IMG/VR virus record: IMGVR_UViG_3300020045_004115
Span: 1-38,619 of that record
Length of the DNA stretch: 38,619 nt
Reading direction: 5' to 3' (one strand)
From: a virus
Taxonomy: Duplodnaviria; Caudoviricetes
Shown: piece by piece, positions 1 to 38,619 of the stretch
Position numbering within the stretch: the first letter of the stretch is position 1
How the letters are laid out: the number at the start of each line of letters is the position of its first letter
Notes under the pieces: generated by a model
Seen by the model: the letters and a program-made list of their open reading frames with translations, nothing else
The model's database searches: none
Told to the model about the DNA's origin: nothing
Translations under genes and position numbers: made by a program

Positions 1-121
1 CCGGTGTAACAATAGAAGCAAGTTTTTTGCGAGCCTCTGATTTGTCATTTCCTTCTGCTGCTTCTAACTTCTCATAAATACTGTACGCTTTCTTCATTGA
101 AAGGTTGCCATTTTCGTCTGT
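1..121. repeat. 121-bp exact direct copy of 37182-37302 (inside scaffold gene); chimeric junction
   Basis: Base-by-base identity ccggtgtaac...ttttcgtctgt, then tgggcgga (121-128) vs ttggcgag (37302-37309). Confidence 0.95.
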
Positions 122-660
122 GGGCGGATAATCTTTACTGTAATGTCATTCGTTGTAATATCAAAGCCCATCTTAGCTACTCCGAGATAATACATTGCCC
201 AGTATCTAACAGCTTGTTTAACCTTGAGTTTCATCTTGAGAATATCTGCTTGATATGCAAGCATTTTCTGTGTATCCGAAGCTAGCTTCTCTCCCTCTGG
301 TGTATTGTCGGACGTTACAACAGGCTCAGGACGCTTAGATGTTGCAATAGGTAAAAATGTTTCAAGTGCCTGAAACATCAAATTATCAACCAACGGTCGC
401 TTTTGTGCTGTAAGTTCATCAGAGTACTGTTTCCCTAACCAGTAGTCCTCATTTATCTGTTGTTTTTCTGAAATCTCCTTCTGGTAGGGTTCGTAACGTG
501 CGATCCATTTCTTAGAGAGTTTAATCAGCTCTTCGTCAGAAAGGTCTAATTTAAGTTCCGGCAAGAGTGGAGAAACTACACCTTGTTCAAGTGTTTGTTC
601 TGCGTCTTTGACTTTGTTTATATTTGCTCCCAGTGAGAGCACTCCATCTAAAAGACCCAT
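94..660 (-). CDS. Portal protein, N-terminal part, truncated at the chimeric junction near 122
   Basis: Follows TerL; NEDYWLGKQY, DNLMFQALETFLP..T..RPEP and YYLGVAK are portal-like. The last residues TKMATFQ are out-of-frame scaffold sequence. Confidence 0.8.
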   Translation of the reverse strand: MGLLDGVLSLGANINKVKDAEQTLEQGVVSPLLPELKLDLSDEELIKLSKKWIARYEPYQKEISEKQQINEDYWLGKQYSDELTAQKRPLVDNLMFQALETFLPIATSKRPEPVVTSDNTPEGEKLASDTQKMLAYQADILKMKLKVKQAVRYWAMYYLGVAKMGFDITTNDITVKIIRPQTKMATFQ

Positions 661-777
661 AAGAAATAAAAAAAGCGAGCTGCTAGGCCCAACCCACTAC
701 GTACTTATGCTTGTACGAAGCGTATGAGTTGAACTTAGAAGCCCGCCTAATGTTTAGGTAAGGACGATTTAATTATA
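661..777 (-). promoter_or_regulatory. Extended -10 promoter plus structured leader/attenuator upstream of portal
   Basis: TGA-TATAAT at 780-772; long hairpin 746-675 followed by U7 (674-668); small competing hairpin CCUA/UAGG abuts its 5' arm. Confidence 0.6.
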
Positions 778-996
778 TCACACTTTTGCTCTGTATACCT
801 TTTTTTGTATCTCAATCTCCATCATCTTACCATCTGAGTTGAAAGATAGGATAGCTTTTCCGTTCTTAGTATCGAACACTCCGCCGTCGATTATCTCTTT
901 TAATTCGATGTAATACTTTTGAAACACTAAAAGTCTCTGTGCGTCAAGAGCTGTCAAGAGTACGTTAACTTCTCTAGCTTCTCCAGTCGTCTGCAT
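778..996 (-). CDS. Hypothetical protein between TerL and portal
   Basis: ORF track 778..1005; ATG at 996 in the genome's typical ctATG context; overlaps the TerL stop. Confidence 0.65.
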   Translation of the reverse strand: MQTTGEAREVNVLLTALDAQRLLVFQKYYIELKEIIDGGVFDTKNGKAILSFNSDGKMMEIEIQKKVYRAKV

Positions 997-3487
997 AGGT
1001 GTCAAAGTTATGCTGTGGGGCTGGCATACCGCTTAATGAATCAAAGCCTGGCTTACCTGGAATAGAAATCTGTTTACCGAATATCTCTGCGTTACCTATT
1101 CCGAATCTATCCATGCCACATCTCCAATAAGCAAGCGCAAGTACGAAATCATCGCGATCAGAGCGTAGCCATTTATATTTAATTCTTCCTTGCGCGTCTT
1201 CTTCTGCTACTCGATAGATATGACTGAAGTGAGTCCAAAGCGGCATCCAGTCCTCTTTTGTGCCTTGTAGCGCAATTCTCTTGTCTCCTAACTCATCAAT
1301 GACTAATTGAAGTAATCTATTTCGATCCGCAATAACTCGTCCAGCTTCATCATTCTCACCCCAGCGGATAATCTGCATCGACTTCTTGTCTTCTTGAAAG
1401 AAACAAAGGAAAACTCTACCCGGGTATTTTTCTCTTAACTTACGAGGACCGATAATATCTCCTCCTTGGTCAATAACCATTACAGAGGTTGGCCAACGCT
1501 TTAAGAACTCTTCTAAGTCAGAATAGTCTTTACACTCTCCCATGTAAAATACTGAATCCTTATTCCCGATAACGTAGCGAATATCAACTCCGGTATCAAC
1601 TCCAATAACGATCTTCCCGTCCTGCATGTTTACCTTATCAGTGAGATTACGCCAAATAAAGTCTTCTGTTACCTTGTTTCCTCCTCCAACGTATGGAAGC
1701 CCTAGAACTTTGTTTGTGAAGTATTCTTCCGATTTGGTTTCTTTATAGCCGATGATTTCCTTCGCAGAAACCCGTGGACATATAAGAAGTGGAATCCAAT
1801 ATCCTGATAACGGACGGTTCTTGTATTTTTGTACCCAGCGACCGCGTCTTCTAACATCATCAGTAACCTCTTCGTTGCAGGCTTTGCACACATATATCTC
1901 TCGTTCTAAATCAATGGACTCAGGCCAGCTTATGTATTGCTCTTTCTTGCAGTGTTCACATGTAATAAACCAATGCTTCTGGTCGGATCTGTCCCAATGC
2001 TTAGATACTCCATTTCCTGGCACGGAGGGATGAGAGAAGTACCATTGTCTTTTAAGTTTAGAGTGCTGTAGACGTGTAGCGTAGCCCTCGATAACCTCTT
2101 GATTACTCGCATCTACTTCATCATAAGCATTTAGATCAGACGAAACCATCATTGCGGCTTTCTGTGAAAACGTACCACGATAGTAAACAATGTTATCTCC
2201 TACGGTCTTTTGTTCTACAGTGTCTTTTTCCTTTACCCATTCTTGATAAATAGGATTCTGCGCAATGATACGATTTGTTTTACCTCCTGCGAACTGACGC
2301 ATGTCCTCGTTTGTAGGAAGCGTATTGCCTGTCCAATAACATCTACCGCCACGTCTAGCATAAAATGTGCCTTGTGGAGTTCTCGGACACCACACTTTTA
2401 TTCTTTCCAATGAAACACTTGGTTTCAACTCGCGCGTATAAACCTCTCCAAACTGAGTCATTCTTATGGTGTAAGCACCGTTTTTCCCAGGCTTAATTAC
2501 ACTAGGTACATAACCACCAAGCACAGCTATCATCGTTATGATGTCAACGCAGTCCTTATCTTTTTGAGCAATCGCTAACGTACCTGAGCTATCAATCCAA
2601 CCATCTCCTCTAACAAATGTTTCTATAAAAATTTTGCACTGTCCGCTTGTAAGTCTAGCAGCAAAGTCGGCTGTCGGCACTTTATTCGGAAAATCATTTT
2701 TAATTTTTTTACCCAGCTCAAATGCAAACCTAAAATTTATCATCCCATGATGACCGCTGTATTCTTTCCAGTGAGTGTTGTTTGACCTGAGTAACGAACG
2801 AATTTCTTCACAGTTTTCCTGATTAACTGTTGCTGATTGAGAAATTATAATTGAGCTATCTTTCTTATTCTTTTGTTTACAGTAATAGCCCTCAGAAAAT
2901 ATCCATGCCAATAACGCCACGTACTCATCAGAAAAATACTTCTTAACCGTTGGATTATTTGGTGCTTTCTTAGGAATATACCTACAAACATTACTTAGAT
3001 CCTTTGATTCAAGGAACTCTAGCTTATTTCCTAAGTTTTTAACTAGCCAGCGATGATTATCCGTGGTTACTGCATCAAAGTTTCTCCCCTTAAACCTATA
3101 TACAGTTGTTTCAACTTCTTTTATGAAAACCTCTTCTACTTTTGTCCAACGCGCAACCCCATCCATGCCTAATGTTAGAAGCTCGTCGTCGAGTGTCAAG
3201 TCTACTCCGTTAACAAATCCTCTTTTAGTTAGAGCTTCAGTTTCTAAATCTACACAGTAAATAATATCAATCTTCTTGTTCTTTGCGATAAAGAGTACTG
3301 CAAGAATAGCTGAGAGAGAAAAACCAATCTGTGCGCCTTTGTAAGCCACTACGTCGCGTTCTAACGATACTAAATCACTTAGTACATCAAACATGTATGG
3401 GTGGTCTCTGAAATCAACGGGGACTCCTGATTCCGTTTTTATTCCATACTTCTGTATGTGTGCGTGTATTGAAAGATTCTCTAACAT
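974..3487 (-). CDS. terL: Terminase large subunit (lambda gpA-like) with intein
   Basis: KGAQIGFS P-loop-like motif, AYDEVD Walker B, FSHPSVPG, CEHC/CKAC zinc motif, VIGVDTG nuclease motif. ATG 3487 overlaps the upstream TAA (TAATG). Confidence 0.9.
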   Translation of the reverse strand: MLENLSIHAHIQKYGIKTESGVPVDFRDHPYMFDVLSDLVSLERDVVAYKGAQIGFSLSAILAVLFIAKNKKIDIIYCVDLETEALTKRGFVNGVDLTLDDELLTLGMDGVARWTKVEEVFIKEVETTVYRFKGRNFDAVTTDNHRWLVKNLGNKLEFLESKDLSNVCRYIPKKAPNNPTVKKYFSDEYVALLAWIFSEGYYCKQKNKKDSSIIISQSATVNQENCEEIRSLLRSNNTHWKEYSGHHGMINFRFAFELGKKIKNDFPNKVPTADFAARLTSGQCKIFIETFVRGDGWIDSSGTLAIAQKDKDCVDIITMIAVLGGYVPSVIKPGKNGAYTIRMTQFGEVYTRELKPSVSLERIKVWCPRTPQGTFYARRGGRCYWTGNTLPTNEDMRQFAGGKTNRIIAQNPIYQEWVKEKDTVEQKTVGDNIVYYRGTFSQKAAMMVSSDLNAYDEVDASNQEVIEGYATRLQHSKLKRQWYFSHPSVPGNGVSKHWDRSDQKHWFITCEHCKKEQYISWPESIDLEREIYVCKACNEEVTDDVRRRGRWVQKYKNRPLSGYWIPLLICPRVSAKEIIGYKETKSEEYFTNKVLGLPYVGGGNKVTEDFIWRNLTDKVNMQDGKIVIGVDTGVDIRYVIGNKDSVFYMGECKDYSDLEEFLKRWPTSVMVIDQGGDIIGPRKLREKYPGRVFLCFFQEDKKSMQIIRWGENDEAGRVIADRNRLLQLVIDELGDKRIALQGTKEDWMPLWTHFSHIYRVAEEDAQGRIKYKWLRSDRDDFVLALAYWRCGMDRFGIGNAEIFGKQISIPGKPGFDSLSGMPAPQHNFDTYADDWRS
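2324..3256 (-). mobile_element. Intein (311 aa) with LAGLIDADG homing endonuclease in TerL
   Basis: IIY|CVDLETEALT start, TTDNHRW block B, LLAWIFSEG and FVRGDG LAGLIDADG motifs, WTGN|TLPT end. Confidence 0.92.
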
Positions 3488-3705
3488 TACCAAGCAATTA
3501 TGTCTTCGCCTATTCTTAGGCGGTATGTATTTATTTCTCTTCCATTATCTTTTGTTCCGTCTTCGTAAAGATAAAGCCCGCCAAGAGAACCGGTGCACTT
3601 ATTACCTTTATTACAAGCATTCATTACTTTTACTTCGGCTTTTTCTATGTCGATGTTGCCGAACTGTCTCTCCACTTCTTCAATTGAATTGAATCCGTAA
3701 AACAT
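3487..3705 (-). CDS. Hypothetical protein
   Basis: ORF tightly coupled between TerS and TerL. Confidence 0.65.
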   Translation of the reverse strand: MFYGFNSIEEVERQFGNIDIEKAEVKVMNACNKGNKCTGSLGGLYLYEDGTKDNGREINTYRLRIGEDIIAW

Positions 3706-3707
3706 AC

Positions 3708-4175
3708 TTACTTAGTTATACGTCCTCTAAGTTTAGCTTCGTATTCTTTTACTAAGTCATCATTCTCTCCTGACAAGACTACATGCTCTTGTGGGCCTCC
3801 ATCCTTTCCTGTGTTCTCTGTTCTAGTTGAGTAGCCCTCATCTTTTCCTTGGGTTGAGGCAATGAATTTAGCTGCGTCTAGCTTTACTCTATGAAGTGCA
3901 GAATCTGGGTTTCCAAATTCGTCTATTGGTATTATTTCAAGTGTTTCATCGAGTACCTTTTCAGCCTTTGACAGAAGGTTGAGTCTCCTAACCTTATCTT
4001 TGAACCATTCTGTTGTAGTTATTTGGTTTGCGTACTCTGGTTCATAGCCTGCTTTTATTGCAGATTGTAAACCATTTCCAAAGGTTTCTGACTTAGGGCT
4101 TGCGTAAAGTTCCCAACAGAGTTTCTGTCGTGGATCTAAGACCCATTGATTTGCTCCATTGGGGTTTGTTGCCAT
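3708..4175 (-). CDS. terS: Terminase small subunit
   Basis: RQ.L....Y..P.SETFGNGLQSAIKAGY HTH motif, TGKDGGP tail, position upstream of TerL. Confidence 0.82.
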   Translation of the reverse strand: MATNPNGANQWVLDPRQKLCWELYASPKSETFGNGLQSAIKAGYEPEYANQITTTEWFKDKVRRLNLLSKAEKVLDETLEIIPIDEFGNPDSALHRVKLDAAKFIASTQGKDEGYSTRTENTGKDGGPQEHVVLSGENDDLVKEYEAKLRGRITK

Positions 4176-4176
4176 A

Positions 4177-4338
4177 TTATTCAAATAAAGCTCCGAGGAA
4201 TCCTGCCACGAAAGCTAGGGTAAAAGCTAACGCCATGAGAGAGACATAAATTACTCCCACTACAAAAGCAGTCTTCTCGTACCATCTGTTGAGTGTCCAT
4301 TCGTTCTTGTGGCGTTCTTCGTTGTATAAGAATTTCAT
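4177..4338 (-). CDS. Small membrane protein (53 aa)
   Basis: Read by hand: MKFLYNEERHK...AFVVGVIYVSLMALAFTLAFVAGFLGALFE; coupled to both neighbours. Confidence 0.65.
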   Translation of the reverse strand: MKFLYNEERHKNEWTLNRWYEKTAFVVGVIYVSLMALAFTLAFVAGFLGALFE

Positions 4339-4586
4339 AGTTTTGCTAAAATGTCTGTCTCTTCTAAAATAAGATACTTAATGTTTTCAATCTCTACTTC
4401 ATCAGGGGCGTACTTCTTGAAGATGATGGTATCCCCTTCCTTAACGTACTTACACGCTTCTCCAGCGTATTTAACGGTTCCTTTGATAGGTTTGTCAGTA
4501 GGGGAGTGGGAGAGGATGAAACCTGATGCGGTTGTTTCTTTCTTTTCTTCTCGCTCTACTACTACGAAATTATGGAGTGGGGTCAT
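4335..4586 (-). CDS. groES: Co-chaperonin GroES (Cpn10)
   Basis: PLHNFVVVE, ETTASGFIL mobile loop, VKEGDTIIFKKY, YLILEETDILA. Confidence 0.93.
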   Translation of the reverse strand: MTPLHNFVVVEREEKKETTASGFILSHSPTDKPIKGTVKYAGEACKYVKEGDTIIFKKYAPDEVEIENIKYLILEETDILAKL

Positions 4587-4849
4587 ATGGTAAAATAGGT
4601 TATTTTGTCGATTGAAAGCACCCCAAGTTTTTTAATAATCTTTTCCTCTTTCTCGTGTCTTTCTGTAAGAGATAATTTTGGCTCGCAGTCTTGGTGATAT
4701 TGAAAAAAAACTAAATAGTTTGCATCTGGGTCGTCGTGTACTGTAAGGCTTTGTGTGGTTACATCTTCAACAAGAATCCCGCAGGTTATACAGCGCAAAC
4801 ATTCTGGGACATCCTCTGTCTGAGGTGTTTTTGGAACAAATGTAATCAT
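4583..4849 (-). CDS. Hypothetical protein, possible zinc-binding
   Basis: CITCG and HQDC motifs; ATGA overlaps. Confidence 0.6.
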   Translation of the reverse strand: MITFVPKTPQTEDVPECLRCITCGILVEDVTTQSLTVHDDPDANYLVFFQYHQDCEPKLSLTERHEKEEKIIKKLGVLSIDKITYFTI

Positions 4850-5010
4850 ACGGTTTCTTCTTTGGCTTCTGGTGTCACTTCTCCGGGTTCAACTTTCTCA
4901 GCCTCGACACATTCTTTACAGGTAACGTGGAAGTTACCAAAATCAATCTGGCCTTCTTTTCTGTCCCATTCCTTATCGCACTTGTCGCAATATAAAGTTA
5001 GTTTAATCAT
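4846..5010 (-). CDS. Small zinc-ribbon protein (54 aa)
   Basis: Read by hand: MIKLTLYCDKCDKEW...TCKECVEAEK; ATGA overlaps on both sides. Confidence 0.65.
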   Translation of the reverse strand: MIKLTLYCDKCDKEWDRKEGQIDFGNFHVTCKECVEAEKVEPGEVTPEAKEETV

Positions 5011-5339
5011 AGTCCTTGTTGTTTACGGTCTTCTGCTAATAATTCTTTTACTTCTAATTCGGCTTGTTGTTTACGATATTTCATCTGGCCGGCTTCTTTC
5101 ATCGCATCTATTCCGGCAGTTCCAAACATCTTCAAATAGTTTCCGTGTTCTTTTGTAAATGGTTGTGTCCAGTCTCGTCGATGATCCCGCATATACTGTT
5201 TATCATCAATTCCACCTCCAACTTTGTTATAGTATACATGTTTACCACAATTTGTGCATACCTCTTTTAAGATGTCTTCGTTATTGATAACGGTTTCAAA
5301 GTCACAATAGATATTCTTTTTACATAGGTAGTGATCCAT
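5007..5339 (-). CDS. Hypothetical protein with CxxC
   Basis: ORF track; probable ATG 5339 after TAAT; CTNCG motif. Confidence 0.65.
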   Translation of the reverse strand: MDHYLCKKNIYCDFETVINNEDILKEVCTNCGKHVYYNKVGGGIDDKQYMRDHRRDWTQPFTKEHGNYLKMFGTAGIDAMKEAGQMKYRKQQAELEVKELLAEDRKQQGL

Positions 5340-5340
5340 A

Positions 5341-5535
5341 TTACTTAAAGAACGTGTTAAAGACATCTTCACCCTCTGGTGGTGGTTCGATGATGTCGCC
5401 TTTGTCTATATCAAGTTTGTTGGTTAAACCTCTCACACGGCCTTGTATAGTCGCGGGAGCGATGTTAAAGACTGCTACCGTTACAAGAATTAGAGTTGCT
5501 ATTGCAAGCCCGACGAGAAGCCCGAGTATAAACAT
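5341..5535 (-). CDS. Membrane-anchored hypothetical protein
   Basis: ATG 5535 one base after the GroEL stop; N-terminal hydrophobic helix MFILGLLVGLAIATLILVTVAVF. Confidence 0.65.
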   Translation of the reverse strand: MFILGLLVGLAIATLILVTVAVFNIAPATIQGRVRGLTNKLDIDKGDIIEPPPEGEDVFNTFFK

Positions 5536-5536
5536 A

Positions 5537-7308
<1,772 letters not shown>

Positions 7309-7351
7309 GAAGATATTATACTCTTTTTTTCTTATCTCGTCCTGTGGATAA
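7309..7351 (-). promoter_or_regulatory. Leftward promoter giving a probable leaderless mRNA, with a perfect DnaA box
   Basis: TATAAT (7320-7315) is 6 nt from ATG 7308; TTATCCACA at 7351-7343. Confidence 0.6.
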
Positions 7352-7415
7352 ACTTTTCTGATATACTTAATCCCTATTCACACGGCTATCAAAGGACTGT
7401 GTAAATAACTGCAAG

Positions 7416-7445
7416 AAAGCACTGAGCATACGCGGTGCTTTTTTG
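7416..7445 (+). terminator. Intrinsic terminator
   Basis: aaagcactg / cggtgcttt stem followed by a T run. Confidence 0.7.
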
Positions 7446-7449
7446 TTAC

Positions 7450-7478
7450 TTGAAATTTTAGTATTTATGTGCTATGAT
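7450..7478 (+). promoter_or_regulatory. Sigma70-type promoter for the replication operon
   Basis: TTGAAA-17 nt-TATGAT with extended TG. Confidence 0.7.
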
Positions 7479-7484
7479 GTTTTA

Positions 7485-7618
7485 GTCCTCCTGATAAAGG
7501 ACGTGAAAGCAACTAGACATTAAAGATCCTGTTTCATAGTTCACCCACTTATGCCCACGGGCAGCCGACTAGTTGCGGTTATCAGTTGGTGAGGTGGGCT
7601 ATGAAGTGGGATTTTTTT
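7485..7618 (+). ncRNA. Structured leader/attenuator RNA upstream of the replication initiator
   Basis: 21-bp stem 7525-7545/7593-7613 plus U run; upstream CTGATAA and GCAACTAG match TTATCAG and CTAGTTGC inside it. Confidence 0.65.
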
Positions 7619-7631
7619 GTACGATCTTTAT

Positions 7632-8441
7632 ATGACAATAGGATGGGTTCGGCTACATCGAAAAATTTTAGAGAGTTCACTGTTTCAAAACCACAACGCT
7701 TTTATAGTATTTAGTGCGTGCCTCATGTTAGCGTCCCATGAAAAAAAGAAGTTCCCATTTAATGGCTCCGATGTTGAAATCGAACCAGGGGAGTTTATAA
7801 CGGGAATATACAGACTAGCAGAACAAACGTGTCTGTCACCAAGAAAGGTAAGAACTGCGCTTGACTACCTAAAAACGACAAGCAGATTGACAATCAAAAC
7901 AAGCAACAAATTTAGCTTAGTTAAGATAAATAAGTGGGTAGAGTATCAGACAAACGACAAGCAGTCTGACAAACAAATGACAAACAAACGACAAACAAAT
8001 GACTACAATCAAGAATTAAAAGAATTAAAGAATTATAATTCAGTGGCAGAAGCCACAAACCTAATTCAAATCGGACTAGAGAAATTCCCTATGGAAGAAC
8101 TAACCTACGAACCTGAGTTTACTAAAAAGAAAAAGTCCAAGCACGGAAGCCAGACAATGGCGCAACTAGTTAGAAGCTACGCAGACATAACAGGGGTTGA
8201 GATTAGAGGCACTTTCGATGGCGGCCCGTGGGCAACCTCGCTATCAACGATGTACCAATACTTCGGAAAAGACTTTGACAAAACAGTAAGCTACTTGAAA
8301 CGCGCAGTGACATTTTATAAAAGTATAAACCGATCATTCTCAATCAATACTTTACAGAACGTCCCTGACATCGAACGATTGATAAAGGAGCAGGCCAACG
8401 AATCAGATGAAAAATTTAATTCAGGAATTTACGATAACTAA
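7632..8441 (+). CDS. Phage replication initiator (replisome organizer type)
   Basis: GWVRLHRKI N-terminus, HTH region (LAEQTCLSPRKVRTAL..L), internal iterons, helicase downstream. Confidence 0.8.
   Translation: MTIGWVRLHRKILESSLFQNHNAFIVFSACLMLASHEKKKFPFNGSDVEIEPGEFITGIYRLAEQTCLSPRKVRTALDYLKTTSRLTIKTSNKFSLVKINKWVEYQTNDKQSDKQMTNKRQTNDYNQELKELKNYNSVAEATNLIQIGLEKFPMEELTYEPEFTKKKKSKHGSQTMAQLVRSYADITGVEIRGTFDGGPWATSLSTMYQYFGKDFDKTVSYLKRAVTFYKSINRSFSINTLQNVPDIERLIKEQANESDEKFNSGIYDN
7952..8040 (+). repeat. Iteron-like repeats and AT-rich unwinding region: putative replication origin
   Basis: GACAAACAAA(T/C) x3 in tandem (7968-8000), AAGAATTA x3 (8011-8035); AAACGACAAGCAG also at 7873. Confidence 0.7.
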
Positions 8442-8443
8442 CT

Positions 8444-9337
8444 ATGAGCAAGTACTTAGAAGAATCACTTAAGCAAGGACGTGACTACGATCAAATTACA
8501 CCACTCTCGCTTTATTCGTACGAAGACCTGCTGTTAAAACTTCGTGTGGAGCCTAAAACAGCGTCTGTGAGCGTTGGAAACGACGAACTTGATGAAGTAC
8601 TCGGAGGACTAGAGAGAGGCCGCTTATACGTCCTTTCAGCCCCTACCAAGCAAGGAAAGACAACCCTTGCTCAAACCATGATGTTTGATATGTCAAAAAA
8701 GAATATCGGATCATTGTTTTTCTCCTACGAAATGGGCTGGCAAGAGGTAACCAAGAAATTTATGTCGATGGACGGACTACAAGCACCGACAGGCACGCCA
8801 TCAAAACTCCCACTTTTTATGCCGCTTGAATTACATCGAGGCGGAGGAGACCTACAGTTTCAGTGGCTTTACGAGGCCATTGTGAAAGGTATGGCAGAAA
8901 ATAACGTACAGTTTGTAGTTATCGACCATCTTCACTTTCTTTTACCACTGAAAGACTACCAGAACACCTCTTTTCTTATTGGTGGAATTGTCCGCGAGAT
9001 CAAGCGCATGGCAGTAAACTTAAACATTCCGATAATGCTTATCACACACGTTCAGAAAATTAAAGACGACAAAGTCCCTGACTGGACAGATATTCGAGAC
9101 TCGTCGTTTATTACCCAAGAAGCAGATGTTGTTTTGATGATGTACCGCTTAAAAAATAAAGAGGCAGCGAAAAAAACCACAGACGATAATGATATGGACG
9201 TATATACAAAAAAAGCAATTCTATCTGTGGAGCTTGACCGCGTTAAAGGTGTAAGCCAAAAGATTAAACTATGGCACAACGGAACAAAGTTTGAGCCATA
9301 TAATAACCAAGACAAATATGAAACCGCTCGACGCTAA
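8444..9337 (+). CDS. DnaB-like replicative helicase (C-terminal ATPase domain only)
   Basis: LDEVLGG, APTKQGKTT Walker A, FSYEM, VVIDHLHF, IRDSSFITQEADVV. Confidence 0.9.
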   Translation: MSKYLEESLKQGRDYDQITPLSLYSYEDLLLKLRVEPKTASVSVGNDELDEVLGGLERGRLYVLSAPTKQGKTTLAQTMMFDMSKKNIGSLFFSYEMGWQEVTKKFMSMDGLQAPTGTPSKLPLFMPLELHRGGGDLQFQWLYEAIVKGMAENNVQFVVIDHLHFLLPLKDYQNTSFLIGGIVREIKRMAVNLNIPIMLITHVQKIKDDKVPDWTDIRDSSFITQEADVVLMMYRLKNKEAAKKTTDDNDMDVYTKKAILSVELDRVKGVSQKIKLWHNGTKFEPYNNQDKYETARR

Positions 9338-9626
9338 TATCTTAAAGTTCTACAAAGACCAACCAGAAATGCTTGCAGCAAGAAAACTTATCTTTGCTGA
9401 GTGTGTTGAGGGAATAATCAAAAAAGCTAGAAAGGTTATAACTCCTGTAACAGGGAACTACGGCAAGGACTCAACACTTCAGCTTTCCGAGTGGTCACGG
9501 GTAATGGACAAGCCATTTAATTCTGAGGAGATCGAGCAATATAATATTTGGCTCAAAAGATTCGACACGATGTATTCATACGGCATGCTTCCAGACATTG
9601 AGGACGTACAGGCTAAATATGCTTAA
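9318..9626 (+). CDS. Hypothetical protein
   Basis: ORF track; ATG 9318 in aaatATG context. Confidence 0.6.
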   Translation: MKPLDANILKFYKDQPEMLAARKLIFAECVEGIIKKARKVITPVTGNYGKDSTLQLSEWSRVMDKPFNSEEIEQYNIWLKRFDTMYSYGMLPDIEDVQAKYA

Positions 9627-9816
9627 AAAATATGTAAACCTAAGCTATTGCCCCGACTGTATCGGGAAGAAGTTAGCTACAGTAGTTTTTAACGAGGACG
9701 AAAGCTGGTATAGCCAGAATCAATCAGTTGTCGTTATAGACTGCGCGTGTGGTTATCAGTACGTTAAAAAAGGCTTTAATATTAAATTACAAGATAGACA
9801 AACCAAACTTATATGA
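9619..9816 (+). CDS. Small zinc-ribbon protein
   Basis: CPDC and CACG; overlaps neighbours. Confidence 0.6.
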   Translation: MLKKYVNLSYCPDCIGKKLATVVFNEDESWYSQNQSVVVIDCACGYQYVKKGFNIKLQDRQTKLI

Positions 9817-10115
9817 CAAAAATTGAAAAAGGCGCACAAATTGCAGAAAGATTACACATGTTCGGAACAATCAACATAAACATCTATCGTCTATACCACA
9901 ACTTTCTCTTGCCATTTGAATACACCAAGAAAGAGCAGTACATAAAATTTATGGAGAATGCGGAGAAGGAGCAGGATTGTGTACTTTTTTACTCAGACCT
10001 ACCAGAAGAAAACTTTATATTCGAGTATATTATTACAGGATCCAAGAAGGCCGAAAAAGAAGTTGAAGCTATGTGCATCTCAGCGTTTAATAGATTTTGT
10101 GAGGAAAATAAATAG
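9813..10115 (+). CDS. Hypothetical protein
   Basis: ORF with ATGA overlap. Confidence 0.6.
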   Translation: MTKIEKGAQIAERLHMFGTININIYRLYHNFLLPFEYTKKEQYIKFMENAEKEQDCVLFYSDLPEENFIFEYIITGSKKAEKEVEAMCISAFNRFCEENK

Positions 10116-10158
10116 TGGATAAGTGCTACTTGACACACTGTAACCACTGTGATATATT
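10114..10158 (+). promoter_or_regulatory. Strong sigma70 promoter, copy 1, with DnaA-like box
   Basis: AGTGGATAA (10114-10122), TTGACA (10130)-17 nt-TATATT (10153). Confidence 0.8.
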
Positions 10159-10164
10159 AGATTC

Positions 10165-10252
10165 ATCAGGACAGAAGCTCATAGAGTTTCTGAAAGCTGG
10201 ACGGGGTGGGAATAGGCTACGGCTTAATCCCTCCCCACGAAAGCCACTTGAT
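10165..10252 (+). ncRNA. Three-way-junction structured RNA starting at the predicted +1
   Basis: ATCAGG/CTTGAT closing stem, 9-bp hairpin 10172-10192, long hairpin 10203-10236 capped by a C(UACG)G tetraloop. Confidence 0.65.
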
Positions 10253-10263
10253 AACGAAACTAT

Positions 10264-10470
10264 ATGTCAAAATACGATAACTTAGCCCACCTACTCTTTG
10301 TAAGCATCCAAACCGCTTACAGAAACCAAGAGCCAAACTTCCCACAGCTAGTACAGTCGAAACTAGATTATCTCTGGGACACAATGAACTCGGATCCGAA
10401 AATGACTGAATCACTAAGAGACGCAGTCATCGAACGGTTCCAAACAAGATTAGAAATGTTCCAAGATTAA
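10264..10470 (+). CDS. Hypothetical protein
   Basis: First ORF after the promoter and RNA. Confidence 0.65.
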   Translation: MSKYDNLAHLLFVSIQTAYRNQEPNFPQLVQSKLDYLWDTMNSDPKMTESLRDAVIERFQTRLEMFQD

Positions 10471-10486
10471 AACTAACTCGTTCTTT

Positions 10487-10999
10487 ATGAAAAAAGCCCC
10501 CTTGTATCTCGAAAAGCCACGCGCTCGTAACGGAAAGTTCAAAAAGCCCATGACAGCCCTTGTAAGACGCTCAATCATCATCGGTAGTGTGATTGTACTC
10601 GGCTACCTACTTATCTGCCTTGTAGGTGCTCCTGTGGCCCCACAGCCTACATTCCGACAGGCTCATAACGTCAAGTTCTACGTTGAATCAGATAAAGCCC
10701 CTGTAACGATGTACACAAGCCGCGTAGAGGAAACTGATAATTCTCCATGTACCGCTGCATCGGGAAAGGATATTTGTAAACTCTACGCCACCGGTCAGAA
10801 TGTATGCGCCTCTAACGACTATCCAATCGGAACACGTTTGACAGTTGTCGGCCTCGGAGATTGTCTTGTGCTCGACCGGATGAACTCGCGCTACAATCGA
10901 ACGGGTGCAGTTGACTGGTATACCGGAATGGACTTACAGCGAGCTAGAAGCTACGGTAAACAGTTCATCGAAGTTAAACGCTATGTCTTATCAGATTAG
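10487..10999 (+). CDS. Membrane-anchored 3D-domain (MltA-related) protein
   Basis: TM helix, then VTMYTSRVEETDNSPCTAASG, CASNDYPIGT, VLDRMNSRY, VDWY. Confidence 0.75.
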   Translation: MKKAPLYLEKPRARNGKFKKPMTALVRRSIIIGSVIVLGYLLICLVGAPVAPQPTFRQAHNVKFYVESDKAPVTMYTSRVEETDNSPCTAASGKDICKLYATGQNVCASNDYPIGTRLTVVGLGDCLVLDRMNSRYNRTGAVDWYTGMDLQRARSYGKQFIEVKRYVLSD

Positions 11000-11198
11000 T
11001 TACAAGGGTATGATTTCCCTTAAAAAACTAGCTAAGAAATATAACTATACCTGTTGGATCTGTAAGTGGCAGTACGAACTAGAAGATTTATCAAGAGACC
11101 ATTTAATCCCTAAAAGTTTAGGAGGGAAAGGAACTTACGAGAACATACGCTTGGCGTGTAAGCCATGTAACCAAGGCAGAGGAAATAAAATATACTAA
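10983..11198 (+). CDS. Small HNH endonuclease
   Basis: CWIC...SRDHLIPKSLGG...NIRLACKPCNQGRGNK. Confidence 0.88.
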   Translation: MSYQISYKGMISLKKLAKKYNYTCWICKWQYELEDLSRDHLIPKSLGGKGTYENIRLACKPCNQGRGNKIY

Positions 11199-11203
11199 GC
11201 GAC

Positions 11204-11240
11204 TTATCCACTTGACACACTGTACACCCTGTGATATAGT
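11204..11240 (+). promoter_or_regulatory. Strong sigma70 promoter, copy 2, with abutting DnaA-like box
   Basis: TTATCCACT overlapping TTGACA (11212)-17 nt-TATAGT (11235); spacer nearly identical to copy 1. Confidence 0.8.
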
Positions 11241-11262
11241 ATATCCATCAAACAACAACCCT

Positions 11263-11442
11263 ATGGCAAATGATAAAACAATTCGCCCAGAACTCACGCT
11301 CGAAGACTTTGGCCCAGAGCCAGACGCACCATATTGCTTTGCTTGTGAGGAAGAAGGCCACGAATCAGACGAAGACGACCGCTGCTTGAAAGAGTACGAC
11401 GAGCAAGACCCATGTACACTCGCTAAAGAATCCGGCCTATGA
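11263..11442 (+). CDS. Small acidic protein with zinc-knuckle-like motif
   Basis: ATG 11263; CFACEEEGH-x7-C; 19 D/E in 59 aa. Confidence 0.65.
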   Translation: MANDKTIRPELTLEDFGPEPDAPYCFACEEEGHESDEDDRCLKEYDEQDPCTLAKESGL

Positions 11443-11591
11443 AAGAACAAACAGTAATCGAGGCAGCGAAAGAGTTATCAACACTCACCTATATCATGAC
11501 GACACTTAAATTACACTTATCAGAACAAGAGGTCGAAGCACTGAAAAGAATACATAAAAAACTACTGAATTATTACGAACTAACTGTATGA
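11439..11591 (+). CDS. Hypothetical protein (50 aa)
   Basis: Read by hand: MKEQTVIEAAKELSTL...YYELTV; ATGA overlaps on both sides. Confidence 0.6.
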   Translation: MKEQTVIEAAKELSTLTYIMTTLKLHLSEQEVEALKRIHKKLLNYYELTV

Positions 11592-11803
11592 TTGAACCCA
11601 ACAAGCACTACTCACTACGAGAACTCGCTGACGACAACACCTTTCCCGGAATCACAGGAGACACCGTGAAATATATCCGCTTTATCGGCACACAAGCTAC
11701 ACGAGGAAACTTCCTTGCCCGAGACCCAAAAGCAACTAAGATGAATGGCGAGCATCCGTTCAAAGGTTCAGACGTGCAAAGATTTATCGAAAACATTAAG
11801 TAG
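11588..11803 (+). CDS. Putative small DNA-binding protein (HTH/excisionase-like)
   Basis: KHYSLRELAD start and FKGSDVQRFIE end resemble winged-HTH/Xis-like proteins. Confidence 0.45.
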   Translation: MIEPNKHYSLRELADDNTFPGITGDTVKYIRFIGTQATRGNFLARDPKATKMNGEHPFKGSDVQRFIENIK

Positions 11804-11804
11804 T

Positions 11805-12392
11805 ATGAAGAACATCTATAAAGCACTCGCAGCATTTCAACAGTCTTGCCCTGTAATCCATAAAGACACATCAGGCTATGGATATACCTACGCAGATCTC
11901 CCAAAGATTTATTCCGTAATCATGCCTCTCTTAAAAGAGAACGGACTCGGGTTTACTCAAATCTTAAAGGATCGTGGAATCGAAACAACACTTTTCCATG
12001 TAGAAAGCGGCGAAACAATTACAGGCTACGCAGAAGTCCCTACAGACATCGAACTTGCAAAGATGAACGCTTATCAGGTAATGGGTTCTGCTTATACATA
12101 CTTCCGACGCTACGCACTTTCTTCAATGCTCGGAATCGTAACAGACAAGGATAATGATGCCGCCGGCGAGCAGGTTCCAACCCAGCGAACAAAAAAAGTA
12201 ATCTCGGACGACGTATCAAACGTATTTGAACAAGTAGACAAAGGGATTGATACTCTAGACGAAACTCAATTACGCGGGGCACTCGAAAAGTTAAACACCA
12301 CACCAAACCCTAAACTTACTAAGGAAGAAGTAAAAAAACTTATCTATAAAATTGAGGTCAAGCTAGGTATTGACCCAGACTTACACTTCTAA
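11805..12392 (+). CDS. erf: ERF-family single-strand annealing recombinase
   Basis: IYKALAAFQ, YGYTYADL, LFHVESGE, QVMGSAYTYFRRYALSSMLGIVTDKDND. Confidence 0.9.
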   Translation: MKNIYKALAAFQQSCPVIHKDTSGYGYTYADLPKIYSVIMPLLKENGLGFTQILKDRGIETTLFHVESGETITGYAEVPTDIELAKMNAYQVMGSAYTYFRRYALSSMLGIVTDKDNDAAGEQVPTQRTKKVISDDVSNVFEQVDKGIDTLDETQLRGALEKLNTTPNPKLTKEEVKKLIYKIEVKLGIDPDLHF

Positions 12393-12393
12393 T

Positions 12394-12600
12394 ATGCGCC
12401 GATTCAACATCAACTCAAAGAAAACTTACACAAAGGACGGAGTAGAAAAAACAGTTTGGCTCCCTGTAGGAACTCTAACAGAATTTAAGGACGGGGAGTT
12501 CGGGATTGAACTAAACTTTCTCCCAGATACTAAACTCTATACCTTTGAACAAAAGCCAAAAGAACAAGGAACTCAAAACTCATCAGACCTACCTTTCTAA
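12394..12600 (+). CDS. Small SSB-like protein
   Basis: YTKDGVEKTVWLPVG beta-rich core, DLPF tail, next to ERF. Confidence 0.65.
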   Translation: MRRFNINSKKTYTKDGVEKTVWLPVGTLTEFKDGEFGIELNFLPDTKLYTFEQKPKEQGTQNSSDLPF

Positions 12601-12606
12601 ACCACT

Positions 12607-12852
12607 ATGCAGCCTCGCTCTTTACTTAAACTCTCATGTGCTCAAATCGCTTATAACCTAGTCAAATATAACAAGTATCTAAGCCTCGACGATATTCACG
12701 AGTTAGCAAAAGAACTGAAAATTAAGGAGAGAACGATTGAACGCAGATTGAATAAGAGCGAGGCCCCAACGTGGATCGAAACCCTGTACAAGAAAGGTCA
12801 GATAATCGGCTACAAGTATTCTAAGAAACGAACTAAGAAAGTAATTTGCTGA
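12607..12852 (+). CDS. Basic protein, possible winged-helix
   Basis: LAKELKIKERTIERRL helix-turn-helix-like pattern. Confidence 0.5.
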   Translation: MQPRSLLKLSCAQIAYNLVKYNKYLSLDDIHELAKELKIKERTIERRLNKSEAPTWIETLYKKGQIIGYKYSKKRTKKVIC

Positions 12853-12853
12853 T

Positions 12854-13216
12854 ATGGAGCTGGATAAAAACACTACGGACTGCCTAGCAGAGATAGAAAA
12901 GATTAGAGGTGAAATAGCCCAGTCCCGTGGTGTACTCCTCCCAAATCGCACTGTAGAGGTTCTAGGGCTACTTGCAAACTACTTCTACAAGTTCTCAGAA
13001 CTACACGGAAAGCATAAAGCAATGCGTAACCACTTCTTCGCCGCTTATCTCCAACAAGACATGTCTATCGGAAAAGCAGAAGGCCTTGCTAAAGGAACAG
13101 AGGAGGGACAAAAGGAAGTGTACTTTGAAAACATCGCTGCCGGACTTCAAGAGATAATCCAAGCCCAAAAGAAAATGCTTGACCATTTTAACAACCAAGC
13201 TAAAAACCTTACCTAG
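12854..13216 (+). CDS. Helical hypothetical protein (possibly UvsY-like mediator)
   Basis: All-helical pattern within the recombination module; function is a guess. Confidence 0.5.
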   Translation: MELDKNTTDCLAEIEKIRGEIAQSRGVLLPNRTVEVLGLLANYFYKFSELHGKHKAMRNHFFAAYLQQDMSIGKAEGLAKGTEEGQKEVYFENIAAGLQEIIQAQKKMLDHFNNQAKNLT

Positions 13217-13217
13217 T

Positions 13218-13640
13218 ATGCCACCCATTACAAAGTCAATGCAGACAGGTGGAAAGAAGAAAGTAAAGAAAAAGCCCTTACCGTCTATCTCAAAGCTTAA
13301 AAGGTTAGCTGACGCGGTTTTCTCTAAGTGGATCCGAAATAGAGACTCGATAGGAGGCTATAACTGGTGCGTGACGTGCGGAAAGAAAGCCTTGATAAGC
13401 GAACTTCAGAACGGACATTATTGGAGCAGAATGCACATGGGGACTAGATACCACGAAAAGAACTGCCACCCACAGTGTGTCGGAGACAACATGTTCAAAG
13501 AGGGTGCAAAGCCTGAATATACGCTCTTTCTTTTAAGAAAATATGGAGATGGAATTTTACAAGAACTCGAAAGAGAAAAAGAAAAGCTAACTAAGTTTTC
13601 AAGACAAGATTATTTGAACATTATCTCTAAGTACCAATAA
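13218..13640 (+). CDS. ninG: NinG/Rap-family recombination endonuclease
   Basis: ADAVFSKWIRNRD, CVTCG, GHYWSR, TRYHEKNCHPQC...N. Confidence 0.88.
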   Translation: MPPITKSMQTGGKKKVKKKPLPSISKLKRLADAVFSKWIRNRDSIGGYNWCVTCGKKALISELQNGHYWSRMHMGTRYHEKNCHPQCVGDNMFKEGAKPEYTLFLLRKYGDGILQELEREKEKLTKFSRQDYLNIISKYQ

Positions 13641-13641
13641 T

Positions 13642-14112
13642 ATGATGTATAGCACAACAATCGACAAGGACCTACCAGGAAAAATAATAAAGCAGATTTT
13701 CTTCAATGAAAATTATCTACGGTTCGTTACTAACGATAAAACATTCACCTATGGAGTTGATGGTGATTGCTGCTCAACGTCCTACTTCTATGACTTCCAT
13801 GGGGTCAAAAAACTCCTTGCGGGGAATCCTGTTACAGAAGTAAAAGAGTGTGAACTTGAGCCAAGTGACATTGTTGAAAAAAAAGACCCTAACTACGGTT
13901 GGACTTCGTTCACAGATAAAAAATCAACTGATGATTCAATAAGTGTATACGGATTTCAAATCACAACACTTGACCCTGAGTTTGGCGAAGTAACCTCTGT
14001 ATTCTCGTTCCGTAATTACAGCAATGGATATTATGGTGGTGAACTTATCAACTCAAACAACCAAGAATTTATCTCACCTGAGATTTTCGATGATGTATTA
14101 GAAACAGAATAA
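13642..14112 (+). CDS. Conserved phage protein with DCC...SNGYYGG motif (DUF7448-like)
   Basis: GDCCSTSYF and RNYSNGYYGG motifs recalled from a widespread phage family. Confidence 0.6.
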   Translation: MMYSTTIDKDLPGKIIKQIFFNENYLRFVTNDKTFTYGVDGDCCSTSYFYDFHGVKKLLAGNPVTEVKECELEPSDIVEKKDPNYGWTSFTDKKSTDDSISVYGFQITTLDPEFGEVTSVFSFRNYSNGYYGGELINSNNQEFISPEIFDDVLETE

Positions 14113-14196
14113 TATGACCTACTCCTACGCAGAACTTAAAGGAAAAATAAAAGTCGGAATGAAAGTGGAGCGAGATATTATTGAGGGGAAATAAAT

Positions 14197-14352
14197 ATGA
14201 AAATCTTTCTAACACTTATTCTAACATCAGCAGCTTGGGCAACTGGATTATCACTTTGGTTCCACAGTATTGACGGCCTAATAGCAACATTTGGCTGCAC
14301 ATCTTTTATAGTTATATTTTCACTAATGGCTTCTAGTAGTTACAGCGAATAA
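14197..14352 (+). CDS. Small two-TM membrane protein
   Basis: Read by hand: MKIFLTLILTSAAWATGLSLWF...FIVIFSLMASSSYSE. Confidence 0.55.
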   Translation: MKIFLTLILTSAAWATGLSLWFHSIDGLIATFGCTSFIVIFSLMASSSYSE

Positions 14353-14355
14353 CCT

Positions 14356-14640
14356 ATGACAACCTACCTCTGGGCAATCGACACACCATGGGCTAAGAAA
14401 GGGGAGGAATATAAACCAGCACCGCCAGATTTTACTATAACTCGCTATAGAACTGATGAAGATCCAGAAATGTTTTTATTACAAACCAGCACACTCCTTT
14501 CCCTCGGCTGGATTAAACCCGTTGAAGATAAAAAACTAACGGAGGAGGAAATCTTGGGTGCGATAACAGACTTAAAAATACGCGTTAAGGCTTTAGAGAA
14601 ACGAACCTACGAAGACCCAGCAGCCGCTAAACATTGCTAA
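14356..14640 (+). CDS. Hypothetical protein
   Basis: ORF track. Confidence 0.6.
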   Translation: MTTYLWAIDTPWAKKGEEYKPAPPDFTITRYRTDEDPEMFLLQTSTLLSLGWIKPVEDKKLTEEEILGAITDLKIRVKALEKRTYEDPAAAKHC

Positions 14641-14667
14641 GTTCCTAGCTGAACATCTTAAATAAAT

Positions 14668-14877
14668 ATGCTTAAACAATTCCTCGCTAAACACTTCGGA
14701 CTTGTGGAGCTGAATGAAGCAGAGAAGAAGTTGATATTCGACCGCTATCAAAAAGAAATTAACTTTAACATTGAAAGGAATACCGAAGCACTAGACTTCT
14801 ATGTAAAACACTTCTGCTCCCGTCTCACAGCTCTCGGGATACCGTTTACCTATAATAAGAGAACTGGAATAAAGTGA
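14668..14877 (+). CDS. Hypothetical protein
   Basis: ORF track. Confidence 0.6.
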   Translation: MLKQFLAKHFGLVELNEAEKKLIFDRYQKEINFNIERNTEALDFYVKHFCSRLTALGIPFTYNKRTGIK

Positions 14878-14878
14878 T

Positions 14879-15115
14879 ATGCTAAAAAATAAAATCGACG
14901 AGCTTATTGAGAGCCTTGCCTTTACACTAGCAATGTCAGAAGATGAAATTAGAGTGCTCCGTGCAGCGTTTGAGGATATTGTGAGAGAGGCTGTTGGGGA
15001 GATGGTAGGGAAAATTCAAAGCACCGATTGGAACACTTTGCGTCACATTGGCTATAACGACCGTATCGAAGAAGAAGAAGCTAAAGCCGAAGAAATACTT
15101 AATCAGTTGAAATAG
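14879..15115 (+). CDS. Hypothetical protein
   Basis: ORF track; 1-nt spacer after the previous stop. Confidence 0.6.
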   Translation: MLKNKIDELIESLAFTLAMSEDEIRVLRAAFEDIVREAVGEMVGKIQSTDWNTLRHIGYNDRIEEEEAKAEEILNQLK

Positions 15116-15117
15116 GT

Positions 15118-15291
15118 ATGCCAAAAATATACTGTGGGGTGTGTAAGGAGATAACAGGTCACACAGACGACCGTGTCTGTCTATGGTGTGGGGAGTCAGA
15201 GTATAATAGCTTTATCCGTAGCGGGCTTGCTGCTGGGTTTACAGACGACCAAATAAACTTTCTTGAAGAGTGGATATTAAAAAAACTATGA
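15118..15291 (+). CDS. Small zinc-ribbon protein (57 aa)
   Basis: Read by hand: MPKIYCGVCKEITGHTDDRVCLWCG... Confidence 0.6.
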   Translation: MPKIYCGVCKEITGHTDDRVCLWCGESEYNSFIRSGLAAGFTDDQINFLEEWILKKL

Positions 15292-15455
15292 CAACAGAAG
15301 AAATGATGGATCGCCAGTTTGTCCCCGACACCATCGAAGTCCCTGTAGAGTGGTTGAAAAAGTTGATTGAACTTGTTGAAACTGACGCAATGGACATAAC
15401 AGTTTCATTGGATTTATTAACGCACATCGACTTAATCAGAGAGAAACTAAAATAA
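15288..15455 (+). CDS. Hypothetical protein
   Basis: ATGA overlap at 15288. Confidence 0.55.
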   Translation: MTTEEMMDRQFVPDTIEVPVEWLKKLIELVETDAMDITVSLDLLTHIDLIREKLK

Positions 15456-15457
15456 CT

Positions 15458-15610
15458 ATGCTCAAATATATCTTGATGTGCGTTCCGTTTGCAGCTATGT
15501 TCTGTCTTGAGATTTATAAAGATAATCTGTATGCAATAGCTTTACTGGCTTGGGCATCAGCAATTTTGTTTATTGTTGGCCTTTTAGGGATTATCAGTCT
15601 TAGAAAATAA
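15458..15610 (+). CDS. Small two-TM membrane protein
   Basis: Read by hand: MLKYILMCVPFAAMFCL...AILFIVGLLGIISLRK. Confidence 0.55.
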   Translation: MLKYILMCVPFAAMFCLEIYKDNLYAIALLAWASAILFIVGLLGIISLRK

Positions 15611-15614
15611 AGTG

Positions 15615-15750
15615 TATAATAAAGTCCTAAGCCTCAGCTTGGGGCTTCCCTTGAGTAGTGGTTGAATAAACCCGTTCGGCTATCCTGTGCTCTTCCTTTG
15701 TGTGGACTACCTGTAAGCCGAAGACCGCTGTACCGAGTGATTAAACACTC
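15615..15750 (+). ncRNA. TATAAT followed by a structured RNA leader
   Basis: Hairpin 15622-15647; nested stems TAGTGGTT/GACCGCTG and TTCGGCT/AGCCGAA; hairpin GAGTG/CACTC. Confidence 0.6.
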
Positions 15751-15765
15751 ACTAATCCATTTTTT

Positions 15766-15954
15766 ATGCCAACGTTACAATACGTTCAGCCAACAGACGA
15801 ACAAAAAGAGCTCATGCAGTTATTTCGTGATAAGTATGAAGCACTCTATAAAGAAGTTTCTGCTTTAGAAAGAACCCGCGGTCTTTCTCTCGCCCTAACA
15901 AAGCTCGAAGAAAGTGCAATGTGGCTCAACAAGTCAATTACAAAAAACGATTAG
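15766..15954 (+). CDS. Acb2/Tad1-like helical hairpin protein (putative nucleotide-signal sponge)
   Basis: RGLSLALTKLEESAMWLNKSI resembles the Tad1 segment RENACALTHVEEALMWMN. Confidence 0.7.
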   Translation: MPTLQYVQPTDEQKELMQLFRDKYEALYKEVSALERTRGLSLALTKLEESAMWLNKSITKND

Positions 15955-15995
15955 TCGTCTCCTCGTGCGCCCTTACAGGCGCATACAGGAGGTGA
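15955..15995 (+). promoter_or_regulatory. Hairpin sequestering a strong Shine-Dalgarno
   Basis: TCGTCTCCT pairs AGGAGGTGA; inner TGCGCC/GGCGCA stem with loop CTTACA. Confidence 0.75.
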
Positions 15996-15997
15996 TT

Positions 15998-16192
15998 ATG
16001 AAAAGCGTCAAGTTCTACCAGACCTATTGTCGCAGCTGCAAGAAAGTCGTCTTGTTTGCTCCAACGGGCAAAATGGGACGGACTATCTCCAACAAAACAG
16101 GCGAGTGGTATGATTGCTGCAACAACTGTAAGCACTCGATACTGCTCATCAAGAAAGATGACGGCGTTCATGTCGTCGAAGCGGAGGATTAG
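15998..16192 (+). CDS. Zinc-ribbon protein A
   Basis: AGGAGGT SD; CRSC...F..TGK..R...CNNCKH. Confidence 0.7.
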   Translation: MKSVKFYQTYCRSCKKVVLFAPTGKMGRTISNKTGEWYDCCNNCKHSILLIKKDDGVHVVEAED

Positions 16193-16432
16193 ATGTCACG
16201 AATCGTCTGCTGCTGCTCTAGGCTCGTTGAAACTATCAACGACGGTCGCAACCTTGAATTCACCGCTGACTGTGAGGAATGCCTGCGCTCAGGTGGAAAC
16301 TTTGCCAAGAGCTCGGCGTGGAAAGAACCCGACCACGATATCCCGCAGCTCCAAAAACTCGGCTCTCGAACTTCTCAAGCTGACGAACTGCAAGAGAAGT
16401 ACCCGAGCAAAAAGCAAAAGGGGCGCAAATGA
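16193..16432 (+). CDS. Cys-rich hypothetical protein
   Basis: GGAGG SD; CCC and CEEC motifs. Confidence 0.65.
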   Translation: MSRIVCCCSRLVETINDGRNLEFTADCEECLRSGGNFAKSSAWKEPDHDIPQLQKLGSRTSQADELQEKYPSKKQKGRK

Positions 16433-16704
16433 AGAGCACCAACCGACACCACATCTTTTGCAAGTCGCGCGGTGGCCACGACCAAGACAACATCGTTAGT
16501 CTCCCTGCCTCATGGCATCTCGCATGGCATGTGTGCTTCGACAATCTGACCGTAGAAGAAGCCCACCGGCTGATTGATCTCGTCATGATTGCAGGCAAAG
16601 AGTTCTCAGGCCAAGACATCGAGAACATGCGCCAGAAGCTCAAAGAGCCCATGAGCGACGAAGAGGTGATGCTGACCTACTTGTCGAAAGTGGAGGGGTC
16701 ATGA
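16429..16704 (+). CDS. Minimal HNH-like protein
   Basis: RHHIFCKSRGG...NI.....WHLAWH..F.N. Confidence 0.65.
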   Translation: MKSTNRHHIFCKSRGGHDQDNIVSLPASWHLAWHVCFDNLTVEEAHRLIDLVMIAGKEFSGQDIENMRQKLKEPMSDEEVMLTYLSKVEGS

Positions 16705-16874
16705 AAGACAATCTCCCACAGTTCAAGTACGGATGCGCCAAGTGCAACCGGAGCCGCATGTTTGTCTGGACAGGCAAGTTCTCTCGCAATGGTGGTGAAA
16801 CCATCATGCTGTTCGCTTGCGAGATCTGCAAACACGAAGTCGGCCTGCAAGTGGAGCTCGAAGACATCAACTAA
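16701..16874 (+). CDS. Zinc-ribbon protein B, paralog of 15998..16192
   Basis: Not in the ORF track; GGAGG SD; MKDNLPQFKYGCAKCNRSRMFVWTGKFSRNGGETIMLFACEICKHEVGLQVELEDIN. Confidence 0.7.
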   Translation: MKDNLPQFKYGCAKCNRSRMFVWTGKFSRNGGETIMLFACEICKHEVGLQVELEDIN

Positions 16875-16919
16875 CCGACGAAGCCCCCACGTCGTAAAAA
16901 TGGGGGCGCTATTTATCCT

Positions 16920-17048
16920 ATGAAAGAATTTGAAAAAGTTACAACAGAAGACATCGTAGCAAGAGTAGATGATTGTTTAACACTATCTTTATTTTTGTTT
17001 GTTCTAGTACCGTTGTTCCTACTTTATTTTGGAAGAGTTCTATTCTAG
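16920..17048 (+). CDS. Small membrane peptide (42 aa)
   Basis: Read by hand: MKEFEKVTTEDIVARVDDCLTLSLFLFVLVPLFLLYFGRVLF. Confidence 0.5.
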   Translation: MKEFEKVTTEDIVARVDDCLTLSLFLFVLVPLFLLYFGRVLF

Positions 17049-17080
17049 ACTAAAACTATTTTTTGCCAGTTAGTTTAGCC

Positions 17081-19699
17081 TTAATTTTCGCTCGTAATGC
17101 CTGGATTCTCGCTAAGCGTTCCTTGTTCTTTTGCATATTGTTTTAATTGTTCTTCTTCGTTTTTAAGATATTCATCGAACTTTGAAAGTAAGTCTTTTTC
17201 AGCTGGATCTGCTACGTCAATCTGGGATTCAATAGCAGCATCGCGTTTATCAACAAGTGCCTTGTAGGTTGGATCATTCTCATAAAGAGTTTGTTTCGCG
17301 TAATCCTTTGCCATTCCTGCACGCTTAAACATGTCAGACTTAGCACGGTTTAACTTGAACTCATTTGCAACAAAGTTAACACCACCAACTGCGTCAGTTA
17401 CATTTCTCTGTCTAACACCTGCACCTTCTGTTGGAGCCATTAAACCCGCTTCTTTTCTAAATTTATCTTCTATGTTCTGGATCTGTTTAGTCAATGATAG
17501 TGGTTCTTTTGGGATAACAAAGTTTTGTGCACCTTTAACAATACCAGACTCACCAGGCGTAAACTTAGGCGGAATTATATTTCGTTGACCCTCTAAAATA
17601 CCCGGCCCAGGTAGTTCAATCTTTTGTGGGCTAGCAAACTCTGGAAGTATTAAAGCAGGATTTGTTTCTGGTGGAAGTCTTGGGAGTGCTTTAGTAGTAA
17701 ATGTCGGCAAAGCCACTTCTGCGTCAATAGCCTCTTTTATGATGTTTGATTCAAACGAAGAAGGCTTAACGCCCTTTATAATTTTATTACCGAGTTTCTC
17801 AGCAAACCCAGTAGCAAGTCCACGAGCCGCTGCGATCTTTTCTAAGATAGGAACAATAATTTTAGGGCTCGATAAAATAGCCCCAATTACTGCACCGACA
17901 GGGCCACCAGTTAACGCACCAACACCACCCAATAAAATTCCTTGACCATAAGCACCAACTTTCTGACCGGAGCTTGCGAGTTCAATGTTTTCAAGTGCTG
18001 CCAAGATTTTAATATCTTTTGTTATTCCAGGAGAGAGTCTCTCAAGTTTCTCTAAAAGAACCTGATTACTTTTATTTCCAGCGTTAGCAATCTTAGAAAA
18101 AAGATTTGGTTTATATTTTCCACCCGTAGTTAAGTCTTTAGAAAGCTCACCGAAGAACTGTCTAACTGGAGCGAACGCTGCGTCTGCTTCTGCAAGTCCA
18201 GGGACATTTGCTCTAAAATCATTATTAAACGCTTCTCTCAAACTAGAACCAATATCAGTCGATACAGTAGACTTTGCCATATCGTATTTAGCGATGTTGG
18301 CAAGCCCTTCACGCGATCGTAGAAAATCCTCAGCTACAACAGGGCCTTCTTTTGCATAAGTCTGTAAGAAGTCATTTATTGCATTAGCATCTGCCTGCGT
18401 CATTACTTTAGACGTAGAGCGGTCTACAACCCCGTCTTTGAGCTTCACACCAAGAGAAGATAGTTTTTCGTTCCAATACCCACTCGGGATGTCTACTTGC
18501 GCCGTAGAGGCTCGTATAGGCTCATAGGCCTTTCCTAGTCCAGCTACCTCATTCTTTAATCCCTCAAATTTAGAAGTTACCTTTGTTGCAAGCTCTTCGC
18601 GACCCAGATTTGACGCACGAGCAGCAGCAAAATCAGCGGCTGTTTCAGGGTTTAGAATAGTTCCAATATGTTCCGTCCCAACACCGATAGACTTTCCAAT
18701 AGCAAACTTTGCTGTAGGAGCTGCTAATTTCGCCGCACCTTTCGCTAAAATAGGCGCAGCACCAAGTACACCACCAGTTGCGCCACCATACAAAGCACCT
18801 TTTCCAGCAGCGGAAGCAATCTCACCGGCAGATTTTCCTTGTACAGCAGCTTGTCCACCAGCTTGCATTGCACCACCTAACGCTGCTTCTCCAGTACCCA
18901 AAGCGACACGCCCCAAAGCACCTTTCAAACCACCACCAACGATATTTTTAGCAGCACCACCACCAATTCCGTAAGACGCCAGTTCCGCAGCACCACCGAT
19001 AGCTTCTTTAAGAACACCTAAATCATTCCCAGCCGCAACATTCTTAGCAAACATTGGTTCTGTTTTTCCGAGAAAAGGAAGGTCGCGTGCTTTATTAAGT
19101 TCTTGCTCTGCTAAAATCTGTTGCTGTTTACTTCTTTCTTTTTCTCCTAAAATATCTAATCCTACCGCTGTCGCAGCAGGCCCAGCAGAAGAGGCTACGT
19201 TATAGATAGCCGTACCTAATTTAGCAGGAGTTTCTAAAATACTCTTACCAATAGATGATAAAAGACCTTCTTGTGGTTGTGCAGACTTTTGTTGTTCCGC
19301 AGGTTTTAATTTCTGATAGTTTGAATAAACAGAAGCAACGTACTTAGGCACATCATAGTTTACCCCCTGTGCATTTGTCCCCTTCATTGTTTTCCACTTA
19401 TCACCAGCTATAGAACCAGGCCCTGCGTTCCAAGCAGCTGCGATCTGACCAGGGTTCATTCCGCTATCTTTCCATTCTTTAATCTGAGAATAAGCAACTT
19501 TGTTTTCGTTCTCCAAAGTAACGGGAGCGTTTGCGTCTCCTAAATACTTTGCAGCACCAGATTTCCACGTTGAAGGTAAAAATTGATAACGACTTGCAAT
19601 CTCGCCAGAAGCACCAGCAATTTGCCGATTGCCGGTTTCATGATGACGAATAGCCATTGCTAAAGCCTTGGCTTGTGGGTCGAGTTGTTCGTTTGGCAT
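17081..19699 (-). CDS. Internal virion/ejection protein with N-terminal lysozyme-like (transglycosylase) domain
   Basis: AIRHHETG, RYQFLPSTW, AAWNAGPG, KYVASV; Gly/Ala-rich membrane-like segments; last gene of the structural operon. Confidence 0.72.
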   Translation of the reverse strand: MPNEQLDPQAKALAMAIRHHETGNRQIAGASGEIASRYQFLPSTWKSGAAKYLGDANAPVTLENENKVAYSQIKEWKDSGMNPGQIAAAWNAGPGSIAGDKWKTMKGTNAQGVNYDVPKYVASVYSNYQKLKPAEQQKSAQPQEGLLSSIGKSILETPAKLGTAIYNVASSAGPAATAVGLDILGEKERSKQQQILAEQELNKARDLPFLGKTEPMFAKNVAAGNDLGVLKEAIGGAAELASYGIGGGAAKNIVGGGLKGALGRVALGTGEAALGGAMQAGGQAAVQGKSAGEIASAAGKGALYGGATGGVLGAAPILAKGAAKLAAPTAKFAIGKSIGVGTEHIGTILNPETAADFAAARASNLGREELATKVTSKFEGLKNEVAGLGKAYEPIRASTAQVDIPSGYWNEKLSSLGVKLKDGVVDRSTSKVMTQADANAINDFLQTYAKEGPVVAEDFLRSREGLANIAKYDMAKSTVSTDIGSSLREAFNNDFRANVPGLAEADAAFAPVRQFFGELSKDLTTGGKYKPNLFSKIANAGNKSNQVLLEKLERLSPGITKDIKILAALENIELASSGQKVGAYGQGILLGGVGALTGGPVGAVIGAILSSPKIIVPILEKIAAARGLATGFAEKLGNKIIKGVKPSSFESNIIKEAIDAEVALPTFTTKALPRLPPETNPALILPEFASPQKIELPGPGILEGQRNIIPPKFTPGESGIVKGAQNFVIPKEPLSLTKQIQNIEDKFRKEAGLMAPTEGAGVRQRNVTDAVGGVNFVANEFKLNRAKSDMFKRAGMAKDYAKQTLYENDPTYKALVDKRDAAIESQIDVADPAEKDLLSKFDEYLKNEEEQLKQYAKEQGTLSENPGITSEN

Positions 19700-19702
19700 A
19701 GA

Positions 19703-21097
19703 TTACCAATTAAATCCGGTGTCACCAGATGCTGCATTGATATTAAACTGTCCGGCTTCTTGTGTAAGACCTTGCTGAACTAAGTCACGGTTTGCTTTCT
19801 TTTGAGCTAATACTGCTGCCGTATCTCCTGGTTGAGGAATATATTGACCACGGGCATTTGTAAATTCAGAAGGAGATATAGCTGCACCAGATTCACGGCG
19901 AAGTACCGCATTGATAAAGTTCTTTTCTGCTTGTTCAAATAGCTGTCTATCTTCCCCCTTAAATATATTTGGGAGAACACCACCAACCAGAGAAGAAACA
20001 CCTGTAAAGCTCGAACCTAATTGATCTAGAATTGGATTTGCTTGTTGTGCACGCGCAGCAAACAAAGACGCTTTGGACTGAGCCTCAGTTGGCTTTTGGC
20101 CGATTGCCATTTTTTGACGTTCTAAATCTAACTGCGCCTGCTGGTAAGGTGTCATCGCTGGAGCAGAAGCAGGTGTGTTTGCAATCTTATTTCCAGCTGC
20201 GTCAAATCGTGTCTGACCCTCTCCCAAAGTAAAGCCTTCTTCTGGCTTAGTATATTCTAATCCAAGTTTACCAACTTCTGCTTGTCTAGCACGATCAGCC
20301 TGTAATTGAGCAAGTCTAGTCTGAAGTGGAACTTGTTGAGCCTGTAATGCTTGTTCTTGACCTGCTACGCTTCTCTGTAAGGCTGCCTGCTGTCCTGTAA
20401 TGAATGGCATTGCAATAGCTTGGTCTTGAATCTTATTTAGTCCTAATTGTTCACTAGCGGCCAAATTAGCCTGTTGAGCTTGAAGAGCTGCAAGTTTGTC
20501 TTGATAAGAAAGTTCATCGGGAGTTTGCTGAAGAGAGTCGGAAATTTGTTTCAAATAAATATCTCTTTGTGTCGGAGCAGCTGGAGCTTGCGGAGTTGGA
20601 ACCTGTGGTGTCGGAGTTGGGGTTTGTGCAAGGCTAAAAGTTCCATCAGGATTTTGTTTCATCGCTGCGCCACCTGTTGTAGTAGGTGCGGTATAGGTCG
20701 GAGCAGGAGGTTGTGTAACCGGAGCTGTAAACGCTGGAGCGTTTGTTTGTGTTTTTGGAGCGAGATTATTTTGAATAACCTGTTTTTGAACAGCTGGAGT
20801 TACGGGAGCTTTGAGTGCCTGCTGTGTTGGTGAAGAGCTTAAAAGTGCTTTACCAGCTGTAACAACTGGATTTTTCAAAGGATTTGTAAGTGCTGTCGGA
20901 TTAAGAAGCGACATTCCAACATCATAAAGCCCAGCTTTTAAGTTCGGAGACGCAGGCGCAGCAAGAACGTCTTTCGCTTTTCCAAAAGAAGAGGCAAACT
21001 TACCAGCACCAGAAAGTGCGTTTGTAATAGAACTAGGTGCCCCGAGTGCCCGAGATACCGCAGCAGAACCATTTAATAGTGAGGAAATTGAAGCCAT
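19703..21097 (-). CDS. Internal virion/DNA ejection protein
   Basis: Pro/Gln-rich, coiled coil, FINAVLRRESGAAIS..E....QYIPQPGD segment; position after nozzle. Confidence 0.6.
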   Translation of the reverse strand: MASISSLLNGSAAVSRALGAPSSITNALSGAGKFASSFGKAKDVLAAPASPNLKAGLYDVGMSLLNPTALTNPLKNPVVTAGKALLSSSPTQQALKAPVTPAVQKQVIQNNLAPKTQTNAPAFTAPVTQPPAPTYTAPTTTGGAAMKQNPDGTFSLAQTPTPTPQVPTPQAPAAPTQRDIYLKQISDSLQQTPDELSYQDKLAALQAQQANLAASEQLGLNKIQDQAIAMPFITGQQAALQRSVAGQEQALQAQQVPLQTRLAQLQADRARQAEVGKLGLEYTKPEEGFTLGEGQTRFDAAGNKIANTPASAPAMTPYQQAQLDLERQKMAIGQKPTEAQSKASLFAARAQQANPILDQLGSSFTGVSSLVGGVLPNIFKGEDRQLFEQAEKNFINAVLRRESGAAISPSEFTNARGQYIPQPGDTAAVLAQKKANRDLVQQGLTQEAGQFNINAASGDTGFNW

Positions 21098-21110
21098 ATT
21101 TTATAAGTTC

Positions 21111-21119
21111 ATTATATCA
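21111..21119 (-). promoter_or_regulatory. Extended -10 promoter overlapping a stop codon
   Basis: TGA-TATAAT, 13 nt before ATG 21097. Confidence 0.55.
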
Positions 21120-22676
21120 GTCTACGTTTGCATTCTCAAACAATACTTCTACTGCTTGTATAATAGGAGGAGCATTAGTTGAAGATGTGGTGTCCCATGA
21201 GACATTGAGAGCGATGCTATCGAATCGTGGAAGCGGATCGCCGTTTGAAGCCTCCTCATACTTTGTGAGCGTTGAGACGTTACTGCCTAAAGCAGAGACG
21301 ATCGTGGTAGTTGTGTTTCCTCTGTCTGTCAAGAGATTGACTGTTACTGTGTGAGTAGTAGAAACATTGCCCCAATAAATCTTAATAGTCTTCGCACGAG
21401 CTTGAGAGTTTTCAGGGAAAGAAAGGTTTACGTTTGGAGTTGTGAATTGAGAATTTGACGCATATCCAGTTCCAGCAAACTTTTGCAGTCCCCCCGATGT
21501 AGTAGTTCCCGATGAAACAAAAAGAGAGCCAGAAGAAAGTTCCCGAAGCATACCGGTTGATTCTCCACCCGCTTCTGAAATATAGTTGAATTTATTGTCA
21601 AACTCTTCGTAAGGACTGCCGAATTGATAGATAACAGAAGATCCACCTGAGAGACCAGAAAGCCAATAGATACAGTTTGAAATAACTTCTACGCTTCCCC
21701 ATTGAGGTATATTCTGTCTGAATCTAAACTTTGACTCAAATTCAGAGCCATTGAAAAGCATTAACCGGCTTAATTTATTAGATCCAAGTTCAGGAGAGTT
21801 TCCTTGAACAAAACAACCCACGGAACCGTTGTAGTTAAACCCTCCCGCTACATAATTTCCGTCTAAATCGTAAGCACGAGTAAATGAGTCTGATACATAG
21901 TCCCAAATAAATGCCGTCGCAACTGAACGATAGAAGTTTGTACCTGTACCTGCAATCGATTTGTAGGCATAAATAACAAGATATGTAGGGAGTTTTGCAA
22001 ACGACGTAATAACGTAGTCATTTGGCAAGTCGAGAGCAGAAGGATTAAAAGTACCGTTTGCTCCTGTTTGACCCTGAAAAGAAGCGAGATTTTTTCCGTT
22101 TGCGATGTAAAGAATATCATCATCTCCAACAATCATCGGATGTGGGTAGTCTTTAGAAAGCACAGCTCCCGAAGCTGGAACCGTCGACATCCAGTCATCA
22201 TCAAAAGTCGCTGATAGGTCAAAACGTCCGACATCGCCGTCTGTGTTATCGTTCCATGAATAGAAAAGGTACTTTGTCGATCCAATATAATAAAGTGCAA
22301 CATCTTGCCCGTCTGCGCTCGCGTGCCCATGAGGAGTTATTGTGTGCGGCCAAGCACCTGCATTTGTTACGGTATTAGAAGATATTGTAATTTCATGAAG
22401 TTTGGCCCCACCGATTGCATAAGCGACTAATCCATTAGGAACAGCGTTTTTAAGATACCCGTCAATTACAGAATTATTTGTTGCATTAGCTCCCGTACAT
22501 CCCGGCTGGATATAACCAGGGCTTCTCATTGGGTCTACGTTGCGTGCAAACGCGAAACCCTTACCAGTTGTTAAGGTAGCAGCTGTACCTGTGCTAGTAG
22601 CCGCGTATTGCGGAATAATCCCAGAGAGCCAATCATCACCGTCCCAGCGAATTCTATCTTTTGTTACTTGTGCCAT
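21117..22676 (-). CDS. Tail nozzle/packaged-DNA stabilization protein (beta-propeller-like)
   Basis: Beta-rich 519 aa after the adaptor, podovirus gene order. Confidence 0.6.
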   Translation of the reverse strand: MAQVTKDRIRWDGDDWLSGIIPQYAATSTGTAATLTTGKGFAFARNVDPMRSPGYIQPGCTGANATNNSVIDGYLKNAVPNGLVAYAIGGAKLHEITISSNTVTNAGAWPHTITPHGHASADGQDVALYYIGSTKYLFYSWNDNTDGDVGRFDLSATFDDDWMSTVPASGAVLSKDYPHPMIVGDDDILYIANGKNLASFQGQTGANGTFNPSALDLPNDYVITSFAKLPTYLVIYAYKSIAGTGTNFYRSVATAFIWDYVSDSFTRAYDLDGNYVAGGFNYNGSVGCFVQGNSPELGSNKLSRLMLFNGSEFESKFRFRQNIPQWGSVEVISNCIYWLSGLSGGSSVIYQFGSPYEEFDNKFNYISEAGGESTGMLRELSSGSLFVSSGTTTSGGLQKFAGTGYASNSQFTTPNVNLSFPENSQARAKTIKIYWGNVSTTHTVTVNLLTDRGNTTTTIVSALGSNVSTLTKYEEASNGDPLPRFDSIALNVSWDTTSSTNAPPIIQAVEVLFENANVD

Positions 22677-22677
22677 A

Positions 22678-23109
22678 TTAGATTCGATAGTCGCCCTTTC
22701 CTCGGCGTTTAATGATTAAAGTTACTTGTAAATCCGCGACAGCTGTAGGGGTTCCTGTGACTTCTAGAGCTAGAGCGTCTCCTTTATTTAGAACGTAGGA
22801 ACTTGCTACGAAGTCCTTAGTCGTCTTGAAAACTGGAGTATCGATCGTACTTTTAAGGTCGAAGCCTGTCGTTAAGATATTAGTACCAGATCCTTTTACT
22901 GTACCTGTTACGAGTTTTTCAACCTGTAAAGTAACAGCTCCACCGTCTGTACCAAGTGTTCCATGCCTCTCTACAATACCCATGATTTCGCAAGGGGCTA
23001 TTGCTGTGAAGAAAGCCCCATAGTTCGCTGCGGTCGCTGGAAGAGTCGAAACAAGATTCGCTGTAATAATTTGTCCATCTTTGTTTTCAACATCTTCAAA
23101 GCTCGTCAT
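22678..23109 (-). CDS. Virion structural protein
   Basis: Beta-rich, within the tail module. Confidence 0.5.
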   Translation of the reverse strand: MTSFEDVENKDGQIITANLVSTLPATAANYGAFFTAIAPCEIMGIVERHGTLGTDGGAVTLQVEKLVTGTVKGSGTNILTTGFDLKSTIDTPVFKTTKDFVASSYVLNKGDALALEVTGTPTAVADLQVTLIIKRRGKGDYRI

Positions 23110-23972
23110 AGAGTAAGCGTAAGATTCGGATTGATAACTGACCGCATTCCGTTAATTTCAACATTAGAAGACTGGTTGCCCCAATCAAGGCGAAGTTTCA
23201 AAAGCCCCTCGTCAAAAAGTCCTTTATACTCTCTCGCGCGAGCGATTTCACCATTAGTTTGCCAGTATTGAGATACTGCGTAATAAACAGGCAAGTCCTG
23301 ATAAGATTCAGGAAGTTCTGACATTTCACCGATTGTAAACGAAGCTCCGGCAATCGTTGCACCGTTGTAAATCTTATCCAATCCAATAACGGTTGTGCTT
23401 GTAAACGAAGCTATCTGATACCAATAACCATCGGTAGTTTTGAGCCAACGTCCTACCATTGCAGAAGTAAATGTAGTTCCGGCTCCTGTTACGACAGTTG
23501 TTCCGGTCGTGATTGAAATTGTTCCAGTAGTGTAGTCTGTTGCTGACAAATCTTTCATTCCTTTCTTATAGCTTACTGTCGCAGTAAGAGAAGAAGTTGA
23601 CGGTGTAGGCCAAAATCCAACCTGTCCGGCGTAGATATAAAAATACTCAGGTATGTTTGATGTTACCGAAGTATTAAGATTAAGGGTGTCCCACTCGTCA
23701 CGAGATGATATTTCAACCGGAGTATATCTTACGTTTCCGTTTACAACTGTCACGCTTTTTATCTTATCAACATTATAAGGGAGGTCGTAAAACTGAGTAG
23801 AAGCGACTGTCGAGAAAGTAGCAGTTGCTTCTAAAAATGGCCAGTCATTACGGTCTGACAAAATCTTCCTTGTGCCGTCATTTATCATCTGATCCGCTAA
23901 TAAAAGATTCGATGTTGTTGTATTGTTAGTCCAAGAGCCGTATAGGTTCCTGAGTGTAAGATAGCTTTTCAT
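23106..23972 (-). CDS. Head-tail adaptor with inserted beta domain
   Basis: DWPFLE, TQFYDLP, FWPTPS, LPESYQDLPVYYA; insert GTISITTGTTVVTGAGTTFTSAMVGR. Confidence 0.7.
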   Translation of the reverse strand: MKSYLTLRNLYGSWTNNTTTSNLLLADQMINDGTRKILSDRNDWPFLEATATFSTVASTQFYDLPYNVDKIKSVTVVNGNVRYTPVEISSRDEWDTLNLNTSVTSNIPEYFYIYAGQVGFWPTPSTSSLTATVSYKKGMKDLSATDYTTGTISITTGTTVVTGAGTTFTSAMVGRWLKTTDGYWYQIASFTSTTVIGLDKIYNGATIAGASFTIGEMSELPESYQDLPVYYAVSQYWQTNGEIARAREYKGLFDEGLLKLRLDWGNQSSNVEINGMRSVINPNLTLTL

Positions 23973-23975
23973 ATA

Positions 23976-24629
23976 TTAAAGCAGAAGAAAGAAGTTTGAG
24001 TTTGCTGTGGACGCTGTAGCTGTTGCAAATGAAATTATTGACCCAACAGAGGTGCTCGCAGCAGGCACGTCGTAATTTAAGGAAATAGAGCCTGTCGCAA
24101 CTGTACCGTTAGAATCTGCAATAAGCGCACTGTCATCTGATGTCGTACTAGAAGTTCTTATAGTAGTTCCGGATCCAGCGGTCATGTTATCTGTGTTGTT
24201 CTTAACAAATGCAGCAACCCAACAATCAGATTGTACGACTGTTGTTGTCAGTGTATAAGGATCGCCACCACCAACTGCGGTTTGCGCCGAAGAATCAATA
24301 CCAGACTGCTTTACACCTGTATAGGTAGTAACTCTAATACGAGATGTCGCAGAACTTCCAAATGAAGCAATGACGTTTTTAGATGTTCCAGCAAACGAAC
24401 CAGCAAAATAGTACCAAACTGATACCTCTGACGTTCCTGTTAGCGTTTGACTAGAACCAACCTGTGTCATTGCGTTTCCGTCCCAAGTAACCCCTGTGCA
24501 AGTAACTCCTAGCGCATTTGACACACCGACAAATACTAAACCATTGCTCCCCGTCGCGGTATGAGCAAGAGTCGCAGATGTTGCTGCTGAAAAGTTATTA
24601 TCCGATTTTGCGTCAAAAGCAATCGCCAT
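23976..24629 (-). CDS. Tail fiber tip/virion protein
   Basis: MAIAFDA start, Thr/Ser-rich beta sandwich, hydrophobic NFFLLL end. Confidence 0.55.
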   Translation of the reverse strand: MAIAFDAKSDNNFSAATSATLAHTATGSNGLVFVGVSNALGVTCTGVTWDGNAMTQVGSSQTLTGTSEVSVWYYFAGSFAGTSKNVIASFGSSATSRIRVTTYTGVKQSGIDSSAQTAVGGGDPYTLTTTVVQSDCWVAAFVKNNTDNMTAGSGTTIRTSSTTSDDSALIADSNGTVATGSISLNYDVPAASTSVGSIISFATATASTANSNFFLLL

Positions 24630-24630
24630 A

Positions 24631-25767
24631 TTAAGCTTCTAAGGCATACGCTATCGCGTGCCACGTCGCAGCAGCTGAATTATATTGGCAACCTACATAG
24701 CCCCATTTGCTTATAACTGTTGTATTAGGAAGAGTGATTCCAATCGCAGTAAACCCAGTCCAAGAAAGTGTTTTTGCTGCACCAGCATCTTTGAAACGAA
24801 TAATCAAAGACTGTCCATCGGTTGGAGTTCCTGTTGTAGAAAAAGTCGTATTATTGGAGATCGCACTTAATTGGTAAACATCCGTCACGTCAACATCAAT
24901 TACAGCAGTTGAGTCGTCTGTTGTAGTAACTAGACGCTTAGTGATTCGTTTATTTGTAAGAGTTTCCGTTCCTGCGAGTGTTGCGAGAGTTCCTGTTGAA
25001 GGAAGTGTAACATTTGTTGCTGCCGAAGCTGTAAGAGTAGTTGAAAAAGCACCAGACGTAGCGAGTGTAGATCCGTCTGCTAATGTAAGTGTTGCAGAAG
25101 TAGCTGGAGTTGAAATAGCAACCTTATTGATTGAAGTAGCTAAAGCAGCCCCAAGAGTCGGTGTTACAAACGTAGGAGAGGTCGTAAACGCTACATTCCC
25201 AGAACCAGATGTTGTTAGTTCTTCGATTGCTCCAACAGCAGCTGTAACACGCCCAAGAACACGGGCTGTGTTCATTGTGAGACCACTTGTCGTAATAACA
25301 CCAGGAGCTACATAATCTGTGCTAGGGGTCGCCGCAGACATTGCTGTTCCATTTCCTTTCAAAACACCTGTTATCGTCGTTGTGAGTGTAATTGACGGAG
25401 TTGTTGTGCTTGTAGCAACAGTTCCGGCAAATCCATTAGCTGCTGTGACAGAAACATCTGTTACAGTACCAGTACCACCACCAGTTGCTGCGATTGTAAC
25501 ATCAACTCTATCAGAAGCTGCATTATCTGCCATTGTCAGAGTAACCCCAGACCCCTCAATGAAGTTGATTTTATCTCTCGTACCAACGGTAGTTCCTGCC
25601 TTAGCGACAATTACTTTCTGCGTGCTTGTGTTATCGGCAATCGTTGCAGAAATTAAAACACGTCCTGTTGCAGGATTTATTAAAATTGGAAGCGGTGTTG
25701 TCCCGTCTGTTGAGCTTACACCCATCAAACTTGTTACTCGATTTGAGTCCCGTTTTGCATCGCTCAC
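24631..25767 (-). CDS. Tail fiber protein
   Basis: GTVTDVSV, SPTFVTPTLG, GTETLTNKRI, GTPTDGQ.LIIR fiber motifs; GTG start overlaps the HNH stop. Confidence 0.72.
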   Translation of the reverse strand: MSDAKRDSNRVTSLMGVSSTDGTTPLPILINPATGRVLISATIADNTSTQKVIVAKAGTTVGTRDKINFIEGSGVTLTMADNAASDRVDVTIAATGGGTGTVTDVSVTAANGFAGTVATSTTTPSITLTTTITGVLKGNGTAMSAATPSTDYVAPGVITTSGLTMNTARVLGRVTAAVGAIEELTTSGSGNVAFTTSPTFVTPTLGAALATSINKVAISTPATSATLTLADGSTLATSGAFSTTLTASAATNVTLPSTGTLATLAGTETLTNKRITKRLVTTTDDSTAVIDVDVTDVYQLSAISNNTTFSTTGTPTDGQSLIIRFKDAGAAKTLSWTGFTAIGITLPNTTVISKWGYVGCQYNSAAATWHAIAYALEA

Positions 25768-26252
25768 AGTGTTATTTGATTAGCCTTTTCAAGCCACGGT
25801 TGTTCAAACCGTAATAATATCATATCTATTTTATGTCTTGCAGCAAAGTGATGAAGACGTTTATGCGCCGCATGATTCTTAAAATACTGAAGATTATTTA
25901 GAGAATTATTTTTTTTATTTTTGTCACAGTGGTGAACAACCTCTTTTTTCCCCATCTCACGACCAAGCGCGTCACACATTATTTTTCGATGTTCCAGTTG
26001 TTTTGTAACGGGAATTGTCTTGTAACCGCGCATGTCATACTTTGTACCCAACCCCTTATTCCAGGCCTTCTTACCACGCATACTTAAAAACATGCAGCTT
26101 TTGGAACAGTTAAAAGATATAAGAGCACGATAAGGATATTGCAGATAATTATTCCCACATTGAGTACAAGTAAGCTCAACCATTGGTTTTCTATGGGAGT
26201 CAGCAATTTTTTTAATTGCCTCTTGAGAATGCTTTTGTCCTTTTCTAGGCAT
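25764..26252 (-). CDS. Free-standing HNH homing endonuclease (NUMOD3-like plus Zn finger)
   Basis: KGQKHSQEAIKKI, CTQCG...CSKSC, AWNKG, EHR..M...VVHH.D.NKKNN...NL...H..LH. Confidence 0.85.
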   Translation of the reverse strand: MPRKGQKHSQEAIKKIADSHRKPMVELTCTQCGNNYLQYPYRALISFNCSKSCMFLSMRGKKAWNKGLGTKYDMRGYKTIPVTKQLEHRKIMCDALGREMGKKEVVHHCDKNKKNNSLNNLQYFKNHAAHKRLHHFAARHKIDMILLRFEQPWLEKANQITL

Positions 26253-26254
26253 AA

Positions 26255-26380
26255 TTAAACGATTTCAGCCAATAAATAACCCGTAACAGGGTCGATTTGG
26301 ATAGGCAAAACAGTTGTACTTACGGTACTACTTGTTGCCAGTGCAGTTGGTTTATAATTTGAGTCTCGTGGAGCTTCCAT
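26255..26380 (-). CDS. 41-aa protein paralogous to the tail fiber N-terminus
   Basis: Not in the ORF track: MEAPRDSNYKPTALATSSTVSTTVLPIQIDPVTGYLLAEIV. Confidence 0.7.
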   Translation of the reverse strand: MEAPRDSNYKPTALATSSTVSTTVLPIQIDPVTGYLLAEIV

Positions 26381-26384
26381 ATGT

Positions 26385-27101
26385 TTACATTATACCTTTT
26401 TTTCTTGCTATCTCGAAAGCTGTTTTTAGCGCGTTCTCTCTACTTTCAAGCTGGATTTTCTCCTTAGCTAGTAACTCTCTATCCTCGTCAAGTAGCCCTG
26501 ATTTAGCTGTATAGACTGCGATTGCGTCTTCTGCCTCCTTTTTCTTTTTGTCTACGTTTTCGTACTTTCTTAAAATATCAAGCTCAAAGTCGTGTTTACG
26601 TTCCTCTAGCTCGGTTTCGTTTAGCTTGATTATCTTTTCCCGACGTTCCAATGATTGAAGTCCGTTCTCTATCTGTTGAAGACTTAGTTTAAGCTCTTTT
26701 TCAGTCCCTTTGTTTGTAGCTTCTTTTTGCCTTGCTATATTAAGTTTCCGTGCAGCTTCTTGTTCAAGGTGTTGAGCTGCTAATAGTTTTTCTTCGACAG
26801 TCTTTTTTGTCTCTTCCAACTCTTCACGCTCTAGCCGGATAGGTTTTAAGGCAATAGCGCACTGATCTTGTAAGTCTTTCAAGATTCGTTCTGCCTTTAG
26901 TCTTTCTTGAAGATTCTCATCAAGGAACTTCTGTTGGTTCTCTTCGTGGGCTTTCTTAAAGGCCTCTAATTCGTCCCTAGACGCGTTTAACTTCTTGATT
27001 TGGCCATCTACTAGACTAGCAACTTTAGCACCGCGCATGACCGTTTGTGCTTCTTGTTGGCGACGCTTTGTCTCTAGTTCGTTAGTAGATAGGAGCCGCA
27101 T
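26385..27101 (-). CDS. Long coiled-coil protein
   Basis: E/K/L heptad-rich throughout. Confidence 0.7.
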   Translation of the reverse strand: MRLLSTNELETKRRQQEAQTVMRGAKVASLVDGQIKKLNASRDELEAFKKAHEENQQKFLDENLQERLKAERILKDLQDQCAIALKPIRLEREELEETKKTVEEKLLAAQHLEQEAARKLNIARQKEATNKGTEKELKLSLQQIENGLQSLERREKIIKLNETELEERKHDFELDILRKYENVDKKKKEAEDAIAVYTAKSGLLDEDRELLAKEKIQLESRENALKTAFEIARKKGIM

Positions 27102-27103
27102 AT

Positions 27104-27334
27104 TTATACTTTGCCAAGGAACTTACCTTTTTCATCAGTTCCGAGCTGCTTCAAAAGATAGCCGAGGAATGCTGTAGCTGCTGCAACTCCAACAAGTTTT
27201 ACGTCCTGCGTGGTAAGGTCAAACCCTTTGTTCTGAACAAGCATCGATAGTGTAGCAACTGACGCTGTAAGAACTGATGTGATGAGACTTTTGATTGCGT
27301 CCCTGTGGTCGAGAAAATAAAGTTTTGAGTTCAT
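27104..27334 (-). CDS. Putative holin (2 TM)
   Basis: Two hydrophobic helices, AFLGYLLKQL.T...GKFLG end; near the endolysin. Confidence 0.7.
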   Translation of the reverse strand: MNSKLYFLDHRDAIKSLITSVLTASVATLSMLVQNKGFDLTTQDVKLVGVAAATAFLGYLLKQLGTDEKGKFLGKV

Positions 27335-27430
27335 ATTAGAAGTATTTAGAGAATAATTGTTTATTAAATAGTTTTTTCATGCTATAGTTCTATTATAGAT
27401 AGTAGGCTTCACGCAATAATTATAGCACAT

Positions 27431-28075
27431 ATGAAACCAAAGACATTACAGATTGGACAAAAAATAAATTACTTAGAGGCAAGGAGATTTTCTAGAATAG
27501 ATAAGTTTGGATCTTCTGTTTGGTTTTTTACATGTGTTTGTGGAAAAGATATTGAGCTTCGTGTCAATGCTGTAAGGTCTGGAAAACTTAGTTGTGGGTG
27601 TATAACAAGACATGGTGAAACAGCAAAACAGTGGTCAGAGAGTAAAAAAAGAATTTTTCAAACCTGGAAATCTATGAAGGAGCGTTGTTTGTATAAAAAA
27701 CATAGAAGTTATGGTAACTATGGTGGCCGAGGCATAACAATCTGCGACACCTGGCTTAATTTTGATACATTTTATCTTGATATGGCCAACGGGTGGAAAC
27801 CAGGTTTTTCAATAGATCGCATTGATTTTAATGGAAATTATTGTAAAGAAAATTGTAGGTGGGCATCCTCATTTGAACAAGCAAGAAATAGAAGAAATAA
27901 CCACTATATTGAGTTTAATAATCAGCGTCTAACAATTACAGACTGGTCTTTTGTAACCCATATTCCCAAAAATAGGATTCTTTGGAGAATTACAAAAGGA
28001 TGGCCACTCGAAAAAGCACTTTATTCTTCGCCACGAAAAAAGTCTCCTTCTAAAAATACTTTTGGAAAAGAGTAG
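27431..28075 (+). CDS. HNH homing endonuclease (YGGRGI type), antisense insertion
   Basis: CVCGK, SCGC, WKSMKERC, YGGRGITICDTW, SIDRIDFNGNYCKENCRWA. Confidence 0.88.
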   Translation: MKPKTLQIGQKINYLEARRFSRIDKFGSSVWFFTCVCGKDIELRVNAVRSGKLSCGCITRHGETAKQWSESKKRIFQTWKSMKERCLYKKHRSYGNYGGRGITICDTWLNFDTFYLDMANGWKPGFSIDRIDFNGNYCKENCRWASSFEQARNRRNNHYIEFNNQRLTITDWSFVTHIPKNRILWRITKGWPLEKALYSSPRKKSPSKNTFGKE

Positions 28076-28856
28076 TTGCCCGATCTGGTTCATTGCCGAA
28101 GATGGCGATCATTTCTTTTAATGTTTGTGCGTCGATTTTATTTCCGACTTTGATTGGTTCGCCAAAAACTGCTTCCTCAAAAGCTCCGTCACTAACTTTG
28201 GTAACTTGGGATAAATTGTAACCGTTTGTCCAAAGTGAAAGCTCGTCAGTGAAGAGATGAAGTTTTTGACCCTTAACAAGATAGCACTCAGGTTTACTTT
28301 CCTCCTTAAGGATTTTGCCCTCAAAGATATAGAAGTCATAGGATAGTTGTTTCTTGGCAGAGTTATTGAGCCACTCTTGCTTCAAAACTTTTTCAGGATT
28401 AAATGCGCCTCCATAACCATTATTCAGATTAGGGTTTACATATTGTCCGTCTTTTAGAATATATTTGTATGTTCCGAAGTGAAGATGGGGGCCTGTAGTA
28501 TATTGACCAGAATTGCCCGTCAGACCGATTCTTTGTCCAGATGTGACCGAATCACCCTCTTTAACCTCAACGTGGTTCAGATGGAAGTATACGGCCTTGT
28601 AGAACGTCATTACACCGTCTTCTAAGGCTGGTGTGCTTTCGATCCAAATATAGCGTCCAGCTGAGAGTGATTCTTTATCTTCAGTTGAGGCTTTGATTAC
28701 TTTACCGTCGAATACTGCATAGCAAGGAGTGTCCATTTCTGCGTGGAAATCCAAACCGTTGTGTCCTTTAAGTCCCATCTGTTTATAAAACGATACGAGG
28801 TTATCTCCAAAAAGCTGGTTGATGTAGCAGTTGTCGAGAGGTTTAGATGTAAACAT
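28050..28856 (-). CDS. M23-family peptidase endolysin
   Basis: GHNGLDF, YFHL, GNSG..TTGPHLHF; C-terminal GKILKE...PECYLV..QK repeat. Confidence 0.88.
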   Translation of the reverse strand: MFTSKPLDNCYINQLFGDNLVSFYKQMGLKGHNGLDFHAEMDTPCYAVFDGKVIKASTEDKESLSAGRYIWIESTPALEDGVMTFYKAVYFHLNHVEVKEGDSVTSGQRIGLTGNSGQYTTGPHLHFGTYKYILKDGQYVNPNLNNGYGGAFNPEKVLKQEWLNNSAKKQLSYDFYIFEGKILKEESKPECYLVKGQKLHLFTDELSLWTNGYNLSQVTKVSDGAFEEAVFGEPIKVGNKIDAQTLKEMIAIFGNEPDRATTLFQKYF

Positions 28857-28857
28857 A

Positions 28858-28977
28858 TTAAGCAGTGTACTTAGCTTTGTCTTTATCTACTTTAGGAGAC
28901 TTTTTGAGCTGAACCTCGATCGCTCTGCGTTGGACTTCGATAACAGGGCGTTTTTTGCGAGATACTTCAACTTTCAT
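28858..28977 (-). CDS. Small basic protein (39 aa)
   Basis: Read by hand: MKVEVSRKKRPVIEVQRRAIEVQLKKSPKVDKDKAKYTA; 1-nt spacers on both sides. Confidence 0.6.
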   Translation of the reverse strand: MKVEVSRKKRPVIEVQRRAIEVQLKKSPKVDKDKAKYTA

Positions 28978-28978
28978 A

Positions 28979-29302
28979 TTACTTGATTACCTTAAAATTG
29001 AGACTTTTTATAATTGTGTTTACTGATGAGAGGTCTTCGCGAATTGATGTTGTTTTCTCGTTTTGTTTTTCAAAAAAGTAGTCTTGTTTTTCGCTTACCG
29101 AGTCAATCTTATTATAAACAAGCCAAAACATCCCACCAACAATCGTACACATGAACATCAAGATAGCCCAAAACTTGCTCCATTCAACCCGTCCGCCGAT
29201 AGCCCCCCACACTTTCTCCATAGTAGCAGCATTATCTCGTTTGAAAGTTTCAAAAGATGTTTCTAGTTTCTTTATTTCTTCGAGTTCTCTTGAGTCCGCC
29301 AT
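28979..29302 (-). CDS. Single-TM coiled-coil protein, possible lysis accessory
   Basis: FWAILMFMCTIVGGMFWLVY helix flanked by coiled coils; upstream of the lysin. Confidence 0.6.
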   Translation of the reverse strand: MADSRELEEIKKLETSFETFKRDNAATMEKVWGAIGGRVEWSKFWAILMFMCTIVGGMFWLVYNKIDSVSEKQDYFFEKQNEKTTSIREDLSSVNTIIKSLNFKVIK

Positions 29303-29303
29303 A

Positions 29304-29528
29304 TTACATTGTTTCAGTTGGTTGAATTTCAACTAATTCAGCGGCTGTGAGTTCAGAACGTGTGCGAGCACCGGCTGCGCGTGCACGAGTTACAATGTCA
29401 AGCCAGAAATCAGCTTTTTGTTTATGTGTTTCGTATTTAGAAATAGCCTCATCAAGATCGTAAACTTTCTCAGCAGGAGGTTGAGGTGTAAGTTCTACAA
29501 ACTTTGTATAGGAAACGACTTTGCTCAT
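29304..29528 (-). CDS. Hypothetical protein
   Basis: ORF track. Confidence 0.6.
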   Translation of the reverse strand: MSKVVSYTKFVELTPQPPAEKVYDLDEAISKYETHKQKADFWLDIVTRARAAGARTRSELTAAELVEIQPTETM

Positions 29529-29536
29529 AGGAGTAT

Positions 29537-29545
29537 ATTATAGCA
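29537..29545 (-). promoter_or_regulatory. Extended -10 promoter for the lysis module, very short leader
   Basis: TGC-TATAAT, 8 nt before ATG 29528. Confidence 0.6.
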
Positions 29546-29548
29546 TGT

Positions 29549-31027
29549 TTATTTTTCTTCTCCCCATGTTGTAGAAACAGTGGTATTGGCTGCTATACCA
29601 CTAACTGTTCTAGCAGCAAATGTCAATGTTTCTTCTGGGAAGAGTTGAGTTTTAAGAACATCTAAGTCAAGTGTTGCAGACCCGTATGTTGCAACAGGTA
29701 AAACATCAATCAACTCACCGCCAGTTACTGTTGTTCCAGCCGAGTCTACTGCAACAATAGAATTAAACTCATCGTGATACTGGAAATTAGGTGTTCCAGC
29801 AACCGTTGCATTTCTAAGAACTTCAACAACAAGCCCTTTATTATGTTCGTTTTCTACAAGAGCTTTAATAAGGCGTACTTTTCCAAGGTTATATCTATCT
29901 CCAAAAACAGCTCTATTTTTTATTGTTAGGATATTTGTGAGAGTTGTACTGACACTTGCTTTTGTATAAACAGCTGCATGAGTATCGTTTTTAATAACTT
30001 CATCACCTTGAACTTGAAGTACAGCACTTGCTCCTTGGACAGTGAGGTTCGATCCACTGCTTCCAAGACTTGCAGAAGTCCAACCAACCTTGAAATTAGG
30101 GCTTCCAAGAAATGCTACTGTGTTTGCGTTTGCCCATTTCATCGTATACACCTTTTGAAATTTAGCTGTGTTTGGATTGAAGATTGAATATTGCGCACCA
30201 AGAGCACCAAGATAGCCAAACTCAATTTTATAGATATTCATTTTTGTTGGATCGAAACCACTGAAAGGGGCGTAGTCCCAACTAGCTTGCGCTTTATGAT
30301 TATCTGTTTTAGCAACACCAGCGGTTCTTTCTGTAAGCGTTGCTGTTGCGCCTGTGCCGCCAGCTGCAAAACTCATTGTCCCTGATTTGTCTCCAACAGT
30401 CTTAGAGATACACAAAACAGTGTCATCTATTTGTTCAAATCTCCACTTGCCACTGAGTGTTGCATCGGCTGCGAGGGCTGCTCTGATTTGTTCAGCGTTT
30501 GTTTCTGCGGTTGCGATTGTGAGTGCAATAGCTAAAGCGTCACCATCGAGAGTAACTGTACAATTTGCTGCCGCGCTTGCTGCTACCGTTACTCGTATTG
30601 CTTGAACTTCGGCTGCCCCGTTGTATGAGTGAAGACAAGAGAAATTAGCACCATCATACCCAAATGCAAGTGTCTCTGTTAGAGAAAACATACCTGCGAA
30701 CTGAAGAGAAGAAGCCACGCCAGCCGTAAAAGAAGCTGTAATCATACACTCAACTCCTTGTCCTGCGTGATAATTAAGCGTTGGTTTACTTCTAACAACT
30801 CCATATCCTCCAACTGAAACACCTGATTGACAACGGTATTGATTTCCATTGTTATCTGCAGTTCCACCCGTACCCTCGTAAATTTCAAGTCTTTCTGTAA
30901 GGTTTGCAGGGTCAATTCTATATTTATTTGAAATCTGAACAACCGGTGTTTTATGAGCCGATATTTCTTCACCGAAAACTCCTTTTGTTGTTACGTCTAC
31001 ATCGGGAATGTTTGAGTTTATTGCCAT
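29549..31027 (-). CDS. Virion structural/tail appendage protein
   Basis: ATG 31027; NYHAGQG, FGYDG, DPTKMNIYKIEFGYLG beta-rich motifs. Confidence 0.6.
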   Translation of the reverse strand: MAINSNIPDVDVTTKGVFGEEISAHKTPVVQISNKYRIDPANLTERLEIYEGTGGTADNNGNQYRCQSGVSVGGYGVVRSKPTLNYHAGQGVECMITASFTAGVASSLQFAGMFSLTETLAFGYDGANFSCLHSYNGAAEVQAIRVTVAASAAANCTVTLDGDALAIALTIATAETNAEQIRAALAADATLSGKWRFEQIDDTVLCISKTVGDKSGTMSFAAGGTGATATLTERTAGVAKTDNHKAQASWDYAPFSGFDPTKMNIYKIEFGYLGALGAQYSIFNPNTAKFQKVYTMKWANANTVAFLGSPNFKVGWTSASLGSSGSNLTVQGASAVLQVQGDEVIKNDTHAAVYTKASVSTTLTNILTIKNRAVFGDRYNLGKVRLIKALVENEHNKGLVVEVLRNATVAGTPNFQYHDEFNSIVAVDSAGTTVTGGELIDVLPVATYGSATLDLDVLKTQLFPEETLTFAARTVSGIAANTTVSTTWGEEK

Positions 31028-31028
31028 A

Positions 31029-31358
31029 TTAGGTAATTTCAGCACCAAACGCACTAAATGAAACCGTTGCTAGTGTCGCGTAGCATTTAAGAACATCTGT
31101 TGTTGCTAGAGTAACTCCAATTGTGTAAGACTTTGTTTCGTTTGCAGCGATCGGCGCATCGTAAGCGATGTATTGTTTTACGTTATCCGCTGCAGCTGCT
31201 ACCTGAATTGAAATACGATAGGTCGTCGCAACCGCTGATGTATTACAAACTGTTATTGTGCTAACAACTGACGATGTAGAAGCAGGCACTGTATAAAGTG
31301 TTGTGAGCGTTGCAGCTGTTGGGGCTACTTGACCTAGAACTTTGTATGCTTGTGCCAT
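31029..31358 (-). CDS. Small virion protein (YKVLGQ type)
   Basis: AYKVLGQVAP.A.T.TTLYTVP...STITVCN...FSAFG.EI. Confidence 0.65.
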   Translation of the reverse strand: MAQAYKVLGQVAPTAATLTTLYTVPASTSSVVSTITVCNTSAVATTYRISIQVAAAADNVKQYIAYDAPIAANETKSYTIGVTLATTDVLKCYATLATVSFSAFGAEIT

Positions 31359-31359
31359 A

Positions 31360-31617
31360 TTATTTTTTTACACGTTTATTGCGCTTCTCAAAGGACTCAT
31401 TTTGCTGAGCAATTCCATCTAAAGCAGATTGTTTCGCTTCGTAAAACTCATTAGCTGCTTCAATCTTGCGCATTATCTCTACAAGCTCTGCTTTATACGC
31501 TGCTCGTTTTTCTTCAAACTCATCGGCAAGTTTGTTTAAGAGTTCTTTGTTTCTCTCAACATAGAAGTAGACATCTCGACACATTTTGAACCAATTTAGA
31601 ATTTTCATATTAGCCAC
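31360..31617 (-). CDS. Helical hypothetical protein
   Basis: ORF overlapping the upstream gene end. Confidence 0.55.
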   Translation of the reverse strand: MANMKILNWFKMCRDVYFYVERNKELLNKLADEFEEKRAAYKAELVEIMRKIEAANEFYEAKQSALDGIAQQNESFEKRNKRVKK

Positions 31618-32902
31618 CCATTAAAAGAAAAGTTTGAGCATAATCAGTAGTTTTCATGTAGCGATCATCGTAGCCATGAATAGCGGTCGCAGAACCACCA
31701 GAAACATAGGTAATCGCTGCACCACTAAAGGTATTTGTTGAATCTGCTACTGCACCATGTGAAACTGTTACGGGAGTTGTAACTGTTGTAAATGTATACG
31801 TTGCAGCACTTGAATCTCTCCATTTAGAGATAGGCGTTAAAAATATGCCGCGGGTTGAGTTTGTAACTGTAAGAGTTGTTCCACCAACTTGAAGCCAGCT
31901 TGAAAATGAATCTGTCATGTACACTCCACACTGACGCGTGCTAGAGGCATTAGTCATTTTATCAATGGTAAGATTTCGCATTGTTACAAAACCAAACCCT
32001 GTAACCTGAACTCCTACATCCCCACCAACCGTTGCGTCTCCGTTGATAATAATTGTTCCGTTTGTATGAACCATGCGCCCAAACCCACCGATTGAAATTC
32101 CTGAATTATTCTTAATTCCTGAAATTGTAACAGTTTGATTAGGCTGCCAGTCTAAATAACCATAAATCTGTGCTGCAAAAACAATAGCTGTTATTGAACC
32201 CGTCGCATTGCAAGAAAAAGTAAGCGGTAAGGTCGCAGCACCCAAAGTTAATACACCACCACGAGCTGCTTGAAAATAAGGGCCACCATCACGGATATTC
32301 GTAGCATAAACATTCTTGAAACGCACATATCCACCAATAGAAGATATACCAACACGCCCGTCATCAAACGTAACACCGTCAAAGTCCCAAAGATTTGTAC
32401 CTACATTAGCTGCGTACATCGAACCTGTCGATGAAAAGTTTCTTAAAATAACATTAGACGGATTTGCTACATCTCCCGTAACTCGAATAATAGAAGGAAA
32501 ATCAGAGTCTCCTTTTTTATTAAAAACTGAAGGAAGACGATAAACTGTTGTCCCGCTTCTTGTAAAAGTCCCAACCAGATTTAGTGTAACAATACCAGGC
32601 CCGATTAAGGGGACGATAGAGAAAAGCCCGTTAGTCCCGTCAAGTGTAAGTTTAGGGCCAACTGTACCGGAAACAAATGTTGCGCTTGTTCCATCATAAG
32701 AATCGCTACCTGTGGTTGAGTTGGCGTAAAAAGTAATATCGGTATCAGTCGTATCAAGACCTAGAATACCGTTCATAAAACCTGAGTCGCTGATCGTACC
32801 CATTGAGTTCTGTATGAATCTACCGGTCGTCGAATCCCAGCGCACAATAGCGTTGTCAGTTGTAGTCGTTCCGCTAAAAGCAACCCCAGGATTGAATATC
32901 AT
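31610..32902 (-). CDS. Tailspike/fiber-like protein (beta-helix-like)
   Basis: TDNAIVRWD.TTGR.IQNS fiber motif, Gly/Thr beta repeats, FLLMGG end. Confidence 0.62.
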   Translation of the reverse strand: MIFNPGVAFSGTTTTDNAIVRWDSTTGRFIQNSMGTISDSGFMNGILGLDTTDTDITFYANSTTGSDSYDGTSATFVSGTVGPKLTLDGTNGLFSIVPLIGPGIVTLNLVGTFTRSGTTVYRLPSVFNKKGDSDFPSIIRVTGDVANPSNVILRNFSSTGSMYAANVGTNLWDFDGVTFDDGRVGISSIGGYVRFKNVYATNIRDGGPYFQAARGGVLTLGAATLPLTFSCNATGSITAIVFAAQIYGYLDWQPNQTVTISGIKNNSGISIGGFGRMVHTNGTIIINGDATVGGDVGVQVTGFGFVTMRNLTIDKMTNASSTRQCGVYMTDSFSSWLQVGGTTLTVTNSTRGIFLTPISKWRDSSAATYTFTTVTTPVTVSHGAVADSTNTFSGAAITYVSGGSATAIHGYDDRYMKTTDYAQTFLLMGG

Positions 32903-33243
32903 ACTAGTTCTTGAATAGAAAGATTACACGCAGCAACCGATGCAATGGCGTTTATTTGCCCCGTAGTGAAGTTATATTCGTCCATGACCCATACACCACC
33001 TGGCCACAAAGTAATACCGCTATTTAGAACCGCAGTTGCTCCGATACCCAGTGAAATATCTCCAACTGATGTATTTGTGAGGATAAGCCCTTTTCTGTTA
33101 GCGTTCGAGGCTACGGCTGTCGCGGAAGCTACACCTACAGTCGCAAAAGTAGGGCTAGACGCTGTAAGAGCTGTTTTTGTACTGACTACGCCAGATACGA
33201 CAACTGGCAAGCCACTTGAAACTATGCCAGGATTTTGCATCAT
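32899..33243 (-). CDS. Small beta-sandwich virion protein
   Basis: ANRKGLILTNTS..DISLG; similar to 33712..34020. Confidence 0.55.
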   Translation of the reverse strand: MMQNPGIVSSGLPVVVSGVVSTKTALTASSPTFATVGVASATAVASNANRKGLILTNTSVGDISLGIGATAVLNSGITLWPGGVWVMDEYNFTTGQINAIASVAACNLSIQELV

Positions 33244-33710
33244 ACGAGCTTATCTAATGCTTCTTTAAGAATAATCTTGTCTGCGGACAATTTAGCCTTT
33301 AATGCATCTACTTCGATTACAGCCTCATTTAGAGCACTCTGCGTGCGTTCTAAGAGCGATTCTTTTTCTACGAGAGCTTCTTCGCGCTTTTTCGCGTCCT
33401 CTTCTTTTTTGGCAAGAGCTTCTTCACGAGAGCGAGCAATATCTTCTTTAGCAAAGATAACTTCTTCAACTTCATATTTATTTTTAAGAACTTCTGAAAG
33501 TTCAATCTCTGCAACCTTCTTTTTTTCCTGAAGTTCTGGGATTTCTTTATTAAGGTCTGACTTTTGAGCTAGGAGTTGTCCTAAAGCGTATTCTTCTGCA
33601 ACTACTAACTTGCGGAAGCGTAAAGATTCCTGCTCATAGATAGTAGCTTGGTTTCTAAGCTGCTCCATTTGCTGTACAGCTGATTCAATGTCCGGCTGTT
33701 CCATTTTCAT
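33240..33710 (-). CDS. Coiled-coil protein
   Basis: E/K heptads. Confidence 0.65.
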   Translation of the reverse strand: MKMEQPDIESAVQQMEQLRNQATIYEQESLRFRKLVVAEEYALGQLLAQKSDLNKEIPELQEKKKVAEIELSEVLKNKYEVEEVIFAKEDIARSREEALAKKEEDAKKREEALVEKESLLERTQSALNEAVIEVDALKAKLSADKIILKEALDKLV

Positions 33711-33711
33711 A

Positions 33712-34020
33712 CTAGTACGTTGTTATAACGATCTTCATTGTTCCCGACGCTACAGTTGCTGAAACGATTCCAGCGTAAGTAGCACCATCAAACATCATCA
33801 AACTACCCCCAAGACCGTCTGAGTCTGCAGTACCGCCCTTAAGAACAAAGTGGAACACACTTGTTGATGCACCTGTACCAAGACGAACGAATACTGGAAC
33901 CTGACCTACATTTTGGATTGCGAATCCACGACGAGATGTATCTGCGGCTAACACGTCGCCCGTGGTTGTCACGATTGACGGGGTATTAGCTTGATCAGCA
34001 CGAGCGACGACATTACCCAT
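33712..34020 (-). CDS. Small beta-sandwich virion protein
   Basis: SRRGFAIQNVG..PVFVRLG. Confidence 0.55.
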   Translation of the reverse strand: MGNVVARADQANTPSIVTTTGDVLAADTSRRGFAIQNVGQVPVFVRLGTGASTSVFHFVLKGGTADSDGLGGSLMMFDGATYAGIVSATVASGTMKIVITTY

Positions 34021-34025
34021 ATAGT

Positions 34026-34385
34026 TTATTCTTTAAGGCCTTCAAATTCCTCAGTTGGTTCTACTACCTTCTTTGGACGACCCATTTTTTTATTCTTATT
34101 TAAGATTTGTGTTTCAACTGGCAATTCTTCTACTGATTCTGTTTCAGGAGCGTTTACTTCTTCTACCTCTTCAACAAAACATTTAGCATAGAATTGTCCA
34201 CGGCGTTGGTCAGCGGTTCCGTAGCCAGCTTTCTGGAGTTCACGATCGGTCAAGTGTTTAGCGAAGTGGTTTGCTTTCCAGTCTTCTAAGTAAACGCTCT
34301 GACCTGCCTTGATCTTATATGGGACTGAATCCCACATGCCTACGAACTCTTCATTTGACCAGTTTAGAAAGATTTTTGATTCCAT
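34026..34385 (-). CDS. Hypothetical protein in the head module
   Basis: ORF track; GRPKK motif. Confidence 0.65.
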   Translation of the reverse strand: MESKIFLNWSNEEFVGMWDSVPYKIKAGQSVYLEDWKANHFAKHLTDRELQKAGYGTADQRRGQFYAKCFVEEVEEVNAPETESVEELPVETQILNKNKKMGRPKKVVEPTEEFEGLKE

Positions 34386-34387
34386 AG

Positions 34388-34476
34388 TATCTCGGTGGTG
34401 AGGCGAGTATGCACCATTAGCCCAGTGGGTGAGGCTGGAATAGCACCCTAGAGGGGGGAGTTTTTAGGCTCCCCCG
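34388..34476 (-). promoter_or_regulatory. Three-hairpin intergenic RNA with twin GCCUCACC loops
   Basis: GGGGGAG/CTCCCCC; CCAG-cctcaccca-CTGG; CTCG-cctcaccac-CGAG. Confidence 0.6.
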
Positions 34477-34483
34477 ATTAAAG

Positions 34484-35206
34484 TTAGGCAAGGAGAAGGT
34501 TAACAGCTACATATTCTGTAGTTGCACCACCTGTTACTGCGCGTCCAACGATCTGCTGTACGCCAGTGTGAGGTTCAATAGCACCTGCTGCTTGATTTGA
34601 AGCTGCTACGTTAGTACCAACAACAATTGTCTGATCGTCTACAAGGAGAGGGCAAACACCACCTACCTGCAACCAACCAAATTCACTAGCTGCAACTGGG
34701 TAAACTGCTGCACCTGCTACACATGAAGTAGCTGTAGTAGGGTTTACAACAACAGCATTGTAAGCGTTCGAAACAAGGTCACAATTTGAAGAAGCTGTAA
34801 GAGCTACCAAAATTGGATCTACAAGAGACAAAGTCAAAGTTGCTGAAGCGTCAGCTGCTGGGTGCGAGCTGATAAGGTATGAATAACCCTGTCCTGGAGT
34901 AACTGTTACAACGAGATAACCACCAGCATACTGGTTTGCAGTTGCTGCTGTATTTCCGAGAGTAACTGTTACTGAAGTTGCGCCGATAGCTGTTGCAGCT
35001 GGCACAACGTCCTGATGGTTAGTTACTTCTGCAGGAGCCTGGTAAAGTTTTCCAGGAACGAGAGCTGTACCACCACATTTTGCGTAACGGAATGAGCGAC
35101 CATCAGGAGTTACCATTTTTTCTCCGAGAGCATGCATCTGAACAGATGAGCTTGAGAAAATTGGCTGTGCGGCTACCTGTGGGTTGCCTGTAAGAATTGA
35201 AGCCAT
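34484..35206 (-). CDS. Capsid decoration/cement protein
   Basis: ATG 35206; LG.....DGRSFRYAK.G, FGWLQVGG; after the capsid gene. Confidence 0.65.
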   Translation of the reverse strand: MASILTGNPQVAAQPIFSSSSVQMHALGEKMVTPDGRSFRYAKCGGTALVPGKLYQAPAEVTNHQDVVPAATAIGATSVTVTLGNTAATANQYAGGYLVVTVTPGQGYSYLISSHPAADASATLTLSLVDPILVALTASSNCDLVSNAYNAVVVNPTTATSCVAGAAVYPVAASEFGWLQVGGVCPLLVDDQTIVVGTNVAASNQAAGAIEPHTGVQQIVGRAVTGGATTEYVAVNLLLA

Positions 35207-35216
35207 AGTTTTTAGA

Positions 35217-36008
35217 TTAAGCGATACGATAAAGAGTCCAAGCACCAGTACCTGTCTTGCGAGCCAAGAAGCGTGCTGATGAGTTTAAGCTACCTGCTGC
35301 GCTATAAGCGTGAATATCCATGTTACCAACCAATGTCCAACCAGTGTTGGTTGTAACAGAAGCATCTTCTGCGTCTGTTGTTGAGATATTGATAACCGAG
35401 AATTCAAACGCGTCATTAGCAGCAGAAACTGGGATAAGAGCGTCTAAGTCTGTTGCAACTGGAAGCTGCAAAGCAGAAGTAGCACCACCACCCTGGTTAA
35501 CAGTAATGATCTGTGTTGCAAGTTCAGCAGCTGTAAGAGTTGCAGAAACAGTTTTAGCTGTCTGAGCACCCTGGTATTCCATTGCAAAAGAGCGAATGAG
35601 AACAGCACCACTACCTTTTCCGGCAAGACTTACGTTAACGTGAGTATCTCCACCAACCGCAGCAACAGCTACAACACCGTTAGCAGCAGAGCCAGTTACC
35701 TGGATACCGTTGATCATCGAAGCTGTCGAAGCCACGACTTTCAAAGCTGGGTTTGTTGCGCCATTAGGGCCAACTACGAGAGCAGAAGCTGATGTGCTTG
35801 TGATCGTTGTGGCACCTGTAATACTCGTTGTGTCTGAAACAGCGTTACCGAGGATTGTATTACCAGTCGTTGTTAGGTCTGTAAGCGTTTGCGCAGCGAT
35901 TGTAGTTGTGCCAGTAACCGTAAGATTTGCGTTAATGGTTACATTTTTTTCTGTGTTCAAACCAGCGTATTTAACTACTGGAATGAAATCTTCTAAGTTT
36001 TGAGACAT
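35217..36008 (-). CDS. Capsid-associated fiber/decoration protein
   Basis: Thr/Ala-rich, TLTAAEL...I, LQLP, TLYRI end; directly after the capsid gene. Confidence 0.55.
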   Translation of the reverse strand: MSQNLEDFIPVVKYAGLNTEKNVTINANLTVTGTTTIAAQTLTDLTTTGNTILGNAVSDTTSITGATTITSTSASALVVGPNGATNPALKVVASTASMINGIQVTGSAANGVVAVAAVGGDTHVNVSLAGKGSGAVLIRSFAMEYQGAQTAKTVSATLTAAELATQIITVNQGGGATSALQLPVATDLDALIPVSAANDAFEFSVINISTTDAEDASVTTNTGWTLVGNMDIHAYSAAGSLNSSARFLARKTGTGAWTLYRIA

Positions 36009-36073
36009 ATCCTTTGTATTTTTCCCTCTGCCGTCATCTTTTAAGAAGCAGCGTCAAAGGCGATAGTTAGTGA

Positions 36074-37090
36074 TTAAACTCCTGTAATTGCTGTGAGTTT
36101 TCCGTGGCGCTTTGGATCAGTTGTTACCAATTCACCAGCGAGGTAAACATGTCCAACAACAGCAGCCTGGTTTGAAGGAATAATCCAGTCAGACCATGAG
36201 AAACCAAGACCCATAACAGATGAAGTGTCTACACCGTCAATCTGAGCTTTGTACTGAATAGGCTTTGTGTTAGCAAATGGAAGAGCATACCACTCAATGA
36301 AGTTCTCATTAAGGAATACGAACTGACCAGAAGTACATTTCTCATCTGCAAATACTGGAATACCCTGGAAATGGAGTGTCGAGAAACCAGTACCACCAGC
36401 CATACCACTCTTCATCATTGAATCTGTCTTCATGATGTGTTCCTGTGGCTGCAAGAGAGCTTCGTAGAATCCATATACTGCTTCTGTACCGTAAGCAGAT
36501 GTTGGGCGAATTGAACCACTTGAAATTGCATTGTACAAAGTACGGATCTTAGCAAGTGAAAGAGGACCACTCGAAGATGTTACTGTACCTGCAAGAGTTG
36601 GGTATGTTGAGCGTGAAAGTCCACCGATTGTAGCAACAGAAGAACCATCGTCAACGATAGCACCAAGACCAAGGAAGTCCTTACCACCGTTACCTGTACC
36701 GTCTGACCAGAAGAGAGTACCGATGTCATCTGCCATATCGAGAGCAGCTGACTGTACTTCAACAGAAGCAAGGTCGATAACCTTTTCTGCTGTTGCGTTA
36801 ACTGAAAGCTCATCAAATGGAAGTGCTACTGCGATTGAGTAGTTCTTTGGTGAGTATTCCATGTTTACGCGGTTGTTTGTTGCTGATGTTGAAAGAGTAT
36901 CAAAACCAGAAAATGATGCACCAGTTGTGTTCTTTGCAGTCTTAACTGGGAACTTCATTTTTTCACCACGCCAAGGCTTAGCTGCCTTAAGCATTTTGCC
37001 CGCAAATACGTTCGAGTTAAGAACGGTATCAACAAGAATTGGGGCCATCTTGTCTTGTGTCGTTGTTAGAATTCGATTGCCGAATGCCAT
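36074..37090 (-). CDS. Major capsid protein
   Basis: 338 aa after scaffold; DGTGNGGKDFLGL, TIGGLSRSTY, GF..L.FQGIPVFADEKC, FLNE, PKRHGKLT.IT. Confidence 0.85.
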   Translation of the reverse strand: MAFGNRILTTTQDKMAPILVDTVLNSNVFAGKMLKAAKPWRGEKMKFPVKTAKNTTGASFSGFDTLSTSATNNRVNMEYSPKNYSIAVALPFDELSVNATAEKVIDLASVEVQSAALDMADDIGTLFWSDGTGNGGKDFLGLGAIVDDGSSVATIGGLSRSTYPTLAGTVTSSSGPLSLAKIRTLYNAISSGSIRPTSAYGTEAVYGFYEALLQPQEHIMKTDSMMKSGMAGGTGFSTLHFQGIPVFADEKCTSGQFVFLNENFIEWYALPFANTKPIQYKAQIDGVDTSSVMGLGFSWSDWIIPSNQAAVVGHVYLAGELVTTDPKRHGKLTAITGV

Positions 37091-37095
37091 ATATT

Positions 37096-37860
37096 TTATT
37101 TAATTCCTGACCAGCCACCCATTTTGCGAATATCATCAGCTGTAAGATAGTCTTTTTTTCCTTCGCTTACGTTAGAAGAGTCCGGTGTAACAATAGAAGC
37201 AAGTTTTTTGCGAGCCTCTGATTTGTCATTTCCTTCTGCTGCTTCTAACTTCTCATAAATACTGTACGCTTTCTTCATTGAAAGGTTGCCATTTTCGTCT
37301 GTTGGCGAGTATTCGAGAGCGATCTTCAAAAGTTTGTTGCGTTCAAACTTCAATCCCTGAGTTTGGAGTTCTGTTATAGAATCCTCCAACCATTGGTTTG
37401 CTGCTTGTTCTTCTGCTTGAGCCTGAGACTTTGAAGCCTCAATCTCTTTCAGTGCTTCAACTTTTGCCTGTTGGATTAAGTCTTTCTCGTGCTGCTGATG
37501 TAGCTTGTACGCTTCGGGGCTGTCGCCATAGATTGACTTGAACCACTCAGGTACAGAGCTTTCTTCTTTAGGTGTCTGTTTCCACGACTCGAATTCTGAC
37601 TTAAATTTAGCCAGTTCTTCGGCTTGAGCCTTCGCAAGAGCTTGTGCAGCATTTTTTTCTGCAATAATCTCTTTGAAGCGTGGATGCTCATGGAAGTCCA
37701 ATTTCTTTTCGTCAGGAGTATTTGCGCCCTCCTGCGGTGGCTCTGGACTCTCCGTTTCATTTGTTTCGGGTTGCGACTCCGGTGGAGTTATTTTCTCCAT
37801 ATCTTCGAGACTCGTTCCTTCTCGCTTGATATCCGCAAAAAAGTTTTCTACTTCTGACAT
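37096..37860 (-). CDS. Capsid scaffolding protein
   Basis: Acidic flexible N-terminus, FHEHPRF, coiled coil; between portal and capsid. Confidence 0.75.
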   Translation of the reverse strand: MSEVENFFADIKREGTSLEDMEKITPPESQPETNETESPEPPQEGANTPDEKKLDFHEHPRFKEIIAEKNAAQALAKAQAEELAKFKSEFESWKQTPKEESSVPEWFKSIYGDSPEAYKLHQQHEKDLIQQAKVEALKEIEASKSQAQAEEQAANQWLEDSITELQTQGLKFERNKLLKIALEYSPTDENGNLSMKKAYSIYEKLEAAEGNDKSEARKKLASIVTPDSSNVSEGKKDYLTADDIRKMGGWSGIK

Positions 37861-37867
37861 ACTTTTG

Positions 37868-37952
37868 CTTATGAAGTGGGTGAAGCTCCATGATTTAGCA
37901 CCCAGACACTTATGGTGTCGCGTCTACCACCAGATGCGTATACCTCATCAAG
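37868..37952 (-). promoter_or_regulatory. Four-way-junction RNA leader of the scaffold gene
   Basis: Closing CTTGATGAGGT/ACTTCATAAG enclosing three hairpins. Confidence 0.55.
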
Positions 37953-37973
37953 TAGTAGCGGCGATAACACAAA

Positions 37974-38183
37974 TTATTGCTGCTTTACGGATAAAATCTC
38001 GAATTCTGCACAAATAGTTCCATCATCTTCCAACTCCTTAGAAACCTGCTTTAATTTAAGGACGACGGTGTATTCCTCTCCAACGTCCCAGTCCTTAACT
38101 GCTTTTAACTGAGAGCTTGAGAGTTCAAACATGTCTTCCTCTGATTCTCCCTGTAACGCTTTGAATTGGTCTTTTAGTTTCAT
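37974..38183 (-). CDS. Small hypothetical head-module protein
   Basis: ATGA overlap with the portal stop. Confidence 0.65.
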   Translation of the reverse strand: MKLKDQFKALQGESEEDMFELSSSQLKAVKDWDVGEEYTVVLKLKQVSKELEDDGTICAEFEILSVKQQ

Positions 38184-38619
38184 ATTATTGGTACTTGGCT
38201 CATTGGATCGTTAGATTGAATTGGTGCTTCTGCTACTGGCATAGCTTGGCCTCCGAGAAGTCCTTGTGGGTTCATCTTCCAGTTAATGAGACGTTCCATT
38301 GTTGCCTGAGGGTCTGGCATATCAAGACGCTCGAAGAGAGTAAGAGGATCGATAGCTCCCTGCTGGAACAAGTCAACCGCCTCGTTTCTCTGAGTAAGTG
38401 GGTCATGAGGGATTGTTGAGCCTTCTTTAACCGAAACGACAAGTTTGCGATTGAAATCCGACGCGCGGATAACGACCATTTCTTTAGCGTTACTTGCGCC
38501 AATAACCGACGCGATATGTTCTTCTGTGTAGTAAACCATCATGAGTTGAACCATCCAGTTGTACATATCATCTGCAAATTGTTCGAGGTATTCCGATACT
38601 CCTCCACCAATTCTGTCTG
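38180..38619 (-). CDS. Portal protein, C-terminal part (5' partial)
   Basis: Frame is open to the window end (DRIGGGVSEYLEQ...); VSVKEGS.IP.DPLT.RNEA, IDPLTLFE.LD.PDP. Confidence 0.8.
   Translation of the reverse strand, partial: DRIGGGVSEYLEQFADDMYNWMVQLMMVYYTEEHIASVIGASNAKEMVVIRASDFNRKLVVSVKEGSTIPHDPLTQRNEAVDLFQQGAIDPLTLFERLDMPDPQATMERLINWKMNPQGLLGGQAMPVAEAPIQSNDPMSQVPII

What the first reader, a model, noticed from the sequence alone, without database searches (positions are those of the whole stretch)
7485..7618. Pseudoknot/antisense switch upstream of the replication initiator
Seen: a 5' hairpin exposes CTGATAA (7491-7497), followed by GCAACTAG (7509-7516). Both are exact complements of TTATCAG (7579-7585) and CTAGTTGC (7569-7576), which sit in an inner hairpin of a 21-bp terminator-like stem ending in U7. 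Established analogy: bipartite RNA control by P4 CI and P1/P7 C4 RNAs. Inference: RNA-only control of replication (copy number or immunity) in a phage with no visible repressor or integrase, suggesting a possible plasmid-like carrier state.
Basis: partly seen in the sequence, partly recalled or inferred. Interest (0 to 1): 0.75.

Follow-up and report, generated by a model that had tools for sequence, protein, structure and literature searches.

The report
C4-like attenuator before phage replication genes
Just ahead of this uncultured phage's DNA-replication genes lies a leader predicted to fold into a three-armed RNA whose two exposed segments match two boxes at its own front end; related phages keep this layout with different but matching letters, so it is likely an RNA switch in which prematurely stopped copies would shut off further transcription of the replication genes, much as known RNAs of phages P1 and P4 do.

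Summary
Behind a sigma-70-like promoter (7450-7478), the leader 7484-7618 folds into a three-way junction: a 24-bp stem ending in U7, with loop b' and linker a' matching upstream boxes b1 and a1 (0 of 2000 shuffles). It is the only such fold in the 38.6-kb phage and precedes the initiator and helicase. Seventeen similar elements, mostly before initiators of several families, keep the layout with different but cognate boxes (own match 12.6 versus 7.2 letters; 0 of 100000 permutations). Topology is that of P1/P7 C4; logic is that of P4 CI. It is not an Rfam member and lacks a downstream target. In 12 of 18 elements the boxes sit on the start of a 29-60-codon leader frame crossing the whole fold, pointing to ribosome-gated attenuation. 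The window itself has only a weak CTG/GTG mini-frame. A pseudoknot with the stem intact is sterically unlikely. Best reading (0.6): terminated leaders act in trans to force termination, limiting replication and excluding same-type phages. No RNA data exist, and the carrier state is unshown. This scan noted the same class on other DNA at least 19 times.

The parts
7412..7445 (+). terminator-like hairpin with T-run, likely insulating the promoter from upstream transcription
   Evidence: inverted repeat I17; role inferred
7450..7478 (+). sigma-70-type promoter: -35 TTGAAA, 17-nt spacer, extended -10 TG-TATGAT; start predicted near 7484
   Evidence: 10 of 12 consensus letters. A contig in runs X3/X4 shares the DNA up to 7483 and then continues with other letters.
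7485..7502 (+). 5' hairpin presenting box a1 in its loop
7491..7497 (+). target box a1 (complement of a')
7491..7523 (+). possible mini reading frame (CTG 7491 or GTG 7503 to TAA 7521-7523) that stops just before the long stem; translation doubtful
   Evidence: The X4 variant keeps a start codon at 7503 (GTG to TTG). 51 of 60 starts in this phage are T-ATG.
7509..7516 (+). target box b1 (complement of b')
7526..7549 (+). P1, 5' arm of the long closing stem
7552..7563 (+). P2, small inner hairpin
7564..7579 (+). P3, inner hairpin whose loop carries b' (7569-7576)
7579..7585 (+). a', single-stranded linker of the junction
7588..7612 (+). P1, 3' arm
7612..7618 (+). U7 tract directly after P1, predicted intrinsic termination site
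   Evidence: A run of 4 or more T follows P1 in 17 of 18 elements. The plain terminator scan does not call it, since it allows loops of 3-8 only.
7632..8441 (+). replication initiator (DnaD-like / lambda O-like), with iteron-like repeats at 7868-7997
8444..9337 (+). DnaB-like helicase, second gene of the gated unit; the next strong promoter-like site is at 10130

Best explanation
The leader is likely a self-targeting transcription attenuator of C4/CI design that gates the initiator and helicase genes: transcripts that fold the long stem are predicted to stop at U7, and these finished copies would bind the two front boxes of new transcripts and force them to stop too. Shown: the sequence, the fold, the cognate boxes and their recurrence before initiators. 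Inferred, step 1: early in infection no finished RNA exists, so something prevents P1 and polymerase reads into rep. In most relatives this is probably a ribosome on a leader frame that starts inside a1/b1 and crosses the fold. In this window it is more probably cis pairing of b1 with b' (and a1 with a'), which traps the 5' arm of P1 in a loop; a weak CTG/GTG mini-frame may help. Inferred, step 2: terminated RNA builds up with gene dosage. Its a' and b' stay exposed because its own boxes cannot reach over the long stem. Inferred, step 3: it pairs with a1/b1 during the roughly 50 nt before b' is made, blocks the ribosome or the cis pairing, and P1 then closes and terminates. The result would be negative feedback on replication and exclusion of phages with the same box letters.
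For: The nested match is beyond chance (0 of 2000) and the fold is unique in the genome. In 18 elements the own-box score averages 12.6 against 7.2 for 306 non-cognate pairs; it is the strict best in 13 of 18, and 0 of 100000 permutations reach it. L202 and L256 are alignable homologs with the same a1/a' and P2 but different, still matching b1/b'. In L202/L256/L205, P1 has 12 of 22 pairs changed on both sides and 98.5% of cells paired. A U-run follows P1 in 17 of 18. The next long gene is an initiator by PHROGs for this window, for 6 of 6 elements and for 6 of 8. The sense strand folds better in 15 of 18, with 44 G-U among 353 P1 pairs. ATG lies at a1 in 9 of 18 (about 15% expected). The 8 of these without a Shine-Dalgarno-type a1 all stay open for 31-56 codons, against 0 of 16 other frames. 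In L051, L272 and L275 a1 is a Shine-Dalgarno-like word and b1 holds the start codon. A strain variant has 2 changes in the leader against about 18 in the next 150 coding bases. A different leader joins the same promoter DNA exactly at the predicted start, as specificity swapping would give. Precedent: P4 CI terminates its replication operon (PMC4825925), and C4 loops cover ribosome sites (PMC5320573).
Against: No transcript, end or reporter was seen. At equilibrium P1 wins by 22 kcal/mol over forced a/b pairing. It takes over about 16-20 nt before the U-run whether or not a1/b1 are blocked, so folding energies alone show no switch in this window and a kinetic trap must be assumed. The window has no ATG at a1; its mini-frame starts CTG/GTG in a phage whose starts are T-ATG in 51 of 60. 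6 of 18 elements have only short frames or none. One of the two variant changes (7509) removes a b1:b' pair without compensation. No downstream target is conserved, unlike C4 and CI. Four cognate scores are weak (10-11 in L206, L211, L260, L315, also L049), and in L209 and L315 the boxes overlap a second promoter-like site. The 18 were hand-picked from 56 descriptor hits in relatives plus the window, by stem length, U-run and position. Sequence cannot give the sign of a trans effect.
Confidence: 0.6

Rival explanations
1. Cis-only attenuator: a1/b1 pair with a'/b' inside the nascent RNA (or a leader ribosome blocks P1) and set a fixed or condition-dependent read-through fraction; finished RNAs do nothing in trans.
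For: Cis pairs are part of the minimum-energy fold of partial transcripts in 9 of 10 elements, although any 10-15 complementary letters would give that. The b1-to-b' spacing is similar (52-60 nt in 7 of 10). No second target exists.
Against: A cis switch needs no box diversity, yet the boxes differ between alignable homologs and the leader is swapped at the start site. Where the leader frame starts in a1, cis pairing and translation pull in different directions.
Confidence: 0.16
2. Trans activator, as for Gifsy-1 IsrK: cis pairing hides the leader start (off), and finished RNAs free it by binding a'/b' with their own front boxes, giving positive feedback on replication.
For: IsrK, a structural relative of P4 seqA, activates its own read-through message in trans (PMC4825925 section 21). 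Finished RNAs keep free a1/b1.
Against: The start is exposed for about 50 nt of transcription before b' exists, so a ribosome could load first. With no repressor found, positive feedback would have no brake.
Confidence: 0.09
3. Stable pseudoknot: a1/b1 dock on a'/b' while P1 stays formed, and this fold itself (for example by controlling processing) is the regulator.
For: All four boxes are mostly unpaired in the full fold. Elements with short P1 have 16-44-nt linkers that could reach.
Against: Here 9 nt must span a 24-bp stem; it is 5-9 nt against 21-30 bp in L202, L206, L209, L256 and L259. With about 2.8 A per base pair and at most 6-7 A per free base (recalled values) this does not fit without opening the stem.
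Confidence: 0.06
4. Plasmid-type counter-transcript: an RNA from the opposite strand controls the leader, as CopA does for tap-repA.
For: A 9-of-12 promoter-like site lies on the minus strand at 7638-7611. Leader frames end near the initiator start in many relatives, like tap (PMC5717011 passages).
Against: That site is at chance level (2 found, 4.2 expected). The minus strand folds worse (-25.2 versus -38.5). A counter-transcript does not need internal a/b complements.
Confidence: 0.04
5. Translational control through the Shine-Dalgarno-like word (7591-7596) and ATG 7601 buried in P1.
For: A database homolog (P0002, 57% identical) is called with an in-frame N-terminal extension that matches this arm.
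Against: Only 3 of 60 genes here have such a word. In this window ATG 7601 is out of frame with rep, and four runs show no indel there. The X4 change at 7650 puts a stop into that frame. Relatives do not keep the arrangement.
Confidence: 0.03
6. Chance, or a DNA-level inverted repeat (cruciform, protein site).
For: Long inverted repeats are common near origins, and iteron-like repeats lie 250 bases downstream.
Against: Shuffle, permutation and covariation results, G-U pairs with strand bias, and the position between promoter and U-run.
Confidence: 0.02

Closest known systems
C4 antisense RNA of phages P1/P7 (Rfam RF01695) with a1/b1 targets (RF03163); c4-2 (RF02944)
   Same: Long closing stem, two inner hairpins, a variable P3 loop and a short 3' linker (model consensus printed). 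Two upstream target boxes, the first in a 5' hairpin. Targets at translation starts (PMC5320573 passages). One relative found through the initiator, L066, is a true member (47.3 bits).
   Different: No model scores the window or 5 relatives. No downstream a2/b2. The gated gene is the initiator, not icd/ant. P1 abuts a U-run. In 12 of 18 elements, L066 among them, the leader frame starts upstream and runs through the RNA. RNase P release is untested.
Satellite phage P4 immunity: CI RNA with seqA and seqC
   Same: An RNA from the leader of the replication operon causes premature termination; no repressor protein (PMC4825925 section 21; PMC3632133 passage).
   Different: No seqC-like downstream target and no IsrK/seqA model match. 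This is a self-sufficient tailed phage with capsid and terminase genes and a lambda-O/DnaD-type initiator. No integrase was found.
Gifsy-1 IsrK (RF01394)
   Same: A terminated leader RNA acts in trans on its own read-through message, and a small frame is coupled to the next gene.
   Different: IsrK activates and has its complementary region downstream; no model match.
Plasmid R1 CopA / tap / repA and antisense attenuators of plasmid replication
   Same: RNA-RNA control of an initiator through a leader frame or through attenuation (PMC5717011 passages).
   Different: Those RNAs come from the opposite strand; here effector and target lie on one strand of one transcript.

Membership tests
C4 antisense RNA (RF01695) | score at or above the gathering threshold (45 bits) | tested here: not met
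   no hit at gathering, at E<=10 in 7100-7800 or in the record; 0 of 5 relatives
C4 antisense RNA (RF01695) | three stems with exposed P3 loop and 3' linker | tested here: met
   against the model structure shown
C4 antisense RNA (RF01695) | upstream targets a1/b1 complementary to the exposed segments | tested here: met
   the c4-a1b1 model itself does not score
C4 antisense RNA (RF01695) | downstream targets a2/b2 at the start of the regulated gene | tested here: not met
   best nested match within 200 nt downstream is 10 letters against 15 upstream; none consistent in 6 relatives
C4 antisense RNA (RF01695) | release by RNase P | not testable with these tools
   no RNA holder listed
c4-2 (RF02944) | model score (41 bits) | tested here: not met
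P4 CI / seqA / seqC | RNA encoded in the leader of the replication operon with an upstream complementary target | tested here: met
P4 CI / seqA / seqC | downstream target seqC | tested here: not met
P4 CI / seqA / seqC | RNA-dependent premature termination and immunity | not testable with these tools
   needs reporters
Plasmid counter-transcribed copy-number RNAs | promoter and terminator on the opposite strand | tested here: inconclusive
   one chance-level site; weaker minus-strand fold
Phage-plasmid (carrier state) | partition or maintenance genes, no integrase | tested here: inconclusive
   no PF00589, PF00239 or PF13614 match in 5 of 5 records; absence shows neither lifestyle

The most novel reading that the evidence does not exclude
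A widespread, uncatalogued family of small tailed phages that lack integrase and repressor controls replication with one 130-nt module that is at once leader-peptide gene, terminator and its own antisense repressor. The finished RNA covers the start codon of the frame that encodes it, needs no processing because its long stem keeps its own targets out of reach, and defines exclusion groups by two interchangeable boxes of 5-9 letters. This would let such phages persist at controlled copy number without any regulatory protein.
Probability: 0.25. Interest if true: 0.75.

Novelty: new variant of a known kind. Interest (0 to 1): 0.5.

Why it matters
It extends C4/CI-type RNA control beyond P1, P7 and P4 to ordinary initiator-helicase modules of uncultured phages, where Rfam does not see it. 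The match of the target boxes to a leader start codon gives a concrete, testable way for such an RNA to cause termination with only an upstream target. Natural cognate pairs are a ready set of possibly orthogonal attenuators and a marker for phage exclusion groups. Interest is tempered because the principle is known from P4 and P1, nothing is shown at RNA level, and this window is one of the less clear members for the leader frame.

Tried and rejected
Rfam: no hit for the window. In 11 helicase-related loci only a tRNA. Exact-pattern scans of viral contigs: 14 chance hits without the rest of the element, and 0 hits. Initiator scans with single proteins found nothing, nor did the genome collection. 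The DNA of the closest homologs (P0002, P0003) could not be fetched. No RNA holder was listed among public runs; this is no evidence either way. Runs X5 and X6 laid nothing on the leader and X9 only upstream DNA. Host: GroEL is only 49-53% identical to cellular ones, and cluster look-ups and the Atlas gave no host. Lack of Shine-Dalgarno sites with sigma-70-like promoters would fit Patescibacteria (recalled, not tested; searches seen as listings only). No close relative among cultured phages or plasmids. A first loose detector was unspecific and timed out. Sequence-only alignments of distant elements were unusable, so no covariance model was built. A downstream a2/b2 site was sought and not found. 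The Shine-Dalgarno/ATG 7601 reading was rejected. L200, L203 and L024 show variant layouts with upstream complements but fail the two-hairpin descriptor and were not counted; L207, L208, L210 and L212 show no such element. Literature: searches found no paper describing this family. The supplements of PMC5737381, the text supplement of PMC2864571 and 3 of 6 files of PMC10690425 could not be read, and may hold a matching unnamed motif.

Full report
Setting. The window is a whole 38,619-base virus record, estimated complete, without end repeats. It encodes terminase, portal, capsid, GroEL/GroES and tail proteins on the minus strand, and an initiator, a DnaB-like helicase, Erf and NinG on the plus strand (61 frames scanned). 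The finding lies in the gap where the two blocks diverge. No tyrosine integrase, resolvase or ParA-type ATPase matches in this record or four related ones (0 of 5 each). HTH_3 matches 1 of 5, below cut-off and not here. Only 3 of 60 gene starts carry a Shine-Dalgarno word, and 51 of 60 are T-ATG (counted from the output). The host is unknown.

Observation. A promoter-like site (10 of 12 letters, extended -10) at 7450-7478 puts the start near 7484. The leader folds into a 5' hairpin and then a three-way junction: P1 7526-7549:7588-7612 (24 bp, 6 G-U), P2, P3 with b' in its loop, and a' as linker, followed at once by U7. Folding z is -4.17. The nested 15-letter match is reached by 0 of 2000 shuffles. 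A descriptor that asks only for this topology and stability finds one site on both strands of the window.

Relatives. Close DNA homologs were not in the collections I could scan, so I fetched loci through the initiator (104 loci) and the helicase (39 and 80 loci). The descriptor gave 11 hits in 72 initiator-upstream regions, 15 hits in 34 helicase regions and 30 hits in 64 further regions. I kept 3, 6 and 8 of these, by U-run, stem length and position, not by complementarity. I dropped two duplicates (L253, L274), two irregular GC-rich hits (L309) and L207. With the window this makes 18 elements. Their own upstream region matches their own P3 and linker with 12.6 letters on average, against 7.2 for 306 other pairings. 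The own match is the strict best in 13 of 18 and tied in 2, and 0 of 100000 permutations reach the mean. Two of the three exceptions are elements of one specificity group (L051, L272, with L275). Individual shuffle tests on seven elements were strong for four and weak for three (L206 339, L211 121, L213 79 of 2000). A run of 4 or more T follows P1 in 17 of 18. Seven were first found with a T-run anchor and found again without it. The next long gene is an initiator of one of several families in 6 of 6 elements tested and 6 of 8. L275 has an HNH gene next and L272 an unmatched one. L202, L256 and L205 align: P1 has 12 of 22 pairs changed on both sides and 98.5% of cells paired, while the a and b helices score 78% and 55% because L205's boxes are shifted in the alignment. 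L202 and L256 share a1/a' and differ in b1/b', each matching its own. L066 is a true Rfam C4 with upstream and downstream targets in front of a related initiator, which ties the family to C4.

Strain variation. Contigs of four public runs cover the leader without an indel. One variant (X3, X4) has 2 listed changes in 7484-7639 against about 18 in 7640-7789 (Fisher p 1e-4; one contig type). One change keeps a start codon at 7503; the other costs one b1:b' pair. Another contig in the same runs follows the window up to 7483 and then continues differently. This supports the start site and suggests that leaders are exchanged; only 30 letters of it were shown.

Leader frames. In 9 of 18 elements an ATG lies within a few bases of the a1 start (about 15% expected, p 5e-4). 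Eight of these have no Shine-Dalgarno-type a1, and all eight stay open for 31-56 codons through the fold, whereas all 16 other frames have stops (p 1e-6). In L051, L272 and L275, a1 is a Shine-Dalgarno-like word and b1 holds the start; in L066, b1 is such a word before an ATG. For these four I took the longest frame. So 12 of 18 have a frame of 29-60 codons that starts in or just after the boxes and ends near the U-run or the next start. The other six, the window among them, have short frames or none. Here CTG 7491 (first codon of a1) and GTG 7503 lead to TAA 7521-7523, just before P1. Blocking 7484-7531, as a ribosome there might, removes the base of P1 next to the U-run. Given the T-ATG habit of this phage I put translation of this mini-frame at about 0.3.

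Mechanism. Forced a/b pairing costs 22 kcal/mol against P1 in the full leader, but b1:b' is the best fold for transcripts ending at 7580-7590. Such cis pairs appear in partial transcripts of 9 of 10 elements, which is consistency, not proof. With P1 intact the boxes cannot reach: 9 nt against 24 bp here, 5-9 nt against 21-30 bp in five relatives (helix dimensions recalled). Hence a finished RNA would keep a' and b' free for other molecules (duplex with the 5' leader -20 kcal/mol). Against this, equilibrium folding shows P1 taking over at about 7592-7596 whether or not a1/b1 are blocked, so in this window the switch must be kinetic or ribosome-driven. I commit to trans-acting negative feedback at 0.6; the rivals are listed separately. 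Whether this serves a carrier state (about 0.25) or only tempers and protects a lytic cycle cannot be told from missing genes.

Comparison. It works like P4 CI, which stops transcription of P4's replication genes through seqA and seqC (PMC4825925: passages and section 21 read; PMC3632133: passage). It is shaped like C4 (PMC5320573: passages; PMC2864571: passages and supplement excerpts). It is not a member of either: the models do not score it and the downstream target is missing. c4-2 is named in PMC5737381 (passage; supplement unreadable). The primary P1 and P4 papers were seen only as references. PMC8201110, PMC5717011 and PMC10690425 were seen as passages; 3 of 6 supplements of the last were not searched. 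Searches found no description of this family. The scan's own notes hold 19 findings with the same words on other genomes, none for this record or for a look-alike of the leader sequence. They are leads, not support.

Verdict. A real, conserved C4-like leader; a new variant of a known kind; interest 0.5.

Noticed in passing
window 7543-7577 versus 7930-7939, 8161-8170, 8220-8234: Three adjoining pieces of the leader are complementary (10, 10 and 14 of 15 letters) to the initiator's own coding sequence. 0 of 3000 codon shuffles give three such blocks, but 0 of 5 relatives have any. Noticed after the fact; unexplained.
   Followed up: partly
window 10130-10158 and 11212-11240: Two strong promoter-like sites (11 of 12) share most of their spacer, which contains a short inverted repeat, and each is preceded by a DnaA-box-like word; a possible operator pair.
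   Followed up: no
window 7343-7351 (-); L202, L203, L205, L209, L252 upstream of their promoters: DnaA-box-like words (consensus recalled) precede the replication promoter in several relatives. The word is not enriched in the window as a whole (2 found, 5.2 expected).
   Followed up: partly
window 10165-10255: A second structured leader (two hairpins, -37.6 kcal/mol) lies between the 10130 promoter and the next gene; no Rfam match.
   Followed up: partly
window, all genes: Translation starts lack Shine-Dalgarno words (3 of 60) and are T-ATG in 51 of 60.
   Followed up: partly
window 4335-4586 and 5537-7099: Phage GroES and GroEL; GroEL is only about 50% identical to cellular ones. Contigs of relatives diverge at its start, so it seems to be a variable insert. 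Its start region equals 10 letters of the P1 5' arm, probably chance.
   Followed up: partly
window 8037-8720: A variant in runs X3/X4 keeps the leader and the initiator's N-terminal half but replaces its C-terminal half and the helicase start; P0003 shows the same mosaic at protein level.
   Followed up: no
window 974-3493: The large terminase frame is 839 aa, with the terminase match mainly in residues 389-799; the extra part may be an insertion such as an intein.
   Followed up: no
L209 4927-4954; L315 upstream of 2587: A second promoter-like site overlaps the a1/b1 boxes; it could make an effector RNA without targets, or it could mean that the boxes are misassigned there.
   Followed up: no
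L066 529-761: A true Rfam C4 with targets on both sides, a weak isrK match upstream, and a 60-codon frame crossing the RNA, in front of a related initiator.
   Followed up: partly
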